In this document: positions 1 through 64,000 of the stretch, one piece after another
Numbering within the stretch: position 1 is the stretch's first letter
Layout of the letters: each line of letters opens with the position of its first letter
Assembly: GCA_012517855.1 (NCBI GenBank)
Contig: JAAYUD010000114.1
Location: 13,217 to 77,216, forward strand
Direction: 5' to 3'
DNA length: 64,000 nucleotides
Source of the DNA: Bacteroidales bacterium
GTDB lineage: Bacteria > Bacteroidota > Bacteroidia > Bacteroidales > Bacteroidaceae
Made by a program: the position numbers and the translations under genes
The notes under the pieces: model-generated
Seen by the model: the letters and a program-made list of their open reading frames with translations, nothing else
Told to the model about the DNA's origin: nothing
Database searches by the model: none

Positions 1-818
1 TTTATCTCGAACTGATTGGAACCGTTTTGTTTGGTAGCTTGAGGAGAAATGTATTCAAGCGAAGCATCAAAAGTCAGATTCTGAAGTGCGCCAATAGTCA
101 ATGTCAACGGCATACCTTCGTGCAACAGTCCTACTTCTGTTTCATCAATATTACCATCAAATATCAAATCATTCATATTGGCTACAGTAGCAATCGTCGT
201 ACCATCATTAAAAGTATTACTCATAATAACTGAATTACCTTTTTTGATAGGAATGTCAAGAATCAGTCCTTCAATTGTAGACCGAATTAATGTACTACTG
301 AAAGAAGCACTATTTTTAGTTATACCTTCACGAACAATCTGCAACGCATCTTTTGCTGTTTTGCTTTCTTCTTTAGCCGTATTTAGTGTTAGCTGGCTCT
401 TCTCGTAATCTTCACGGCTTATGAGTTTGTCGTCAAACAGTTTTTTCATACGAGCAAAATCTTTCTCATACTGCTTCTGGTTAATTTCAGCAATGCGCAC
501 CCTGTTTTCTGCGGAATTAAGCGAACCTAAATCGGGGATGACACGAACTTTAGCAATAACCTCACCCTTATGAATTGCTTGTCCCGCCTTTTTATAAACA
601 TCGCTAATAATACCCGATATTTGGGGTTTTATTAAAATTTGATCACGAGGTACAATCGTACCTGTTGCGACTGTTGATTTTTCCAAATCGGAGACAGTTG
701 CAGTATAAGTGTCATAAACGACCTCTTTGGGCTTAGACTTCGTATAGAGAAACATAAAGGTTCCTACGAAGATCAATGCTATTATAACAAACAGCAAGAT
801 TCTAAAAAACTTTTTCAT
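1..818 (-). CDS. Efflux-system periplasmic adaptor (HlyD/MacA family), C-terminal part cut by window edge
   Basis: Absent from the ORF track because it runs off the window. Reverse-strand translation from ATG at 816-818 gives MKKFFRILLFVIIALIFVGTF..., then LIKPQISGIISDVYKKAGQAIHKGEVIAKV (lipoyl-type hairpin typical of HlyD-family adaptors). Lies directly upstream of two FtsX permeases and an ABC ATPase. Confidence 0.7.
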   Translation of the reverse strand, partial: MKKFFRILLFVIIALIFVGTFMFLYTKSKPKEVVYDTYTATVSDLEKSTVATGTIVPRDQILIKPQISGIISDVYKKAGQAIHKGEVIAKVRVIPDLGSLNSAENRVRIAEINQKQYEKDFARMKKLFDDKLISREDYEKSQLTLNTAKEESKTAKDALQIVREGITKNSASFSSTLIRSTIEGLILDIPIKKGNSVIMSNTFNDGTTIATVANMNDLIFDGNIDETEVGLLHEGMPLTLTIGALQNLTFDASLEYISPQATKQNGSNQFEI

Positions 819-855
819 ATCTATTTTATTACTATTATATTACGCCTATATATCA

Positions 856-2103
856 TCATTCATCTCTTATTGCATCAATCGGCTTGATAGCCAATGCACG
901 AAATGCAGGTGCCAATCCGGCAACCATCCCCAAAGAGAGTAGCAGAAAAGCCACACCAAGAGCCATACCAAATGAAACTTGAAATTGAATACCACTAAAA
1001 GTATCACCCGAATTCACGCCGACTTCAAGAACTTGTAATACCAATACGGCAAAACATATTCCAGTCATACCGGCAATCAACGTAAGCACCATACTCTCTG
1101 ATAGAATCTGTTGCAGTATATCACGAGGTTGAGCACCTATGGCGCGTCTAATTCCTATTTCAGTTGTTCTTTCTCTAACGGTTACCATCATGATATTACT
1201 AACTCCGATAATTCCGGCCAATAAGGTGCCCAGTCCAACCAACCAAATCAAAATTCTAATACCGGTAAACAAGTTATCAATCATTGAGAACATTGCCTCA
1301 GCATTAAGAAGTTGCATAGATTCACCATCATTGGGAGCTATCAGATGCTTTTCTTTTAAGACTTTCTCTATTTGCGGTTGTACATCAGTAATCTTATAGC
1401 CCGGCTTGACCAATACACACATCAAGTCAACCTCATCCCCTTTATTATATATTTCTTGATAAGTAGTATATGGTATCACGATACTTTGCGAAGCACGTCC
1501 ACCAATATTCACATTACTCTCTGAGCCCGATACACCAATAACACAATAATATGTACTACCGACCTGAATATACTTACCACAGGGGTCTACCCCGTTTTCA
1601 AACAATTCCTGCTTCACACGCTTCCCTATAGTACACACTTTGCGATGCTGACTAATGTCAATATCGTTAATAAAACGTCCCGAAATCATTTTTTGTTCTT
1701 CAATTTTAGTATACTCGGGATAAAGTCCCTTTACCGTATAAGAGCCTTTTTTATCTTTATATACCGCAACCATTCCCCACGAAGCGTTATGTGGTGTAAC
1801 AAGTTCTAAGCCCTTCACTTTACTTTGAACCAACGCTATATCGCCCATTACCATATTCCAACGGCGTCCTTTACGAAATCCCTTATATGCTTTTGAAGTA
1901 GGTTGAGCCCACATAAAACCGGAATTCGTTGCAAAACCTTCAAAATTCTGCGACATCATCTGTTGCAAACCCTTACCACCTCCGATGAGGGCAATCAACA
2001 TAAAAATGCCCCAAAAAACGCCAAAGGCAGTAAGTAAGCTGCGAGTTTTATTTCGAGTTATAGTGAGGAGTATTTCACCCCATGTATCCACATCCATTTT
2101 CAT
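856..2103 (-). CDS. ABC transporter permease, FtsX/MacB type
   Basis: 415 aa. N-terminal TM helix, large extracytoplasmic domain, C-terminal FtsX-like TM block with RERTTEIGIRRAIGA motif. Confidence 0.85.
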   Translation of the reverse strand: MKMDVDTWGEILLTITRNKTRSLLTAFGVFWGIFMLIALIGGGKGLQQMMSQNFEGFATNSGFMWAQPTSKAYKGFRKGRRWNMVMGDIALVQSKVKGLELVTPHNASWGMVAVYKDKKGSYTVKGLYPEYTKIEEQKMISGRFINDIDISQHRKVCTIGKRVKQELFENGVDPCGKYIQVGSTYYCVIGVSGSESNVNIGGRASQSIVIPYTTYQEIYNKGDEVDLMCVLVKPGYKITDVQPQIEKVLKEKHLIAPNDGESMQLLNAEAMFSMIDNLFTGIRILIWLVGLGTLLAGIIGVSNIMMVTVRERTTEIGIRRAIGAQPRDILQQILSESMVLTLIAGMTGICFAVLVLQVLEVGVNSGDTFSGIQFQVSFGMALGVAFLLLSLGMVAGLAPAFRALAIKPIDAIRDE

Positions 2104-2105
2104 AA

Positions 2106-3359
2106 TTATTCTGCTCTTAATGCCTCAATCGGTCTAATTTTCGTCGCCTTGCGAGCGGGAAAAAATCCGGCCAATGTTCCGGCTATGATTAAAGTAATCG
2201 TAGCTTGTATAGCTACACTGATATCTACCGTAGGATTGGAGAAAACAGTTGTCGAGAAGACTCCCGCATTCATTGTTTGATTGCCGAACAAAGCATTCAT
2301 ATATTCGGTAGCTGCTACTCCGGCAAACATTCCGATATATCCAAAAAGAGCTGTAATTGCAATACTTTCAGCAATAATAAGTTTCAAAATAGAGGCGGGT
2401 TTGGCACCCAGTGCTTTGCGAATACCAAATTCGCGAGTTCTCTCCCTGACAGTAATCAGCATTATATTGCTCACTCCTACTATTCCACTCAGCAACGTAA
2501 AAATTCCAATGACCCAAATGGCCACTTTCAAGATATGATTGCCCTGCTGTTGATCCAAATATTGTTCCAAGCGGTTCCATATCCAGATAGCCGACTTGTC
2601 AAGCGGATCAAAATTGTGACTTTTGCCCATTGCGACACGATAATTATCCTCGAAATCAGAATTTGCAGGCCTAGTATCCAGACCTTTCGTCGTAAAAATA
2701 ATATCATCTATCGAATCACCTTTACAATAAATCAGCTGAGAAGTAGTAAAGGGCACATAAGCATCATTAGACTGATTTTCGCTATCAACAGTATAAACAC
2801 CAATAACCTGATACATTAAACCATTCACATTGACTAAAAAGCCGATAGGATTTATCTGATGGAGAAATAGCGTTTTCACCGTTTTCTCACACAACACAAC
2901 GACCTTGCGCTTTTCATTAATATCCTGTTCGTTTATGAAACGCCCCATTTTCATTTTACACGATTCAATGTTCACATAATCGGGATTAACTCCGACTATT
3001 GAAAGAGATGTACCTTCCGTGCCATAACTTACTGTATCAGAATGCGAAATTGTAGCCCCGGCAGTCATCACATTCTTCTCAAAATGCCTCTTTAAGAGCT
3101 CAACATCCTTATTTTTAAATAATATTCTACGACCAATAGCTAGACCATTGAATGCCTTGGAAGTCTGTCCGGCAAATATACGAACAGAGTTCAATGCGCG
3201 AGATTGGGAATTTTTCTCAAAAGCATGAATCAACCCATTACCAGCTCCAAGAAGTACAATAAGAATAAAAATACCCCATGCCACAGAGAAACCGGTAAGG
3301 AAAGTACGCAGTTTATTGCGCTTGATAGTGCCATATATTTCTTGCCAAAAATCTATCAT
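2106..3359 (-). CDS. ABC transporter permease, FtsX/MacB type (paralog)
   Basis: 417 aa. Same architecture as the neighbour, with RERTREFGIRKALGA motif. 2-nt gap to the downstream permease. Confidence 0.85.
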   Translation of the reverse strand: MIDFWQEIYGTIKRNKLRTFLTGFSVAWGIFILIVLLGAGNGLIHAFEKNSQSRALNSVRIFAGQTSKAFNGLAIGRRILFKNKDVELLKRHFEKNVMTAGATISHSDTVSYGTEGTSLSIVGVNPDYVNIESCKMKMGRFINEQDINEKRKVVVLCEKTVKTLFLHQINPIGFLVNVNGLMYQVIGVYTVDSENQSNDAYVPFTTSQLIYCKGDSIDDIIFTTKGLDTRPANSDFEDNYRVAMGKSHNFDPLDKSAIWIWNRLEQYLDQQQGNHILKVAIWVIGIFTLLSGIVGVSNIMLITVRERTREFGIRKALGAKPASILKLIIAESIAITALFGYIGMFAGVAATEYMNALFGNQTMNAGVFSTTVFSNPTVDISVAIQATITLIIAGTLAGFFPARKATKIRPIEALRAE

Positions 3360-3381
3360 CCGAAACTAGTTGTTAAAAGAA

Positions 3382-4101
3382 TTATTTCATAATACCGTTC
3401 ACTCCAAAAGGAGAAGCGTTGTGATCCACATTCTCTTCGATTTTACCGATAATACCATCTTTAATATGTATGATCTTATCGGTTTGATTGGCGACGCCAC
3501 TTTCATGAGTCACAACAACGATGGTCTGCCCTTGGGCATGCAATTCTTTCAAAATGTCCATCACTTCTACCGAAGTCTTACTATCCAAAGCACCGGTAGG
3601 TTCATCGGCGAGAATAATCTGAGGATGTGTTATCAATGCCCTAGCAATGGCTACTCGCTGTTTTTGCCCACCACTCATTTCATTAGGCATGTGCATCGCC
3701 CAGTCTTTCAAACCAAGCCGATCCAAATATTCCATAGCCAACTGATTACGTTTTTTGCGCCGTATACCTTGATAAAAGAGTGGCAACGATACATTCTCCA
3801 TAGCATTTTTAAACGAGATCAAATTGAACGACTGAAAAATAAAACCAATCATTCTATTCCGATACTCGGCAGCTTTCCGCTCGCTTATACCTTTTATTAA
3901 TATATCGTTAAGATAATATTCTCCCGAATCATAGTTGTCGAGAATACCTAATATATTAAGTAAGGTAGATTTTCCTGAACCTGAAGATCCCATTATCGAA
4001 ACGAACTCTCCCTTTTCAATATTCAAATCAATTCCTTTCAGCACATGGAGCGGTGCACCATTGTTATACGTTTTATTGATTTCTTTCAGCTGTATCATCA
4101 T
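3382..4101 (-). CDS. ABC transporter ATP-binding protein (MacB/LolD-like)
   Basis: Walker A GSSGSGKST, signature MSGGQKQR, Walker B IILADEPTGALD. Confidence 0.9.
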   Translation of the reverse strand: MMIQLKEINKTYNNGAPLHVLKGIDLNIEKGEFVSIMGSSGSGKSTLLNILGILDNYDSGEYYLNDILIKGISERKAAEYRNRMIGFIFQSFNLISFKNAMENVSLPLFYQGIRRKKRNQLAMEYLDRLGLKDWAMHMPNEMSGGQKQRVAIARALITHPQIILADEPTGALDSKTSVEVMDILKELHAQGQTIVVVTHESGVANQTDKIIHIKDGIIGKIEENVDHNASPFGVNGIMK

Positions 4102-4313
4102 AACATAAGGAAATAATTAATCTATGTTTTATAGTAAGACGAGTCAAAGATACAAAAAGTTGCAAGTTTGCAGGAAAATAGTAGAATAATTTTCAATCAA
4201 CCTACAAAAGTTGTAAAATAGTAACGATTTCTTGGAAAAACATTTTGTAAATTGAAACATCTTTGCGTAATTTGTAGACAAATAAAACAAATTTATTATC
4301 CAACACAAGTATC

Positions 4314-5294
4314 ATGAATACAACAATAGAAAAGCCCTACGTAGTAGGTATTGACATAGGCGGCACCAATACCGTCTTTGGTATAGTAGACGCCCGCGGC
4401 ACCATCATTGCCTGCGACGCAGTAAAAACAGCAGCATATCCCACTGTTGATGAATATGCGGATGCTGTCTGCGCCGGTCTGAGCAAATTGTTTGAAGCTA
4501 ATGGCGGAGCAAACAAAATCAAAGGCATCGGTATCGGCGCTCCAAATGGAAATTATTATAGCGGTACGATAGAATTTGCTCCAAACCTTCCGTGGAAAGG
4601 AGTCATTACATTGGCAACCATGTTTGAGAAACGTCTCGGCATACCCACAGCTTTGACAAACGATGCAAATGCTGCCGGTATTGGTGAGATGACTTACGGT
4701 GCAGCCCGTGGTATGAAAGATTTTATTATGATTACCCTGGGAACAGGCGTAGGTAGCGGTGTCGTTGTCAACGGTCAAATGGTTTACGGTCACGACGGAT
4801 TTGCCGGAGAATTAGGGCACACCATCATTCGCCGTGGCGGACGTGTATGCGGCTGTGGCCGCAAAGGTTGTTTGGAAACATATTGTTCGGCAACGGGTGT
4901 AGCCCGTACAGCCCGCGAAATGTTGACAGCAAGTACAGAAAGTAGCCTGTTGCGGAATATACCGGCTGAGAGCATCACATCAAAAGATGTATACGATGCT
5001 GCTGTAAAAGGGGATAAAATAGCTATTGAGATCTTCAATTTCACTGGAGAGATTCTTGGCGAAGCCATAGCAGATTTCATCGCATTCTCCAGTCCCGAAG
5101 CCATTATCCTTTTTGGAGGTTTGGCTCACTCCGGTGATTTCATTCTCAAACCGGTTCAGAAAGCTATTGATGAAAACATCCTTCCGATATACAAAGGAAA
5201 GACTAAATTATTGTTCTCAGAAATGAAAGATTCTGATGCCGCCGTACTAGGTGCCAGCGCATTAGCATGGGAGCTAAAAGATCTCAAAGCATAA
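4314..5294 (+). CDS. ROK family sugar kinase (glucokinase-like)
   Basis: N-terminal DIGGTN ATP-binding motif and ROK zinc motif CGCGRKGCLE. Confidence 0.85.
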   Translation: MNTTIEKPYVVGIDIGGTNTVFGIVDARGTIIACDAVKTAAYPTVDEYADAVCAGLSKLFEANGGANKIKGIGIGAPNGNYYSGTIEFAPNLPWKGVITLATMFEKRLGIPTALTNDANAAGIGEMTYGAARGMKDFIMITLGTGVGSGVVVNGQMVYGHDGFAGELGHTIIRRGGRVCGCGRKGCLETYCSATGVARTAREMLTASTESSLLRNIPAESITSKDVYDAAVKGDKIAIEIFNFTGEILGEAIADFIAFSSPEAIILFGGLAHSGDFILKPVQKAIDENILPIYKGKTKLLFSEMKDSDAAVLGASALAWELKDLKA

Positions 5295-5331
5295 TCTAAC
5301 ACTATTTATTGCTAAAAGCAATGACATAAAG

Positions 5332-5370
5332 GTCCGGTTCTACTAAACATGTTGAACCGGATCTTTTTTT
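5332..5370 (+). terminator. Rho-independent terminator after the ROK kinase gene
   Basis: Stem TCCGGTTC / GAACCGGA (5333-5340 / 5354-5361) followed by a T7 run. Confidence 0.7.
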
Positions 5371-5655
5371 ATGAATAGTCTAAGGCAACGCCCTACCGAA
5401 AAAGATTCAAGATTGCGATCGACAACTATCAAAATCTACAAAAGAGTAAGATTTCTTATATCACGCGTTATCCCTGTTATACAGCCATTTACATAGTGAA
5501 TATTAACAAAGATACTGATACTTTCTTATCCAAACATCAGCGGCAGGACCTTGTAGGGCACTATTTTCGCTATTGTTTCAGCGCTCGAATGTAAATCGAA
5601 TCAGAGCGAGGCATCAATGTTTTTGATGTAAATAATTGATATACAGCAAGAAAAT

Positions 5656-5744
5656 CATAAGGACGAAAATAAATGTTTGTATGTATAAACTTTTATTTTC
5701 GTCCTTATGAATTTTTATGTTCGTCCTTATTATTTTTCGAGGAC
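5656..5744. repeat. Composite palindrome C (inverted unit + direct units at 22-nt spacing)
   Basis: CATAAGGACGAAAATAAA (5656-5673) is the perfect reverse complement of 5692-5709. Core TTCGTCCTTAT recurs at 5698 and 5720, with a degenerate third copy after it. Confidence 0.85.
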
Positions 5745-5948
5745 ACAAGGTCGATTAAGTAAGTGAATAGGCACCACTTCCGGATGGTTAAAATAGTATC
5801 AGTATCATCCCCAATATTCACCTCCCAAAACCTTCAGAAAAGCAGCATCAATATCACGACTTTAGACCAACGCAATCTTGCGTCAATGAAAATGCGTGTC
5901 TCAGGCTCATCAGTAAAAATGAGGAGACTAAGTGACATGAAGGACTAA

Positions 5949-6162
5949 ATGAATGGGGCACACTCGTATATACACAAACGGCCCCTCAGCCACCTGTAGG
6001 CTATCGTTTAGAATCGTTCTAAGCAGAGGTTCGCTGAAAATAAGGACTCTACAGTATACTCCAGAGCCGATTTTCGGGCCTTTTTTCGCTGGCGTTGTAT
6101 ACGGTGTGTCGTTAACATACTGTGTGGCAGTTCCGTATGGTGTCATACGGAGGTGGCAAAGG
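5949..6162 (+). repeat. Conserved ~214-nt element, copy 1 (candidate sRNA or small-ORF locus)
   Basis: Aligns end to end with the reverse complement of 38657-38870; flanks are unrelated. Confidence 0.8.
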
Positions 6163-6391
6163 TTGAAATGCAGATGATTTCACGGTCTTGAAATGCAGCA
6201 ATGAACCCTTCCACCCAAAACCACATAAGGACTTAAATTCGGTGAGGTCCATATGTTTTCAAAAAAACGTATTGACCTCACCGAAAAAAGGAACATACGA
6301 CGATTTCCCCTCATCCTTATTAGATAAGACCTTGTGGTGTACTGAATTTGGTTGACAGTTAAAGTCCTATCGTTTTAAGATATGGCGTTTT

Positions 6392-6434
6392 ATAAAAAAA
6401 GCCCCAAAGAGCTAAGATAAAAGCTCCTTAGGGC
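6392..6434 (-). terminator. Rho-independent terminator after the DUF349 gene
   Basis: On the minus strand, a 13-bp stem GCCCUAAGGAGCU / AGCUCUUUGGGGC. Both mismatches become G-U pairs only on this strand. A U7 run follows. Confidence 0.7.
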
Positions 6435-6465
6435 AAATAAGTTTCAACCTTATTAAGGTAAAAGT

Positions 6466-8568
6466 TTATTCTGTCTTTCCAGATTCTTGTTTAAGTTGGT
6501 CGTCTACCGCCTTTATCTTTTCTTGGGCAAGCTCAAGATCGGCCTTTAGGTTCTCTACCTTACGGTTCAATTCATCAAGCAATGAACTTCCACTTTTTGA
6601 AGATGAAGACAAGAATCCTAAATTATTTTCATAAGTTTGCAATTCACTCTTCATGTTCTCATAAGCCCTAACAAGCTTTTCACGCTCACGATAAAGATTG
6701 GAAGAGGCATTGCCCGACATCGAAATCGAAGACCTAAAATTGCTAAGATTTCTATTAGAAGCCGAAATATGAAAACGTTTAAACAGTTCGTCTACTTGAG
6801 AGTGGAATTGCTCATAAATTTTGTCCTTTTCTTTAAAAGGCACATGTCCTACTTCATTCCATTCTTTTATAAGGGCACGAACTTTATCGTTTGCTTCATT
6901 ATCATCAACATCTTCACCTATTTCATTAAGTTGTTTGATAATCTCTTTTTTCTTCTCTAGATTTTCTACTTCGGCAGAATGTTGCGAGTTGTTCACTTTA
7001 TTCTTTTGTTCAAAGAAATAGTCACAAGCCGTAATAAACTGCTTCCAGACAGCATCCGAATATTTTTTAGCAACGGGTCCTACTGTTTTCCATTCTTTTT
7101 GGAGTTTGCTTAGGGCATCTGCTGTAGCTTTCCAATCCGTACTATCTTTCAACGCTTCAGCCATCTTAACCAATTCACGTTTCTTGGCTAGATTGGCATT
7201 CATACCCTCTTTCAGTGACTTAAAGAACTCGCCTTTACGTTTGAAAAAGTCGTCACAATCTTTACGAAAACGTTCAAAAATTTTAGAATTCATCTTTTTA
7301 GGGACGAAACCGATGGTCTTCCATTTATTCTGTAGTGCAATAACTTCTTGCGTTTTATCTTCCCACCCCGAAAAAGATTTCAAGGTATCCCACTCAATAG
7401 ATTCGATTATTTCACAGATTACGGTTTTCTGATCAAGATTATGCTGTTCTTCATCTTTGAGCTCTTCAAAATGCTGCTGATGGCGACGGTTAACAGCCGA
7501 CGATGCATTTTTAAAACGCAACCAAATATCTTCTCTTAAATCTTTGGCGACAGGACCGGTATCACGAAATTCTTGATGAAGTTTCTGCAATTGATGAAAG
7601 GCAGAAACCACGTCAGGTTCATCATTCAGTTTCTCGGCTATCTCACAAAGACGATTTTTTATTTCAAGATTCTTTTTAAAATCATATTCTCTGAATTCAT
7701 TATTCAACTTCAGTATATCATAGAATTTTTCTACATAAAGCTGATAATTCTTCCACAGTTCATTGGCACGCTCCTGCGGAATAGGTTTGGTTGCATTCCA
7801 CTGTTGCTGAATTTTTTTAAATTCACCGTAACTGGCTTCTTCAGGAGATTCAACCATATCTTTCAATTCATTTATAATGGTCAATTTGACTTGCAAATTT
7901 TGCTCCTTTATTTTTTCTAATTCTTCAGCATTCTTATTCCTCTTCTCCTTAATAACATTCATGATCTCTTTGAACTCCTCTTCGCGACTATCCGAGATAG
8001 GAGCAAAATCACTGTCCGTTCCTCCGTTTTCAACAAATTTCTTTTTCGCCTCTTCAACCTCTGCTGCATGAATTTTATAGAAAGTTTGTTTCAATGCATC
8101 AATTTCTTGCTTACCGACAGAACAATTACTTTCTGAAATTTCTTTCAAACGAGCAATGACTTCATCATTATTATTAAAATGCTGATATTTTTTCACAACT
8201 GTTAACCCTGCATCCTCTTCTACCGAGACAGCACCTTTTTCACTATCATCCTTTCCCTCTTTTTCTCCTTCAACAAGCGAAATATTTGATGCCGATTCTT
8301 CCACACCTTCTGCCGGTTGGGCAACTTCTACGGTCGTTTCTTCTTTGTTTACCGGTGCCGTTTGTTCTATTTCGGCAGTTACACTTTCTACTTCTTCCTG
8401 CGGTTTTTCAACTACGATTGTCGATACATCCCCAGCAGAAGTCGCCGTTTCATCAGTGACCTCGGCTGCTTTTTTTTCTTCTTCTAATTTGCCTTCATCT
8501 AAAGGCTGATTAGTGTCTTGAGTGTCCATCATCATAAATTCATTTTTAAAGATTGGAAAATTTACCAA
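6466..8568 (-). CDS. DUF349 domain-containing protein with acidic N-terminal region
   Basis: Repeated helical units with motifs such as QKEWKTVGPVAKK, QNKWKTIGFVPKK, IKEWNEVGHVPFK. The true start may be the MMM cluster near 8535. Confidence 0.75.
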   Translation of the reverse strand: MVNFPIFKNEFMMMDTQDTNQPLDEGKLEEEKKAAEVTDETATSAGDVSTIVVEKPQEEVESVTAEIEQTAPVNKEETTVEVAQPAEGVEESASNISLVEGEKEGKDDSEKGAVSVEEDAGLTVVKKYQHFNNNDEVIARLKEISESNCSVGKQEIDALKQTFYKIHAAEVEEAKKKFVENGGTDSDFAPISDSREEEFKEIMNVIKEKRNKNAEELEKIKEQNLQVKLTIINELKDMVESPEEASYGEFKKIQQQWNATKPIPQERANELWKNYQLYVEKFYDILKLNNEFREYDFKKNLEIKNRLCEIAEKLNDEPDVVSAFHQLQKLHQEFRDTGPVAKDLREDIWLRFKNASSAVNRRHQQHFEELKDEEQHNLDQKTVICEIIESIEWDTLKSFSGWEDKTQEVIALQNKWKTIGFVPKKMNSKIFERFRKDCDDFFKRKGEFFKSLKEGMNANLAKKRELVKMAEALKDSTDWKATADALSKLQKEWKTVGPVAKKYSDAVWKQFITACDYFFEQKNKVNNSQHSAEVENLEKKKEIIKQLNEIGEDVDDNEANDKVRALIKEWNEVGHVPFKEKDKIYEQFHSQVDELFKRFHISASNRNLSNFRSSISMSGNASSNLYREREKLVRAYENMKSELQTYENNLGFLSSSSKSGSSLLDELNRKVENLKADLELAQEKIKAVDDQLKQESGKTE

Positions 8569-8649
8569 TCGTCGATTAAGTTACAAATTAAGGAAATAAA
8601 ATAATTACTTCAATACATTTTCATGGTTTTTTTTCAATAATCTTAAAAA

Positions 8650-9456
8650 TTACTGAAAAAAACTATTTTTTTCACTAGAGCAAACGGAACTTACCAAATT
8701 TGTTAAATCAACAAATTCTTGTACAGATAACTGTTCAGGACGACGATTAAACAAAGCATCATCAGTGACCGGACATCGTTCTCCCAATATCGGCTTTATA
8801 GAATTGCGTAATGTCTTACGCCTCTGATTAAAAGTTGTTTTAATGACTTGTTTAAAAAGTTTCTCGTCACACCCAAGCGACAGCGTATCGTTTCGAGTCA
8901 TACGAATGACTGCACTTTTCACTTTGGGAGGCGGATTGAAAACAGACGGTTCTACCGTAAAAAGATATTCTACTTTGTACCATGCCTGAATAAGTACGCT
9001 AAGTATGCCATAAGCCTTATGCCCGGGTTCAGAAGCAATACGTTCGGCAACCTCTTTCTGTATCATCCCCGTACAGCACGGGACAAGGTTCTTATATTCA
9101 AGCATTTTAAAAAAAATTTGACTCGAAATATTATAAGGATAATTGCCAGTAAGTACAAACGGAGCTCCGTCGAATAATTTATTCAGATCCATTCGCAGAA
9201 AATCCTCTTCAATAATATTGTCTTGTAACGACGGGAAGGCCCTACACAGATAGCTCACTGACTCATAATCTATTTCAACGACCTTTACAGGACGCTGTTT
9301 GGAAACCAAATACTGAGTGAGTACTCCCATACCGGGTCCCACTTCCAAAATAGGGATATCAGGTTCAACATCTACCGTATCAGCAATACGTTGAGCAATA
9401 GATTGATCTTTTAAAAAATGCTGACCAAGAAACTTTTTAGGTCTTACTGTCTTCAT
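8650..9456 (-). CDS. rsmA: 16S rRNA (adenine1518/1519-N6)-dimethyltransferase
   Basis: KKFLGQHFL N-terminal motif and SAM-binding ILEVGPGMGVLT. Start moved to MKTVRPKK (ATG at 9454-9456). Confidence 0.9.
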   Translation of the reverse strand: MKTVRPKKFLGQHFLKDQSIAQRIADTVDVEPDIPILEVGPGMGVLTQYLVSKQRPVKVVEIDYESVSYLCRAFPSLQDNIIEEDFLRMDLNKLFDGAPFVLTGNYPYNISSQIFFKMLEYKNLVPCCTGMIQKEVAERIASEPGHKAYGILSVLIQAWYKVEYLFTVEPSVFNPPPKVKSAVIRMTRNDTLSLGCDEKLFKQVIKTTFNQRRKTLRNSIKPILGERCPVTDDALFNRRPEQLSVQEFVDLTNLVSSVCSSEKNSFFQ

Positions 9457-9473
9457 AATCACAAACAAATAAC

Positions 9474-9481
9474 TACTTTTG
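9474..9481 (+). promoter_or_regulatory. Candidate -7 promoter box
   Basis: TACTTTTG matches the Bacteroides primary-sigma consensus TAnnTTTG, 24 nt upstream of ATG 9506. Confidence 0.45.
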
Positions 9482-9505
9482 CACCCGACAAAGGTAATTG
9501 TTTTA

Positions 9506-10516
9506 ATGAAGAAAGTCGATTTTAATATAAAGAAACTGATAAAAAAGGTTCTAAAAATAATCTTGCCACTTGTTTTAGGCGGTTTTATATTATGCTGGAT
9601 TTATCGGGATTTTGATTTCAAGAAAGCAGAACAAGTTTTTTTGCATGGAATCAATTGGTGGTGGATGATAGCATCCCTGTTCTTCGGGACGATGAGTCAT
9701 GTCATCCGTGGTTGGCGTTGGCGTCAGACACTCGAGCCACTAAACGAATATCCGCGATTGTCGACTTGCGCCTATGCCATCTTTATTTCTTATGCGACTA
9801 ACCTCATATTGCCACGCGTAGGCGAAATATCACGTTGTGGGGTACTGACCAAATATGAGAATGTGTCTTTTTCGAAATCACTAGGAACCGTTGTAACTGA
9901 GAGAATGATCGATTCACTTGTATCAATAACTATCGCAGGTATTACTTTCTTGCTACAAGCCAACATTTTTTTAAAATTCTTCCAAAACACTGGGACTAAG
10001 TTTCCTTCATTGGCACATATATTCACATCAGTAGATTTTTATATTATTCTGTTCAGCATAATAGGTATCTTTATTTTAATGTACTATCTAGTTCGTACCC
10101 TCTCCTTTTTTGAACGAGTTAAAGGAATAGTAATTAACATTTGGGCAGGAATCATTTCGTTGAAAAAAGTACGGAACCTTCCACTATTCATATTATACAC
10201 CGTATTGATATGGGGATGTTATTTTCTTCATTTTTATCTTACTTTCTACTGCTTCTCGTTTACTTCAAATCTAAGTATGGCAGCAGCTATGGTCTTATTT
10301 GTAGGAGGGACATTCGCTGTAATCGTTCCAACGCCCAATGGAGCAGGGCCATGGCATTTTGCCATCATCTCAATGATGGTATTGTATGGTGTAAACAAAA
10401 CTGATGCCGGAATATTTGCATTAATCGTCCATAGCATTCAAACTTTATTAGTAATTGCTTGTGGCGTATATGGCATGATAGCATTAGGTATCAGGAAGAA
10501 GGCTCTGAATAAATGA
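9506..10516 (+). CDS. Flippase-like / lysylphosphatidylglycerol-synthase TM-region family membrane protein
   Basis: Polytopic membrane protein of about 335 aa with RGWRWR after TM2. Start moved from TTG 9479 to ATG 9506 because the -7 box overlaps 9479. Confidence 0.55.
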   Translation: MKKVDFNIKKLIKKVLKIILPLVLGGFILCWIYRDFDFKKAEQVFLHGINWWWMIASLFFGTMSHVIRGWRWRQTLEPLNEYPRLSTCAYAIFISYATNLILPRVGEISRCGVLTKYENVSFSKSLGTVVTERMIDSLVSITIAGITFLLQANIFLKFFQNTGTKFPSLAHIFTSVDFYIILFSIIGIFILMYYLVRTLSFFERVKGIVINIWAGIISLKKVRNLPLFILYTVLIWGCYFLHFYLTFYCFSFTSNLSMAAAMVLFVGGTFAVIVPTPNGAGPWHFAIISMMVLYGVNKTDAGIFALIVHSIQTLLVIACGVYGMIALGIRKKALNK

Positions 10517-10600
10517 ATTGAGTGCCACATAGACGGGAAGGAGGAAAGACACCTTCCTTAAATAAAAATAGAGTAATCGTAAATTTCCAGTTTTTATACT

Positions 10601-10608
10601 TATCTTTG
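10601..10608 (+). promoter_or_regulatory. Candidate -7 promoter box
   Basis: TATCTTTG matches TAnnTTTG, 66 nt upstream of the GTG start at 10675. Confidence 0.4.
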
Positions 10609-10674
10609 TGAACCTGCAAGAAAAGCAAGCTCTTTTTTTCTTGCATCGAACAAAAAGAAAACAAATTTGAAAGC

Positions 10675-12624
10675 GTGATTTCAGTAGAAAATTTAAAAGT
10701 AGAATTTAATGCAACAGCATTATTTGCCAATGTAAATTTCGTAATAAATAAAAAAGAGTGTATCGCATTGGTAGGGAAAAACGGTGCAGGCAAAAGTACA
10801 ATGCTCAAAATATTAGCAGGACTACAGCATCCTACCGCCGGAAATGTTTCTCTACCAAAAGACACAACCATTGGATACCTTCCACAAGTAATGCTCTTTA
10901 ATGACAATCGAACGGTAAAAGAAGAAGTAAGACAGGCTTTTGACCATATTACAGATATTCAAACCACACTGGCAGCCATAAGAAAAGAGATGGATGAGCG
11001 CACGGACTATGAAAGTGAATCATATAACGAGCTCCTCGAACACTTTACTCACCTCAACGAACGATATCTGATGATGGGTGGAATGAATTATGAGGCAGAA
11101 ATAGACCGCACACTCATAGGATTGGGATTTGAGAAGAAAGACTTGGAACGTCCGACATCAGAATTTTCGGGAGGCTGGCGAATGCGTATTGAACTGGCTA
11201 AACTTTTGTTAAGGAAACCAGATGTATTATTGCTCGACGAGCCCACCAACCATCTGGACATAGACAGTATACAATGGCTTGAAACTTTTCTTCAGACCAA
11301 TCAACACGCAGTCGTTTTAGTAAGTCATGACCGGGCTTTCCTAAACAACGTGACAAACAGAACGATCGAGATAACTTGTGGAAAGATATATGACTATAAA
11401 GTAAAATATGACGAGTTTGTCGAACTAAGAAAAGAACGTAGGGAACAACAGTTGAGAGCCTACGAAAATCAACAAAAAATGATCGAAGAGACGGAGGATT
11501 TCATACGTCGCTTCCGCTATAAACCGACAAAAGCTGTCCAAGTACAAAGTAGAATTAAACAACTCGAAAAGATCGAACTTATTCAAGTAGATGAAGTTGA
11601 TAATTCAGCCTTAAGACTTAAGTTTCCTCCTTCTATCCGAAGCGGCAGTTATCCATTGATATGTGAAGACGTCAGAAAAGCATTCGGCGAACACGAGATA
11701 TTCAATAACGTTACATTTACTCTAAACAGAGGTGAAAAAGTTGCTTTCGTAGGACGGAACGGCGAAGGGAAATCCACCTTGGTAAAATGTATCATGGACG
11801 AAATTTCTTTTGAAGGTAAACTAACCATTGGGCATAATGTACAAATAGGATACTTTGCGCAAAACCAAGCACAAATGCTTGACGGAGAGGTCACAGTGTT
11901 TGAGACCATAGACCAAGTTGCTACAGGTGACATTCGGCTGAAGATTAGAGATATACTTGGAGCTTTTATGTTTGGAGGCGAAGCATCTGACAAAAAAGTA
12001 AAAGTTTTATCGGGTGGTGAAAGAACGCGACTGGCAATGATAAAACTTTTATTAGAGCCTGTCAATTTTCTCATACTTGATGAGCCCACCAATCACTTGG
12101 ATATGCCGTCAAAAGATATATTAAAAGACGCCATCCGAGATTTTGACGGAACCGCAATTATTGTCAGCCACGACCGTGACTTCCTTGACGGACTAGTGAC
12201 TAAAGTATACGAATTTGGTGACGGCAAAGTAAGAGAGCATCTATGTGGCATCTATGAATATTTGCAGGAACGACACATTGAATCTCTTAACGAGTTACAA
12301 AAGAGTAGCGGAGAAAAGACGACCGCCACTACGAATAATGAAGAAAGTCATATATCGGAAAGCAAATTATCTTACGAAGCACAAAAGGAATTCAACCGCA
12401 ACAAGAAAAAATTAGAGAAACAAATAAAAGATTGCGAAAAAGAAATCAGCCAATTGGATGCTGCCATCAAAATTCTTGAAGAGAAAATGGCAACCGCAGA
12501 AGGTGCAACAGATATAACCCTATACGAAAAGCATGGAAATCTTAAAAAACAATTAGAAGAGTCGATGGAAGAATGGGAAGAAGTCTCTAACAAATTCGAT
12601 GAATTAGAAAACAATAATAAATAA
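10675..12624 (+). CDS. ABC-F family ATPase (two ABC domains, no TM domain)
   Basis: Two Walker A motifs (GKNGAGKST, GRNGEGKST), two signature motifs (FSGGWRMR, LSGGERTR), interdomain linker and C-terminal coiled-coil tail. Confidence 0.9.
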   Translation: MISVENLKVEFNATALFANVNFVINKKECIALVGKNGAGKSTMLKILAGLQHPTAGNVSLPKDTTIGYLPQVMLFNDNRTVKEEVRQAFDHITDIQTTLAAIRKEMDERTDYESESYNELLEHFTHLNERYLMMGGMNYEAEIDRTLIGLGFEKKDLERPTSEFSGGWRMRIELAKLLLRKPDVLLLDEPTNHLDIDSIQWLETFLQTNQHAVVLVSHDRAFLNNVTNRTIEITCGKIYDYKVKYDEFVELRKERREQQLRAYENQQKMIEETEDFIRRFRYKPTKAVQVQSRIKQLEKIELIQVDEVDNSALRLKFPPSIRSGSYPLICEDVRKAFGEHEIFNNVTFTLNRGEKVAFVGRNGEGKSTLVKCIMDEISFEGKLTIGHNVQIGYFAQNQAQMLDGEVTVFETIDQVATGDIRLKIRDILGAFMFGGEASDKKVKVLSGGERTRLAMIKLLLEPVNFLILDEPTNHLDMPSKDILKDAIRDFDGTAIIVSHDRDFLDGLVTKVYEFGDGKVREHLCGIYEYLQERHIESLNELQKSSGEKTTATTNNEESHISESKLSYEAQKEFNRNKKKLEKQIKDCEKEISQLDAAIKILEEKMATAEGATDITLYEKHGNLKKQLEESMEEWEEVSNKFDELENNNK

Positions 12625-12643
12625 TATTACCAACAAATAAATA

Positions 12644-14686
12644 ATGCCTATGAAATTACTTAATTTATTACCCTTAGGGGTTGTATGTATGATGTCAATG
12701 GGAGTTAGTAAGACTAGTGCGCAGACACTAAAGAGCGGTATCAATCTATCAAACTTGGACAAGACTGCTAATCCGGGAACCGATTTTTACCAATTTGCTT
12801 GCGGTGGCTGGATGAAACAACATCCACTCACGGCAGAATATGCCCGCTTCGGATCTTTTGATATGGTTGCCGAAAACAACAAAAACCAATTGAAAGGTTT
12901 GATTCTAAAGTTGGCCGAGAATAAAAACAATGCTCCGGGGAGCTTAGCTCAAAAAGTCGGTGATGTTTATAACATGGCAATGGACAGCATCACACTGAAC
13001 AAACAAGGTGCCGCACCATTAAAAGCGGATTTAGCTAAAATATCAGCCATCCGTACCCGTGCCCAACTTTATACAGTACTGGGAGATCTTCGCCACTTTG
13101 GTTGTGATCCATTTTTCGGTCTATACATCGGAGCTGACGACAAGAATAGCAAAGCTAATCTGCTGCAATTTGGACAAGGTGGACTTTCTTTAGGAGAACG
13201 CGACTATTACTTGGAACAAAGTGCCAAGATGAAAGATATTCGTGCAAAATACGTAAAGTTCATTGCTAAGATGTTCCGTTTGGCTGGATATGATGCAACA
13301 ACGGCTCAAAACGCTTCAAAATATGTAATGGATATTGAAACCAGACTTGCCAAAATAGCCCGTACTCAAGAAGCATTGCGCGATCCTTATAAAAATTATA
13401 ATAAAATGACTGTTGACCAAGTAAAAGCTAAATGGTCAACCTTCGGATGGAACAATTTCTTAGATCACGCCGGACTTTCAGCTGCGAAAGAGATCAATGT
13501 AGGACAACCGGAATCTATAGGCGAAGTAGCAAAAATAACAGCGACACTCCCACTAAAAGAGATCGTCGCCTATTTGCAATGGAATATTATCAATGGCGGT
13601 GCTTCCGAATTGAGCGATGCTTTCATTCAAGCCCAGTTTGACTTCTATGGTCGTACCATGTCAGGACGTCAACAAAACAGACCACGGTGGAAACGTGCCG
13701 TATCGGCTGTCGACGGGGCCCTTGGTGAAGCAGTAGGGAAAATGTATGTTGAAGAATATTTTCCTGCATCATCAAAAGAGCGTATGATTCAACTGGTCAA
13801 GAATTTACAGAAATCATTATCGGAACGTATCCAAGGACTAGCCTGGATGAGCGATGCCACTAAAGAAAAAGCACAAGAGAAACTTGCCGCTTTCCGCATT
13901 AAAATAGGTTATCCGGACAAATGGAAAGATTACTCTAAACTCGACATTAAAAACGATTCCTATTATGCTAACATGAAACGGGCTTCAGAATGGGAATACG
14001 ATCGTATGCTCGAAAAATTAGGCAAACCTGTCGATCCGGACGAATGGTTGATGACCCCGCAGACTGTTAATGCTTATTACAACCCGACGACCAATGAAAT
14101 TTGTTTCCCCGCGGGTATTCTGCAATATCCGTTCTTTGATATGAAAGCCGATGATGCATTTAATTATGGTGCTATCGGTGTAGTAATAGGTCACGAAATG
14201 ACTCACGGATTCGACGATCAAGGACGTCAATACGATAAAGAAGGAAATCTGAAAGATTGGTGGACAGCCGAAGACGGCAAAAACTTCGAGACTCGTGCTA
14301 AAGTAATGTCCGATTTCTTTAGCAATATTACTGTCGCTCCGGGATTAAAAGCAAATGGACAATTGACGCTCGGCGAAAACATTGCCGACCACGGTGGATT
14401 GCAAGTTTCTTATAACGCATTCAAAAATGCCATGAAAGAGACTCCACTTACTACCATAGACGGTTTTACTCCTGAACAACGATTCTTCCTTGCCTATGCC
14501 AATGTTTGGGCTGGCAACATCCGCCCTGAGCAGATATTAAACCAGACGAAGAGCGATCCTCACGCGCTAGGCAAATGGCGGGTCGACGGTGCCCTTCCTC
14601 AAATCGGTGCTTGGTACGAAGCATTCGGAATACAGCCTTCAGATTCAATGTATTTACCGGTAGAAAAAAGAGTTTCTATCTGGTAG
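12644..14686 (+). CDS. M13 family metallopeptidase (neprilysin/PepO-like), secreted
   Basis: Signal peptide, zinc motif VIGHEMTHGFD and downstream GENIADHGG. Confidence 0.9.
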   Translation: MPMKLLNLLPLGVVCMMSMGVSKTSAQTLKSGINLSNLDKTANPGTDFYQFACGGWMKQHPLTAEYARFGSFDMVAENNKNQLKGLILKLAENKNNAPGSLAQKVGDVYNMAMDSITLNKQGAAPLKADLAKISAIRTRAQLYTVLGDLRHFGCDPFFGLYIGADDKNSKANLLQFGQGGLSLGERDYYLEQSAKMKDIRAKYVKFIAKMFRLAGYDATTAQNASKYVMDIETRLAKIARTQEALRDPYKNYNKMTVDQVKAKWSTFGWNNFLDHAGLSAAKEINVGQPESIGEVAKITATLPLKEIVAYLQWNIINGGASELSDAFIQAQFDFYGRTMSGRQQNRPRWKRAVSAVDGALGEAVGKMYVEEYFPASSKERMIQLVKNLQKSLSERIQGLAWMSDATKEKAQEKLAAFRIKIGYPDKWKDYSKLDIKNDSYYANMKRASEWEYDRMLEKLGKPVDPDEWLMTPQTVNAYYNPTTNEICFPAGILQYPFFDMKADDAFNYGAIGVVIGHEMTHGFDDQGRQYDKEGNLKDWWTAEDGKNFETRAKVMSDFFSNITVAPGLKANGQLTLGENIADHGGLQVSYNAFKNAMKETPLTTIDGFTPEQRFFLAYANVWAGNIRPEQILNQTKSDPHALGKWRVDGALPQIGAWYEAFGIQPSDSMYLPVEKRVSIW

Positions 14687-14703
14687 TTCTATACTTATTA
14701 TAA

Positions 14704-14760
14704 ATTCGCCCGCAAAAATGATTAACGAATAAACATTTATTCGTAACTTTGCGGGCGAAT
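14704..14760 (+). terminator. Bipartite hairpin between the M13 peptidase gene and purH
   Basis: 13-bp perfect outer stem ATTCGCCCGCAAA / TTTGCGGGCGAAT plus inner stem ACGAATAAA / TTTATTCGT. No T-run. Confidence 0.5.
14744..14751 (+). promoter_or_regulatory. Candidate -7 promoter box for purH
   Basis: TAACTTTG matches TAnnTTTG, 31 nt upstream of ATG 14783. It is embedded in the 3-prime arm of the hairpin. Confidence 0.45.
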
Positions 14761-14782
14761 ATATATAAATAATAATATCGAA

Positions 14783-16306
14783 ATGTCAGAGCCCAAAAAA
14801 ATTAAAACCGCACTTATTTCCGTTTTTCATAAAGACGGATTGGACGAAATCATCGAAAAACTTCACGCAGACGGCGTTGAGTTTTTGTCAACAGGAGGTA
14901 CACGTCAGTTCATTGAATCAAAAGGGTTTGCATGCAAAGCTGTAGAAGACCTCACCACTTATCCTTCTATATTAGGCGGACGAGTAAAAACTTTGCATCC
15001 AAAAGTTTTTGGAGGCATTCTTTGCCGTCGTGATGTAACTGAAGACCAAAAACAAATTGCTCAATACGAAATACCCGAAATAGATTTGGTCATCGTCGAT
15101 TTATATCCTTTCGAAGAAACTGTTACTTCGGGCGCTTCTGAACAAGATATTATAGAAAAAATAGATATCGGTGGTATTTCACTGATCCGTGCAGCTGCCA
15201 AAAATTACAAAGACGTAGTTATAGTAGCTTCAAAAGATCAATATAAACCATTGTTGGATATGTTAAACGAACATGATGCTACATCCACAATGGAAGAACG
15301 CCGTTGGTTCGCCAAAGAAGCCTTCGGTGTATCATCCTATTACGATACTCACATCTTCAACTATTTTGATGGAGAAGAACATACAGCATTCCGTAGCGCT
15401 TTTAACGATCAAAAGATGTTACGCTATGGAGAGAACCCTCATCAGAAAGGTTATTTCTTCGGAGATCTAGACGCTATCTTCGATCAAATTCACGGAAAAG
15501 AAATTTCGTATAACAATCTGACGGATATCAATGCAGCTATCGAACTTATAGACGAGTTTGAAGAGACCACTTTCGCTGTTCTAAAACACAACAACGCTTG
15601 TGGCATCGCTTCTCGCCCAACAGTACTCGACGCATGGAAAGATGCTTTAGCCGGTGACCCCGTTTCGGCCTACGGTGGCGTACTAATTACTAATGCCCCT
15701 ATCGACAAAGAGGCTGCAGAGGAAATAGGCAAAATATTCTTTGAAGTAATTATCGCTCCCGATTATGATGTCGATGCACTTGACATCTTGACCCAAAAGA
15801 AGAACCGTATTATTTTGGTTCGCAAAGATGCCAAATTTCCAAAGCTACAATTCCATTCTTTACTAAATGGCGTTCAATTCCAGGAGAGGGATTTAGACAT
15901 TGAAACAAAATCGGATTTAAAAGTTGTTACAGAAAAGGCTCCGACAGATACAGAAATAGAAGACATGCTCTTCGCAAATAAAATTGTAAAAAACAGTAAA
16001 TCAAATACGATTGTTCTCGCCAAAGGTCGACAACTTTTAGCTAGCGGTGTAGGACAGACCTCACGTGTTGATGCCCTAAAACAAGCCATTGAAAAAGCCA
16101 AGAATTTCGGATTTGATCTTCATGGCGCAGTAATGGCATCAGATGCATTTTTCCCTTTCCCCGATTGTGTAGAAATTGCAGATAACGAAGGGATAACAGC
16201 TGTTATCCAACCCGGCGGATCGGTGAGAGATCAACTTTCTTTTGACTACTGCAATGACCACGGATTGGCTATGGTTACAACAGGTATCAGACATTTTAAA
16301 CATTAA
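14783..16306 (+). CDS. purH: Bifunctional AICAR transformylase / IMP cyclohydrolase
   Basis: 507 aa. N-terminal MGS-like domain (ALISVFHKDGL) and AICARFT domain, full-length match by eye. Confidence 0.95.
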   Translation: MSEPKKIKTALISVFHKDGLDEIIEKLHADGVEFLSTGGTRQFIESKGFACKAVEDLTTYPSILGGRVKTLHPKVFGGILCRRDVTEDQKQIAQYEIPEIDLVIVDLYPFEETVTSGASEQDIIEKIDIGGISLIRAAAKNYKDVVIVASKDQYKPLLDMLNEHDATSTMEERRWFAKEAFGVSSYYDTHIFNYFDGEEHTAFRSAFNDQKMLRYGENPHQKGYFFGDLDAIFDQIHGKEISYNNLTDINAAIELIDEFEETTFAVLKHNNACGIASRPTVLDAWKDALAGDPVSAYGGVLITNAPIDKEAAEEIGKIFFEVIIAPDYDVDALDILTQKKNRIILVRKDAKFPKLQFHSLLNGVQFQERDLDIETKSDLKVVTEKAPTDTEIEDMLFANKIVKNSKSNTIVLAKGRQLLASGVGQTSRVDALKQAIEKAKNFGFDLHGAVMASDAFFPFPDCVEIADNEGITAVIQPGGSVRDQLSFDYCNDHGLAMVTTGIRHFKH

Positions 16307-16334
16307 TTGACTTAGATACTAATTTAGAAAAGAT

Positions 16335-17357
16335 ATGGGATTATTTTCTTTCACACAAGAAATAGCGATGGACTTGGGAACAGCCAACACTGTCATCATC
16401 AGTGGCGGTAAGATTGTTGTCGATGAACCATCAGTTGTTGCCTTGGACCGCCGCACAGACAAAATGATTGCTGTAGGTGACAAAGCCAAAATGATGCACG
16501 AAAAGACGAATGAAAACATTCGCACTATTCGTCCACTTCGTGACGGCGTAATTGCAGACTTTTTTGCCTGCGAGCAAATGATGCGCGGACTCATTAAACA
16601 AGTCAACACGCGCCATCATCTATTTTCTCCGTCACTCAGAATGGTTATCGGCGTTCCGTCGGGTAGCACGGAAGTTGAACTACGTGCTGTTCGTGACTCA
16701 GCGGAGCATGCCGGCGGACGTGACGTCTACTTAATTTTCGAGCCAATGGCTGCGGCAATCGGTATAGGCATCGATGTCGAAGCTCCTGAAGGAAATATGA
16801 TCGTTGATATAGGCGGTGGTTCTACTGAAATAGCAATTATCTCATTAGGTGGCATTGTGACAAACAATTCTATCCGCATAGCTGGAGATGATTTGACAGC
16901 AGACATTCAAGAATACATGAGCCGTCAACACAATGTAAAAGTCAGTGAACGTATGGCAGAACGTATTAAGATCAATGTAGGTGCTGCTCTTACCGAGCTA
17001 GGAGACGACGCCCCCGAAGATTACATCGTACACGGGCCAAACCGTATCACCGCACTACCGATGGAGGTTCCGGTATGCTATCAAGAAGTGGCCCATTGCT
17101 TGGAGAAATCTGTTGCAAAAATAGAAACGGCCGTTCTCAATGCCTTAGAGAACACCCCACCAGAACTATATGCCGATATTGTCAGTAATGGCATTTATTT
17201 GGCAGGCGGAGGAGCTTTGCTTCGTGGACTTGACAAACGTTTGACCGATAAAATAAACATTCCTTTCCATATTGCTGAGGATCCTTTGCACGCTGTTGCC
17301 AAGGGTACAGGCGTAGCATTAAAGAACGTAGATCGCTTTTCTTTCTTGATGCGTTAA
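16335..17357 (+). CDS. mreB: Rod shape-determining protein MreB
   Basis: Actin-like ATPase motifs DLGTANT and DIGGGSTE; followed by mreC and mreD. Confidence 0.95.
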   Translation: MGLFSFTQEIAMDLGTANTVIISGGKIVVDEPSVVALDRRTDKMIAVGDKAKMMHEKTNENIRTIRPLRDGVIADFFACEQMMRGLIKQVNTRHHLFSPSLRMVIGVPSGSTEVELRAVRDSAEHAGGRDVYLIFEPMAAAIGIGIDVEAPEGNMIVDIGGGSTEIAIISLGGIVTNNSIRIAGDDLTADIQEYMSRQHNVKVSERMAERIKINVGAALTELGDDAPEDYIVHGPNRITALPMEVPVCYQEVAHCLEKSVAKIETAVLNALENTPPELYADIVSNGIYLAGGGALLRGLDKRLTDKINIPFHIAEDPLHAVAKGTGVALKNVDRFSFLMR

Positions 17358-17376
17358 AGATGATGAAGTGTGAAAT

Positions 17377-18228
17377 ATGCGAAACTTACTGAATTTTCTT
17401 ATCAAATATAACTATTGGCTTCTTTTCCTAGCATTAGAAGCCTTAAGTTTTATTTTGCTATTTCACTATAATCAATATCAGGAAAGTTATTTCTTCAATT
17501 CTGCCAATGCCGTTACTGGTAAGATTTATGAGGTATCGGGAGGGATAGCGTCTTATTTCCATTTGAAATCTGTAAATAAAGATTTGCTAGACCGAAATAT
17601 GGAATTGGAAACTAAAATTCAGAATCTGGAAAAGACGCTTAAAGCGCACCAAGTCGATTCGTTAGAACTATTGAGCATCGAACGCTTACCGCAAGGAAGC
17701 TATATGCTCTACAAAGCGAACGTCATTAATAACAGCCTAAACCTGACTGATAACTATATTACTATTGATAAAGGTTGGGCTGCAGGTATTCGCCCTGATA
17801 TGGGTGTAGTGGATGCCAACGGCGTTGTCGGCATTGTTTATGAAACGACCCGTAATTATGCTACCGTTATTTCATTACTCAACAGTCGTTCGAATATCAG
17901 TTGCAAAATCGTGGGAAGCAACTACTTCGGCACCTTACGTTGGGATCATTCAGATTCTCAACATGCCTATTTAGAAGATCTTCCACGCCATGCTCAGTTT
18001 AATTTGGGTGATACAGTAGTCACCAGTGGATATTCGTCTGTATTTCCGGCAGGTATCATGGTAGGAACAGTTGATGACATGGGAGATTCTAACAATGGAC
18101 TTTCCTATTTACTGAAAATTAAATTGGCTACCGACTTCGGTAGAATCAGTGACGTCAGAGTTATTGCCCGCAAGGGATATCAACAACAAAAAGCCTTAGA
18201 GCAAAAGAGTATTATCACAAATGAATGA
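17377..18228 (+). CDS. mreC: Rod shape-determining protein MreC
   Basis: N-terminal TM helix, coiled coil, beta-rich C-terminal domain; position after mreB. Confidence 0.8.
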   Translation: MRNLLNFLIKYNYWLLFLALEALSFILLFHYNQYQESYFFNSANAVTGKIYEVSGGIASYFHLKSVNKDLLDRNMELETKIQNLEKTLKAHQVDSLELLSIERLPQGSYMLYKANVINNSLNLTDNYITIDKGWAAGIRPDMGVVDANGVVGIVYETTRNYATVISLLNSRSNISCKIVGSNYFGTLRWDHSDSQHAYLEDLPRHAQFNLGDTVVTSGYSSVFPAGIMVGTVDDMGDSNNGLSYLLKIKLATDFGRISDVRVIARKGYQQQKALEQKSIITNE

Positions 18229-18715
18229 TTGGTTAAACAAAATAGGATGGGCAATAGGATTGGTGCTTCTACAAGTTCTTATATTGAATAATATTCACAT
18301 AGGAGAATTTGCTACACCTTTCTTATATATCTATTTTGTACTGAAGCTCAGCTCGGATACGCCACGTAACCAACAAATGCTTTGGGCATTCGGTATAGGT
18401 CTTACCATTGATATCTTTGATAATACCGTTGGTATAAATGCAGCAGCCTTCGTTCTAATGGCATTTGTGCGTCCCACGCTTTTACGTTTGTTTACCCCCC
18501 GCGATACTTACGACAGTTTTATACCAGGCAAGAAAGTGATGGGATCGGCATCATTCCTACGCTATCTTGTGGCTTGTGTCTTCATACATCATACGGCATT
18601 ACTAACAATCGAATCATTTTCGTTCATTTCGTTTGGAATGCTAGGATTGAGAATAGTACTAAGTACAGCATTGACAACTCTTTGTATTGTCGCAATAGAA
18701 TGGTTTAGAAAATAG
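18221..18715 (+). CDS. mreD: Rod shape-determining protein MreD
   Basis: 164-aa polytopic membrane protein overlapping the mreC stop; conserved position. Confidence 0.65.
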   Translation: MNDWLNKIGWAIGLVLLQVLILNNIHIGEFATPFLYIYFVLKLSSDTPRNQQMLWAFGIGLTIDIFDNTVGINAAAFVLMAFVRPTLLRLFTPRDTYDSFIPGKKVMGSASFLRYLVACVFIHHTALLTIESFSFISFGMLGLRIVLSTALTTLCIVAIEWFRK

Positions 18716-18716
18716 T

Positions 18717-20573
18717 ATGTCGAAAGATTACACTTTTGAGAAACGGAGGCTTGTAATAGGGAGCATTGCCATTCTAGTTGTGCTCATTTACATATTCCGT
18801 CTGCTATCGCTTCAAGTAATGACAGACGACTATAAGCGATATGCGGCAAATAACGCTTTCGTCAATCAAATACAATATCCCGCACGCGGATCTATATTAG
18901 ACAGACATAGGCAGTTGTTAGTATATAACCAACTAGCCTTTGACATTACTGTCGTCCCACATGATATGGAAGATGATCTTGATACGCTCGATTTGTGCAA
19001 TACCTTGGGAATTAGTAAAGAAATATTCATCCAGCGCATGACCGACATACAAGACCTGGATAAAAACCCCGGATATTCCAAATATACGAGCCAAGTATTC
19101 CTCACACAACTCAGTGACGAAGAAGTGTCCCCATTCCGCGAAAAGCTGTTTAAGTTTCGCGGATTTAATATTCAGCAACGTTCCATCCGCCAATATGCGT
19201 ATGATGCCGGTGGACAGATTTTGGGTGACATAGGTGAAGTATCGCCAGCCAATCTGGAAGACGACAGTTATTATACCCGCGGCGACTATATCGGTAAACA
19301 AGGTGTTGAAAAATCATACGAAAAATTCCTTAGAGGAGAGAAGGGTGTAAAGATCCTGCTTAGAGATGCACATGGTAGAATAAAAGGCTCATACCAGAAC
19401 GGCAAATATGACCATCGTGCAGTGCCCGGGCGTAATCTTGTTTTAAGCATCGATCTTAAGCTACAAAAGTTAGGAGAAAGATTGATGAAAAACAAAATAG
19501 GCAGTATTGTTGCTATAGAACCCTCAACCGGCGAGATTCTGTGCATGATATCTGCGCCATCATACAATCCGCAAATATTGGTAGGCAGAATGCGTGGAAA
19601 AAATCAGCATGCCCTGCAGAAAGATTGGCGCAAACCATTGCTCAATCGTTCTATTATGGGTGTTTACCCTCCGGGATCTACTTTCAAAGCAGCTCAAGCT
19701 TTGGCTTGCCTGCAAGAAGACATTATTACTCCCGGTACATCATTCGCATGCCATCACGGCTTCTTCTACGCAGGTCGTCATCTGGGTTGTCATGGGCACT
19801 CGTCACCGCTCTCATTGATACCGGCCATTGGAACATCGTGCAACACTTATTTTTGTATGAGTTTCAAAGCTTTTATCGATAGCCGCAAATTCCGTTCGCA
19901 CGACGAATCCATAACAATATGGAAAAACCACATGGTCAATATGGGATTCGGGTACAAATTGGGAGTCGACCTTCCCGGCGAAAAACGTGGTATGATACCA
20001 AATGCCAAATATTATGACAAGGCTTATCGCGGACATTGGAATGGATTGACTATTATAAGCGACGCCATCGGACAAGGCGAGATATTGGCTACGCCACTAC
20101 AAATAGCCAACCTAGCGTCTACAATTGCTAATCGAGGCTATTTTATCACCCCACATATTGTTCGGCATATTCAAGGAGCACAGCTAGATCCCAAGTATTA
20201 TAAGCCGAGATACACGGGAATTGATAAAAAATATTATATGGACATTGTTCGTGGTATGCGCAACGCATTTACAGCAAACCAAGGGACATGTAAATCGGGC
20301 AACTTTACCAATATCGAGATGTGTGGTAAAACCGGAACAGCACAGAATCATGGCATTGACCACTCGGCCTTCATGGGATTCGCACCTATGAACAAGCCTC
20401 AAATAGCCATTCTGGTTTATGTAGAAAACGGCGGTTGGGGAGCAGATTTCGGTGTACCTATAGGGGCATTGATGATGGAACAATTCATAAATGGAAAGCT
20501 TTCGGAGAGCAGTGAGAAACGTGCCGAAGCAATGAGTAATAGAGTTATTTCGTATGGATATCAGGAACGTTAG
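18717..20573 (+). CDS. mrdA: Penicillin-binding protein 2 (elongasome transpeptidase)
   Basis: SxxK (GSTFK), SxN (TSCN) and KTG (GKTGT) motifs; N-terminal anchor. Confidence 0.9.
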   Translation: MSKDYTFEKRRLVIGSIAILVVLIYIFRLLSLQVMTDDYKRYAANNAFVNQIQYPARGSILDRHRQLLVYNQLAFDITVVPHDMEDDLDTLDLCNTLGISKEIFIQRMTDIQDLDKNPGYSKYTSQVFLTQLSDEEVSPFREKLFKFRGFNIQQRSIRQYAYDAGGQILGDIGEVSPANLEDDSYYTRGDYIGKQGVEKSYEKFLRGEKGVKILLRDAHGRIKGSYQNGKYDHRAVPGRNLVLSIDLKLQKLGERLMKNKIGSIVAIEPSTGEILCMISAPSYNPQILVGRMRGKNQHALQKDWRKPLLNRSIMGVYPPGSTFKAAQALACLQEDIITPGTSFACHHGFFYAGRHLGCHGHSSPLSLIPAIGTSCNTYFCMSFKAFIDSRKFRSHDESITIWKNHMVNMGFGYKLGVDLPGEKRGMIPNAKYYDKAYRGHWNGLTIISDAIGQGEILATPLQIANLASTIANRGYFITPHIVRHIQGAQLDPKYYKPRYTGIDKKYYMDIVRGMRNAFTANQGTCKSGNFTNIEMCGKTGTAQNHGIDHSAFMGFAPMNKPQIAILVYVENGGWGADFGVPIGALMMEQFINGKLSESSEKRAEAMSNRVISYGYQER

Positions 20574-21999
20574 CGTTTGGAGCAAATTAGATTGGTGGAC
20601 CATCGCCATTGTTGCAACCCTACTTGTAATGGGATGGTTCAGCGTTTGTGGAGCAAGTTATGACTTTGACAAAACAAACTTTTTCCAATTTTCAACTCGT
20701 GCCGGCAAGGAGTTCATTTGGATTCTCTGCTCGTGCGCTATCGGTTTTATCATACTTATGCTTGACGATAGCCTGTTCGATATCTTTGCATTCCTGATAT
20801 ATGCCGGAATGATGGGGCTACTATTCATCACTATTTTTATAGCACCCGACGTAAAAGGTTCTCACTCTTGGCTCGTTCTAGGCCCAATAAGTATACAGCC
20901 TGCAGAGTTTGCAAAATTTGCGACTGCGTTAATGCTAGCCAAGTATATGAATTCTTATTCGTTCAACATAAAGCACAACAACTGCCGCATCACACTCGCT
21001 GCTATCATCTTGACTCCTATGCTGCTCATCATTGGCGAGCGCGAAACAGGTTCGGCATTGGTCTACCTCGCATTTTTCTTGGTGCTCTATCGCGAAGGCA
21101 TGCCCGGTGCTGTACTTTATGGAGGATTCTGCGCCATACTTTATTTCATTGTCGGCATCCGTTTTGGTTCTGTAATGATGAACGACGGGACGACGCCTAT
21201 AGGCGAATTTGTTGTTCTATTGTTTATCATCGTTTCTACAGCCTGCATGGTCTATGTCTACACTAAACAGCATGAAAAAGCACGCAACATTGCGATATTC
21301 CCAATACTAGTTATTGCTATAGCCTATGCTATTTCAAGCCTCTTCATCTCTTTCAATGTGGTCTATGTAGAATGGGTAGTATGCATTGGCACAATAGGCT
21401 ATCTCATCTTCTTATGGATATACGACAGAAAGATTGTCTACATGTGGATAGCCATATTTGCAATAGGTTCTATAGGCTTTCTATATTCATCCAACTATGT
21501 TTTCAACAACATACTTGAGCCGCACCAACAAGTCCGTATTAAGGTAGTATTGGGCATGGAAGAAGACCTGACCGGTGCCGGATACAATGTCAACCAATCA
21601 AAAATAGCCATCGGATCGGGAGGAATCTTGGGTAAAGGATTTCTCAAAGGCACACAGACGAAGCTAAAATATGTACCCGAACAAGATACCGACTTTATCT
21701 TTTGTACAGTAGGCGAAGAGCAAGGATTTATAGGCTCATCAATAGTGCTACTTCTTTTCTTGATACTGATATTACGACTCATCCATCTGGCAGAACGACA
21801 GTCAACCGTTTTCGGACGAGTCTACGGTTATTCGGTGGTCAGCATCTTCCTATTTCACATCTTTATCAACATCGGTATGGTATTGGGTGTAACCCCCGTT
21901 ATTGGTATTCCTCTACCCTTCTTTAGTTACGGCGGTTCATCACTTTGGGGATTTACAATTCTCTTGTTCATCTTCTTACGAATTGATGCAAACAGGTAA
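20554..21999 (+). CDS. rodA: Rod shape-determining protein RodA (SEDS family)
   Basis: Polytopic FtsW/RodA/SpoVE-type protein ending PLPFFSYGGSS; overlaps the mrdA stop. Confidence 0.85.
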   Translation: MDIRNVSVWSKLDWWTIAIVATLLVMGWFSVCGASYDFDKTNFFQFSTRAGKEFIWILCSCAIGFIILMLDDSLFDIFAFLIYAGMMGLLFITIFIAPDVKGSHSWLVLGPISIQPAEFAKFATALMLAKYMNSYSFNIKHNNCRITLAAIILTPMLLIIGERETGSALVYLAFFLVLYREGMPGAVLYGGFCAILYFIVGIRFGSVMMNDGTTPIGEFVVLLFIIVSTACMVYVYTKQHEKARNIAIFPILVIAIAYAISSLFISFNVVYVEWVVCIGTIGYLIFLWIYDRKIVYMWIAIFAIGSIGFLYSSNYVFNNILEPHQQVRIKVVLGMEEDLTGAGYNVNQSKIAIGSGGILGKGFLKGTQTKLKYVPEQDTDFIFCTVGEEQGFIGSSIVLLLFLILILRLIHLAERQSTVFGRVYGYSVVSIFLFHIFINIGMVLGVTPVIGIPLPFFSYGGSSLWGFTILLFIFLRIDANR

Positions 22000-22077
22000 C
22001 TATCATCAATTGACATCATCCTCTTCAAGCCGTTTCATCTACAAGATGAATATCATTCATTGACAACATACAGCATT

Positions 22078-22175
22078 TTCATTCGTTTGGTCACGACCAT
22101 ACATATGTTTGGTCATGACCATACACTTGTTTGCTCGTGATCAAACGCGTGTATGGTCGTGACCAAACGAATGAA
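22078..22175. repeat. Composite palindrome A (three direct units at 22-nt period + inverted unit)
   Basis: 26-bp perfect inverted arms 22078-22103 / 22150-22175. Units GTTTGGTCACGACCATACA, GTTTGGTCATGACCATACA and GTTTGCTCGTGATCAAAC start at 22085, 22107 and 22129. Confidence 0.9.
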
Positions 22176-22352
22176 CAGTAAGTACGAAAGCATTGAATCT
22201 TATGGAATAGGAGGTTGAATGAAAAGGAAGAAAAAGATGCGTGCCATTACACTAGAAAGTTACTACATCATAACTTCTTTATTATCATATACATTTATAG
22301 GTTAACGTCCAAAAATAAATGAATTTATGTTCTTTTATCTCCCATAAAATAC

Positions 22353-22360
22353 TATCTTTG
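22353..22360 (+). promoter_or_regulatory. Candidate -7 promoter box
   Basis: TATCTTTG matches TAnnTTTG, 38 nt upstream of ATG 22399. Confidence 0.45.
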
Positions 22361-22398
22361 TTCAGAATAATTTATTAATCCGAATATTTTTTTGAACT

Positions 22399-23346
22399 AT
22401 GAATAGAATTTGTGAACTTTTCGGCATTCAGTACCCCATCATCTCAGGAGGTATGGTATGGTGTAGCGGATGGCGACTAGCCTCGGCAGTAAGCAATGCT
22501 GGGGGATTAGGGCTTATTGGCTCCGGTTCGATGCATCCGGAAACTCTCAGAGAGCACATTCGAAAATGTCGATTGGCAACCGACAAATCGTTTGGAGTAA
22601 ATATTCCACTGATATACCCCGAAATAGAGACTATTATCAAAATAGTAATAGAAGAAGGTGTCAAAATTGTTTTCACTTCTGCAGGAAGCCCTAAAACATG
22701 GACAAAGCACTTGCAAGAGAGTGGAATAAAAGTAGCACACGTAGTATCGAGCAGTAAGTTTGCAGCCAAGTGTGAAGAAGCCGGAGTAGATGCAATAGTT
22801 GCAGAGGGCTTTGAAGCGGGAGGTCATAACGGAAGAGAAGAAACGACAACAATGTGCCTCATTCCGGCAGTGAGAAAGGCTACGAGTCTACCACTAATAG
22901 CAGCAGGAGGTATTGCCTCGGGGGAAGCGATACTCGCAGCGATGACTTTGGGTGCCGAAGGCATTCAAGCCGGTACAGTATTTGCACTGACTGAAGAAAG
23001 TTCTGCTCACCAAAACTTCAAAAACTTTTGCCTACAACTAAAAGAAGGCGAGACCCTTTTATCGCTCAAACAACTTGCTCCTACCCGACTCGTCAAAAAC
23101 AGTTTTTTCAAACAAGTGCAAGAAGCTGAAGCTCGGGGAGCATCTGCCGAAGACATGAAAATACTCTTAGGCAAAGGACGCGCAAAAAAAGGACTTTTTG
23201 AAGGCGATTTGGATGAAGGAGAACTGGAGATAGGACAAGCAGTTTCTTCTATCAACAAAATTCAGACAGTAAAAGATGTTATGAATGGATTGGTCTGTGA
23301 TTATAATACGGCATTAAACAATGCAAAGACAATGCCTGCGTTTTGA
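22399..23346 (+). CDS. NAD(P)H-dependent flavin oxidoreductase (nitronate monooxygenase / FabK-like)
   Basis: 315 aa TIM-barrel NMO-type sequence (PIISGGM, AGGIASG motifs). Confidence 0.75.
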   Translation: MNRICELFGIQYPIISGGMVWCSGWRLASAVSNAGGLGLIGSGSMHPETLREHIRKCRLATDKSFGVNIPLIYPEIETIIKIVIEEGVKIVFTSAGSPKTWTKHLQESGIKVAHVVSSSKFAAKCEEAGVDAIVAEGFEAGGHNGREETTTMCLIPAVRKATSLPLIAAGGIASGEAILAAMTLGAEGIQAGTVFALTEESSAHQNFKNFCLQLKEGETLLSLKQLAPTRLVKNSFFKQVQEAEARGASAEDMKILLGKGRAKKGLFEGDLDEGELEIGQAVSSINKIQTVKDVMNGLVCDYNTALNNAKTMPAF

Positions 23347-23407
23347 AAGGGCTATAGATTTGAGTAGCTATGGAATCTATAAGATTCTAAATTTAACTCA
23401 TCGATCT

Positions 23408-23415
23408 TATATTTG
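23408..23415 (+). promoter_or_regulatory. Candidate -7 promoter box
   Basis: TATATTTG matches TAnnTTTG, 37 nt upstream of ATG 23453. Confidence 0.45.
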
Positions 23416-23452
23416 AAGAGAACTAAGGTATAACTATAAAATTATTAAGACA

Positions 23453-23980
23453 ATGCTAAGTAAAAAAATTGAAGAGGCGCTAAATGCCCAAATTAATGCA
23501 GAGATGTGGTCGGCATATCTTTATATGTCAATGGCATCTTATTGCCATTTCAACGGCCAGTCTGGTATCGGTAAATGGTTTGAGGTTCAATTTAAAGAAG
23601 AGCAAGACCATGCCATGATCTTCTTTAACCACATTATTTCTCGTAACGGAAAGGTTACTTTGAAACCTATTGATGCCGTGCCTAACGATTGGAAATCTAT
23701 CTTGGATGTTTTTAAAACCACCTTGGACCATGAGCAGAAAATAACTCAACTCATTAATAATCTATTCACTTTAAGCACGCAAGAGAACGATTATGCAACA
23801 CAAAGTATGCTCAAGTGGTTTATTGACGAACAAGTTGAGGAAGAAGACAATGCCCAAACAATCATTGACAACCTCAACATGATAAAAGACAATGGTTACG
23901 GTCTGTATATGATAGACAAAGAATTGGGAGTCCGCACTTATACTGTCGCAGCTCCTTTATTAGCTAATGCAGGAAAATAA
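23453..23980 (+). CDS. Non-heme ferritin
   Basis: 175 aa. Ferritin-like N-terminus LNAQINAEMWSAYLYMSMASY and di-iron ligand pattern (EEQDHA). Confidence 0.85.
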   Translation: MLSKKIEEALNAQINAEMWSAYLYMSMASYCHFNGQSGIGKWFEVQFKEEQDHAMIFFNHIISRNGKVTLKPIDAVPNDWKSILDVFKTTLDHEQKITQLINNLFTLSTQENDYATQSMLKWFIDEQVEEEDNAQTIIDNLNMIKDNGYGLYMIDKELGVRTYTVAAPLLANAGK

Positions 23981-23994
23981 TCTTGAATATAATG

Positions 23995-24032
23995 GATGCA
24001 GTCAGACAAGATTCGGGCTGCATCTTTATTTT
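23995..24032 (+). terminator. Terminator hairpin between convergent ferritin and pentapeptide genes
   Basis: Stem GATGCAG / CTGCATC followed by TTTATTTT. Confidence 0.6.
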
Positions 24033-24042
24033 CTACAATTTT

Positions 24043-24594
24043 TTACTTGATTATTATATTGAGATGGGCAACCAAGCCCCTAAGTCCCTCCTCCGAGAAG
24101 ATCGTTTTATATAGTCTATTGCCACTAGGATTGATAATAAAATTAAAAGAAGTAGAGAAGTCGACCTTTTCCAAATTGGTTTTATTAAATGAAGTACGCA
24201 ACAAATCGCATTCTTTAAAGACAGAAGCAGTTAAGTCGGCCTCATCAAAATAAGCTTCACGCAGGTTACAATCAACGAAAGAACTTTTCTTCATTTTCAA
24301 CTGGACGAAAGAAACATAATCCATTAATGACTTTTCGAACCATAAGGAACCGGACAAACTTCCAATATTTGCAAAATCGGCGCCGGTAAGCCTACACTCT
24401 ACAAACTTGGCCACATTGAGATTGCACAGCAATTTACACAGAGAGAAATTGCACCTTCTAAATTCACAATCGTTAAAACGAATATCGGCAAGAGATAAAC
24501 TTGAAAAATCGCAAGAATCAAATATACATGATTCATATTCTGAATCCAAATGGTTCTCTTTAAAATCTATTTTCTGAAAAGTCTGATCATCCAT
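24043..24594 (-). CDS. Pentapeptide repeat-containing protein
   Basis: 183 aa made almost entirely of A(D/N)LxX-type pentapeptide repeats (CDFSSLSLADIRFNDCEFRRCNFSLC...). Confidence 0.8.
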   Translation of the reverse strand: MDDQTFQKIDFKENHLDSEYESCIFDSCDFSSLSLADIRFNDCEFRRCNFSLCKLLCNLNVAKFVECRLTGADFANIGSLSGSLWFEKSLMDYVSFVQLKMKKSSFVDCNLREAYFDEADLTASVFKECDLLRTSFNKTNLEKVDFSTSFNFIINPSGNRLYKTIFSEEGLRGLVAHLNIIIK

Positions 24595-24730
24595 CTATCA
24601 CCTATTATTATATTAATCGAATGGGAAAGATAACAAAAGCTCTTTGATTCTACAATATGCCCGTCGTGCCATTCTTATATGACGCTTGGCAAAAGTAGCC
24701 GCTTCGATACTGCCCACCTTTTGAAACCGA

Positions 24731-25216
24731 TCAACGGTATTCCAGACGAAAACCTACATCGGTAATACCCTTTAGTACATCATCTTTCATTCCTTGTGAT
24801 ACTCTTATAATAGCATGTTTGGGATGAGGAGGCAACTTAAGCACCCTGATATAGGCCGACGACTGATAGTAATTTCCACCTCCTGTACCTTTCCATTTGC
24901 CAAAAGTATCGGCCAACACAAAACGAATTGTATCTGTTTGCCAATGTAACGAATCAGCAATATTTTGCTTGACAACTAAATAGAAGTCGGCATAGGGATA
25001 TTCCAATGTATTGCGCACTTCGGCAGTAAGGGCCACAACCCGAGCACTGTCGGAAGGGAGTAATTGGAACTTAAGAGTATCTTTCTTCAACCATCCTTTA
25101 CTGGCAGTCGACTGATACTCATGATAAATTGTTTTATGTTCATTGCTGCAAGCCACAATGGTACACAGCAGAGACAAACACACCACAATGTGCCTACTTA
25201 TCAGAACTCTTCTCAT
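24731..25216 (-). CDS. gldH: Gliding-motility-type lipoprotein GldH
   Basis: Lipobox LCTIVAC, about 160 aa, C-terminal GITDVGFRLE as recalled for the GldH family. Conserved position after holB and PSP1. Confidence 0.65.
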   Translation of the reverse strand: MRRVLISRHIVVCLSLLCTIVACSNEHKTIYHEYQSTASKGWLKKDTLKFQLLPSDSARVVALTAEVRNTLEYPYADFYLVVKQNIADSLHWQTDTIRFVLADTFGKWKGTGGGNYYQSSAYIRVLKLPPHPKHAIIRVSQGMKDDVLKGITDVGFRLEYR

Positions 25217-26558
25217 TCGACTGTTGATTCTGTTTCTGCGACGGTTGTTGTCCTCCCTGTTGCTGACGAGGAGGCCTTTGGCGCTGCTGATTATTATCCG
25301 TATTGTTATTACGGCGAGGATAATTGCTATTGCGGCGATTTTGTTGTGGACGCCCTTCTTGCTGCCGATTATCTTGGCTGCGGTTTTCCTGCTGCGGACG
25401 ATTTTCCTGAGGACGATTTTCCGAACCGTTGTTTTGACGGTTCACAGGATTATTCGAGCGCTGACGTCCATTTTTCTTTCTCTTGTTATCATTGCGATGA
25501 TTATCAAAGCGAGTCAAACTCTCCTGCTCAAGCAAATCGGCCGAACGTGGAGTCTGTTCAATGTGCTCCGGTTCCAATAAACTATCCGGTTTTATACCAC
25601 GTTTATTCAATTCATATATTTCGAAAGCCCTCTGACCAGCAATCGTTATCAGATTCGCAGGGACGACCTTATCGGTAGAATAAGTTATCGTATTTGTCAG
25701 AATATCCGCTTTAAAGAAATAGTAAGTACTATCTTTGGTCTGCAACTCTATTTCCCTAGAAGGCAAACGGCGCTGAGCCTCAACATAGCAATCCACTTCA
25801 TAATTAAGACAACACTTTAATTTAGCACACTGACCGGCAAGTTTCTGTGGATTGAGCGAAATATCTTGAATTCGAGCAGCATTGGTAGACACGGAGATGA
25901 AACTCGTCATCCAACTGGCACAACAAAGTTCTCTACCACAAGGGCCTATACCACCTATACGACCAGCCTCCTGTCGAGCGCCGATCTGTTTCATTTCAAT
26001 ACGTACCCTAAAGACTTCCGCCAGTACTTTTATAAGCTGACGAAAATCGACACGTTCATCTGCGATATAGTAGAAAATAGCCTTGTTACCATCTCCTTGA
26101 TATTCTACATCGCCTATTTTCATTTTTAGTCCCAAGCTAAGAGCTATCTGCCGAGAACGGATCATCGTATCATGTTCCTTTGCTTTCGCCTCATTGTATT
26201 TATCCATATCCACCGGCTTCACTTTTCGATAAATACGTTTCAACTCACTAGCTGGAGTTTTATAATTGCACCTCCGCATTTGAAGCGGCACCAATCTACC
26301 CGTCAATGTCACCGTTCCAATATCATGCCCGGGCGTTGCTTCAACAGCAATAACATCTCCCTTATCCAAGGGTATTTTATTACTATTGTGATAATATTCC
26401 TTTCGGGTATTTTTAAATTGGACTTCAACCAAATCACATTCATCAACGTTTCCCGGCACATCAGCCAACCAATCATACGTATTTAACTGCTTATCTTGTC
26501 TGGCGCAACTTCGACAACAGAATCCTCCACTGCCATTATGTAATATAAATTTTTTCAT
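25194..26558 (-). CDS. PSP1 domain protein (RicT/YaaT-like) with R/Q/N-rich C-terminal tail
   Basis: Core VFRVRIEMKQIGARQEAGRIGGIGPCGRELCC and Cys cluster; last ~110 aa are low complexity. Confidence 0.8.
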   Translation of the reverse strand: MKKFILHNGSGGFCCRSCARQDKQLNTYDWLADVPGNVDECDLVEVQFKNTRKEYYHNSNKIPLDKGDVIAVEATPGHDIGTVTLTGRLVPLQMRRCNYKTPASELKRIYRKVKPVDMDKYNEAKAKEHDTMIRSRQIALSLGLKMKIGDVEYQGDGNKAIFYYIADERVDFRQLIKVLAEVFRVRIEMKQIGARQEAGRIGGIGPCGRELCCASWMTSFISVSTNAARIQDISLNPQKLAGQCAKLKCCLNYEVDCYVEAQRRLPSREIELQTKDSTYYFFKADILTNTITYSTDKVVPANLITIAGQRAFEIYELNKRGIKPDSLLEPEHIEQTPRSADLLEQESLTRFDNHRNDNKRKKNGRQRSNNPVNRQNNGSENRPQENRPQQENRSQDNRQQEGRPQQNRRNSNYPRRNNNTDNNQQRQRPPRQQQGGQQPSQKQNQQSNEKSSDK

Positions 26559-26573
26559 TACTACTTTCTGATA

Positions 26574-27689
26574 TTAAATTTTAAGCAACATTATCATCTT
26601 CAGCGAAAAGTCGAAGAATACTATTTTGCTATTTACATTCCGTCCTATATCATTTAGAGCATTATCAAGTTCCTTAGCAATGCCCCTCACATTTCTTTCG
26701 TTCACATAGGGAGAGAAGCGCGATACAAATTGCTCTTCCCGCTGTGTCATATAGTTCAAATCCGGCAAATGCAAATTGTAAATAAAGCTTTCCCTTATCA
26801 TTCGCAAGGCATACTCCAAAAAACGCTTTTGCCGCTCACGTCCTATCGTCGCAAGCTGTTCACTCCACAATTTCATTTCTCTTATTTTACGCTGATAAGA
26901 CAAACGCATAAGATTGACAAAAAGATCGAAAAACATCTGAGAATCGCCATTTTCATCATTGAGGGCCTGCTTGATAGCCGCCGTTACATTGCCATTCGAC
27001 AAATGCGCTATTCTTTCAGCGTCATTGGACTGTAACGAATAGCGTTGTTGCAACATCTCCGAGATCAACCGATGCTCAACCCGATGAATAGTAAGCTGCT
27101 GTGTACGGCTCAGTATCGTAGGTAAAATTTTTTCCGGTTCATCAGACACTAATAGAAAGATGGTCTTCAGCGGAGGTTCTTCAATTAACTTGAGTAACTT
27201 GTTTGAAGCCTCTTCATTCATCTTCTCAGGAAGCCAGATAATTGTTACCTTATACCCACCCTCAAAAGATTTCAAGCTAAGGCGTTTGATCAGTTCATCA
27301 CTTTCACGAGCATAAATAATAGGCTGGGCATTCTTAGCATCCAAGTAATCAAGCCAGTCGTCAAAAGAAAAATAAGGATTCTTCAGCAGGCATTGCCGCC
27401 ATTCTTTTATATAATCGTCGCTAATGGCCTTCTTAACAACCGGAAAAACAAAGTGTAAATCAGGATGTGCTAATTTATTGACCATAACACAAGAATGGCA
27501 AGTGCCACACGAATCCTCGTCCCCCGCATTGGCACAAAGCAAATATCGAGCGTACGCCAAAGCTAAAGGAAGCTTTCCAATGCCGGGAGCACCACAGAAT
27601 AATTGGGCATGAGATATTCTCCCTGCTTTTGTTTCACTTATAAGCCGGTTCTTTATATCATCTTGTCCTATTATCTCTCTAAACAGCAT
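26574..27689 (-). CDS. holB: DNA polymerase III subunit delta-prime
   Basis: AAA+ clamp-loader fold: GAPGIGK Walker A, zinc module CGTCHSC, SRTQ sensor. Confidence 0.85.
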   Translation of the reverse strand: MLFREIIGQDDIKNRLISETKAGRISHAQLFCGAPGIGKLPLALAYARYLLCANAGDEDSCGTCHSCVMVNKLAHPDLHFVFPVVKKAISDDYIKEWRQCLLKNPYFSFDDWLDYLDAKNAQPIIYARESDELIKRLSLKSFEGGYKVTIIWLPEKMNEEASNKLLKLIEEPPLKTIFLLVSDEPEKILPTILSRTQQLTIHRVEHRLISEMLQQRYSLQSNDAERIAHLSNGNVTAAIKQALNDENGDSQMFFDLFVNLMRLSYQRKIREMKLWSEQLATIGRERQKRFLEYALRMIRESFIYNLHLPDLNYMTQREEQFVSRFSPYVNERNVRGIAKELDNALNDIGRNVNSKIVFFDFSLKMIMLLKI

Positions 27690-27796
27690 ACATAAATTTT
27701 GGTTAATCCCTATTTAAATACAATATTCGCTATATTTTATCTTTCGTGCAAGAATTTACAAATAAATAATCTAAAACAAAATATCTTTATCTAATA

Positions 27797-28741
27797 TCAA
27801 AAGATAGATCGGGCAACGGCACGAACACTGTTTGCTGCTCCCAAAGCATAGAAATGCAAACCTGGCACACCAAATTTGATCAACTCTTTGCATTGATTAA
27901 TACACCATTCAGTTCCAACGATTTCTACCTCTTCATCTGTTTTACATTTCATTATCTCACGGGCAAATGCCTCTGGCAAATCAACTTTAAAAGTACGAGG
28001 TATCACAGTGAGTTGAGACAATTTCCGCATCGGCTTCAACCCGGGAATAATCGGGATATCAATCCCCATTTTCCGAACTTTATCTACAAACTCAAAATAC
28101 TTATTATTATCATAAAATAGTTGAGTTACTGCATATTGAGCACCGAGTTCAACTTTCTTTTTAAGCCAATATATATCTTCATCAATATTAGGAGCCTCTT
28201 CATGCTTCTCCGGATAACAGGCAACACCATAAGCAAAAGGGGTCTCCTTCATTTCCATATTCGAGCCATCCACAAAAACTCCGTCGTTAAAGTCATTAAT
28301 CTGTTTTTCTAAATCGGTAGCATGAATATAACCACCCACTGTAGGTACTCCACTTTTATCTTTATCGCCTCGCAACAACAATAAGTTAGTAATGCCGAGA
28401 AACTGCAAATCAATGAGTACATACTCAGTTTCTTCGGGTGTGAAGCCATTGCAGAGTATATGGGGAACGACAGAGATACCATACTTATTTTGAATCGCTG
28501 CGGCTACTGCTACTGTTCCAGGACGGCGGCGTAACGTTTTGCGTTCGAAAGTGCCGTTTCCCATCTCTTTAAAAATATATTCACTGTGGTGAGTAGTTAT
28601 ATTAATATATTTAGGGTCGAACTCCCGCAACAAATCAATACTCTTGTAGAGCGAATCAATACCTTTCCCCTTTGGAGGAGGAAGCAATTCGAACGAGAAT
28701 ACCGGACCGTTACTATTCTTTATTGAATCAATTACTCTCAT
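27797..28741 (-). CDS. metF: Methylenetetrahydrofolate reductase
   Basis: MetF-type TIM barrel (FSFELLPPPKG, ITTHHSE). Start moved to MRVIDSIKN (28741). Confidence 0.9.
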   Translation of the reverse strand: MRVIDSIKNSNGPVFSFELLPPPKGKGIDSLYKSIDLLREFDPKYINITTHHSEYIFKEMGNGTFERKTLRRRPGTVAVAAAIQNKYGISVVPHILCNGFTPEETEYVLIDLQFLGITNLLLLRGDKDKSGVPTVGGYIHATDLEKQINDFNDGVFVDGSNMEMKETPFAYGVACYPEKHEEAPNIDEDIYWLKKKVELGAQYAVTQLFYDNNKYFEFVDKVRKMGIDIPIIPGLKPMRKLSQLTVIPRTFKVDLPEAFAREIMKCKTDEEVEIVGTEWCINQCKELIKFGVPGLHFYALGAANSVRAVARSIF

Positions 28742-29048
28742 AATGCTGCAAAAATACAAAAAACGCGCTTGACAGAGAAACATTTATTCATTTTTTGAAT
28801 AGCTCTACACACAATATTTCAAGTTTGTAAGCACAATAGAACCACAACAGATCAAAGAAATGATGTAATATTTAGGAAAACTTCAAAATGGTCACCTGTT
28901 TTCACTGACAGGAACAAATATCGTTATCATACTAAAATCGAAACGACTTGAGAAAACGGAACATCTATTGAGCAACAAAAGCATCTCCTATATTCTTAAT
29001 AATTATTAAAAAGACATTCATTTAATACAACATATAACAGAAGTAGTT

Positions 29049-29056
29049 TATATTTG
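29049..29056 (+). promoter_or_regulatory. Candidate -7 promoter box of the ABC/GntR operon
   Basis: TATATTTG matches TAnnTTTG, 40 nt upstream of ATG 29097. Confidence 0.45.
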
Positions 29057-29058
29057 CA

Positions 29059-29080
29059 GTGTACTATTATACTAATACAC
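29059..29080 (+). promoter_or_regulatory. Candidate GntR (YtrA-type) operator
   Basis: 22-bp imperfect dyad GTGTACTATTATACTAATACAC (9 of 11 positions symmetric) with GT..AC half-sites, immediately downstream of the -7 box. Confidence 0.35.
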
Positions 29081-29096
29081 ATAAATACTATAATAT

Positions 29097-29987
29097 ATGA
29101 TTGAAGTAAAGAACGTTAAGTTTAACTACGGTCGAAAGAAAAAGCCTATTCTCGACAATTTTTCCATGAAATTAGAGCAAGGCAATATCTACGGACTGTT
29201 AGGAAAAAATGGAGCAGGTAAATCCACACTTTTATACCTCATGACAGGACTTCTTACTCCCAAGAGTGGATATGTTGAATATCTCGGCGCCGATGTTCGC
29301 CGTAGACTTCCGGTAACGCAACGTGAAATTTTCCTGGTTCCGGAAGAGTTCGAGCTACCAAAGGTCTCGCTTATCAGTTTCATTGAGTTGAATAGCGTAT
29401 TTTATCCACACTTCAGCAAAGAGGATATGGTAACCTATCTACACTTCTTTGACATGGACATTGATTTGAACCTTGGCGAACTATCAATGGGCCAGAAGAA
29501 GAAGGTTTTCATGAGCTTTGCATTGGCAACACACACTTCTCTTTTACTAATGGACGAACCCACCAACGGTTTAGATATTCCCGGGAAAAGCCAATTCCGC
29601 AAATTTATTACTGCCGGAATGGACGACAAACACACCATCCTCATATCTACCCATCAAGTGAGAGATGTAGATAAAGTACTCGATCATGTCATCATCATGG
29701 AGAACAGTGAGATCTTATTAAACGAATCGGTAAACAAAATAACCGATAGAATCATTTTTACAGAAAGCAATGAAAAGGATCTTCCCGAAGATACCATTTA
29801 TTCCACTTCCTCACTAAAAGGAAACTACGTAGTATCACCAAATACATATCACGAAGAAACCGATTTAAATTTGGAAATGCTTTTCAACGCCACACTGGCT
29901 CATCCGGATAAAATTAAATTATGCTTTGCAAACCAACAAGAGACAACTTCTAAAACAGAAAGGAGAAACGACAATGACGACAAATAA
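29097..29987 (+). CDS. ABC transporter ATP-binding protein
   Basis: Walker A GKNGAGKST, signature LSMGQKKK, Walker B LLMDEPTNGLD. Confidence 0.9.
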   Translation: MIEVKNVKFNYGRKKKPILDNFSMKLEQGNIYGLLGKNGAGKSTLLYLMTGLLTPKSGYVEYLGADVRRRLPVTQREIFLVPEEFELPKVSLISFIELNSVFYPHFSKEDMVTYLHFFDMDIDLNLGELSMGQKKKVFMSFALATHTSLLLMDEPTNGLDIPGKSQFRKFITAGMDDKHTILISTHQVRDVDKVLDHVIIMENSEILLNESVNKITDRIIFTESNEKDLPEDTIYSTSSLKGNYVVSPNTYHEETDLNLEMLFNATLAHPDKIKLCFANQQETTSKTERRNDNDDK

Positions 29988-30774
29988 TTTCTTTTCCTTT
30001 TCAAGATTCTCGCAGATAAGCTGTAAACTAATCATAGAAAATAAAAAAGCAACCGTCATGCGGGCCATTGTCATGTTTGCTTCAATATTCACTATTTTGT
30101 GCTGGATAAGTTACGTCAATTATTCCAATGCAATTGATAGAGGAGGCTTTACACACATCGTAGATATTTGTGGAGAATACAATCTAAATGCTTTTATCAT
30201 ACTAATATTTGCTTTTGGTATATACTCTGCATCACTAATGATGGAAGATTTAAAAACTAAAGTCGGAAAGATAAGTGTTCTGACAACGCCAGTAACTCCA
30301 TTTGAAAATTGGTTTGCACGCTGGATTATCCATGTTATTATATTTATCGCAGTTTATATCATTTCTTTCTTTGTAGCAGACCTAATAAGAGTTTGGATTT
30401 TTAAAATCGCGTATGCAGGTAGTGGACTGACAATATCCACACTAAGTTTGGATTATATCATACAACAAATAAATCTTATTACCGACGGACATCCCTCTTT
30501 TATAATCCTGGCGTATCTTACAGCTCAATCATTCTACGTACTAGGTGGTAGTTTCTTTCCACGCCATTCTCTTTTGAGAACAACGATTGTTGGTTTCTTC
30601 GGTCTTCTCATTTTCTTTTTCGGCGATTATATTTTTTCCCAAGAATTCATTAATGGAACAGAGATCAATTTAGGTGAAACAATAACAAGGGGCATCATGC
30701 TCGTTTTAATAGTATTCAATTGGACCACATCTTACTTCAGATTCAAAGAGATGGAAGTTATTGACCGTCTATAA
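29974..30774 (+). CDS. Multi-pass membrane protein, probable permease partner of the ABC ATPase
   Basis: About 6 hydrophobic segments. Start taken at MTTNNFF (29974), overlapping the ATPase stop. Confidence 0.5.
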   Translation: MTTNNFFSFSRFSQISCKLIIENKKATVMRAIVMFASIFTILCWISYVNYSNAIDRGGFTHIVDICGEYNLNAFIILIFAFGIYSASLMMEDLKTKVGKISVLTTPVTPFENWFARWIIHVIIFIAVYIISFFVADLIRVWIFKIAYAGSGLTISTLSLDYIIQQINLITDGHPSFIILAYLTAQSFYVLGGSFFPRHSLLRTTIVGFFGLLIFFFGDYIFSQEFINGTEINLGETITRGIMLVLIVFNWTTSYFRFKEMEVIDRL

Positions 30775-30790
30775 TAAAGGAGATGAAAAT

Positions 30791-31180
30791 ATGAACTTTA
30801 AAGAAACTCGTCCCATTTATCTGCAAATAGCAGAAAGAATATGCGATGAAATATTGTCGGGGGAGTTCAAAGAAGAAGAACGAGTAACTTCCATCCGAGA
30901 CTATTCCGCACTGGTCGAAGTGAACCCGAACACCGTAATGAGAACTTACGACTACTTGCAGCAACAAGAAATAATCTTTAATAAAAGAGGCATCGGCTAT
31001 TTCGTATCACAAGGAGCTGTTAAAATGATCAAGAGAATGAGAAAAGAAACATTTCTCAACGAAGATATAAACAATTTCTTCCAACAAATATACTCTCTGG
31101 ATATTCCGATGGAAAAGATTGTTGATCTGTATGATAAGTTTATTGATAAACAGAACAAAATAAAAGAAAAACAACAATGA
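30791..31180 (+). CDS. GntR family transcriptional regulator (short YtrA-like subfamily)
   Basis: Winged-HTH RPIYLQIAERICDEIL...SIRDYSALVEVNPNTVMRTYDYL, about 129 aa. Start at MNFKETRP (30791). Confidence 0.85.
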   Translation: MNFKETRPIYLQIAERICDEILSGEFKEEERVTSIRDYSALVEVNPNTVMRTYDYLQQQEIIFNKRGIGYFVSQGAVKMIKRMRKETFLNEDINNFFQQIYSLDIPMEKIVDLYDKFIDKQNKIKEKQQ

Positions 31181-31941
31181 AAAAAACCACATATTGGGTA
31201 ATAGGAATGTTTATCACCGCCTTTCTATTCAGCATTGCCGTCATGGTATACTTCAAATATTTCGACAATAGCATCAAACCCATCTATGATAAATTCACAA
31301 CAATGAATGTAAACAATGCCAAAGTACTTAAAATAGACGACGGCAACACCAACAATCATCGAAGTTACTACAATCTGAAAATAGTATCCGACAACAATGA
31401 CAATACAAATAAAATAGCATACCCAAAGAGTTGGATAAAAGCAGTTCAAAAGGGAGATACTTTAATTTTATCACTTCCAAAAGACGAAAAAGATTTAGAG
31501 AAGCTGCACAACAATCCCCCTACATTGGTATTCTCCATTGCTCAATCAACCAAAACTCTGAATTTAATATTAGGCAAATGCATCAGCGATACTAAATTCA
31601 TGGGCTTAAAACTAAGTCAATGCTCCATAAGAGGGAGTTCGTATTCAGACATCACAATCCAAGCATGCACAATCGACAAATTCGACATTGCAGCAGGAGG
31701 AACTGTACAAGTTCCCGATTCTAAAATAAAGTCTCTACAATTACTTGTAGACAACAGCAAATTAATCAATGCTCCAAAATACAATATTGAAAATCTGTAT
31801 TTAATAGGAAGCAACAATAACGACGATGCATCGGAGATAGATTTAACAAAAATCAAACATGTCTATTTAAAACCTTCCAAAGGCAAATCCATTACGACAT
31901 GTACCAGTTCAAATTCCGAAATCTATTCAGGAAAAGATTAG
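31177..31941 (+). CDS. Hypothetical N-terminally anchored protein
   Basis: Single N-terminal TM helix then a beta-rich region; ATGA overlap with the GntR stop. Confidence 0.6.
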   Translation: MKKTTYWVIGMFITAFLFSIAVMVYFKYFDNSIKPIYDKFTTMNVNNAKVLKIDDGNTNNHRSYYNLKIVSDNNDNTNKIAYPKSWIKAVQKGDTLILSLPKDEKDLEKLHNNPPTLVFSIAQSTKTLNLILGKCISDTKFMGLKLSQCSIRGSSYSDITIQACTIDKFDIAAGGTVQVPDSKIKSLQLLVDNSKLINAPKYNIENLYLIGSNNNDDASEIDLTKIKHVYLKPSKGKSITTCTSSNSEIYSGKD

Positions 31942-31957
31942 TATCAGGATACTACAA

Positions 31958-32001
31958 AAGAAAGAGCGTAAAAACTAAATAAGTTATTCACGCTCTTTCT
32001 T
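31958..32001 (+). terminator. Terminator of the ABC/GntR operon
   Basis: 12-bp stem AAGAAAGAGCGT / ACGCTCTTTCTT. Confidence 0.65.
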
Positions 32002-32119
32002 CTTATCTTAAATCTGGTAAGGAAGTCGCATGACATATAAAAACCAAAATTGTAATTTGCTTAAAACATTTATTGTACAATTGTTTCGGTAATTTATATC
32101 ATTATATACTTATATTTAT

Positions 32120-32127
32120 TACCTTTG
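32120..32127 (+). promoter_or_regulatory. Candidate -7 promoter box
   Basis: TACCTTTG matches TAnnTTTG, 25 nt upstream of ATG 32153. Confidence 0.45.
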
Positions 32128-32152
32128 GGGCACTAAACAATAAATTTACATT

Positions 32153-32551
32153 ATGAAAAAAGTTTTATTTGTGATGATGCTCTGCATCATGTGTTCAATC
32201 AACTCTTTTGCTCAACAACCTGAACAAAAAAATGGTACTTATCGAGTTTATTGTGAATTAGTAGGTACAGGTAAGTTATTCAGCAGCAAAGTAATAGTAA
32301 GCCTTGATTTTGGTCAAAAATCTTCATTTTGGACAGGCAATAAAGGAACCTTAGTCGATGACAATGGAAAACCATTAGATTTCAATTCGATGGTTGATGC
32401 AATGAATTTCATGGGAAGACTAGATTGGAAATTTGTACAAGCTTATGTTGTTACCACAAGTAATCAAAATGTATATCGTTGGTTACTTTACAAAGACGTG
32501 AAGAATGATGAAGATATTCATCAGGGATTCAAAGTTAATGGAGACAAATAA
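32153..32551 (+). CDS. Hypothetical small secreted protein
   Basis: 132 aa, signal peptide ending SFAQQ; no family recognised. Confidence 0.6.
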   Translation: MKKVLFVMMLCIMCSINSFAQQPEQKNGTYRVYCELVGTGKLFSSKVIVSLDFGQKSSFWTGNKGTLVDDNGKPLDFNSMVDAMNFMGRLDWKFVQAYVVTTSNQNVYRWLLYKDVKNDEDIHQGFKVNGDK

Positions 32552-32977
32552 GATCCTCTAATCCCCCTTTTCTCTTTGTTGTTTGAAATATTCTTTCGAT
32601 ATCTGTTTCAGCTAAATAAACAGTGGATATCCTAGAGTAAAGTAACTGTTCAAAACATCGTTTAGGGCTATTTTATGCCCCAGTTTAAGATATGGCGACT
32701 GCCTTTCCTTTCATTTTTTGCGCTTTGGATAAATCTATGAGCGTTTAACAACAGGGAATGGCAGTCATTTTTGTTTCTAAAAGTTCTAAACGCATCAGTT
32801 ATAAAAACGAACAATTCCATTACTATTATACAAGGGGAATACATAGAATAATTGCAGAAATGAAGAAATTCACCGGAATTCAATCAGAAAAATAAAAAAA
32901 ATGTCCGAAATTCGTCCGACTTGCTTTAGACGAAGAAGCGTAAACAACTACATTCTAGTTATTTACGCCCTATTTTG

Positions 32978-33050
<73 letters not shown>

Positions 33051-33064
33051 ATGTTTTACGGCTG

Positions 33065-33072
33065 CAAAGGTA
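33065..33072 (-). promoter_or_regulatory. Candidate -7 promoter box for the tRNA
   Basis: Minus strand reads TACCTTTG, 14 nt upstream of the tRNA 5-prime end. Confidence 0.5.
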
Positions 33073-33239
33073 CGGCTTTATTTTTATAAAACAAATTATT
33101 CTCTATTTTTTTTCGGAAAAGATATAAATTATGTAAATACGTAGAAAAATACAGGCCTACAACAAAGAAATAAAACCAAGGACAAAAACCAATCAAGACA
33201 AATATTCGGCTTTTTCTTGCCTCGTAAACAGAAAAGCAG

Positions 33240-33247
33240 TATTTTTG
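33240..33247 (+). promoter_or_regulatory. Candidate -7 promoter box
   Basis: TATTTTTG matches TAnnTTTG, 23 nt upstream of ATG 33271. Confidence 0.45.
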
Positions 33248-33270
33248 CACAACTTACAAGATAATGAGCA

Positions 33271-33867
33271 ATGGAAATATCAAAAACCAGAAATAAGATA
33301 ATAGATGCAGCCCGACAAGTCTTCGCCAAGAAGGGAGTAGAGAATGCAACTATGAATGATATTGCCGTTGCTGCTCGAAAGGGAAGACGCACACTATATA
33401 CCTATTTCAACAACAAAGAGGAATTGTATTGGGCTGTTGCCGAAACGGAACTCGATCTCCTCTCAGATATGATGGAGCAAGCGGCTAGCAAAGATATATC
33501 GCCCGACAAAAAGATTATCGCAGTAATCTATGCCAGACTCGAAACAGTCAAAGTCGAAGTTTATAGGAACGGTACTCTTAAAGCGGATTTCTTCCGAGAT
33601 ATTTGGAAAGTAGAGACAGTGCGCAAAAGATTTGATATTCGCCAAATATTACTCTTCAAACAAATATTACGCGAAGGGGTAGAGAAAGGCGTTTTTGAGA
33701 TAGATGATGTAGACTTTACAGCATTATTGATTCATTATTGCGTAAAAGGTATCGAAGTGCCTTACATAAGGGGACAAATAGGCAACAAACTGGAAAAGGA
33801 AAAAAGAAAAGAATATGTATCGAACATTGTTTTCGGTGCATTACATAAAAAGAGTTTCATTAAATAA
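33271..33867 (+). CDS. TetR/AcrR family transcriptional regulator
   Basis: N-terminal HTH IIDAARQVFAKKGVENATMNDIAVAARKGRRTLYTYF. Confidence 0.85.
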   Translation: MEISKTRNKIIDAARQVFAKKGVENATMNDIAVAARKGRRTLYTYFNNKEELYWAVAETELDLLSDMMEQAASKDISPDKKIIAVIYARLETVKVEVYRNGTLKADFFRDIWKVETVRKRFDIRQILLFKQILREGVEKGVFEIDDVDFTALLIHYCVKGIEVPYIRGQIGNKLEKEKRKEYVSNIVFGALHKKSFIK

Positions 33868-33874
33868 ATTAATT

Positions 33875-34621
33875 ATGGGATTATTAGATGGAAAGACTGC
33901 CTTAATTACGGGTGCTGCCCGTGGCATCGGAAAAGCAATCGCTTTGAAATTTGCATCCGAAGGCGCCAATATCGCTTTTACCGATTTGGTAATCGATGAA
34001 AAAGGGAAAGAAACAGAAAACGAAATTATAGCCAAAGGTGTTAAAGCTAAAGGTTATGCTTCAAATGCTGCCAATTTCGAAGAGACCGCAAAAATAGTTG
34101 CCGAAGTAGCCAAAGATTTCGGATCAATAGATATTCTTGTCAACAATGCCGGCATCACAAAAGACGGTTTAATGATGCGTATGTCAGAGCAACAATGGGA
34201 TGCAGTTATAGCTGTCAATTTGAAATCAGCCTTCAATTTTATTCATGCCTGCACGCCAATTATGCTTCGTCAAAAGAGAGGTAGTATCATCAACATGGCT
34301 TCTGTCGTAGGTGTCCACGGCAATGCAGGACAAAGCAACTATGCTGCTTCAAAAGCCGGTTTGATTGCTTTAGCCAAAAGTATTGCTCAAGAGATAGGAT
34401 CACGTGGCATCCGTGCCAACGCCATAGCTCCGGGCTTCATCGAAACCGCAATGACAGCCGCCCTACCCGACGATATCCGCAAAGATTGGATTCAAAAGAT
34501 ACCTTTACGCCGCGGAGGTACGGTAGACGATATTGCCAACGTTGCAACTTTCTTGGCTTCCGACCTATCTTCTTATGTATCGGGACAAGTCATCCAAGTG
34601 GACGGCGGAATGAATATGTAG
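33875..34621 (+). CDS. fabG: 3-oxoacyl-ACP reductase
   Basis: SDR motifs TGAARGIGKAIA, NNAG, YAASKAG. Start moved to MGLLDGK (33875). Confidence 0.9.
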   Translation: MGLLDGKTALITGAARGIGKAIALKFASEGANIAFTDLVIDEKGKETENEIIAKGVKAKGYASNAANFEETAKIVAEVAKDFGSIDILVNNAGITKDGLMMRMSEQQWDAVIAVNLKSAFNFIHACTPIMLRQKRGSIINMASVVGVHGNAGQSNYAASKAGLIALAKSIAQEIGSRGIRANAIAPGFIETAMTAALPDDIRKDWIQKIPLRRGGTVDDIANVATFLASDLSSYVSGQVIQVDGGMNM

Positions 34622-34629
34622 CATAAGTA

Positions 34630-35307
34630 ATGACTGTCGTATACGAAGACAATCATATTATAATTGTCAACAAGGCCTCTTCCGAGATAGTACAAGGTGA
34701 TAAAACGGGTGATATTCCTCTTTGCGACAAGCTAAAGGAGTATCTGAAAGAAAAATATCAAAAGCCCGGCAATGTTTTTATCGGCACTGTTCATCGGCTG
34801 GACCGTCCCGTAAGTGGTCTTGTTGTATTTGCAAAAACCAGTAAAGCACTTGCCCGCATGAATGAAATGTTTCAGAAAGGCGAAGTGCATAAAACTTATT
34901 GGGCAATTGTTCAACACTGTCCCGACCAGCCCGAAGCGACACTGACCCATTGGTTGGTACGCAACGAAAAGCAAAACAAAAGTTACGCTTACGACAAAGA
35001 GGTTCCCCGAAGCAAAAAAGCCATACTCGATTACTGCCTCATCGGACAATCTGAACGTTATTTTTTATTGTCGGTCAATCTGCATACCGGTCGCCATCAC
35101 CAGATCCGTTGCCAACTGGCTAAAATAGGTTCCCCTATCAAAGGAGATCTAAAATATGGAGCCAAACGTTCTAACCCAGACGGCAGCATCTCTTTGCATG
35201 CTCACCGTATTCAATTTATCCACCCCATATCTAAAAAAGAGATAGACATTACTGCTTCAGTACCCAATGAAAAATTGTGGCAAGAATTGGAATTATCTCT
35301 TAAATGA
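34630..35307 (+). CDS. RluA family pseudouridine synthase (no S4 domain)
   Basis: Catalytic motif HRLDRPVSG and C-terminal GRHHQIR. Confidence 0.85.
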   Translation: MTVVYEDNHIIIVNKASSEIVQGDKTGDIPLCDKLKEYLKEKYQKPGNVFIGTVHRLDRPVSGLVVFAKTSKALARMNEMFQKGEVHKTYWAIVQHCPDQPEATLTHWLVRNEKQNKSYAYDKEVPRSKKAILDYCLIGQSERYFLLSVNLHTGRHHQIRCQLAKIGSPIKGDLKYGAKRSNPDGSISLHAHRIQFIHPISKKEIDITASVPNEKLWQELELSLK

Positions 35308-35324
35308 CTATTAACTTCAAAGTC

Positions 35325-36167
35325 ATGAAAAAATATTCGACTTTATTATTAAGTGTTGTTATTATATGTGCAATGGCGGCTTGTCACATGCACACTAAGA
35401 TAGATCCCAATAAAGACACACTCATCCGCATGCAAACCACAGCTGGCGAGATCGTTATCAAGCTCTATAAAGACACGCCCAAACACCGTGATAATTTCAT
35501 CAAACTCATTGACAACGGAATGATCAAAGGCACCCTATTTCATCGTGTCGTCAAAGATTTCATGATTCAAGGAGGAGATCCCGAATCGAAAGATGCCCCT
35601 CGAGGAAAAGAGTTAGGCTCAGGCGGGCCACATTACAGAATTCCAGCAGAAATACGATTTCCAGAATATTTCCATAAAAGAGGGGCATTGGCTGCTGCCC
35701 GCGAAAGTGATGATGTCAATCCACTCAAGGAATCATCTTCTTGTCAGTTTTTCATTGTTACCGGCAAAGTATACTCCCTCGATTCGCTCATGATATATCA
35801 GGATATGCGTAATAAATATATTGAGAATATGGCTTTTGAAGGGCTAGCCCAGAAACACCTAAAAAAAATCATGCTAATGAAAAAAGAAGGCGACCGTCAG
35901 GGGCTTTTCAAATTGCAACAGCAGATTTCGACCCAAGCCGAACTAATGGCAAGCAAAAAGGGAGCTTTCCAATTTACCCCCCAACAAATCAAGACTTATA
36001 CCACTATTGGTGGAGCGCCTTATTTAGACGGAAACTACACCGTATTCGGAGAAGTTGTATCGGGTATAGATGTTCTCGACAAGATACAAAACATACCAAC
36101 CGACCGAAACGACCGCCCGCTTAAAGACATCAAAATAATAAAAATAGAAGTGCTCAATGAAAATTAA
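35325..36167 (+). CDS. Cyclophilin-type peptidylprolyl isomerase, lipoprotein/secreted
   Basis: FHRVVKDFMIQGGDP and YTVFGEVVSG motifs. Start taken at MKKYSTLL (35325). Confidence 0.85.
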   Translation: MKKYSTLLLSVVIICAMAACHMHTKIDPNKDTLIRMQTTAGEIVIKLYKDTPKHRDNFIKLIDNGMIKGTLFHRVVKDFMIQGGDPESKDAPRGKELGSGGPHYRIPAEIRFPEYFHKRGALAAARESDDVNPLKESSSCQFFIVTGKVYSLDSLMIYQDMRNKYIENMAFEGLAQKHLKKIMLMKKEGDRQGLFKLQQQISTQAELMASKKGAFQFTPQQIKTYTTIGGAPYLDGNYTVFGEVVSGIDVLDKIQNIPTDRNDRPLKDIKIIKIEVLNEN

Positions 36168-37389
36168 CCGCCACAAATTGGGCAACGGATTACGTATTGT
36201 CCACACCGAAGTAAAAAGCACCCAAATGGTTGCTATTAACTTAGTATATAATGTAGGGGCTCGAGATGAAAATCCCAACCATACCGGATTTGCCCATCTA
36301 TTTGAGCACTTGATGTTCGGTGGATCGACACATATTCCTGACTTTGATACTCCCCTACAACGAGCCGGTGGAGAGAATAATGCATGGACAAACAATGACA
36401 TTACAAACTATTATCTTACCGTTCCTGCCCAAAATGTAGAAACAGGCTTTTGGCTCGAGTCCGATCGCATGTTGGGACTACACTTCAGCCAAAAAAGTTT
36501 GAATGTGCAGCGTGATGTAGTAATGGAAGAATTCAAACAGCGATGTCTGAATCAACCTTATGGTGATGTAAGCCACCTCATGCGTCCATTGGCTTACAAA
36601 GTTCACCCTTATCAGTGGCCAACCATAGGCAAAGACCTCTCCCATATTGCCAATGCTACACTCCCCGAAGTCCGTTCGTTCTTCTATCAATATTACGCAC
36701 CAAACAATGCTATTATAGCTGTTACGGGAAACATCTCTTTTGAGAAAACCGTCGAACTTGCCGAAAAATGGTTCGGTCCCATTCCACGTAGAAGAGTCCC
36801 CCGCCGGAACCTCATACATGAACCAGAACAACAAGAAGAAAGAAGAATGAGCGTAGAACGTAACGTACCGGTGGATGCACTCTATATGGCATATCACATG
36901 TGCAATCGACTACATCCCGACTATTATGCTTTCGATATTCTATCAGATATATTAAGCAACGGAAGCTCTTCCAGATTGGTACAACATTTGGTAAAAGAGA
37001 AACAATTATTTACATCTATAGACTGCTATATATCCGGTAGCATGGATGCGGGACTTTTCCAAATAGCAGGCAAAATGGCACCAGGCATCAGTCTCGAACA
37101 GGGCGAAGCTGCCGTCCGCGAAGAGTTGAATACTCTTTGCAACAGTATCGTAAATCCTCACGAATTGGAAAAAGTCAAAAACAAATTTGAGTCTGAACAT
37201 ATATTTGGACTCATTAGCTATTTGAACGTAGCCACTAACCTGGCCTACTTCGAGCTATGCGGTAAAGCAGAAGACCTACTCGACGAAGTAGCGCGATACA
37301 GATCTGTAACACCCGATCAATTAAAATACGTTTCTGTGGCAGCATTCAAGAATCCATGTGTCTTATACTATAAACATCAACAGCCCTAA
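36157..37389 (+). CDS. M16 family (pitrilysin/insulinase-like) peptidase
   Basis: Inverted zinc motif HLFEHLMF (HxxEH) near the N-terminus. Confidence 0.85.
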   Translation: MKINRHKLGNGLRIVHTEVKSTQMVAINLVYNVGARDENPNHTGFAHLFEHLMFGGSTHIPDFDTPLQRAGGENNAWTNNDITNYYLTVPAQNVETGFWLESDRMLGLHFSQKSLNVQRDVVMEEFKQRCLNQPYGDVSHLMRPLAYKVHPYQWPTIGKDLSHIANATLPEVRSFFYQYYAPNNAIIAVTGNISFEKTVELAEKWFGPIPRRRVPRRNLIHEPEQQEERRMSVERNVPVDALYMAYHMCNRLHPDYYAFDILSDILSNGSSSRLVQHLVKEKQLFTSIDCYISGSMDAGLFQIAGKMAPGISLEQGEAAVREELNTLCNSIVNPHELEKVKNKFESEHIFGLISYLNVATNLAYFELCGKAEDLLDEVARYRSVTPDQLKYVSVAAFKNPCVLYYKHQQP

Positions 37390-37462
37390 AAAGGGTTTCT
37401 CAGCTATGCCGAAGTTGATAAAGTTTTCGAGTCGTACATGAACAATATTATCAAAAAATGAT

Positions 37463-37470
37463 TACTTTTG
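37463..37470 (+). promoter_or_regulatory. Candidate -7 promoter box
   Basis: TACTTTTG matches TAnnTTTG, 75 nt upstream of ATG 37546. Confidence 0.4.
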
Positions 37471-37545
37471 CCCATTACAACACGAGAACAGCAAGTCTAA
37501 GAAAAGCAACAAGAAGCTAATCAATATTATATAATATAGTAAATT

Positions 37546-38448
37546 ATGAAACCAACTTTATTTGTACTTGCCGCCGGCATGGGTAGCCGTTACGGTGGTC
37601 TCAAACAACTTGACGGACTAGGTCCCAACGGAGAGACCATTATGGATTATTCTATTTTCGATGCTATCCGAGGCGGTTTCGGGAAAGTAGTCTTTGTGAT
37701 ACGCAAAGATTTCGAAGACGATTTTCGTGGCAAAATTCTAAGTAAATATGAAGGACATATTCCTACCGAACTTGTTTTTCAAGAAATAGATGCCCTTCCG
37801 ACAGGTTTCAAATGCCCAACCGAGCGCGTTAAGCCTTGGGGCACAAATCATGCCGTATTAATGGGAAAAAATGTAATCAAAGAACCATTTGCCGTAATCA
37901 ATTCCGACGACTTCTATGGACGCGATAGTTTTGCTGTTCTTGGCAAAGCACTGTCACAAATGAATGGCAAGAAAGACGACTACTGCATGGTGGGTTACAG
38001 AGTGAGCAACACTCTAAGCGAAAACGGCAGTGTTGCACGTGGAGAATGCCGCACCGAAAACGGATATCTAACCAGCGTTATAGAGCGGACTTCTATTGAC
38101 CGCATCGATGGCAAAATCATGTACAAAGATGAAGAAGGCAAAATGATAGAAATTGCTGAAAATACACCCGTTTCGATGAACATGTGGGGATTCACTCCAG
38201 ACTACTTCGCCTACTCAGAAGAATACTTTAAAGACTTCCTCAAAGAGAATATCAATAAGCCAAAAGCTGAATATTTCATTCCATTGATGGTAAACAAACT
38301 GATCAACGACGGCACAGCGAAAGTTAAAGTACTCGACACTACCAGTAAATGGTTCGGTGTGACCTATGCTGCGGATCGCGAAGGTGTAGTGAACAAAATA
38401 AATGCACTGATCGAAGCTGGAGAATATCCTAGTTGCCTGTTCAAATAA
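37546..38448 (+). CDS. Sugar-phosphate nucleotidyltransferase family protein
   Basis: N-terminal LAAGMGSRYGGLKQL (GxGxR nucleotidyltransferase loop). Confidence 0.6.
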   Translation: MKPTLFVLAAGMGSRYGGLKQLDGLGPNGETIMDYSIFDAIRGGFGKVVFVIRKDFEDDFRGKILSKYEGHIPTELVFQEIDALPTGFKCPTERVKPWGTNHAVLMGKNVIKEPFAVINSDDFYGRDSFAVLGKALSQMNGKKDDYCMVGYRVSNTLSENGSVARGECRTENGYLTSVIERTSIDRIDGKIMYKDEEGKMIEIAENTPVSMNMWGFTPDYFAYSEEYFKDFLKENINKPKAEYFIPLMVNKLINDGTAKVKVLDTTSKWFGVTYAADREGVVNKINALIEAGEYPSCLFK

Positions 38449-38540
38449 GATCAATCTCTTTCTAAGGAAAAAGCTAAATTACCTTATCCACTCAATAGTG
38501 ACAATAAGTACAATAACTATAATGGTAGTCCATTGCACAA

Positions 38541-38576
38541 AGTAGACAGACACAAAAGTCTGCCTACTTTTATTTT
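38541..38576 (+). terminator. Rho-independent terminator
   Basis: Stem AGTAGACAGAC / GTCTGCCTACT followed by TTTATTTT. Confidence 0.7.
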
Positions 38577-38656
38577 ACACCTCTGTTACTTAACTAAGTT
38601 TGGCTCACTGGCAAAATCAGGGGAGGGTATGCATAAAATTCCATCTTTATAATATC

Positions 38657-38870
38657 CTTTGCCACCGCCGTATGACACCATACCGTACTGCCTCACAGCA
38701 GGTTAATGATGCGCCGTATACAACGCCAGCGAAAAGAGAGCTCAAAATCGCATTGAGAGCATGTTGTGGAACCGTTATTTTCAGCGGACCTTTGTTTAGA
38801 ATGATTCTAAACGACAGCCTACAGATAGCCGAAGGACCTATTTGCAAATAAACGAGTATGATCCCATCCA
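38657..38870 (-). repeat. Conserved ~214-nt element, copy 2 (inverted relative to copy 1)
   Basis: Its reverse complement aligns with 5949-6162. Shared blocks include TTTTCGCTGGCGTTGTATACGG and GGTGTCATACGG-GGTGGCAAAGG. Confidence 0.8.
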
Positions 38871-39138
38871 TCTTTGATAAGTATCTCATTCTCGAAGAAA
38901 GACGGCAGGCAAACAAATGCAATAACCCCTCGGAAATTGCTTTTACATCCACCTTTGTCGGCTTCGATATTTTGTTCAAATTCCCCGCAGACTTCCTCAA
39001 ACTTCATCATTGTCACGTTCAACACTTGCACATATGATATGGTTTCTGTCCTTTTTTCAAAAAGGACGTATCTTACCGGCAAAAATTGATTGTTCCCATA
39101 GATTGGTTGTTTAAAGTTTAGTTTGTAATTAAGGCCCG

Positions 39139-39229
39139 GACGTCTCACACGTGTGCGACATCTGTATCACACGTGTGAGACAATTGTCGCACAGCTGTGA
39201 GACGTCTGTCGCATTCGTGTGAGACGTCT
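39139..39229. repeat. Composite palindrome B (inverted unit + three direct units at 22-nt period)
   Basis: GTCTCACACGTGTGCGACA (39142-39160). Then TGTATCACACGTGTGAGAC, TGTCGCACAGCTGTGAGAC and TGTCGCATTCGTGTGAGAC start at 39163, 39185 and 39207. Confidence 0.9.
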
Positions 39230-39531
39230 ATTTTAGACCTACGAAGCTATAGTACCACAAGTAAGTTATTAGTAACATACTCATTACAGGCCACTTAACC
39301 ACAGTATTTTTACAGATGATTCGTTTTGTAAGTAAGTGAACTTGCAAAAACGCTATATTTAAAGGATTATAAAATATATTGAGCAAGTATCTTTTTTACA
39401 TTTTGTCGCAAAACCGTGCCATCATCTAATAATTTTAAGCCAAAGAGCTAGCTTTTATTTTCAGATTTTCTTTATTTAGAATTCTTATTATAAAAACATC
39501 TTATATATTATTTTATTTCACAATAAATTAT

Positions 39532-39539
39532 TAGCTTTG
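39532..39539 (+). promoter_or_regulatory. Candidate -7 promoter box
   Basis: TAGCTTTG matches TAnnTTTG, 47 nt upstream of ATG 39587. Confidence 0.45.
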
Positions 39540-39586
39540 TTGAACTGAAAAAGACAAACCTATTAAATATAATAAATAATTAATTT

Positions 39587-41050
39587 ATGAGCACATCTAT
39601 TTTATCATTAGAACCCAAACTGATTTGGAAAGAATTCCATGCACTAACTCAAATACCTCGTCCATCAGGACATACAGAGGCTGTTGCTAACTACTTAGTA
39701 AAATTCGCTCACGATCTAGGACTCGAAAGCTTCATCGATGATGCAGGTAATGTGATTATGAAAAAGCCGGCTACCCCCGGAATGGAAAATCGCAAGACTT
39801 GCATTCTGCAAGCGCACATGGATATGGTTCCTCAAAAGGGGTCAGACTCTAAACATAACTTCGAGACAGATCCTATCGAAACAATAGTAGATGGCGATTG
39901 GTTGAAAGCTAACGATACCACCCTTGGCGCAGACGACGGACTAGGAGTTGCAGCTATAATGGCTGTAATGGAAGAAAAAGACATCAAACACGGCCCATTG
40001 GTAGCATTGATCACTCGTGACGAAGAGACAGGCATGTATGGTGCTTTTGGACTGAAAAAAGGGACTATAGACGGCGACATTCTCCTCAATCTCGATTCGG
40101 AAGACGAAGGACAACTCTTTATCGGCTGTGCGGGCGGTATTGACATTATAGCCTCTTTGGAATACAAAGAAGTAGAGCCATGCAAGGAATGCGTAGCAAT
40201 CAAAGCTCAAATAAAAGGCTTACGTGGCGGTCACTCAGGTTTGGAAATCAACGAAGGCCGTGCTAATGCTAATAAACTTATGGTACGTTTTGTATATGAT
40301 GCCATTGCAAAATTAGGCGCCAAGCTAGCTAGCTGGGAAGGTGGTAACATGCGTAATGCAATTCCTCGCGAGGCTCATGTAACCATGCTTGTTCCACCAG
40401 CTAATGAGGACAAATTAAAAGAATTAGCTGCCAAATACGAGAAACTGTTCAATGAAGAATTTAAAGGTATAGAAGAAGGTATTACATTCCATGTAGAAGG
40501 GACGGAAAAGCCTAAAGGCATTGTTCCTCAAGAAATTCAAGACAATCTTGTTGACGCTATTTATGCTTGTCAGAATGGGGTAACCAGAATGATACCATCT
40601 ATGATGGATACCGTTGAAACTTCATCCAATTTAGCTATCATCACTATCGGAGAAGGTAAAGCTTCATTCCAAATATTGGCTCGTAGTTCAAACGATGATA
40701 TGAAAGAATATCTTACACGTAGTCTGACTGCTTGTTTCAACATGGCTGGAATGAAAGTTGAAACCGAAGGCGGATATTCTGGTTGGCAACCGGATTTCGA
40801 TTCCCCCATTCTTGCCGCTATGGTAAAATCTTACAAGGAACAATTCGGTACCGACGCTAAAGTTGTTGTTGTTCATGCCGGACTGGAATGTGCAGTTATT
40901 GGTGCAGTAGTTGATGGTCTGGATATGATTTCATTCGGACCTACACTTCGTTCTCCGCATACACCATCCGAAAAAGCCAATATTCCTACCACTAAAAAAT
41001 TCTATGAATTTCTGGTAGCTACGCTGGCCAATACTCCTGTAAAAAAATAA
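39587..41050 (+). CDS. pepD: Aminoacyl-histidine dipeptidase (M20 family, PepD-like)
   Basis: 487 aa. N-terminus LEPKLIWKEFHALTQIPRPSGH and M20 metal-ligand blocks (HMDMV, DDG, DEETG). Confidence 0.85.
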   Translation: MSTSILSLEPKLIWKEFHALTQIPRPSGHTEAVANYLVKFAHDLGLESFIDDAGNVIMKKPATPGMENRKTCILQAHMDMVPQKGSDSKHNFETDPIETIVDGDWLKANDTTLGADDGLGVAAIMAVMEEKDIKHGPLVALITRDEETGMYGAFGLKKGTIDGDILLNLDSEDEGQLFIGCAGGIDIIASLEYKEVEPCKECVAIKAQIKGLRGGHSGLEINEGRANANKLMVRFVYDAIAKLGAKLASWEGGNMRNAIPREAHVTMLVPPANEDKLKELAAKYEKLFNEEFKGIEEGITFHVEGTEKPKGIVPQEIQDNLVDAIYACQNGVTRMIPSMMDTVETSSNLAIITIGEGKASFQILARSSNDDMKEYLTRSLTACFNMAGMKVETEGGYSGWQPDFDSPILAAMVKSYKEQFGTDAKVVVVHAGLECAVIGAVVDGLDMISFGPTLRSPHTPSEKANIPTTKKFYEFLVATLANTPVKK

Positions 41051-41092
41051 TCGATTATAAAAGGAGCTTTACCAAAAGCTTTTAATTTAGAA

Positions 41093-41136
41093 TTTCACCC
41101 TTGCTACAGGCATCTGCAGCAAGGGTGAAATTTTAT
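41093..41136 (+). terminator. Rho-independent terminator after pepD
   Basis: 17-bp stem (one mismatch) TTTCACCCTTGCTACAG / CTGCAGCAAGGGTGAAA, 4-nt loop, then TTTTAT. Confidence 0.8.
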
Positions 41137-41328
41137 ATGATAATACCCAAACGCCCTTTAAACGAACGACTAACATACGCACAATCACAAAACGGCATCT
41201 TAACTTAATAGTAGTTCAATGCGCCAAACTTGCTGCATCTAATTTTCATATCTATACACAAAAGCAGCAAATATTAAGTATATATATACTTTTCGCGATA
41301 AAAAGTTGCATTATTAAAAAGAATAGCA

Positions 41329-41336
41329 TACTTTTG
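41329..41336 (+). promoter_or_regulatory. Candidate -7 promoter box of the peptidase/SusCD operon
   Basis: TACTTTTG matches TAnnTTTG, 41 nt upstream of ATG 41378. Confidence 0.45.
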
Positions 41337-41377
41337 TTAACTCGAATTAAAGAATATAGTTCAAACTACTGCCAAAA

Positions 41378-42937
41378 ATGAAAAAAAAACTCAACGTAGC
41401 ATTCATTGCTATCGCTATCCTTTGCTTTTCCCCTTTTAATGGAAAAGCTCAAACTAGTCACAAAAATCAGTTATTACAATGGTATAAAACCTACAATGAT
41501 AGCACACATGGTGCTAACATCGATGAAGCTTTTAAATTTCTGGAACAGAACAAGCGAACTCATCCAAAAGAAATTATCGTAGGTATTATTGATTCCGGTA
41601 TCGACACTTTGTCTACCGATTTGAAAGATGCACTTTGGACCAATCGAAAAGAGAAACTAGATGGAAAAGATAACGACAAAAATGGATATATAGATGATAT
41701 ACACGGCTGGAACTTTTTAGGAACAAAAGACAAAAGTTTTAACATGATCAGTGCCGGAACAGAAGAATTCAGACAGTTCAAGCGCCTATATCCAAAATAT
41801 AAAAATCTGACAAGAGAAACAGCGACAGATAAAGCTGAGTTTGATTTTTATGAAAAAATGAAGAAAAAAGCCGGTATTGAGAGCTACATTAAATTCTATC
41901 AATACAATATCCTAAAATTGAATGCTATCCAAAAAATGGATTCAATTTTAAGAAAAACGTCCAATATAAACAGAGATACGTTAACGGTCAAAACTCTTAT
42001 GAGCCTTCCTATTAAAGAAAAAGAATGGGAAAGCAGTACCGAAATGATACTGGCAGATCTATTGCAAAGCGATAAAGACGAGCTATGGAAAGAGCTAGCA
42101 ATAAATAAAGAAAAAGAGCTAGCCACTATCAAGAAGCGGATAGATAGCATTGAACGAGAACCCGACAAGCGCTTGCTTATGGGTGATAATTTAGGAGATG
42201 CATCCGACCGTTTTTATGGCAATCCAGTTCTACAAGTAGAAGGTTACGATCACGGGACTTTTATTGCAGGGGTGATTGCGGGGCAAGGCATCATAAATAA
42301 AGATTACAAAGGCGTTTATCCAGAAGCCAAACTAATGATATTGCGTTCTAGTCCTAACGGTGACGAATATGACAAGGACATCGCGTCGGCCATCAGATAT
42401 GCTGTAGAGAACGGAGCAAAAGTAATTAATATGAGTTTGGGCAAGTATACATCTCCAAATCCACAAATGGTGAATGATGCTATCGCCTACGCAGCCCAAA
42501 AAGACGTTATCATTGTTCAAGCAGCAGGAAACAATGGCAAAGATCTTGACGCGATAGACTATTTTCCTACAGGAAAAGACAAGAAAGATATCTTATATCC
42601 GAACTTTATTCGCGTAGGTTCTACCGATAGAAAGGGAAAAATATGTCGATTCTCCAATTATGGAAAGAATACAGTACAAATATATGCTCCAGGAGAAGAT
42701 ATCATTTCTGTTATGCCCGGCAATGAATATGCCGCTTCTCAAGGCACAAGCATTTCGGCACCTATCGTCTGTGGTATCGCTGCTATGCTAAGAGCCTATT
42801 TCCCGAAATTAAAAGCAGTTCAAATTGTAGATATCATAGAAAAAAGTGGATATTCAACAAATAATCCAGCAAAGAATAATATAAAATGCATAAATGCTTT
42901 AACAGCGGTAAAGCTAGCCATGACATATAAGAAGTAA
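41378..42937 (+). CDS. S8 family (subtilisin-like) serine peptidase, secreted
   Basis: Signal peptide; catalytic blocks GIIDSGID (Asp), HGTFIAGVIAG (His), GTSISAPIV (Ser). Confidence 0.9.
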   Translation: MKKKLNVAFIAIAILCFSPFNGKAQTSHKNQLLQWYKTYNDSTHGANIDEAFKFLEQNKRTHPKEIIVGIIDSGIDTLSTDLKDALWTNRKEKLDGKDNDKNGYIDDIHGWNFLGTKDKSFNMISAGTEEFRQFKRLYPKYKNLTRETATDKAEFDFYEKMKKKAGIESYIKFYQYNILKLNAIQKMDSILRKTSNINRDTLTVKTLMSLPIKEKEWESSTEMILADLLQSDKDELWKELAINKEKELATIKKRIDSIEREPDKRLLMGDNLGDASDRFYGNPVLQVEGYDHGTFIAGVIAGQGIINKDYKGVYPEAKLMILRSSPNGDEYDKDIASAIRYAVENGAKVINMSLGKYTSPNPQMVNDAIAYAAQKDVIIVQAAGNNGKDLDAIDYFPTGKDKKDILYPNFIRVGSTDRKGKICRFSNYGKNTVQIYAPGEDIISVMPGNEYAASQGTSISAPIVCGIAAMLRAYFPKLKAVQIVDIIEKSGYSTNNPAKNNIKCINALTAVKLAMTYKK

Positions 42938-42939
42938 CT

Positions 42940-45219
42940 ATGAAGAGATTTTATTTATTTAGTATTGCTTTAATTCTTTCATCTTTCTCTTTTGCGCAAA
43001 AAATTGACTGGAAGCGCATAGAATCTATTTCATCAGACGGATTGTCGTCGGCCTACTCTGACGTCTCAATTTACCCGAATTGGATAGGAAAATCAGACTA
43101 CATAAGCTATAACGTAAAAGAGAACAATACCAATGTTTACTACTTAATTAGTGCACGGACAGGCAAGAAAGAAAGACTAATAAAAGACATAGCAAGTTTT
43201 TGTCAACAATATCAGTCTATTACCAGTGACACAACCATAAATAAAAACGACTTCAAAATATACGGATTTGTTATAAAGGATAACGATCCCAGTTGCTTCT
43301 ATTGGGAGAAGAAAAACAAATGGATGGTATACGACCGCAAAACGGGAATACTCAGATTAGGCAAATCTCCAAATAAAAAAGAAGAAAATAATACAAGATA
43401 TCGTTTTAGTGACACATCCCACACTTCCGATTCGATCTTTACCATACTAGGGAGTGGATACAATTTATTTGTTCGCAACAACCAAACAAAATCCATTCAT
43501 CAAATAACGTTTGATGGTAAAGAAGGGAATAGCTATACAAATCGATTCGCCAAAGATACTTTAGAGACAAATACAAAAGGGCAATGGATAGGACATCGTT
43601 ACATATGCATGATGCAAGATGTAAGCGAGATAAAGGACCTATACATTATAAATTCACTGGACAAACCACGTCCTACCCTGAGAACAGTAAAGATGCCTAT
43701 GCCCGGCGATTCGGGAATAAAAAGGTTCAGCATATGGTGGTACAATGCAGATACTAATGAAGGCAAATTACTGCCTATCGACAAATACCCCGATCAATTC
43801 ATCGATCGAGATTCCCATTACATTAACAACTACCTATACTTCACAAGGAGAAGCCGAAAAGCTGATAAAATAGATCTTTGTAGAGTCGATATAACAACAG
43901 GTAAAGTACAAGAACTCATCACTGAGGAATGCAAGCCCCACATGAATCTAACCTTATTTAATTATAAGCTAGTAAAACAAGGTGATAAAATCATCTGGTG
44001 GTCTGAAAGGACGGGAAAAGGAAATTACTATCTATACGACAGTAATGGTAAATTCCTAAATCGCATAACCCAAGGTGATAATTTGGTAGCAGGCAACATA
44101 GCCAATATAGATACGATAAAAAATGAGATCATATTTGCAGCTTATGGTAGTTTAAAAGGAATCAACCCTTATTACACTCACTATTATAAGGTGAAATTGA
44201 ACGGAAAAGAGCAGACGCTACTTACCCCTGGCAATGGAGATCATGAGATAAGCTTTTCTGCTAACATGAAATATGCTATAGATCAATATTCCAGAATGGA
44301 TATGCCTTCTCATTATAACGTAATCAACCTTAACAATCCACAGAAAGCTTTTCTATTTGGCAAAATAAATGATGCCAGCTTAAAAGAAGCCGGATGGAGG
44401 CCTCCAGTATTAATCAAGCTCAAAGCAGCCGATAAAAAGACAGACTTATATGGAATCATGTATCTCCCGTCGAATCTGGATGTGAACAAGAAATATCCGA
44501 TCATTTCAAATGTATATCCGGGACCTCAAGACGACCAAATACCTAAATCTTTTACAATAGATGATAATGGAAACCAAAGTTTAGCAGAACTTGGATTCGT
44601 TGTGATCAATGTAGCAGATAGAGGAAGTTCTCCTTGGCGAGGACATGATTTTTATTGTTTTAGCTACGGTAACCTAAGAGATTATCCCTTAGCAGACGAC
44701 AAATACGTAATAGAACAATTGGCAAAAGAATATTCTTACATCGATTTGGATCGTGTAGGTATTTACGGACACTCAGGTGGTGGTTTTCAAACTGTAGCAG
44801 CGATGCTTACATATCCCGATTTTTATAAAGTGGGAGTAGCAGCATCAGGGAATCATGATAATAACATTTACATTCAATGGTGGGGCGAAACTTTCCATGG
44901 ATTGGAAGAGAAGACTGATTCCACAACAGGCAAAGTACGTTTTTCGTCACATATTCCGACCAATATGGAATTGGCTGGCAATTTGAAAGGGCGTCTATTG
45001 CTTTGCACCGGAGACGTTGACGACAATGTTCCCTGCTCTTCGACACTGAGAATGGCAAATGCATTGATAGAAAAGAACAAACGCTTTGACATGTTCATCT
45101 TCCCGGGGAAAGACCACGGAGTAATGTGTCCCTATTACCAAAACTTAATCCGTTATTACTTTGTAGAGAATCTGATAAATCCGACTACCAGAGACATGGA
45201 TATTGTTAATCATAAATAA
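42940..45219 (+). CDS. S9 family peptidase, dipeptidyl-peptidase IV-like
   Basis: Signal peptide, long beta-propeller-like N-terminal region, C-terminal alpha/beta hydrolase with GHSGGG nucleophile elbow. Confidence 0.85.
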   Translation: MKRFYLFSIALILSSFSFAQKIDWKRIESISSDGLSSAYSDVSIYPNWIGKSDYISYNVKENNTNVYYLISARTGKKERLIKDIASFCQQYQSITSDTTINKNDFKIYGFVIKDNDPSCFYWEKKNKWMVYDRKTGILRLGKSPNKKEENNTRYRFSDTSHTSDSIFTILGSGYNLFVRNNQTKSIHQITFDGKEGNSYTNRFAKDTLETNTKGQWIGHRYICMMQDVSEIKDLYIINSLDKPRPTLRTVKMPMPGDSGIKRFSIWWYNADTNEGKLLPIDKYPDQFIDRDSHYINNYLYFTRRSRKADKIDLCRVDITTGKVQELITEECKPHMNLTLFNYKLVKQGDKIIWWSERTGKGNYYLYDSNGKFLNRITQGDNLVAGNIANIDTIKNEIIFAAYGSLKGINPYYTHYYKVKLNGKEQTLLTPGNGDHEISFSANMKYAIDQYSRMDMPSHYNVINLNNPQKAFLFGKINDASLKEAGWRPPVLIKLKAADKKTDLYGIMYLPSNLDVNKKYPIISNVYPGPQDDQIPKSFTIDDNGNQSLAELGFVVINVADRGSSPWRGHDFYCFSYGNLRDYPLADDKYVIEQLAKEYSYIDLDRVGIYGHSGGGFQTVAAMLTYPDFYKVGVAASGNHDNNIYIQWWGETFHGLEEKTDSTTGKVRFSSHIPTNMELAGNLKGRLLLCTGDVDDNVPCSSTLRMANALIEKNKRFDMFIFPGKDHGVMCPYYQNLIRYYFVENLINPTTRDMDIVNHK

Positions 45220-45233
45220 ATTAGTGCGTAAGT

Positions 45234-48200
45234 ATGAACAAATTGAAATTCATTTTATTTTTGTGCGTTTGCTTCATTTCAATATCGCTATTTTCACAAC
45301 AAAACACAGGGAAAAAGAATGACGCCATGATATTGGTGAAAGTTGTTGTTGTAGACAAACAAGGCGATCCTCTACCGGGAGCATCCGTAAAAGTTTCAGG
45401 AAAAGCCCAAGGAGTCATTTCTGATGACAAGGGGCGATTATCCTTATGGGTCGACAGAAACTCTTTGCTCGTCTTTTCGTATATAGGCATGCAACAAAAG
45501 AGTATAAAAGTCACCAAACCATTATCGGGTGTCATAACTCTTGAAGACAATGTTGTAAGTCTGGATCAAGTGGTAGTAACGGGGTATACTCGAACAACGA
45601 AGCGCCGAACCACAGGCTCTCTAGCAACTTTGTCAGAGAAAGATCTAAAGACGGCTCCTATGGCAAATATAGATATGTTACTGCAAGGAAAAATAGCAGG
45701 TGTAGATGTCAAAGCCATTTCGGGTAGACCGGGAGAAACAGCTAAGATACGAATAAGAGGAACAAACACGATAACAGGTAATGCTGAACCTTTATGGGTG
45801 GTAGACGGAGTTCCCTTACAACGGGATATTCCAAAAATATCAAGCAGTCAAATTCTCGCGAATAATTTTAATGATATCTTCTCCAATGGCATTGCAGGAA
45901 TAAATCCTAATGATATTGAAAATGTAACGGTCTTAAAAGATGCTTCTGCCGCAGCAATCTATGGTTCCAGAGCTGCCGGTGGTGTCATTGTGATTACCAC
46001 TAAAAGAGGAAAAGAAGGCAAAATGAATATCAGTTACTCGGCAAATATGTCGATCGTAACGAGCCCTCCTCATAATGCGGACCTCATGAATTCAAAAGAG
46101 AAATTGGCATGGGAACAAGAACTATGGAATGAATTTTCTCAATCACATTATGCCAATGGAGAGAAATATCCTGTAGTAGGAATTGTAGGAATGATTCGTG
46201 CCGGATATGGGAAATATAGAGGTATGACCGGAACTCAACAAGATGCAGAAATTGCAAACCTAGGAGCGCATACCACAGATTGGTTCAAAGAATTATTCCA
46301 AAACTCCATTTCGCAAAGCCACTATTTATCATTCTCCGGCGGTTCAAACAGAAGTACTTACTATGTGTCGCTAGGTGTATCGCAAAACAACGGTTTAGTC
46401 AAAAAAACTAATTACGATCGATACAACATGAGCGCAAAAATAGATATGAAACCAAACGATAGGGTCAAACTTGGATTTTCCTTCGACATGTCAATGCAGA
46501 AATCCACTTCCCCATCTCTCAATGTAGATCCGTTTCAATATGCGTACTTTGCCAATCCATACGAAAGGCCTTTCAATAGCGACGGCTCATACGCAGCCGA
46601 CAACACCTATTTCGCCCTCCGAATGGCCAATGGGGCATACGATTTACCACAACCTCCGAGTGGATATAATATTTTCAGAGAAATGGACACAACTTCCAGC
46701 AAAAGCAAAAACTTCACAAGTTCAGTAATTGGAAATCTGGATATACGCATGACCGATAATTTAAGTTTTGAAGGTATGGCTTCATACGGATATGTAGTCA
46801 ATAACTCGGATAACATTAATGGAAAAGAATCGAATGCAGCATGGAACGACCGTCCTTTTGACAGTGGTTCATTTACATCCAAAAGAACTTATGGATCCAT
46901 AGCGCAAGCGTCTTCATACAACACTAATTATAATTTGAGAGGACAGCTGCATTATTTCAATACCTTCAAAAACGATCATTACATCAGCGTATTGCTTGGT
47001 AGTGAAATCAGGGGACAATATACCAAAAGTATTTACGAAAAACGGTATGGATACGACCCTGTTTCCGGTAATTCATCCATGCCAACCTATCCGGAAAATG
47101 CCAACCCTAGTTATTCCGATTTACTTTCATACGCTGCCATAATGGATGCACTGTCAGGTCAAAGCATCTCTGAAGATGCATTTGCTTCTTTCTATTTCTC
47201 TATGGACTATGTATTCAAACAACGCTATGTGGCCAGTTTGACTATGAGAACAGACGGTTCCAACAATTTTGGTAGCAAAGAACAATTCAATCCAACCGGT
47301 TCTTTCGGCCTTTCTTGGAATATCGACCAAGAGCCTTTCATGAAAAAGTTTAAGCCCATAATCAGTAGCATGTCAATGCGCACGGCATTCGGTTATACGG
47401 GTAATATCAACAAGAGTGTCTACCCTCAACTGGTAATGGACTATGAATCGACCTTCCGTAAGACAGATATAGACTATTATAGAATGGGAAGCATTAGGAA
47501 TGCTCCCAATCCACGTCTTCGCTGGGAAAAGAATAGAGATATGAAAGTATCATTGGATATCGGTTTATTCAACGAACGCATTCATGTGCAAGGTGAGTTA
47601 TATGATCGTCGAACCAGCGATGCTGTGACAACCATAACAGTACCATCGACAACCGGATTTTCTTCGCAAAGCTATAATACTTCCGAGCTATTAAATCAAG
47701 GTGCGGAATTGTCTTTATCAGCGCATATCATAAAAAGCAGTAATTGGGATCTTTCGATGAGTGCCAATCTTTCCTATAACAGGAACAAACTCTTAAAGTT
47801 CAACTCCCCCTCATCAGGCCTATATGCTGGAAATTATGTAGGGTATCCTCTAGGCTCTATCTTCAGTGGCAAAATGATGGGAATTGATAGAAAATTAGGT
47901 ATTTATACTTACCAAGCTCGTCCGGATGCCGTATTCTCCACCCCGGCTGACAGAAACAATGCGGATAACTATTTGTTTTATTTAGGTACGTCTACAGCTC
48001 CTACAAATGGAGGTTATTCTATTAACCTATCCTACAAGCGCTTATCCATCAACATGGGAGGTTCTTATTCTTTTGGCGGAAAGGTTCTAGAAGATGTCAG
48101 TAGCCCCGTATCCTATTCAAGCATTTCGGGTACTGTAGTAGAGCCGATTCCTGCTAGAATAAACGATTTATACGTCAACCACTTAAACGTATCGCGCAAT

Positions 48201-48548
48201 GCCTCAAAGCATTGGACTCCAGACAACCCTATCACCAACGGGAATCCACGTATCATAGATGCCTATGGTGAGTATTTGGGATTGAGCAACTACATGGTAA
48301 GCAGCAGTGTTATAACAAACGCATCAATGATGCAAAGTGTTTCGTACTTTAAGTTAGGATCAATTTCCCTGGGATATTCATTGAAAGAATCTTGGATTAA
48401 AAAGTTCTGCTTGAGTTCGCTCTCACTTTCGGTTACCATGAATAATATTTTTATCTTAACCAACTACAAAGGTCTAGACCCTGAGACGCCGGGTGCTGTT
48501 TATCCAATGGCACGGACATATTCAATGGGAATATCTATAGGTTTTTAA
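45234..48548 (+). CDS. SusC/RagA family TonB-linked outer membrane protein
   Basis: 1104 aa. Carboxypeptidase-regulatory-like N-domain, TonB box DQVVVTGY, plug, C-terminal barrel ending in F. Confidence 0.9.
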   Translation: MNKLKFILFLCVCFISISLFSQQNTGKKNDAMILVKVVVVDKQGDPLPGASVKVSGKAQGVISDDKGRLSLWVDRNSLLVFSYIGMQQKSIKVTKPLSGVITLEDNVVSLDQVVVTGYTRTTKRRTTGSLATLSEKDLKTAPMANIDMLLQGKIAGVDVKAISGRPGETAKIRIRGTNTITGNAEPLWVVDGVPLQRDIPKISSSQILANNFNDIFSNGIAGINPNDIENVTVLKDASAAAIYGSRAAGGVIVITTKRGKEGKMNISYSANMSIVTSPPHNADLMNSKEKLAWEQELWNEFSQSHYANGEKYPVVGIVGMIRAGYGKYRGMTGTQQDAEIANLGAHTTDWFKELFQNSISQSHYLSFSGGSNRSTYYVSLGVSQNNGLVKKTNYDRYNMSAKIDMKPNDRVKLGFSFDMSMQKSTSPSLNVDPFQYAYFANPYERPFNSDGSYAADNTYFALRMANGAYDLPQPPSGYNIFREMDTTSSKSKNFTSSVIGNLDIRMTDNLSFEGMASYGYVVNNSDNINGKESNAAWNDRPFDSGSFTSKRTYGSIAQASSYNTNYNLRGQLHYFNTFKNDHYISVLLGSEIRGQYTKSIYEKRYGYDPVSGNSSMPTYPENANPSYSDLLSYAAIMDALSGQSISEDAFASFYFSMDYVFKQRYVASLTMRTDGSNNFGSKEQFNPTGSFGLSWNIDQEPFMKKFKPIISSMSMRTAFGYTGNINKSVYPQLVMDYESTFRKTDIDYYRMGSIRNAPNPRLRWEKNRDMKVSLDIGLFNERIHVQGELYDRRTSDAVTTITVPSTTGFSSQSYNTSELLNQGAELSLSAHIIKSSNWDLSMSANLSYNRNKLLKFNSPSSGLYAGNYVGYPLGSIFSGKMMGIDRKLGIYTYQARPDAVFSTPADRNNADNYLFYLGTSTAPTNGGYSINLSYKRLSINMGGSYSFGGKVLEDVSSPVSYSSISGTVVEPIPARINDLYVNHLNVSRNASKHWTPDNPITNGNPRIIDAYGEYLGLSNYMVSSSVITNASMMQSVSYFKLGSISLGYSLKESWIKKFCLSSLSLSVTMNNIFILTNYKGLDPETPGAVYPMARTYSMGISIGF

Positions 48549-48559
48549 CGAAAAAGAAT

Positions 48560-49963
48560 ATGAAGAAGTTATATATTTGTTTACTAATTGCTTTTATAGG
48601 AAGTTCGTGTAAAGGATATTTAGATATCAAACCTTACGGACGAACGATTCCTAAAACGGCCGAAGAATTCTCGGCGCTGATGCATAAACACTTGGACGAA
48701 TTGGACAACGGTAGTTCCAATTACTTTGTGGGCAATGCCCAATTGCTACTGCAATGGGATGTCGAATGTGGCGATGACTTTGAGGCTTGCCTTACCGAAC
48801 CGGGAGGCAACACTCTTGCTATCTATACAGGTTCGTTACTCAACATCTCATCGGCATCTGCAGAATATGCCCAATTATATGCCGTCATACGCGATTGTAA
48901 CATCGTTTTGGGTGAAATGAAAGAAGATGGGACGACCTTATCGAACAAAGTACGCGCTACAGCCTACGCTCTACGTGCCGTTTGTTATTACCAATTGTTG
49001 CGTACGTATTGCGAAGTACCCGAGACAGGTAAATTTGAGGAGCAATTAGGAGTTCCACTCGTCAAATCTTTCGACATGGAAGAGCGTCCTATAAGAAGTT
49101 CTATGCAAGCTACCATCGACTTGATCGAGAGTGACCTCAAAGCATCTATCAATTATGAATGTACAGACGACCTTTATCGCTTTACGCAAGATGTGTGCAA
49201 AGGCTATTTGGCACGGTTATATTTTTGGACCAAACAGTGGGACAAAGCTTTGGCATTATCACAAGAGATGCTAAAGAGTCACCCACTAATTGATGCAGAT
49301 GCTTACAAAACGATGATGCAAAGCACTTTCAAAATAAGTGGAAATCAAATCATTAAAGCCTATAGGTCGTATACCAGCAGCACAAGCACTGAATATACAG
49401 CAGCAGTCAATATTATCAAATTTCGTCCTGTAAGCAAAAGATTTATAAACCAATTCACCTCCGAAGAAAGGACAACCGACGTACGCTATTCAATAGATGT
49501 GAATAGAAAAAGACAAGCGATAAAGCCCTTTTTCTGTGGCATGAGGTCGGCTGAGTTCAAACTGATGGAAGCAGAATGCTACTATCACCTAAGCAAGCCC
49601 GACGAAGCATTGGCTTCAATCAATGATTTGCGCAGCCTCCGTATCAGTAATTATAAAGAATTTACGATGAACACACTACCGTCTCTCAACCCCGACGAGA
49701 TTATTAAGGTAGATGCAGAAGGCAAAGTTTTAACACCATTAATGGGTTTGATACTCAACGAACGTAGAAAAGAAATGTTCTTGGAAGGAGATCGTTTCTT
49801 TGAATTAAAGCGCAATGGCAGTCCCGAATTTTGGGTCGCTTATAACGGAAGGAAATATACAACACAGAAGTTTATGTATACATTCCCGCTGCCGGCGACC
49901 GATGTCGAAATCGTTCCGGGACTAAAACAGAATCCTGGATATACCGAACTCGTAACTAATTAA
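48560..49963 (+). CDS. SusD/RagB family nutrient-binding outer membrane lipoprotein
   Basis: Lipobox FIGSSC, position after SusC, C-terminal ERRKEMFLEGDRFFELKRNG block typical of SusD-like proteins. Confidence 0.8.
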   Translation: MKKLYICLLIAFIGSSCKGYLDIKPYGRTIPKTAEEFSALMHKHLDELDNGSSNYFVGNAQLLLQWDVECGDDFEACLTEPGGNTLAIYTGSLLNISSASAEYAQLYAVIRDCNIVLGEMKEDGTTLSNKVRATAYALRAVCYYQLLRTYCEVPETGKFEEQLGVPLVKSFDMEERPIRSSMQATIDLIESDLKASINYECTDDLYRFTQDVCKGYLARLYFWTKQWDKALALSQEMLKSHPLIDADAYKTMMQSTFKISGNQIIKAYRSYTSSTSTEYTAAVNIIKFRPVSKRFINQFTSEERTTDVRYSIDVNRKRQAIKPFFCGMRSAEFKLMEAECYYHLSKPDEALASINDLRSLRISNYKEFTMNTLPSLNPDEIIKVDAEGKVLTPLMGLILNERRKEMFLEGDRFFELKRNGSPEFWVAYNGRKYTTQKFMYTFPLPATDVEIVPGLKQNPGYTELVTN

Positions 49964-49980
49964 ATAAAGGAGAATACAAT

Positions 49981-50196
49981 ATGAAAATGACTATTCATCG
50001 TATCTATTTATTAATTATATTAATATGTAGCGTAGCATGTTTCACTTCATGCTCAAAAATAGACGAAGTACCTCCTCGTCAACAACAGAATTCGAGCTCT
50101 AAACATTATAAGATGCCGGACCCGACTCCGCTATCTGTTAATGAAAGCGACTCTGTCAATTCAATTAAAAATGAATATCGAAACAATACAAATTAA
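49981..50196 (+). CDS. Small hypothetical lipoprotein
   Basis: 71 aa, lipobox CFTSC, low-complexity mature part; in-operon position. Confidence 0.5.
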   Translation: MKMTIHRIYLLIILICSVACFTSCSKIDEVPPRQQQNSSSKHYKMPDPTPLSVNESDSVNSIKNEYRNNTN

Positions 50197-50221
50197 ATTA
50201 TAAACCCCAAATTGTATCATT

Positions 50222-51484
50222 ATGAGAAAATTTATTTATGCATTATTAGTGACATTGGTTGCTATAACGACATCGTGTTCAACAAGCGATAACACGGTAG
50301 TTCCTCAACTGAACCTGGGACAAGCGGCTTATACTTTAGCCAACGGTACGGTAAAAATAAAATTGGAAGCCGATGCTGCTCCTACCACTACAATGAACGT
50401 TCCTGTCACCATAAGCGGAACGGCTGTTGAAGGAACAGACTATACCATTTCAGGCAAATCTTTCGAACTAAAAGCGGGAGAAAAAGAAGCGTTCATTACA
50501 TTGACACGTGTAGCAGTTCAAGACAGCAAGGCACTTACCGTTACACTAGGAGCGGCTCCACAAGGATATGAGAATGGCACGATGAGCTATACGACAGTAA
50601 ATTTACTAGGAAAAGATGCTGCCGTATTCTCCTTTGAGAACTATGCCGACCAACTAACTCTGTCAAAGCAATACACCATCGTCCTCCAAAAAGCAGACGG
50701 TTCTATCTACAACGCCTCAACTGCAACAGAGTTTGAAGTAGAAGTAGACCCCTCTTCTACCGCAGTAGAAGGAACACACTTCAAGTTTACAAACAATGTA
50801 AAAACCTTTACTGTAAACGCAGGCAAATCTAAAGGAACGATTTCATTGGACTTCTTGAAACTGGAAACCGGTAAAAATACAATTGTCTTAAAGCTAAAAG
50901 AGAAAACAGGCTTCAACTACGGAAACAATGACAAATTGACTATTACAATCGTTGGCCCAACAACATTTAATGGCACATGGGCTTTTAGCCAAGTATCTCC
51001 GGACAATAAGACATGGTGGAATACTAGTTGGGGTGCAAATACAGATGACCTCATAACAGGAACAAGCGCCGACCAAATTAAGTTTGAAGGAAGCTCATAT
51101 CAATCATATACATTCACTCCAAACATTTCCGGCAAATTAAAGAATTATTTTGCATCTGCTTGCACTGCAACCTTTATGAATGAGCGTCAAGAGAAAATGC
51201 AAGAAGAAGGAGGTATGCCTCCACGTGAAGTAACTTTATCTGTTTTGAAGTTTGATAAAATCAATACCAATATCTCGGCAACAGATTCAAAAGTTCAGGC
51301 AGCTGTAGTAGGTTTCCGTATATTCAAAAATGACAATTCTGAAGAAATATTGGAATGTACCATCTACGATTATGAACCTACAGCCGACACATGGAAGGAC
51401 ATCTATGAAACAATGAAATACGATCCCAGTGACCCTATCATGTTGACTGCTCCAATACGTGTTTATTTCAAACGAGTAAAATAA
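50222..51484 (+). CDS. Surface lipoprotein with two Calx-beta-like repeats
   Basis: Lipobox ITTSC. Repeats contain GTAVEGTDY...FELKAGEKEAFITL and STAVEGTHF...FTVNAGKSKGTISL. Confidence 0.6.
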   Translation: MRKFIYALLVTLVAITTSCSTSDNTVVPQLNLGQAAYTLANGTVKIKLEADAAPTTTMNVPVTISGTAVEGTDYTISGKSFELKAGEKEAFITLTRVAVQDSKALTVTLGAAPQGYENGTMSYTTVNLLGKDAAVFSFENYADQLTLSKQYTIVLQKADGSIYNASTATEFEVEVDPSSTAVEGTHFKFTNNVKTFTVNAGKSKGTISLDFLKLETGKNTIVLKLKEKTGFNYGNNDKLTITIVGPTTFNGTWAFSQVSPDNKTWWNTSWGANTDDLITGTSADQIKFEGSSYQSYTFTPNISGKLKNYFASACTATFMNERQEKMQEEGGMPPREVTLSVLKFDKINTNISATDSKVQAAVVGFRIFKNDNSEEILECTIYDYEPTADTWKDIYETMKYDPSDPIMLTAPIRVYFKRVK

Positions 51485-51546
51485 AAGATTTAGAATAGAG
51501 AGAAAACTCTTTTCTCTAACAATATTCTACTTTAAATAATTAAAGC

Positions 51547-51581
51547 GAACCCCGAAAGTTTATAATCAACTTTCGGGGTTC
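51547..51581 (+). terminator. Terminator of the peptidase/SusCD operon
   Basis: 14-bp perfect stem GAACCCCGAAAGTT / AACTTTCGGGGTTC. Confidence 0.75.
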
Positions 51582-51875
51582 ACTACATTTTAAACGATAC
51601 CCTTATTTCGAATACCAAAGGACAAAGACTTCTTCACCGAAAAAACTGTTCCATTAGATATTTGAGTTCGGGATAAGAACTCAGATATATTGTTGCGAAT
51701 GCGGCGGTCTATATCCGTACGTCTCCGCCACAGTGTTGCAACGAAAGTCACAATGCTCTGCCAAAAAGGCTTTTAGACGTTCCATAATTCCTTTTTAAAA
51801 GGGCGAAGTCTGCGTAACATACTGATGAAAGTTGGTGCATATCAGAACGATTTTATCTTTTGTCCTAATAAAACT

Positions 51876-51985
51876 GTCGTTCCACATATGTGAGTTGATC
51901 GAATCACATATGAGTCGATCGAATCACATATATGAGTCGATCGTTCCACATATGTGATTCGATCAACTCACATATGTGGAACGAC
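51876..51985. repeat. Composite palindrome D (37-bp perfect arms; four direct units then inverted units)
   Basis: Arms 51876-51912 / 51949-51985 checked base by base. TCG-anchored units at 51877, 51899, 51919 and 51941 (spacing 22, 20, 22). Confidence 0.9.
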
Positions 51986-52223
51986 AAAACCTTAATGAGC
52001 CAACAGAAAGGCCTTAAATACGATAACCATGATTCAATAAGATGTGAACAAAAAGCCTTCTCTTAGGGAAGAACCGGACACTTCCATGTACGAGCGATAA
52101 GCAAGGGAGTCTGCATACGGTGCACACACCACAGATACCGAGTAATGACTTAATCAAAAGCCCCCAGTTAACTTTTATTACCAATTTATTTCATTTTGTC
52201 ATGCAATAACGGATATTAATTTG

Positions 52224-52231
52224 TATTTTTG
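52224..52231 (+). promoter_or_regulatory. Candidate -7 promoter box
   Basis: TATTTTTG matches TAnnTTTG, 58 nt upstream of ATG 52290. Confidence 0.4.
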
Positions 52232-52289
52232 TAATGAAAGGGATTACCTTTAAAGATAGAAAGTCAGAAACTACCAAACATCACTAAAT

Positions 52290-55200
52290 ATGAAAATAAA
52301 GTTTGCCATTGTCACATCGTTTTTACTCATTCTCTTTGCTGTAAATATTTCAGCGCAATCTTACGATAATTTGTGGAAACAAATTCTTGAAACACAGAAA
52401 AAAGAGTTACCTAAGACTGTCATTGGTCTATGCGATAAGGTTATTGCAAAAGCCAAAAAGGAAAACAACCATGGACAGTTGCTCCAAGCTTATTTTACAC
52501 GGATGGTTAGTAAAGGAAGCATTTCGAATGACAGCACCTACAGCCAGCTAAAAGAACTGGAGCAATGGGCTGCAACATCTAATCAACCTACAGAACGGAT
52601 GTTACTTCATTCCATCTTGGCAAACTTCTACGCCCAGTATGCCTCAAACAACCGTTACGAAATGCCTACCAATGTTACAGGAATAAAACCTGTAGAAGAC
52701 ATTAAAGAATGGACGAGAATACAATTTTGGGATGCAACAATCAAGCATCTGAATGCTTCTCTCGAAGATGAGAAATTGCTCCACTCCACCAACAGCGAAA
52801 AATATGTTCCCTTTGCAAAACAACAATGGGCAAGTATTTATTACAAGCACGACCTACTCCACGTACTTGGATATAAAGCGATAAATTCACTTGAAACATT
52901 CAGAAATGTCGCAGACAAGAATCAAAAAGTAGAAGTCTCTCAACGAATCGCTCAAATATACAACGACCTGATAACCATCTACAAGCAAGCGAATGAAGAA
53001 AGTGCCGTTATCCTCACCACGCTCGATAAACTCAGATTTGAATATCACCTTTCAGGCAACAAGCAGAAATATCTTTCTGGGTTGGAGCAACTGTTATCAC
53101 AAACAAACCCTTCAAACGAAGTGCGTGCCGAAATTCTAACCGCAAAAGCCCTTTATTATTCACAACAGAAGAAACAATATCTTAAGAAAGCACTTTCAAC
53201 CTACGAAGAGGCAATCACTCTTTACCCCAAGTATGCCCGCATAAATGTTGCCAAACAAGAGAAGGCATATATTACTCGACCGGTGGTAACATTGAAGAAT
53301 TTGGCAAACGTGGTATATCCCAATAGCAAAATAAGGATACTAGTCAATCATCGCAATGCAGATAGTTTTGATGTACTTTACTATCGTCTTCCCGAGAACT
53401 TACCTGCCAAAGATATTAAGATATCGAACTGTAAGTTAGAAAGCAGTCAACATTTTATACTGAAGAATTCGTCAGACTATCAAAGCAAAGAGGACTTATT
53501 TCAGATAAACACACCAGGATTTGGCACATACGCTGTTATAGTAAAGGAAGGAAACGATGAAAGCTATTTAAAAAAGGCTCCGGAAAGAATCATTCGCACG
53601 ACTAAGCTAAAAGTTCTAGTCATGCAAACCGACAAAAAGAAAATAGATGCCGTTGTAGTAGATGCCAATACTGGAGAACTCGTTAGCGGTGCTTCGGTCG
53701 AGTTGGCAAACAATAATGAAAAACTCATCGCAAAACAGACGACCGATGCTCAGGGTAGGACTACCTTCATTACAAATGGTAACAATACCAAAATAAGAGC
53801 AACAAAAAACGATGACAAATACATGGAATATCAGTTTATCTATAGTTGGTATCAACTATATTCGAGTGAGAAAAACACAACGAGCTATGCCAGATTAATA
53901 ACCGACCGCAGCATTTACAGACCAGGACAAACGGTGTATTTGAAAGGTATCGTATACAATCAGACAGGTGATAGTACCAAAGTCTGTCCAACCAAAACGC
54001 TCCATGTTTTGCTACGCGATGCCAATGAGCAGGAAATAGCAAACAAGGAAGTCACAACAAACGAATTCGGTTCTTTCAATTTGCAATTTATATTACCTTC
54101 GACATGCCTCAATGGCAGATTTACAATCCATACTGAAATGGGACAAACCTCATTCAATGTTGAAGAATATAAACGACCGACTTTCGAAGTAACAACCGAT
54201 GAAATAAAATCTACGTACAAACTGGGCGACACCATACATGTAACAGGTCATGCACAATCGTTCTCGGGTATTCCTATCACAAGCTGCTACGCCAAATATA
54301 CGGTCAATAGAAACAAATATATGAGATGGCGTACTTTGGGTCAGCAAATCATAGCAACCGATAGTGTAAAAATAAATGCCAACGGTCATTTCGATTTACC
54401 TGTTGCACTAACCTCCGAATCTCAAAATATAGATAATGACAATGAGGGAGAAGAGACACAAGTCATCGAGGCTGTAGAAGGCGACGATGATATACAATCG
54501 GATGAAACTACAGAGGAGGACGAAGAGAATGGACTCACCTATTATACTTTCAATGTAAATATCGAAGTCACCAATCTGGCAGGAGAAACACAAAATGGGA
54601 ACGTAGCATTGGCAGTAGGTTCCCAATCACTCATATTGAATCGCGCTTCGGAAGAAAATATTTGTAAAGACAAAGCGATCAAAGTACGCCTTGAAGCAAC
54701 CAATCTGCTGCAAAAGCCCGTTGATACGACTATCAATTACGCACTGTATTCGGTAAAAAAAGGAGAACAAAACAATCTTGTTGACAAGGGTAGCATTACA
54801 GCCAATAATTCTTTCGACAAAGAAGAATGGCGCAAACTGCCATCAGGCAAATACGAACTCCGAATGACAGCAACAGATTCGCAAGGCAGAGAAGTGAAGC
54901 GAACAGAAAGCCTCGTTTTATTCTCAGCTACCGATAAGCAACCGGCAGACGAAAGCAATATCTGGCTTTATATTCCCAATAAAGAGAAAAATGGCAAATG
55001 CTATACGGATCTCAAGCATCCTGCACAATTTTATTTTGGCACCGCGCAAAAGGATGCAACGATCTTGATGGACGTCTTCGCCGATGGGAAACGCATAGAG
55101 AGTAAAGTATTGAAACTGTCGAACGAGATAAAATCATTTGAGTATCCCTACAATCCATCCTACAAAGACGGTATTTCATTCAACTTCTGCTTTGTGAAAG

Positions 55201-58106
55201 ACAACTTGCTATTCCAGGAGGAAGTAACCTTCGCCCGATCTCTTCCAGTGCAACAATTGCGCCTGAAATGGAGTGTCTTCCGCGACAAAATACATCCGGG
55301 ACAGAAAGAGGAATGGAAACTCAACATACAGACTCCGCAGGGTAAGCCCGCCAATGCAGAAATGCTAGCTTTCATGTACGACGCTTCGCTAGACAAATTG
55401 ACTTCGCATAACATCTACGGAGAAGTATTTTATCCGCGTGATATACAAAATCAAAATTGGAGAACCTCATACCAAAGCAGATACGATGAAACATACTTCG
55501 GCATCATTAACTCTTATAATATAAAACAATTGGAGTTCGACCATTTGTGGGATGTAAACGAGTGGATAAACATGGCCAATGAGTGGAAGAGAAATAGAAA
55601 TTTAAGAATCGGAGGTAGAGGACTAATGTTGGCAAAAAGTTCTTCTCCACTGATGGAATCGACCGTTATAAAAACTGCAGAAGTGAAAGGAAATGACGAA
55701 AAAAACAGTAAAGAGATAGTAGAATTGAACGAGGTTATGGCAATGGGAATTGATTCAAGAAAGAAAGACGAAGCAACGTCTGGTCAACAGCCTATACGTT
55801 CGAACTTTGCCGAAACAGCATTCTTCTATCCCAGCCTCCGCACCGATTCCAAGGGAGATGTATCTATCGTATTCACCTTGCCCGAAAGCCTTACTCGCTG
55901 GAAGTTCATGGGGTATGCCCATACCAAAGAGATGCTCAACGGTATGCTCGGCGGAGAAACCGTTGCTTCTAAAGAATTAATGCTTACGCCTAATATGCCC
56001 CGATTTGTACGCACGGGAGACCATGCGGTTATTGCTGCGACAGTATCGAATATGACAGATAAAGCCATTAAAGCCAATGTGAAATTCGAATTGTTCGACC
56101 CCCAAACCGAGCAAATTATACTTAGCCAAAGCAAACCGCTTTCATTGGGTGCTCAGAAAAGCGAAGGCACTTCGTTCGACTTCACCGTCAGCGAACGTTA
56201 CGATATTCTTGGTGTAAGAATCGTCGCCGATGGAGGAACTTTCAGCGATGGCGAGCAACATCTTCTGCCGGTATTAAGCAATAAAATCATGTTGACCGAA
56301 TCAATTCCTCTACCCATTCGCGGCAATCAGAGTAGAGAATTTTCACTCGATAAACTATTTAATAATCACAGCAAGACTGCCACAAAGCGAAGTCTGACGA
56401 TCGAATACACAGGCAATCCATCTTGGTATGCCATCCAAGCACTACCTTCACTGGCTTTACCTCAAAGCGACAACGCCATTTGTTGGGCAATAGCATTATA
56501 TGCCAACTCACTAGCTTCGCATATTGCAAACTCCACTCCTCGCATCAAAAATATATTCGACAGTTGGAAAGCAACCGGACAATCGAAAGAGAGTCTATTA
56601 AGTAACTTGCAAAAGAATCAAGAGCTAAAGAATATTCTGCTCAACGAATCACCTTGGGTACTCGAAGCTAAAAGTGAACAAGAACAAAAGGAACGGCTCT
56701 CTACCCTCTTCGATTTGAACAACATTCAAAACAATAATCTGACCACTGTCAATAAATTGCAGCAACTACAAAACGAAGACGGTAGTTGGAGTTGGTTCAA
56801 GGGAATGAAGGGCAGCGAATATATCACCGAGTATGTAGTGAGACTTATAGCTCGCATTCATCTACTTACGGGACAGCCGCTATCGGAAGAAGTAAAAGCC
56901 ATGCAACAAAAAGGAATCGGTTTCCTTCATGGCGAAAGCCAGCGCCAGTACGAATGGATCAAGAAAGCAGAGAAAGAAGGTCAAAAGATAAAAGGTATAT
57001 CATACAGCACCCTCCGTTATTTGTATCTATTGAGTATCACCGATTCTCAAATTCCCAATCAATACAAAACGCAATACAATTATTTCTTGAACAAAATAGA
57101 CGAAGTGCCCTCTTCTCTGGATATGCAAGAGAAAGCACTGGCTGCTGTCATCTTAAAACAAGCAGACAAAACAAAGGCAGCCAACGAATACATGGCATCA
57201 ATCAAAGAACATCTCACAAAAAGTGATGAACTCGGCGAGTATTTCGATTTCAACGACGATCCTTTTTCGTGGGGTTGCATGCACCTCAATGCGCATACGG
57301 CAGCCATCGAAGCGTTCGAAAATGTAAGCAACGACTACGAGACGGCACAAGAGATGAAACTTTGGTTGCTCAAACAAAAGCAAACTCAGCTATGGGACAC
57401 TCCCGTTTCGACCGCTGATGCCATCTGCGCATTAGTCGGAAAAAGTACAGACATCCTATCAAACAAAGGCACTGTCGATATTAGCATCGCAAGCCGTAAG
57501 CTCAGTACAGATGACAGCAACACGACCACTGGCCTTAGTTATCTTAAAGATAGTTTCACAGACCAACCCACAATAAATGCCCGCAGTATCAAAGTCGAAA
57601 AGAAAGATGCCGACATAGCTTGGGGAGCTGTTTATGCTCAATTTACAGAAGAGATCAGTAATGTCAAACAACAAGGCAGTGAAGCATTCAGTGTCAAGAA
57701 AGCTTTATTTGTTAAACGCATTGTCAACAACGTGGAAGAACTCCAACCCATCACCGACCAGAACGAACTGAAGATAGGCGACATTGTCACAGCACGTTTG
57801 GTCATCAAACTAAACCGAAAGATGGATTTCGTACAACTTAAGGAACAACGCGGTGCTTGCTTTGAACCGATGACACAACTGTCGGGATACCATTACGAGG
57901 CAGGAACAGGATACTACGAAGAAATAAAAGATGCTTCGACTAATTTCTTCTTCGACTCGTTGCAGAAAGGCACTTATGTGTTGGAAATAAACTATCGAGT
58001 AAGCCGAGCAGGAAGTTACGAAGCGGGACTTTCGACCTTGCAATGTGCATACGCTCCGGAATTTGCGACCCACTCGGAGTCTATGCGAATAACAATCAAT
58101 AAATAG
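52290..58106 (+). CDS. Alpha-2-macroglobulin family protein (large, no thioester motif)
   Basis: 1938 aa, signal peptide. A2M hallmark RSNFAETAFFYPSLRTDSKGDVSIVFTLPESLTRWKF and TED-like NEDGSWSWFKG. No CxEQ anywhere. Confidence 0.85.
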   Translation: MKIKFAIVTSFLLILFAVNISAQSYDNLWKQILETQKKELPKTVIGLCDKVIAKAKKENNHGQLLQAYFTRMVSKGSISNDSTYSQLKELEQWAATSNQPTERMLLHSILANFYAQYASNNRYEMPTNVTGIKPVEDIKEWTRIQFWDATIKHLNASLEDEKLLHSTNSEKYVPFAKQQWASIYYKHDLLHVLGYKAINSLETFRNVADKNQKVEVSQRIAQIYNDLITIYKQANEESAVILTTLDKLRFEYHLSGNKQKYLSGLEQLLSQTNPSNEVRAEILTAKALYYSQQKKQYLKKALSTYEEAITLYPKYARINVAKQEKAYITRPVVTLKNLANVVYPNSKIRILVNHRNADSFDVLYYRLPENLPAKDIKISNCKLESSQHFILKNSSDYQSKEDLFQINTPGFGTYAVIVKEGNDESYLKKAPERIIRTTKLKVLVMQTDKKKIDAVVVDANTGELVSGASVELANNNEKLIAKQTTDAQGRTTFITNGNNTKIRATKNDDKYMEYQFIYSWYQLYSSEKNTTSYARLITDRSIYRPGQTVYLKGIVYNQTGDSTKVCPTKTLHVLLRDANEQEIANKEVTTNEFGSFNLQFILPSTCLNGRFTIHTEMGQTSFNVEEYKRPTFEVTTDEIKSTYKLGDTIHVTGHAQSFSGIPITSCYAKYTVNRNKYMRWRTLGQQIIATDSVKINANGHFDLPVALTSESQNIDNDNEGEETQVIEAVEGDDDIQSDETTEEDEENGLTYYTFNVNIEVTNLAGETQNGNVALAVGSQSLILNRASEENICKDKAIKVRLEATNLLQKPVDTTINYALYSVKKGEQNNLVDKGSITANNSFDKEEWRKLPSGKYELRMTATDSQGREVKRTESLVLFSATDKQPADESNIWLYIPNKEKNGKCYTDLKHPAQFYFGTAQKDATILMDVFADGKRIESKVLKLSNEIKSFEYPYNPSYKDGISFNFCFVKDNLLFQEEVTFARSLPVQQLRLKWSVFRDKIHPGQKEEWKLNIQTPQGKPANAEMLAFMYDASLDKLTSHNIYGEVFYPRDIQNQNWRTSYQSRYDETYFGIINSYNIKQLEFDHLWDVNEWINMANEWKRNRNLRIGGRGLMLAKSSSPLMESTVIKTAEVKGNDEKNSKEIVELNEVMAMGIDSRKKDEATSGQQPIRSNFAETAFFYPSLRTDSKGDVSIVFTLPESLTRWKFMGYAHTKEMLNGMLGGETVASKELMLTPNMPRFVRTGDHAVIAATVSNMTDKAIKANVKFELFDPQTEQIILSQSKPLSLGAQKSEGTSFDFTVSERYDILGVRIVADGGTFSDGEQHLLPVLSNKIMLTESIPLPIRGNQSREFSLDKLFNNHSKTATKRSLTIEYTGNPSWYAIQALPSLALPQSDNAICWAIALYANSLASHIANSTPRIKNIFDSWKATGQSKESLLSNLQKNQELKNILLNESPWVLEAKSEQEQKERLSTLFDLNNIQNNNLTTVNKLQQLQNEDGSWSWFKGMKGSEYITEYVVRLIARIHLLTGQPLSEEVKAMQQKGIGFLHGESQRQYEWIKKAEKEGQKIKGISYSTLRYLYLLSITDSQIPNQYKTQYNYFLNKIDEVPSSLDMQEKALAAVILKQADKTKAANEYMASIKEHLTKSDELGEYFDFNDDPFSWGCMHLNAHTAAIEAFENVSNDYETAQEMKLWLLKQKQTQLWDTPVSTADAICALVGKSTDILSNKGTVDISIASRKLSTDDSNTTTGLSYLKDSFTDQPTINARSIKVEKKDADIAWGAVYAQFTEEISNVKQQGSEAFSVKKALFVKRIVNNVEELQPITDQNELKIGDIVTARLVIKLNRKMDFVQLKEQRGACFEPMTQLSGYHYEAGTGYYEEIKDASTNFFFDSLQKGTYVLEINYRVSRAGSYEAGLSTLQCAYAPEFATHSESMRITINK

Positions 58107-58157
58107 TGAATTAACGCCTATTAACCAGTTTAGTGCCTTCAGCTGAATAGTTTTTCC

Positions 58158-58165
58158 TATTTTTG
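58158..58165 (+). promoter_or_regulatory. Candidate -7 promoter box
   Basis: TATTTTTG matches TAnnTTTG, 20 nt upstream of ATG 58186. Confidence 0.4.
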
Positions 58166-58185
58166 CAAGACAAACAAATGGATTA

Positions 58186-59262
58186 ATGAAATTGAAAAAG
58201 ATTTTACTATATAGCATTTTATTTGCTACATCATCGGTTTTTGCCCAACCGCGCATCTCATCGAATACCGAAAGAGTTAATTTAAATCGGATAGAGTGGA
58301 AGAAACCGGTGAAAGTGGAATATATTATAACCAACTCCGGCGACAAGCCACTGGTTATTAACAAAGTGATTACTTCTTGTGCCTGCACTGTTGCCGATTG
58401 GACCAAAACCCCTATTGCCTCGGGCGATAAAGGAAAAGTGGTTGCCACATTCGATGCTCAGCTATTGGGACATTTCGAAAAAGATGTGTGCATATATAGC
58501 AACGCCACACCTCATCTGGTCTATCTCACCTTTGGTGGCGAAGTGGTAAATCAGGTGAATGACGTATCGAGCACACACCCTTACAAGATAGGCAATATAG
58601 CTATAGACCGCACCTCTATCAATTTCCCTAATGCGCATCGTGGCGACAAGCTCACAGCGACCCTTGATATTGTAAATCAATCCGATAGACCGTACGAACC
58701 TATATTGATGCACCTGCCAAGTTATATAACAATGAAAAGCAACTCAAATATGTTGCTCAAGGGACAACGAGGTATCATCAAATTGACATTCGATACGAAG
58801 CAGCTGAATGATGTGGGCGAAATTCAGAACTCGATTTATCTGTCGCGCTTCAATGGTGATAAAATCTCCCCCGAAAATGAGATACCTATTTCGATCGTCC
58901 TTTTGCCCGATTTCTCAAAAATGACAGAAGCCGACAAACAAAAAGCACCGATTATAAACCTCACTGATACGATATTCAACATAGCTAAAGACGTTGCCGA
59001 AAAAAGCAAAATAGCCAAAGAAATAACGATTGCCAACAAAGGACTTTCGCCATTGGTCATTACCAAAGTCCAAGTATTCAATTCGGCTATCAGCATATCT
59101 CTCAAGAAACGCATTCTACAGCCCAACGAAACGACAACTCTTAAAATAGATGTAAGGTCTCATACGTTAAAGAACGACAAAAACAAAACACATATTCTGA
59201 TTATCAGTGACGATCCTATTCATCCCAAGATGGATATTAATCTGATTACATCGAAACAATAA
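58186..59262 (+). CDS. DUF1573 domain-containing secreted protein
   Basis: Signal peptide, then ITNSGDKPLVINKVITSCACTVADWTKTPIASGDKGKV, the classic DUF1573 block. A further repeat-like segment follows (ANKGLSPLVITKVQV). Confidence 0.8.
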   Translation: MKLKKILLYSILFATSSVFAQPRISSNTERVNLNRIEWKKPVKVEYIITNSGDKPLVINKVITSCACTVADWTKTPIASGDKGKVVATFDAQLLGHFEKDVCIYSNATPHLVYLTFGGEVVNQVNDVSSTHPYKIGNIAIDRTSINFPNAHRGDKLTATLDIVNQSDRPYEPILMHLPSYITMKSNSNMLLKGQRGIIKLTFDTKQLNDVGEIQNSIYLSRFNGDKISPENEIPISIVLLPDFSKMTEADKQKAPIINLTDTIFNIAKDVAEKSKIAKEITIANKGLSPLVITKVQVFNSAISISLKKRILQPNETTTLKIDVRSHTLKNDKNKTHILIISDDPIHPKMDINLITSKQ

Positions 59263-59279
59263 ATCAAAATATCAGAGCT

Positions 59280-60371
59280 ATGGAACACCCCGAAAATGAT
59301 GCAGAATACAAAGGATTGGCAGTAAACGCCGGCGTAGAACAACCGTCGACTATCAATCCATATTTGAAGCCACGCCCCAGACGCCATTTAATGACAGCAG
59401 GCGAATATGTGGAAGGTATCGTAAAAGGAAATATTACTGTACTAAGTCAGGCTGTCACGCTTATCGAATCGGTACGCCCCGAACACGAGGCCATTGCACA
59501 AGAGGTAATAGAAAAATGTCTCCCCTACTCAGGACGTTCGGTACGTATAGGAATCAGTGGTGTACCAGGTGCCGGTAAAAGTACTTCTATAGATGTTTTC
59601 GGCATTCATGTATTAGAAAAAGGCGGCAAGCTTGCAGTGCTTGCCATCGACCCCAGCAGCGAACGAAGCAAAGGCAGCATATTGGGCGACAAGACCCGTA
59701 TGGAGAAACTAGCCGTTCATCCGAACTCTTTCATACGCCCTAGCCCAACTGCCGGTTCATTGGGTGGTGTAGCCCGCAAAACGCGAGAAACTATCGTGCT
59801 TTGCGAAGCCGCCGGTTTTGACAAGATATTTATCGAGACAGTCGGAGTCGGTCAAAGCGAAACAGCTGTTCACTCAATGGTAGACTTCTTCTTACTCATA
59901 CAACTGGCTGGAACCGGTGATGAGCTGCAAGGTATAAAGAGAGGTATCATGGAAATGGCAGATGGTATCATCATCAATAAGGCAGACGGTAGCAATATAG
60001 ATAAGGCCAACCTTGCAGCAACTCAATTCCGCAATGCGCTGCATTTGTTCCCTACTCCAGAATCGGGTTGGACACCCAAAGTTTTAACTTATTCAGGATT
60101 TTATGGCATTGGGATCAAAGAAATATGGGATATGGTAGACGAGTATATCGCCTTCGTCAAAGAAAACGGATATTTCGACTATCGCCGAAATGAACAAAGC
60201 AAGTATTGGATGTACGAGACCATCAACGAACATCTGCGGAGCAGTTTCTACCACAATAATACGATTGCCGAAATGCTTCAACAAAGAGAAAACGATGTAT
60301 TGGACGGCAAACTTACATCGTTTGTGGCTGCCAAACAGCTTTTGGACGAATATTTCAAGCTGCTGAAATAA
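59280..60371 (+). CDS. meaB: Methylmalonyl-CoA mutase-associated GTPase MeaB / ArgK-type
   Basis: P-loop GVPGAGKST, GVGQSE switch, NKAD specificity motif. Confidence 0.85.
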   Translation: MEHPENDAEYKGLAVNAGVEQPSTINPYLKPRPRRHLMTAGEYVEGIVKGNITVLSQAVTLIESVRPEHEAIAQEVIEKCLPYSGRSVRIGISGVPGAGKSTSIDVFGIHVLEKGGKLAVLAIDPSSERSKGSILGDKTRMEKLAVHPNSFIRPSPTAGSLGGVARKTRETIVLCEAAGFDKIFIETVGVGQSETAVHSMVDFFLLIQLAGTGDELQGIKRGIMEMADGIIINKADGSNIDKANLAATQFRNALHLFPTPESGWTPKVLTYSGFYGIGIKEIWDMVDEYIAFVKENGYFDYRRNEQSKYWMYETINEHLRSSFYHNNTIAEMLQQRENDVLDGKLTSFVAAKQLLDEYFKLLK

Positions 60372-60408
60372 GAGCTTATATTCTTCTTAAACAAACGAAA
60401 AGATACTT

Positions 60409-61326
60409 TTACAGTTCTTTTCCCACTTGTTCAAAATCGGTACGCGATTTGCTCAAAGTGACATAAGATACACCTAGTATAATAAGAATGATGGCAACAG
60501 CTTTCATCCAATCGAGATCGTCAATACCCATCATCACCATAACCAATGCTACGATAATGGGCTGAATATAATTGTACATACTTACAATAGTAGGACGAAG
60601 CAAACGTTGGCTGCTCATCAGGCAGATATAAGCTAGGAATGTACTTCCTATTACGACATACCCCAAACGAAGCCAAAGAGCTACGGAGAAAGTTGAAAAA
60701 TCGATTGAAACGAGATCTGCGTAAGAGAAAGGGATGAAACAAACCGAAGCATATATAAACAACCACTTGCAGATGGTAATAGGCGAATATTTCAAAACAA
60801 GATCTCTAAACAGCACCAAATAGAATGCAAAACTGATTTGTGAAAACAGACACAGTACATCCCCCGTCAGATTCCCGGGATGGCGTCCCGTTGTCTGACA
60901 ATTCAGTATCAAAATAAAAACCCCCATGGCACCAACAAAAACGCCCATCACTTTCATGCCGGTTATCGGTTCCTTTAAGTAGATAGCAGCAATGATCATC
61001 GTAATAATAGGCATGGCAGTGGTTACGATCGAAGCGTCAAGAGCAGTGGTATACGAAAGTCCGAAGAGGAACATTCCCTGATTGAGAACAACACCCAGCA
61101 GAGCAGCAAAAAACAATTTGAGCATATCTTGATGATGCACATGTTCTTTGGGAAGGAACAAAGAAAATGTCCAAAACACTAAAGCCGCTACGACCATGCG
61201 AATCGTGGTCACGGTAAGAGCCGAAAGCTCTCCCAATATCGTTTTGCCTATCGATGCATTCAATCCCCATAAAGCATTGGCTGCCAATACGGCAGCATGC
61301 CCTCTCATATTTTTATCGTTTGGCAT
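60409..61326 (-). CDS. DMT superfamily (EamA-type) transporter
   Basis: 305 aa, about 10 TM segments in two EamA-like halves. Confidence 0.8.
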   Translation of the reverse strand: MPNDKNMRGHAAVLAANALWGLNASIGKTILGELSALTVTTIRMVVAALVFWTFSLFLPKEHVHHQDMLKLFFAALLGVVLNQGMFLFGLSYTTALDASIVTTAMPIITMIIAAIYLKEPITGMKVMGVFVGAMGVFILILNCQTTGRHPGNLTGDVLCLFSQISFAFYLVLFRDLVLKYSPITICKWLFIYASVCFIPFSYADLVSIDFSTFSVALWLRLGYVVIGSTFLAYICLMSSQRLLRPTIVSMYNYIQPIIVALVMVMMGIDDLDWMKAVAIILIILGVSYVTLSKSRTDFEQVGKEL

Positions 61327-61384
61327 TTCTTTCGTATTATTAATAATTTTCTCACAAAAGTAACAATAAAATCAGAAGAATGAT

Positions 61385-61392
61385 TAACTTTG
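61385..61392 (+). promoter_or_regulatory. Candidate -7 promoter box of the ATPase/DUF4435-like pair
   Basis: TAACTTTG matches TAnnTTTG, 27 nt upstream of ATG 61420. It overlaps the TTG start used by the ORF track. Confidence 0.45.
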
Positions 61393-61419
61393 AAGAAAGA
61401 AATACTAATCATTACGACG

Positions 61420-62253
61420 ATGAGGACAAGAGCGAATTACATTCGACGGATAGAAATAGAAGGTCTCTGGAACAAATATTCTATTGCTTGGGACCTAAAG
61501 CCCGATGTAAATATTCTGTCGGGGGTGAATGGTGTAGGCAAAACGACTATACTAAGCAAGTCTGTCAGTTTTCTCGATAACATAGCAGGAGAGGCAACTA
61601 ACGGCACTATTGATGGCGTACATCTCTATTTTGATCCAGAAGACGCTACATACATCGTTTATGACTTCATCAAAAGCTACGATCGCCCACTGGTTCAGGG
61701 AGAATTTACAGCCCGGATGGCTGATAAAAATGTAAAATCAGAACTCGATTGGCAAATATACCTCATGCAAAGACGATATTTGGACTATCAGGTAAATATA
61801 GGCAATCGTATGATAGAACTTTTGGCAAGTAAAGAAGCTGCAGATCATGTAAAAGCCGCCGAAATATCAAAGCCGAAACAACTATTTCAAGATAGCATCG
61901 ACGAACTTTTCAGCTATACCAATAAAAAAATTGCACGCCAGCGCAATGATATTGCTTTTTATCAGAATGACGAGCTTCTATTACCTTACAAACTTTCATC
62001 CGGTGAAAAACAAATGGTGCTCATCCTACTCACTGCACTAGTAGAAGATAACCAACACTGTGTATTGTTTATGGATGAACCCGAAGCCTCTTTGCACATT
62101 GAATGGCAGCAAAAACTCATTGGAAAAATCACAAAGCTCAATCCTAATGCCCAAATCATCTTGACCACGCATTCTCCTGCTGTCATTATGGAAGGCTGGA
62201 TAGATAAAGTAACAGAAGTCGAAGATATAACCACCAACTCCAAGAAACACTAA
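61420..62253 (+). CDS. Compact ABC/SMC-like (AAA_21/AAA_15-type) ATPase
   Basis: Walker A GVNGVGKTT (61522-61548), signature-like LSSGEKQ, Walker B VLFMDEPEASLH, H-loop TTHSP. Start taken at ATG 61420 rather than TTG 61390. Confidence 0.8.
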   Translation: MRTRANYIRRIEIEGLWNKYSIAWDLKPDVNILSGVNGVGKTTILSKSVSFLDNIAGEATNGTIDGVHLYFDPEDATYIVYDFIKSYDRPLVQGEFTARMADKNVKSELDWQIYLMQRRYLDYQVNIGNRMIELLASKEAADHVKAAEISKPKQLFQDSIDELFSYTNKKIARQRNDIAFYQNDELLLPYKLSSGEKQMVLILLTALVEDNQHCVLFMDEPEASLHIEWQQKLIGKITKLNPNAQIILTTHSPAVIMEGWIDKVTEVEDITTNSKKH

Positions 62254-62256
62254 ACT

Positions 62257-63285
62257 ATGTCGCGCAGATTAGTCGATAATTTATCATCAAATTATTTTGG
62301 AGCATCACACAGTTTATATCCTAAGCGCCAGCGACAACGTATTGTAGCATACGTAGAAAGTTACGATGATGTAGCATTCTGGCGCAATATTCTATCCGAA
62401 TTTGAAGATAAAGACCATTACTTTGAGGTAATGCTTCCCTCGCAAACGACCTTGGCTAAAGGGAAAAAAATGGTACTGACCAATTCGCTCCAAGCAAATC
62501 AATTGGGACCCAATCTTATTGCCTGTGTAGATAGCGATTACGACTTCTTACTGCAAGGGGCAACAAAAGTATCGGACGATATCAATTCCAATCGTTACAT
62601 TTTCCAGACCTATGCGTATGCTATAGAAAACTATCAATGCTATGCCGAAGGACTACACGATGTATGCGTACAGAGCACATTGAACGACAGGCAAATACTA
62701 GATTTTGTAGCTTTTATGGAACAATATTCGGAAATAGTTTATCCGCTCTTCTTGTGGTGCATCTGGTTTTATCGCCAACACGACACATACACCTTCCCCA
62801 TGCACGAATTCAATGACGCCGCACGACTTTTCGGCGATGTAGACGTCAACAATCCGCAACAAAGCCTGTACGAAACCGAACGTCACGTTCGATCTTCGTT
62901 GCATCGGATGCGCAACAAATTCGGTGCGACCCAAACCAAAGTAGATGCGCTGGGCGAAAGTCTCAAACGGCTGGGATTGAACCCGAAAACGACCTATCTC
63001 TACATTCAGGGACATCATATCAAAGACAATGTGATTATGAAACTTCTCAACCCCATTTGTTCTGTCCTTCGAAGAGAAAGAGAAAACGAGATAAAGAAGC
63101 TTGCCGAACACGAAGAACAATATCACAACGAGATAACCAGCTATGACAATAGTCAAGCATCGCTAGAGCTGATTCTCCGCAAAAGCACTTCTTACCAAAC
63201 GCTCTATCTCTATCAATGGCTTCGTGAAGATCTGACAGACTTGATGAACGAGATCACTAAAAAGCAACAAGAAAAATCCAATTAA
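62257..63285 (+). CDS. DUF4435/TOPRIM-like protein (putative nuclease partner)
   Basis: VESYDD (62353-62370), CVDSDYD (62524-62544) and YAYAIENY give an E / DxD / E pattern as in OLD-type TOPRIM (DUF4435). 3-nt gap to the ATPase gene. Confidence 0.55.
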   Translation: MSRRLVDNLSSNYFGASHSLYPKRQRQRIVAYVESYDDVAFWRNILSEFEDKDHYFEVMLPSQTTLAKGKKMVLTNSLQANQLGPNLIACVDSDYDFLLQGATKVSDDINSNRYIFQTYAYAIENYQCYAEGLHDVCVQSTLNDRQILDFVAFMEQYSEIVYPLFLWCIWFYRQHDTYTFPMHEFNDAARLFGDVDVNNPQQSLYETERHVRSSLHRMRNKFGATQTKVDALGESLKRLGLNPKTTYLYIQGHHIKDNVIMKLLNPICSVLRRERENEIKKLAEHEEQYHNEITSYDNSQASLELILRKSTSYQTLYLYQWLREDLTDLMNEITKKQQEKSN

Positions 63286-63312
63286 GAAATAGAGTCATCG
63301 CAAATATGCGGG

Positions 63313-64000
63313 CTAAACCATCTTTCTGAGCCGATATAAGTAACCGACCTTGGTACGAAATTTCTTCACTCCCATCATCGCCAGGTGTATGCCAAAAGTG
63401 TTGATGGATATATCGCGCATGGTAGAAGGACTGTATTTGCGCAACGTTTCGTAAATTTGCGAGATGGAGAAACTTTTAACGTTCTCTTCAGCATCCTCCG
63501 CTGAAGGCACCTGAAAGCAGGCATTGAAAATGGGCTCTTCTATCGGGCGTTTGGTGTAGGCTACGTTGCGTTCGATGAGCCGGGTTTCTTCGCATGGCTG
63601 TAGCCAGTGCCGCTTTTTCAGGCCAATCTCGTATTTGAGCTGTGCATAGAGCTGATCATAGTTTATCCGCAATTTAGTAATTCTGTCTTTCAGCTCAATT
63701 GGTATGAACCGACGCGAACCGGTGGGATCGGTCAGTAGCTCCCGATAGTTGGCAGTCCCAATGAAAGAAGCGGTGCGTTGCTTCTGCTCGTACTCGGCAC
63801 TACCGTAAGACTTAGTACTCGTATCTGCCATCTGAAGAATATTTTTCAATCGGGCGCATTTCGCTTCACCCATGCGGTTGAACTCGTCGATATTGATAAG
63901 TGCAAATTTCGACAGCTTGGGCACGGCATTGCTTCGAGTGGTCAGGTCAAATTCGTCGGTATAGTACCGACGCAATTGCTGGGGTAGCAAGAGACGGCAG
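63313..64000 (-). CDS. VirE/VapE-like P-loop (SF3 helicase-type) protein, N-terminus beyond window
   Basis: Reading frame stays open to the window edge. Walker B-like ALINIDEF, then ASFIGTAN and GSRRFIPIEL blocks, as in primase-associated VirE-family NTPases of integrative elements. Confidence 0.6.
   Translation of the reverse strand, partial: CRLLLPQQLRRYYTDEFDLTTRSNAVPKLSKFALINIDEFNRMGEAKCARLKNILQMADTSTKSYGSAEYEQKQRTASFIGTANYRELLTDPTGSRRFIPIELKDRITKLRINYDQLYAQLKYEIGLKKRHWLQPCEETRLIERNVAYTKRPIEEPIFNACFQVPSAEDAEENVKSFSISQIYETLRKYSPSTMRDISINTFGIHLAMMGVKKFRTKVGYLYRLRKMV

What the first reader, a model, noticed from the sequence alone, without database searches (positions are those of the whole stretch)
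5949..6162. Conserved ~214-nt element (copy 1 of 2) inside a 1.1-kb gene-free region: candidate paralogous structured sRNA
By hand alignment, 5949-6162 (+) matches the reverse complement of 38657-38870 along its whole length. I counted 38 differences in a 171-nt stretch. The surrounding sequence is unrelated. Highly conserved blocks are CTGTAGGCT.TCGTTTAGAATC.TTCTAA, TTTTCGCTGGCGTTGTATACGG and GGTGTCATACGG.GGTGGCAAAGG. The small hairpins TTTAGAA-nnn-TTCTAA and GTATG-GTGT-CATAC are kept in both copies. A central stretch of about 45 nt diverges, but in each copy it still forms a short hairpin followed by a T-run (CCGATTTTCGG..TTTTTT versus GCTCTCAA..TTTTGAGC..TCTTTT). Each copy sits in one of the two longest intergenic regions of the window (5295-6465 and 38449-39586), roughly 200-300 nt from a composite palindrome. 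Copy 1 is also followed by a 12-bp-stem hairpin (6238-6249 / 6274-6285). I found no terminal inverted repeats and no transposase, reverse transcriptase or integrase nearby.
Basis: seen in the sequence. Interest (0 to 1): 0.65.

Follow-up and report, generated by a model that had tools for sequence, protein, structure and literature searches.

The report
High-copy conserved intergenic repeat element
The two look-alike 214-base blocks are not a private pair of small-RNA genes: they are two of at least 36 copies per genome of a non-coding repeat found only in one narrow Bacteroides lineage, and each copy is still kept intact by selection for a function that is not yet known.

Summary
Window 5949-6162 (+) matches the reverse complement of 38656-38871 at 78% identity (E 5e-44), and the flanks are unrelated.

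The interpretation needs revising:
- **Copy number.** The block belongs to a dispersed family I call "B". There are at least 36 copies in one related Bacteroides MAG, at least 16 in a Bacteroidaceae MAG, and 158 distinct copies once metagenome contigs are added. It is absent from phage, plasmid and viral collections and from Rfam.
- **Boundaries.** The 3' end is sharp (...GGTGGCAAAG). The 5' end is diffuse.
- **Context.** B sits in "repeat nests" with other repeat modules: a TIR-bounded MITE (5496-5821), 22-nt-periodic palindrome arrays, a hairpin module with over 100 copies, and an IS3 end remnant.
- **No mobility gene.** No transposase travels with B.
- **Not coding.**
- **RNA structure.** Covariation support is weak. 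No canonical Bacteroides promoter sits at a fixed distance, and there is no general strand bias.
- **Selection.** In 14 strictly orthologous pairs, family-conserved columns change 11 times less often than variable ones (p 6e-35). Individual copies are therefore under purifying selection.

Best reading: an anciently amplified, now immobile interspersed element that the host has taken over. It most likely acts as an RNA module, with a protein-bound DNA platform as a close rival. This is a new variant of the ERIC/BOX/BIME kind of repeat.

The parts
5909..6180 (+). B element, copy 1 (profile-HMM match 5909-6180). The family-wide sharp 3' end falls after ...GGTGGCAAAG(G) at about 6161-6162.
38638..38906 (-). 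B element, copy 2 (core 38656-38871), in inverted orientation relative to copy 1.
6083..6104 (+). Invariant block TTTTCGCTGGCGTTGTATACGG. It stays at least 90% conserved even in copies that were not retrieved through it. The copy 2 equivalent is 38714-38735 (-).
6137..6161 (+). Invariant 3'-terminal block ATGGTGTCATACGGAGGTGGCAAAG, which ends the element.
6007..6025 (+). Hairpin GTTTAGA-ATCG-TTCTAAGC. The inner 5 bp are invariant. The outer pair and three flanking pairs show some double changes between lineages.
5496..5821 (.). Module A, a separate MITE-like repeat. It is bounded by 37-nt terminal inverted repeats (5496-5532 / 5785-5821, 78% complementary) and contains the long palindrome 5651-5714. 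In other loci it occurs both 5' and 3' of B.
6163..6306 (+). Module C, with its hairpin at 6238-6285. The roughly 90-nt hairpin part (6214-6306) has over 100 copies in the fetched loci and also occurs without B.
6333..6363 (+). A 31-nt remnant identical to the terminal sequence of an IS3-family IS (TGTGGTGTACTGAATTTGGTTGACAGTTAAA).
38907..39252 (-). Module E, the upstream partner of copy 2 and shared by the E-B subfamily. It contains a 22-nt-periodic palindrome array at 39139-39228.
5328..5372 (+). Hairpin plus T-run, the likely terminator of the ROK-kinase gene, lying upstream of the repeat nest.
   Evidence: I7; sequence
6400..6434 (-). Strong terminator-like hairpin of the DUF349 gene, on the far side of the repeat nest.

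Best explanation
**Shown**
- The block is one copy of a lineage-restricted interspersed non-coding element, 'B'. It is about 210-270 nt long, has a sharp 3' end at ...GGTGGCAAAG and a ragged 5' end.
- It is present in dozens of copies per genome: at least 36 in one 3.7-Mb contig set.
- It lies in intergenic regions, preferentially between convergent genes, and is usually embedded in nests of other small repeats.
- Copies sit at the same positions in species only 85-92% identical. Paralogues average 72% identity, so the amplification is ancient and the copies are now immobile.
- It does not code for protein.
- Each copy is held by purifying selection on about 100 specific positions.

**Inferred**
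- B spread once as a non-autonomous mobile element and was then taken over by the host.
- The most likely mode of action, at about 40%, is as an RNA module read from the strand given for copy 1. In this model the U-rich tract plus CGCU pairs with the 3'-terminal GGUGGCAAAG and closes a conserved 3' domain of about 80 nt. The long invariant single-sequence blocks would serve as contact surfaces for a protein or another RNA.
- Transcription would come from an unidentified, non-canonical promoter or from read-through.
For: **Copy number and distribution**
- The 18-mer scan of 185,579 species genomes hit B only in two Bacteroidaceae MAGs (33 and 16 loci). The other hits were chance matches.
- An independent 3'-block scan of metagenomes added 107 loci, giving 158 distinct copies.
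- There was nothing in phages, plasmids or viral contigs, and only 3 ORF hits among 5.8 billion proteins.

**Ancient and fixed in position**
- Orthologous copies exist in L046/L079/L171 for copy 1 and in L027/L147 for copy 2. A third site is shared by CAXXSS and JAYRGW (L053/L048).

**Boundaries**
- In 2760 pairwise extensions, the right end piles up at 0 to +9. The left end is spread from -30 to +60.

**Not coding**
- There is no 3-periodicity (p 0.43).
- The synonymous fraction is 0.31-0.33 in the open frames and 0.33-0.35 in closed frames.
- The invariant blocks are invariant at all three codon positions.

**Selection**
- In 14 strict orthologous pairs the differences per column are 0.020 in conserved columns, 0.128 in intermediate ones and 0.226 in variable ones. 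The ratio is 0.087, p 6e-35, with the two retrieval blocks excluded. A looser grouping gives the same result.

**RNA lean**
- 95.5% of cells pair in the consensus fold.
- Nearly all one-sided changes are G.U<->A-U/G-C and keep pairing only on the + strand.
- Both JAYRGW-lineage changes in the 3' tail (G->A) keep pairing with U.
- 0 of 500 shuffles reach the observed paired percentage or covariation score.
- Runs of 22-25 invariant nt are more typical of RNA contact surfaces than of protein operator sites (inference).
Against: **Against an RNA reading**
- Covariation is weak. Five pairs show double changes against 4.3 in shuffles, and the helices rich in G.U are uninformative.
- The top mutual-information pairs are not Watson-Crick.
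- MFE z is about -1 on both strands.
- No TAnnTTTG/TTTG promoter lies at a fixed distance on either strand.
- There is no terminator at the 3' end, and the internal hairpin plus T-run is not scored as one.
- The copy 1 nest lies between the neighbouring genes' own terminator-like hairpins, and a hairpin also follows the gene before copy 2. Read-through transcription is therefore doubtful.
- In tandem intergenic regions the sense/antisense counts are 14 and 11, so orientation relative to transcription does not matter in general.

**Against the mobile-origin step**
- No clean empty site, target-site duplication or partner enzyme was found, so a mobile origin is inferred only from dispersal.
Confidence: 0.4

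Rival explanations
1. B acts as double-stranded DNA: a platform of about 200 bp bound by one or more sequence-specific proteins, such as a nucleoid-associated protein, a regulator, or a recombinase- or transposase-derived protein. Its function would be in chromosome organisation or insulation at gene ends, as proposed for BIMEs.
For: - Orientation is independent in tandem intergenic regions (14 against 11), and convergent regions are preferred over divergent ones (20 against 7, p 0.02).
- The core is almost free of indels over about 190 nt in 137 copies, which suggests fixed spacing.
- It contains several short palindromes: TTTAGA-N5-TCTAA(A/G), GTATAC, GTTAAC and CCGTATG-N4-CATACGG.
- There is no promoter or terminator, and RNA covariation is weak.
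- Purifying selection acts on each copy.
Against: - Runs of 22-25 consecutive invariant bp are longer than usual protein contact sites.
- No 10-11-bp periodicity or repeated half-site array was evident.
- No candidate binding protein has been identified.
- One-sided changes in the predicted helices are almost all wobble-compatible on one strand only.
Confidence: 0.3
2. B is a purely selfish, non-autonomous mobile element (MITE-, SINE- or PATE-like) with no host function. On this view the conserved blocks only reflect what its lost or unseen mobilising enzyme needed.
For: - B is dispersed, high in copy number and restricted to one lineage.
- It has a sharp 3' end and a ragged 5' end.
- It clusters with other mobile repeats, including an IS3 element, a TIR-MITE and palindromic modules.
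- It avoids divergent, promoter-bearing regions.
- One related genome carries a different module (X) at the copy 1 site.
Against: - Orthologous copies avoid changes in the family-conserved columns 11-fold. Selection on a source element cannot produce that pattern in fixed copies.
- Both window copies, and a third site just past the window's end, keep intact blocks in a species 88-92% identical. A neutral 18-mer would survive with a probability of about 2% (my estimate, from 0.2 substitutions per site).
- B has no terminal inverted repeats, and no partner gene lies next to any of 158 copies.
Confidence: 0.12
3. B is a mobile promoter-plus-leader cassette. The conserved GCTGAAAATAA region would act as an alternative (ECF-type) sigma promoter, and the 3' half would be a conserved 5' leader reading out into whatever lies downstream.
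For: - In 23 loci B lies inside or next to ECF-sigma / anti-sigma / SusC operons, and it is almost always sense to them.
- Two unrelated anti-sigma-to-susC spacers that lack B share CCTGAAAAAT, which resembles B's invariant GCTGAAAATAA.
- The sharp 3' end without a terminator, and the absence of a housekeeping promoter, fit this reading.
Against: - The motif match is only 7-8 nt in A-rich sequence.
- Most copies face the 3' end of a convergent gene.
- The susC genes downstream of B appear to keep spacer DNA of their own.
- No -10-like CGTC lies at the right spacing in B.
Confidence: 0.08
4. B encodes a small protein. The candidates are the 74-aa + frame, which has a hydrophobic stretch followed by RRWQR, and the 72-aa - frame starting MTPY.
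For: - Both frames are open in most copies, up to 69-70 codons.
- Three database ORFs match.
Against: - There is no codon periodicity.
- There is no excess of synonymous change over the closed frames.
- The invariant blocks show no third-position relaxation.
- Frame shifts among copies occur in the 5' part.
- There are no Pfam hits.
Confidence: 0.03

Closest known systems
ERIC (enterobacterial repetitive intergenic consensus) elements
   Same: - Non-coding and intergenic.
- Tens to hundreds of copies per genome.
- Nucleotide sequence conserved across species.
- No associated transposase.
- Function unresolved, and often discussed as RNA-level.
   Different: - ERIC is a 127-bp imperfect palindrome found in Enterobacteriaceae and Vibrio.
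- B is 210-270 nt, not palindromic, unrelated in sequence, and confined to a narrow Bacteroidaceae lineage.
- This comparison rests on general knowledge, not on a test run here.
Mosaic repeats: BOX (pneumococcus) and BIME (E. coli)
   Same: - A modular build, in which several repeat modules (A, B, C, E, X here) occur in varying order and combination within intergenic 'nests'.
- A preference for gene 3' ends.
   Different: - BOX and BIME modules are 20-60 nt and largely palindromic.
- B is a long, asymmetric module.
- The per-copy purifying selection measured for B here has not, to my knowledge, been shown for BOX or BIME.
IS200/IS605-derived PATEs and ORF-less omega-RNA / HEARO copies
   Same: - No terminal inverted repeats.
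- One sharply defined end, with a hairpin about 12 nt inside it in some copies.
- A conserved non-coding core of about 200 nt.
- Many ORF-less copies.
   Different: - No TnpA, TnpB or IscB lies next to any of 158 copies.
- No Rfam hit, including HEARO and the IS605-associated motifs.
- The 3' hairpin is not maintained in most copies.
- Copies are ancient and immobile.
FopS / GibS multicopy sRNAs of Bacteroides (PMC11697453)
   Same: - A multicopy non-coding family in Bacteroidaceae.
- Some link to SusC-type loci.
   Different: - FopS RNAs are 65-70 nt, number 12-15 per genome, have canonical sigma-ABfr promoters, and occur widely across Bacteroides.
- B is 3-4 times longer, has at least 36 copies, and has no such promoter at a fixed distance.
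- B is absent from cultured Bacteroides genomes.

Membership tests
Any Rfam 15 RNA family | A covariance-model match at or near the family's gathering score. | tested here: not met
   The gathering scan of the window found only tRNA-Met. Scans at E<=10 of both intergenic regions gave no hit on B on either strand.
MITE | Terminal inverted repeats at the element's ends. | tested here: not met
   The repeat finder finds no terminal inverted repeat for B. The only pair touching B's end (5984-5995 / 6151-6162, 12 nt, 83%) has its 5' arm well inside the element. Module A next door does have 37-nt terminal inverted repeats.
MITE | A target-site duplication, plus an empty site in a relative. | tested here: inconclusive
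   No clean empty site exists among 193 loci. The one polymorphic orthologous site (L186) has another module (X) in place of B.
MITE / IS-derived fragment | A parent IS that shares the element's ends. | tested here: not met
   Neighbour clustering around 158 copies recovers only secondary IS3 insertions, spurious ORFs and PUL genes. There are no plasmid, phage or viral hits. Whole genomes could not be scanned.
IS200/IS605 PATE / TnpB omega-RNA | Some copies adjacent to tnpA or tnpB, and subterminal hairpins at both ends. | tested here: not met
   No such gene lies within 3 kb of any copy. The 3' hairpin's left arm varies without compensation, and no conserved 5' hairpin exists.
REP / REPIN / BIME | A short (20-40 nt) palindromic unit, often tagged GTAG or CGTC. 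| tested here: not met
   B is asymmetric and over 200 nt long. The neighbouring palindromes (A, E, C) carry GGACG/GACGTC motifs reminiscent of CGTC-tagged REPs (PMC3733652). That is a lead only.
Group II intron 3' fragment | Domain V/VI structure. | tested here: not met
   There is no Intron_gpII hit at E<=10, and no reverse transcriptase is nearby.
FopS/GibS sRNA family | A transcript of about 65-70 nt with a sigma-ABfr promoter (TTTG / TAnnTTTG) directly upstream. | tested here: not met
   There is no positional peak of TAnnTTTG upstream of B on either strand in 80 representatives. The size differs 3-4-fold. Direct sequence comparison was not possible because the sequences are not in the paper's text.
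Protein-coding small ORF | Codon periodicity and an excess of synonymous change in one frame. | tested here: not met
Structured RNA (generic) | Helices supported by compensatory changes above the phylogenetic background. | tested here: inconclusive
   Five of 35 pairs show double changes, against 4.3 in shuffles. 95.5% of cells pair, against 94.4%. The helix 104-106/134-136 switches from GCU/GGU to GGG/CCC between lineages, but 15-25% of its cells are unpaired. The mutual-information scan gave no Watson-Crick signal.

The most novel reading that the evidence does not exclude
B is a previously undescribed class of multicopy functional non-coding element, with more than 36 copies per genome individually held by selection. 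It could be the scaffold of an RNA that works with an unidentified protein (guide-like or sponge-like). It could instead be a mobile promoter/leader cassette that wires many loci, including ECF-sigma/SusC operons, to one signal.
Probability: 0.15. Interest if true: 0.8.

Novelty: new variant of a known kind. Interest (0 to 1): 0.5.

Why it matters
Bacterial interspersed repeats are usually written off as selfish or structural filler. Here each of dozens of copies of a repeat over 200 nt long, with no match in Rfam or in the phage, plasmid and viral collections searched, shows an 11-fold deficit of substitutions at about 100 defined positions between species. That pattern implies a function acting at each copy. 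If the function is RNA-based, this would be the largest selected multicopy non-coding RNA family reported in Bacteroidaceae. If it is DNA-based, it would point to an unknown chromosome-organising or regulatory protein.

There are practical consequences too:
- The family breaks short-read assemblies at these sites.
- It produces spurious ORF calls on both strands.

Tried and rejected
**Known families and collections**
- Rfam at gathering score and at E<=10: nothing on B.
- BLASTN against phages, plasmids and E. coli genomes: nothing.
- Two viral-contig scans: only chance 17-mers, or nothing.
- The Prevotellaceae hit L022 and 23 hits in other phyla: chance 18-mers.

**Coding**
- Rejected.

**Partner gene**
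- Two rounds of neighbour clustering found none.

**Orientation bias**
- An apparent bias towards 'upstream gene on the same strand' turned out to be an artefact. Convergent regions always score that way. After removing orthologous duplicates, the tandem sense/antisense counts are 14 and 11.

**Empty sites**
- Two searches found none.

**Structure and transcription signals**
- The mutual-information covariation scan gave only subfamily markers.
- The exhaustive conserved-helix scan gave many G.U-rich, uninformative candidates.
- The 9-bp pairing AGAGGTCCG/CGGACCTCT seen in one subfamily is not kept in others (by eye).
- No positional signal for a TAnnTTTG promoter.

**Other leads**
- FopS and DonS literature: a different size and architecture.
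- The third palindrome nest (51659-52155) is unrelated to B.

Full report
**Observation.** Window 5949-6162 (+) and the reverse complement of 38656-38871 align over 216 columns at 78.2% identity (E 4.8e-44). The 22-mer TTTTCGCTGGCGTTGTATACGG occurs exactly twice in the window, against none expected. A family profile HMM finds only these two copies in the 64 kb, with envelopes 5904-6182 and 38636-38911.

**Not a two-copy pair.** A scan of one genome for each of 185,579 species with the 18-mer CGCTGGCGTTGTATACGG returned 73 loci.
- 33 lie in one uncultured Bacteroides MAG (CAXXSS01), which holds 36 copies by BLAST.
- 16 lie in a Bacteroidaceae MAG (JAYRGW01).
- The rest, including a Prevotellaceae hit, are chance 18-mers in unrelated phyla.

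An independent metagenome scan with the 3' block ATGGTGTCATACNGANGTGNCAAAG added 107 loci from a few JGI samples. That makes 158 distinct copies. The 18-mer block is still at least 90% conserved in copies that were not retrieved through it. Nothing similar exists in phage or plasmid records, viral contigs or E. coli genomes. Rfam has no match at gathering score or at E<=10. The + strand ORF finds only three JGI proteins among 5.8 billion. The family is therefore high in copy number but confined to a narrow lineage.

**Genomic setting.** The window is ordinary Bacteroidaceae core chromosome. It carries an ABC transporter, a ROK kinase, a DUF349 protein, KsgA, M16, M20, S8 and S9 peptidases, a SusC/SusD pair and an alpha-2-macroglobulin, with no mobility genes. 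It is orthologous at 88-92% identity to CAXXSS01 and to JGI contigs. Both B copies sit at the same positions there: L046, L079 and L171 for copy 1, and L027 and L147 for copy 2. A third site just beyond the window's end is shared by CAXXSS01 and JAYRGW01 (L053 and L048). Paralogues average 72% identity. The amplification therefore long predates these species splits.

**Anatomy.** Across 2760 pairwise extensions the right boundary is sharp, 0 to +9 nt after ...GGTGGCAAAGG. The left boundary is spread between -30 and +60. The core is almost free of indels over about 190 nt.

B is embedded in mosaics of other repeats:
- **Module A (5496-5821)** has 37-nt terminal inverted repeats and contains the long palindrome. 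It is a separate MITE-like element, and it occurs on either side of B in other loci.
- **Module C (6163-6306, hairpin 6238-6285)**: its roughly 90-nt hairpin part (6214-6306) has over 100 copies and also ends a different module, X.
- **Module E (38907-39252)** carries a 22-nt-periodic palindrome array.
- **6333-6363** is an exact 31-nt copy of the end of an IS3-family IS. In related genomes that IS has inserted on either side of A's palindrome.

One related genome with an identical ROK protein carries A'-X-C' instead of A-B-C at the copy 1 site. This is a presence/absence polymorphism but not a clean empty site. No empty site or target duplication was found.

**What it is not.**
- *Not coding.* Column variability has no 3-periodicity (p 0.43). 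The synonymous fraction is the same in the open and closed frames (0.31-0.35). The invariant blocks are invariant at all codon positions.
- *Not attached to a transposase.* Clustering of all ORFs within 3 kb of the copies yields only secondary IS3 insertions, spurious ORFs across B, and SusC, anti-sigma and ECF-sigma genes.
- *No terminal inverted repeats*.

**RNA structure.** Support for a conserved fold is weak.
- The RNAalifold consensus is -15.5 kcal/mol, with a covariation term of -2.0.
- On that structure 95.5% of cells pair, against 94.4% in shuffles. Only 5 of 35 pairs show double changes, against 4.3 in shuffles.
- Most variation is one-sided G.U<->A-U/G-C. That is compatible with an RNA on the + strand, but it is weak evidence in a G/U-rich sequence.
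- The best mutual-information pairs are subfamily markers, not Watson-Crick pairs.
- MFE z-scores are about -1 on both strands.

**Transcription signals.**
- No TAnnTTTG promoter sits at a fixed distance on either strand.
- The internal hairpin plus T-run is not scored as a terminator.
- The copy 1 nest lies between the neighbouring genes' own terminator-like hairpins (5328-5372 and 6400-6434). A hairpin (38539-38570) also follows the gene before copy 2.

**Selection.** This is the key positive result. In 14 groups of strictly orthologous copies, with both far flanks aligned, I compared the most divergent pair in each group. Differences per column were:

| Column class (family-wide conservation) | Differences per column |
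|---|---|
| At least 93% conserved | 0.020 |
| Intermediate | 0.128 |
| Variable | 0.226 |

The conserved-to-variable ratio is 0.087 (p 6e-35). The two retrieval blocks were excluded from this test. A looser grouping gives the same result. Selection on a source element cannot produce this pattern in fixed copies, so individual copies are constrained.

**Position and orientation.** By orthologous group, the intergenic regions holding B break down as follows:

| Intergenic type | Groups |
|---|---|
| Convergent | 20 |
| Tandem, B sense | 14 |
| Tandem, B antisense | 11 |
| Divergent | 7 |

B therefore prefers gene 3' ends (convergent against divergent, p 0.02) but shows no general strand preference. 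My earlier impression of co-orientation with the upstream gene was an artefact of the convergent class. The one exception is the 23 loci inside or next to ECF-sigma / anti-sigma / SusC operons, where B is almost always sense. Two anti-sigma-to-susC spacers that lack B share CCTGAAAAAT, which resembles B's invariant GCTGAAAATAA. This is a weak lead for a promoter/leader role and is not borne out by the spacers downstream of B.

**Conclusion.** B is an anciently amplified, now immobile, lineage-specific interspersed element whose copies are individually maintained.
- I favour an RNA-level function, at about 40%. The grounds are the wobble-compatible substitutions and the 22-25-nt invariant runs.
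- A DNA-level protein-binding platform is a close rival, at about 30%. The grounds are orientation independence, fixed spacing, short palindromes, and the lack of a promoter or terminator.
- A purely selfish relic is unlikely given the selection test.
- The closest known kinds are ERIC, BOX and BIME mosaic repeats, and ORF-less omega-RNA or HEARO-type copies. B fails the testable membership criteria of each.
- FopS sRNAs (PMC11697453) show that multicopy regulators exist in Bacteroides, but they differ in size, promoter and distribution.

Noticed in passing
window 5496-5821: A separate MITE-like repeat (module A). It has 37-nt terminal inverted repeats (GTGAATATTAACAAAGATACTGATAC...) and an internal 31-nt-arm palindrome at 5651-5714. 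It is found in both MAG lineages, on either side of B.
   Followed up: partly
window 6333-6363; L012 3760-5243, L025, L006, L042: A 31-nt exact copy of the end of an IS3-family IS (OrfA 129 aa, OrfB 317 aa). In related genomes the complete IS is inserted immediately left or right of module A's palindrome, which suggests it targets the palindrome.
   Followed up: partly
window 39139-39228 and 51875-51986: Two unrelated palindrome arrays share one architecture: 22-nt units stacked four times, with cores CACACGTGTG and CACATATGTG respectively. The second lies in a third repeat nest (family 'R3', 51659-52155), which has copies in 15 fetched loci.
   Followed up: partly
window 6214-6306 (hairpin 6238-6285): Hairpin module C is the most abundant repeat seen, with over 100 copies in the fetched loci. 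It carries GGACGTC motifs and ends both the B-C unit and an unrelated module X of about 450 nt.
   Followed up: partly
L186 5381-5830 (Ga0183100_1000262), orthologous to window about 5823-6213: A genome encoding an identical ROK kinase has module X in place of the linker plus B at the copy 1 site, and a module A that lacks the palindrome. The contents of these repeat nests therefore turn over between close relatives.
   Followed up: partly
L188-L191 (Logan short-read contigs), equivalent to window about 5578-5672: Short-read assemblies of relatives end inside or just before the repeat nest. These repeats fragment assemblies.
   Followed up: no
L044/L109/L163 and L049, anti-sigma-to-susC spacers: Two unrelated spacers share CCTGAAAAAT. 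This may be an ECF-sigma promoter element of these PULs.
   Followed up: no
window 5953-6177 (+), 5928-6146 (-), 38647-39000 (-), 38600-38851 (+): Both strands of B stay open for about 70 codons in most copies although the element is non-coding. These frames have been called as hypothetical proteins in three metagenome records.
   Followed up: yes

Follow-up and report, generated by a model that had tools for sequence, protein, structure and literature searches.

A conserved PARIS-family gene pair with a short AriA-type ATPase on Bacteroides chromosomes

Present understanding of PARIS comes from a single E. coli system, in which sensing and scaffolding depend on the coiled-coil bundle of the ATPase AriA. 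This system, carried by a P4 satellite in E. coli B185 (structures 8ux9 and 8v45-8v49), consists of adjacent, co-oriented genes for a Rad50-like ABC ATPase (AriA, 464 aa) and a DUF4435 Toprim protein (AriB). The coiled-coil bundle of AriA with IS1 (residues 122-180) and IS2 (residues 242-289) forms the CC hexamer interface and binds the trigger Ocr (PMC11464382, PMC10802264). In AriB, E26 and E90 are the residues changed in the published catalytic mutants, and K60/K64, which are needed for defence, were modelled with AlphaFold 3 as holders of the anticodon loop. AriA and AriB assemble into an AriA6:AriB3 complex, and the release of AriB depends on the trigger and on ATP. PARIS loci are detected as an adjacent pair of AAA_15 (at least 32 bits) or AAA_21 (at least 27 bits) and DUF4435 (at least 27 bits) proteins (Rousset et al. 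2022, PMC9122126).

ABC ATPases of the AAA_15/21 type are also paired with nuclease effectors in Septu/retron PtuA, MADS (MAD3/MAD4) and AbiL (AbiLi/AbiLii), but the partners there are HNH (PtuB), mad4 or RloB-type proteins and not DUF4435 proteins. The OLD family and Gabija GajA follow a similar ATPase plus Toprim logic with an acidic Toprim triad; both domains are fused in one protein, the substrate is DNA, and Gabija includes an extra helicase (GajB). In Bacteroides, an AAA_21 plus DUF4435 locus of B. thetaiotaomicron jmh43 was labelled PARIS_II by DefenseFinder and is transcribed (PMC12135933, Table S7), and B. fragilis NCTC 9343 has a published entry under the name 'PARIS'. Literature searches turned up no experiment on a PARIS of Bacteroides or on an AriA of the short form. 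Here, a gene pair of this kind was analysed in a window of 64,000 nt from a Bacteroidales bacterium (assembly GCA_012517855.1, contig JAAYUD010000114.1, positions 13,217 to 77,216 of the forward strand).

Locus layout and assignment to PARIS

According to the open reading frame list and the sequence, gene 1 (61420-62253, plus strand, 277 aa) and gene 2 (62257-63285, plus strand, 342 aa) are co-oriented and separated by 3 nt, the stop codon TAA of gene 1 ending at 62253 and being followed by ACT and the ATG of gene 2 at 62257. The reading frame of gene 1 spans 61390-62253, and its in-frame ATG at 61420 gives the 277-aa product that is also called by NCBI and other gene callers. The TTG at 61390 (287 aa) was rejected as a start, because it lies inside the promoter box TAACTTTG and because homologs and gene callers favour the ATG. 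This Bacteroidetes-type -7 box, read from the sequence at 61385-61392 (plus strand), is located 35 nt upstream of the ATG. Of 78 orthologous loci, 72 have a TAnnTTTG box at a distance of 29-35 nt before the ATG; in the window, matches to TAnnTTTG numbered 89 against 68 expected, so that a lone box is not significant. Scans for sigma-70 promoters and intrinsic terminators gave nothing above shuffled expectation. The upstream flank carries an EamA gene (60409-61326, minus strand, Pfam 5.7e-38), and the downstream flank a VapE/VirE-like gene with DUF3874 (63313 onward to 64000, minus strand), convergent with the pair and lying 27 nt downstream of gene 2.

The sequence-only reading had described the tight two-gene coupling, the TAnnTTTG box belonging to the pair, the two flanking genes and a series of motifs in both proteins, and each of these was found in the sequence. 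Since both proteins also gave strong family HMM matches, the motifs are not chance occurrences.

The thresholds of the PARIS detection rule were exceeded by the two adjacent products, with AAA_15 at 64.4 bits (1.8e-17) and AAA_21 at 62.5 bits (9.3e-17) for gene 1 and DUF4435 at 159.9 bits (1.1e-46, model positions 2-237 of 238) for gene 2. Among defence-system models, the dedicated AriA and AriB profiles were the best matches. The PADLOC AriA model PDLC04164 matched gene 1 end to end (3.1e-60, model positions 3-252 of 253), followed at a distance by PtuA (4.7e-23), mad3 (1.4e-16) and AbiLi (4.4e-15), and gene 2 matched the AriB models PDLC02983 (7.9e-62) and PDLC04165 (1e-37). With Pfam and PADLOC models, no match of gene 2 to OLD, GajA, RloB, AbiLii or mad4 was obtained. 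AbiL was therefore ruled out, gene 2 having no RloB/AbiLii match and gene 1 only the weak AbiLi score; MADS was ruled out by the mad3 score far under that of AriA, the missing mad4 match and the lack of a neighbouring methyltransferase; and OLD/Gabija membership was ruled out by the separate genes, the lack of a nearby helicase and the missing GajA/OLD matches of gene 2.

Among 80 species loci, practically all of those in which the contig allowed it have the two genes side by side; their pairwise divergences were correlated (Spearman 0.77), and a rare in-frame fusion of the two exists. They are a genuine PARIS-family pair of a type already recognised by annotation tools, as had been proposed from the combination of an ABC ATPase with a DUF4435 protein. 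The species-representative locus of B. thetaiotaomicron (L093) is of the same type. Its DUF4435 gene encodes 333 aa and follows a gap of 13 nt, its flanking genes correspond, and the PARIS_II genes of jmh43 agree with it in sizes and gap. Identity between the window proteins and those of L093 is about 70% and 59%; the loci differ in species and in the downstream flank, where B. thetaiotaomicron has MscS and the window lineage a VapE/Fic island.

The short ATPase and the DUF4435 Toprim protein

Gene 1 encodes a short AriA-type ABC ATPase. Its best PDB sequence match was AriA (8ux9/8v45), and the top Foldseek matches of its model were AriA chains (E 8e-12 to 1e-10, TM 0.5-0.6), with the ATPases of Septu/retron PtuA, MADS and AbiL as second-tier matches in both sequence and fold. 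The homologous head is made up of residues 8-47 (AriA 6-45) and 191-263 (AriA 365-435), and all of its motifs are intact. Walker A (GVNGVGKTT, residues 35-43, 61522-61548, plus strand) includes K41, and G35, N37, G38, G40, K41 and T43 were invariant in the homolog alignment, as was the ABC signature (LSSGEKQ, residues 192-198, 61993-62013, plus strand), the counterpart of LSSGERQ in E. coli AriA. Walker B with the D-loop (VLFMDEPEASLH, residues 215-226, 62062-62097, plus strand) was located by alignment to 8ux9_B, in which IVLIDEPEISLHIDWQ stands against VLFMDEPEASLHIEWQ. In this alignment E220 falls on the second acidic residue of the AriA Walker B DEPE, and, judged from the motif and not from the residue count, would be the equivalent of E393 in the E393Q structure 8v49. 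The H-loop (TTHSP, residues 249-253, H251, 62164-62178, plus strand) corresponds to CTHSP in AriA. All four of these motifs were invariant in the homologs of gene 1, as expected for the Rad50-like ABC ATPase head of AriA.

Between the two parts of the head, residues 48-190 of gene 1 replace AriA 46-364, and about 185 aa of AriA are absent, close to the size of IS1, IS2 and much of the coiled coil. By length, alignment and the AF2 model, gene 1 lacks the four-helix coiled-coil bundle with IS1 and IS2 and has in its place a helical hairpin of roughly 56 residues (residues 108-163, 61741-61908, plus strand), the sole remnant of the AriA coiled-coil/insert region. In the AF2 model the hairpin helices comprise residues 108-135, 140-149 and 151-163 (pLDDT about 90). 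Per-site entropy over 50 species showed helix 108-135 to be nearly invariant and the tip (residues 131-160) to vary more than any other part of the protein, variability being concentrated there and in one surface patch.

The sequence-only reading had noted an ATPase much shorter than the studied AriA and had suggested a minimal or distinct relative. The shortness is real, and the short form is kept in thousands of homologs. The novelty was overstated, since the 253-position PADLOC AriA model already fits end to end and the kind is known from the PARIS_II label given by DefenseFinder to the B. thetaiotaomicron ortholog.

Gene 2 is a predicted DUF4435 Toprim nuclease of AriB type, and its earlier description as a DUF4435/Toprim protein was borne out by the full-length DUF4435 match, the AriB match and the catalytic residues. 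Toprim motif 1 (VESYDD, residues 33-38, 62353-62370, plus strand; E34, D38) aligns with VEGRHD (E26) of E. coli AriB, motif 2 (CVDSDYD, residues 90-96, 62524-62544, plus strand; D92, D94) with LCDREF (D88, E90), and motif 3 (YAYAIENY, residues 119-126, 62611-62634, plus strand; E124, N125) with HSLENY (E122). E34, D38, D92, D94 and E124 were invariant among 75 diverse family representatives of 24-43% identity. E. coli PARIS shares the catalytic motifs of both proteins, among them the Toprim triad E / Dx(D/E) / ENY, and the Toprim motifs follow in the same order and spacing in an alignment without statistical significance (E 0.061). The basic residues K68, K70 and K71 form a patch, with G69 and K70 near-invariant, that may by its position correspond to K60/K64 of E. 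coli AriB.

Outside the catalytic core no similarity to E. coli AriB was detectable. No significant match to AriB was obtained by phmmer against the PDB or by profile searches with either a close-homolog profile or the diverse 75-representative profile, and hhalign gave non-significant E values against canonical AriB (0.19) and a two-sequence canonical profile (0.061). Foldseek of the gene 2 model, the Toprim half of which had a pLDDT of only 50-80, returned no PDB match at E of 0.001 or below, AriB included. Because these direct searches were not significant, the link to AriB rests on the motif alignment and on an older DUF4435 model that covers most of its length in both proteins. With the current Pfam DUF4435 model, neither E. 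coli AriB nor the Pseudoalteromonas ortholog was hit, even at E of 10 or below; the model is therefore centred on Bacteroides-type proteins.

The similarity being restricted to the catalytic core, substrate specificity cannot be transferred from the tRNA-cleaving E. coli AriB to gene 2, and an OLD/Gabija-like module, with phage or host DNA, not tRNA, as the substrate that the Toprim protein nicks or cleaves under ATPase control, has to be considered. The E / DxD / E arrangement of gene 2 is common to the OLD and GajA Toprim nucleases, which cut DNA. However, gene 2 fits the DUF4435 and AriB models and none of OLD, GajA, RloB or mad4, a helicase partner is absent, and the basic patch would lie where AriB has K60/K64, so that a DNA nuclease appears improbable.

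As a separate observation on the two proteins, the absence of the AriA hexamer/Ocr region and the remoteness of the similarity between gene 2 and AriB count against the PARIS explanation.

Genomic setting and evolution

The pair is part of a syntenic block (A2M–DUF1573–MeaB–EamA–pair–MscS) that holds in most Bacteroides species, with MscS directly downstream of the pair in 76 of 82 loci. The two genes show the same synonymous divergence as the genes that flank them, and both are under purifying selection, with dN/dS of 0.021 and 0.029 (0.020-0.040 for the flanks). The pair has long resided on the Bacteroides chromosome and is passed on vertically, whereas E. coli PARIS is satellite- or phage-borne; the usual though non-defining setting of PARIS (patchy occurrence in phages, satellites or hotspots) was not found. 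Strictly core status was rejected, since the pair was absent within 5 kb in 10 of 54 EamA-anchored loci, in which the 5-kb flanks fit loss or a large insertion. Two features are unusual here: the ATPase is devoid of the large sensor/scaffold insert of AriA, and the pair is old, vertically inherited and not mobile cargo.

The placement between EamA and a VirE-like gene had been taken as a typical defence-cargo position, with related pairs expected near defence or mobile genes. The cargo reading did not survive the comparison: the position is syntenic with EamA, MeaB and MscS across Bacteroides, no defence genes were found near the locus, and the VapE-like gene accompanies the pair in one lineage only and is not its vehicle. 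Lineage-specific insertions near the locus, considered as possible defence genes, turned out to encode a GH2 beta-galactosidase and a histidine kinase. Delivery of the pair as defence cargo of a VapE-like element could be suggested by the convergent VapE/DUF3874 gene immediately downstream, followed in the nearest relatives by HU-HIG, Fic and HATPase_c_4 genes. VapE was limited to the window's own lineage (L001-L004, L016, L017), the other compared species carrying the pair without it and MscS being the common downstream neighbour, and the dS of the pair matches that of the upstream genes. This extremely improbable explanation was rejected on synteny.

The same data bear on domestication as an explanation: a PARIS-like module turned to housekeeping or stress functions, whose Toprim RNase, regulated by the ATPase, would work on host tRNA or rRNA (processing, turnover) or cause growth arrest under stress, instead of responding to phage. 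Domestication would explain the single chromosomal site throughout the genus and the strong purifying selection, and agrees with the synteny on both sides of the pair, the flank-like dS and dN/dS, and the essential absence of the family from 2.9 million viral contigs (one remote relative only). It is also in line with the missing trigger-binding insert of the ATPase, with the overlap of MscS with the end of gene 2 in B. fragilis, which suggests co-transcription, and with a published DUF4435 tree rooted with the rRNA-maturing RNase M5. Nevertheless, all characterised relatives of both proteins (PARIS, Septu/retron PtuA, MADS, AbiL) act in defence, the pair is not universal at its site, and the variability of the hairpin tip and the ATPase surface patch is of the kind expected of a sensor surface. 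In addition, dS and dN between gene 1 of the window and its closest relatives were in excess, a hint of allelic exchange. On balance, domestication was judged rather unlikely.

A toxin-antitoxin-like addiction pair, in which the ATPase would merely neutralise a toxic nuclease and the pair would persist because its loss is lethal, is suggested by the name 'antitoxin' given to AriA by the PDB depositors and by a published B. fragilis defence-system list that groups PARIS with toxin-antitoxin systems. In E. coli PARIS, deletion of either gene was not toxic, which excluded a classical toxin-antitoxin system there (PMC9122126). Addiction would leave the housekeeping-low dN/dS and the fixed position over genus-scale time unexplained, and some lineages have no pair at the EamA site; this explanation is very improbable.

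With respect to evolution, the syntenic site, the dS equal to that of the neighbours and the housekeeping-like dN/dS form a pattern atypical of a defence system, which counts against the defence reading, as do the lack of nearby defence genes and the single remote relative among the viral contigs.

Proposed mechanism and meaning for Bacteroides

The explanation that we favour, with a confidence somewhat better than even, is that the pair is a PARIS_II abortive-infection module consisting of a minimal AriA-type ATPase and an AriB-type Toprim nuclease. By analogy, abortive infection is the most likely function, a domesticated or housekeeping role being possible. In such a module, both genes would be expressed as one operon from the Bacteroidetes-type promoter. 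As in E. coli PARIS, the ATPase would form a head-to-head dimer around ATP, and the nuclease would be kept inactive between the ATPase heads until a phage-derived trigger altered the ATPase assembly and released it. The released nuclease would dimerise, with a putative two-metal site at E34, D92/D94 and E124, and may cut cellular RNA, most likely tRNA; translation would then stop and the infection would be aborted. Because the approximately 185 residues used by AriA for hexamer formation and Ocr binding are absent, the oligomeric state and the trigger sensing of the short ATPase probably differ from those of E. coli AriA. The hairpin, with its conserved base and variable tip, is a candidate surface for oligomerisation and sensing.

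It can further be proposed, tentatively, that the short-AriA/DUF4435 pair of Bacteroidales represents a mechanistically distinct, near-core branch of PARIS. Such a branch would have no bundle, no propeller-shaped hexamer and no sensing of DNA mimics in the E. coli style, and would rely on a simpler dimer and on a different, possibly endogenous signal.

A large natural PARIS subfamily, with 1200 clusters at 50% identity and relatives in 519 species-level genomes, does without the coiled-coil bundle, and the published mechanism is therefore not simply transferable to every locus labelled PARIS. For annotation, 'PARIS' counts in gut Bacteroides mostly reflect one conserved locus and not mobile immune cargo. 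The pair is a rare case of a defence-type module that behaves in a core-like manner: it keeps one position, is inherited vertically and has a dN/dS of about 0.02. Genetic tools exist for B. thetaiotaomicron and B. fragilis, and since the pair occurs in both species, immunity and domestication can be directly tested against each other. If the pair does represent a distinct branch, it would act either as an immune sensor hard-wired throughout the genus or, after domestication, as an RNase regulator in host physiology.

Gene layout and putative promoter elements

The two co-oriented genes named in the sequence-only reading were present both in the ORF list and in the raw sequence, and they form an operon. 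The open reading frame of gene 1, the short AriA-type ABC ATPase, extends over 61390-62253 (forward strand), and from an in-frame ATG over 61420-62253, giving 277 aa; gene 2, the DUF4435 Toprim protein of the AriB type (342 aa), is located on the same strand at 62257-63285, after a gap of 3 nt (TAA ACT ATG). Since the TTG at 61390, upstream of the ATG, falls within a TAACTTTG box of the TAnnTTTG type (61385-61392, forward strand), ATG 61420 is the likely start of gene 1, and publicly deposited gene calls for this same protein likewise give 277 aa. Given 89 TAnnTTTG matches in the window versus 68 expected, a lone match means little; the box ascribed to the pair recurs 29-35 nt 5′ of the ATG in 72 of 78 orthologous loci. 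A second TAnnTTTG box, TACTTTTG (61355-61362, reverse strand), lies 29 nt 5′ of EamA, which is transcribed divergently, so that two back-to-back Bacteroidetes-type promoters appear to share the 93-nt spacer between EamA and gene 1. By HMM search, the flanks, also as first read, were an EamA transporter gene upstream (reverse strand) and a VapE-like/DUF3874 gene downstream (63313-64000, reverse strand).

Assignment of the pair to PARIS

All motifs quoted earlier were found in gene 1 (GVNGVGKTT, residues 35-43; LSSGEKQ, 192-198; VLFMDEPEASLH, 215-226; TTHSP, 249-253) and gene 2 (VESYDD, residues 33-38; CVDSDYD, 90-96; YAYAIENY, 119-126). Against Pfam, gene 1 matched AAA_15 (1.8e-17) and AAA_21 (9.3e-17), and gene 2 was a full-length DUF4435 protein (1.1e-46, model positions 2-237 of 238). 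Against PADLOC, gene 1 matched the AriA model PDLC04164 (3.1e-60, model positions 3-252 of 253), far above PtuA, MAD3 and AbiLi, and gene 2 matched AriB models alone (7.9e-62 and 1e-37). The published rule for PARIS, the AriA/AriB abortive-infection system, is an adjacent AAA_15 (at least 32 bits) or AAA_21 (at least 27 bits) and DUF4435 (at least 27 bits) (PMC9122126); the pair is called by this rule, and the family assignment made at first sight stands.

The closest solved sequence to gene 1 was E. coli AriA (8ux9, 8v45; 464 aa), with the match confined to both ends (residues 8-47 to AriA 6-45 and 191-263 to AriA 365-435). In a Foldseek search of the PDB with the AlphaFold2 model of gene 1 (pLDDT 76.6, pTM 0.78), the top eleven matches were AriA chains (E 8e-12 to 2e-10, TM 0.48-0.60), followed by retron and Septu PtuA chains mixed with more AriA chains.

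Gene 2 is very distant in sequence from E. coli AriB, and no significant match to solved AriB was obtained by phmmer, two profile searches of the PDB or hhalign. Its model (pLDDT 81 overall, just 50-80 in the Toprim half) gave nothing significant by Foldseek against the PDB. As a bridge sequence, a canonical PARIS was recovered from a Pseudoalteromonas plasmid, the AriB of which matched 8ux9_A at 6e-70 and the older DUF4435-derived PADLOC model at 2e-10 (positions 5-218 of 236). Because the current Pfam DUF4435 (PF14491) matched neither E. coli AriB nor the Pseudoalteromonas ortholog, even at E ≤ 10, gene 2 is, judged by these profiles, the 'typical' DUF4435 protein and the studied AriB the peripheral one; pipelines built on the current Pfam model may overlook canonical PARIS yet detect the Bacteroides type. 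At the level of motifs the correspondence appears clear: VESYDD, CVDSDYD and AIENY of gene 2 align with VEGRHD (E34 = E26), LCDREF (D92/D94 = D88/E90) and SLENY (E124 = E122) of E. coli AriB, and the Toprim motif spacing resembles that of AriB. The catalytic sites are intact; E34, D38, D92, D94 and E124 were invariant in 75 representatives, each just 24-43% identical to gene 2, and E26A and E90A are published catalytic mutants of E. coli AriB.

Novelty as a kind, implied in the sequence-only reading, was not upheld, since published DefenseFinder output for B. thetaiotaomicron jmh43 contains a 'PARIS_II' made up of DUF4435 (1002 nt) and AAA_21 (876 nt) genes, both transcribed and with 13 nt between them (PMC12135933), an arrangement that agrees with the B. 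thetaiotaomicron locus L093. 'PARIS' is also on record for B. fragilis NCTC 9343 (PMC13139388). An experimental test of a Bacteroides PARIS or a short AriA was not found in the literature search. We classify the pair in this already catalogued, uncharacterised Bacteroides PARIS_II lineage; at 50% identity the wider family falls into 1200 clusters, Tannerellaceae and Porphyromonadaceae included.

The short ATPase

Between its ATPase lobes, E. coli AriA carries IS1 (122-180), which is predicted to help recognise the trigger, as well as a coiled coil and IS2 (242-289). These make up a helical bundle that serves as the coiled-coil (CC) interface in the hexamer and into which Ocr wedges (PMC11464382, PMC10802264). 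In gene 1, residues 48-190 replace AriA 46-364, which leaves this region about 176 residues shorter and the whole protein 187 shorter; between the lobes the model has only a beta subdomain and, after it, helices 108-135, 140-149 and 151-163. The suspicion of a minimal ATPase was thus borne out, and the short length is not a truncation: of more than 8000 homologs, the top 120 nearly all have 275-287 aa, and gene 1 at the species loci mostly has 273-287 aa. In per-site variability over 50 species, the hairpin helix 108-135 was nearly invariant, and variation was highest at residues 131-160 and in a surface patch spanning 51-75; from this pattern the helix is a probable protein-protein interface and the hairpin tip a candidate sensing surface. 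As the hexamerising, Ocr-binding bundle is absent, oligomeric state and sensing mode probably differ from those of E. coli AriA.

Gene 1 differs from its two closest relatives (L016 and L017, of the window's own lineage) with dS 0.81-0.84 and dN 0.053-0.056, versus dS 0.41-0.69 and dN 0.010-0.022 for the four neighbouring genes including gene 2. This excess suggests allelic replacement by recombination limited to the ATPase gene; the 31 amino acid differences are spread along the protein, with one cluster at 138-148. Separately, a homolog on a 19-kb ENA metagenome contig (P0217) is an in-frame fusion of ATPase 1-262 with DUF4435 from about residue 14 (585 aa), reminiscent of merged AriAB clades; as a single contig carries it, the fusion could also have arisen artefactually by misassembly or deletion.

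Conserved locus and proposed mode of action

A B. intestinalis-type ortholog (63% identity) is part of the same block, with A2M, DUF1573, MeaB, EamA (reverse strand), ATPase, DUF4435 and MscS channel genes in this order, and B. fragilis has them likewise. With each GTDB species represented by a single genome, a scan found relatives in 519 genomes; the best 80 were mostly Bacteroides (thetaiotaomicron, ovatus, xylanisolvens, finegoldii, intestinalis, cellulosilyticus, nordii, salyersiae, fluxus and faecis among those named), with Mediterranea and a few other records. By tblastn with the window proteins, the block was syntenic in most of these 80 loci, with identities of 63-74% for the ATPase (single outlier 49%), 58-64% for DUF4435, 79-84% for MeaB, 50-59% for EamA, 45-57% for DUF1573 and 37-57% for A2M. 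MscS is immediately downstream of the pair in 76 of 82 loci.

In the window, a 1938-aa bacterial alpha-2-macroglobulin, a DUF1573 protein and a MeaB/ArgK-type GTPase are encoded upstream of the pair (52290-60371), a block syntenic over Bacteroides species with very unequal evolutionary rates (A2M 37-57%, MeaB 79-84% identity). In B. fragilis (L098/L099:8989-10236), the MscS-family gene begins 29 nt ahead of the DUF4435 stop codon, an overlap that suggests co-transcription of the pair with the mechanosensitive channel gene.

Over 50 loci with all five genes, pair and flank pairwise identities were correlated (Spearman 0.75-0.88), on par with the flank-flank correlation. In 34 close species pairs, median dS was 0.45 for each gene of the pair versus 0.39-0.51 for the flanks, and median dN/dS was 0.021 (ATPase), 0.029 (DUF4435), 0.020 (MeaB), 0.032 (EamA) and 0.040 (DUF1573). 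The pair has therefore diverged jointly with its neighbours under equally strong purifying selection. The defence-cargo position had to be given up, as the pair sits in a syntenic Bacteroides block with dS as in its flanks and the VapE-like gene is lineage-specific; of the sequence-only reading as a whole, the PARIS assignment and the minimal ATPase held, and the cargo position and novelty of kind did not. That the pair is mobile cargo of a VapE element is contradicted by this synteny and hardly credible. In the window's own lineage, to which the VapE-like gene is confined, VapE, HU-HIG, Fic and HATPase_c_4 stand in place of MscS; other lineage-specific insertions close by (GH2 beta-galactosidase, histidine kinase) are ordinary. 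The small island that starts with the VapE-like gene encodes, at L016:11057-18048, VapE, HU-HIG, a 318-aa unknown, a SoFic-like Fic, a 153-aa unknown and HATPase_c_4; an integrase was not found in the 10 kb examined.

The pair falls short of being universal: in an EamA-anchored metagenome sample, 42 of 54 loci had both genes beside EamA, 10 had neither within 5 kb and 2 were partial. Where the pair is missing, Tubulin_2-like or TolB-like genes stand next to EamA. Such loci, about one fifth, carry a 1025-aa Tubulin_2-like and a 183-aa protein or several TolB-like beta-propeller genes (L120:836-3913, reverse strand; L169:306-4493), and their 5-kb flanks fit either loss of the pair or a large insertion.

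We consider the pair probably, though by no means certainly, a PARIS-like abortive-infection module. By analogy with E. coli PARIS, from which sequestration, trigger, substrate and phenotype are inferred, an ATPase dimer of the ATP-sandwich type, or a small oligomer, would keep the Toprim nuclease inactive until a trigger frees it, and the freed nuclease would cleave RNA, probably tRNA, via a two-metal site; an OLD-like module cutting DNA instead seems improbable. The core-like evolution of the pair and its absence from phages (a single remote relative in 2.9 million viral contigs searched) would fit a domesticated or housekeeping RNase regulator, which we regard as unlikely but the foremost of the alternatives. 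A TA-like addiction pair is very improbable in view of the selection pattern and of the genetics of the E. coli system. The points of note are the lack of the sensor/scaffold domain and a core-like status with vertical inheritance, which is unusual; both are testable in B. thetaiotaomicron and B. fragilis, where orthologs occur.
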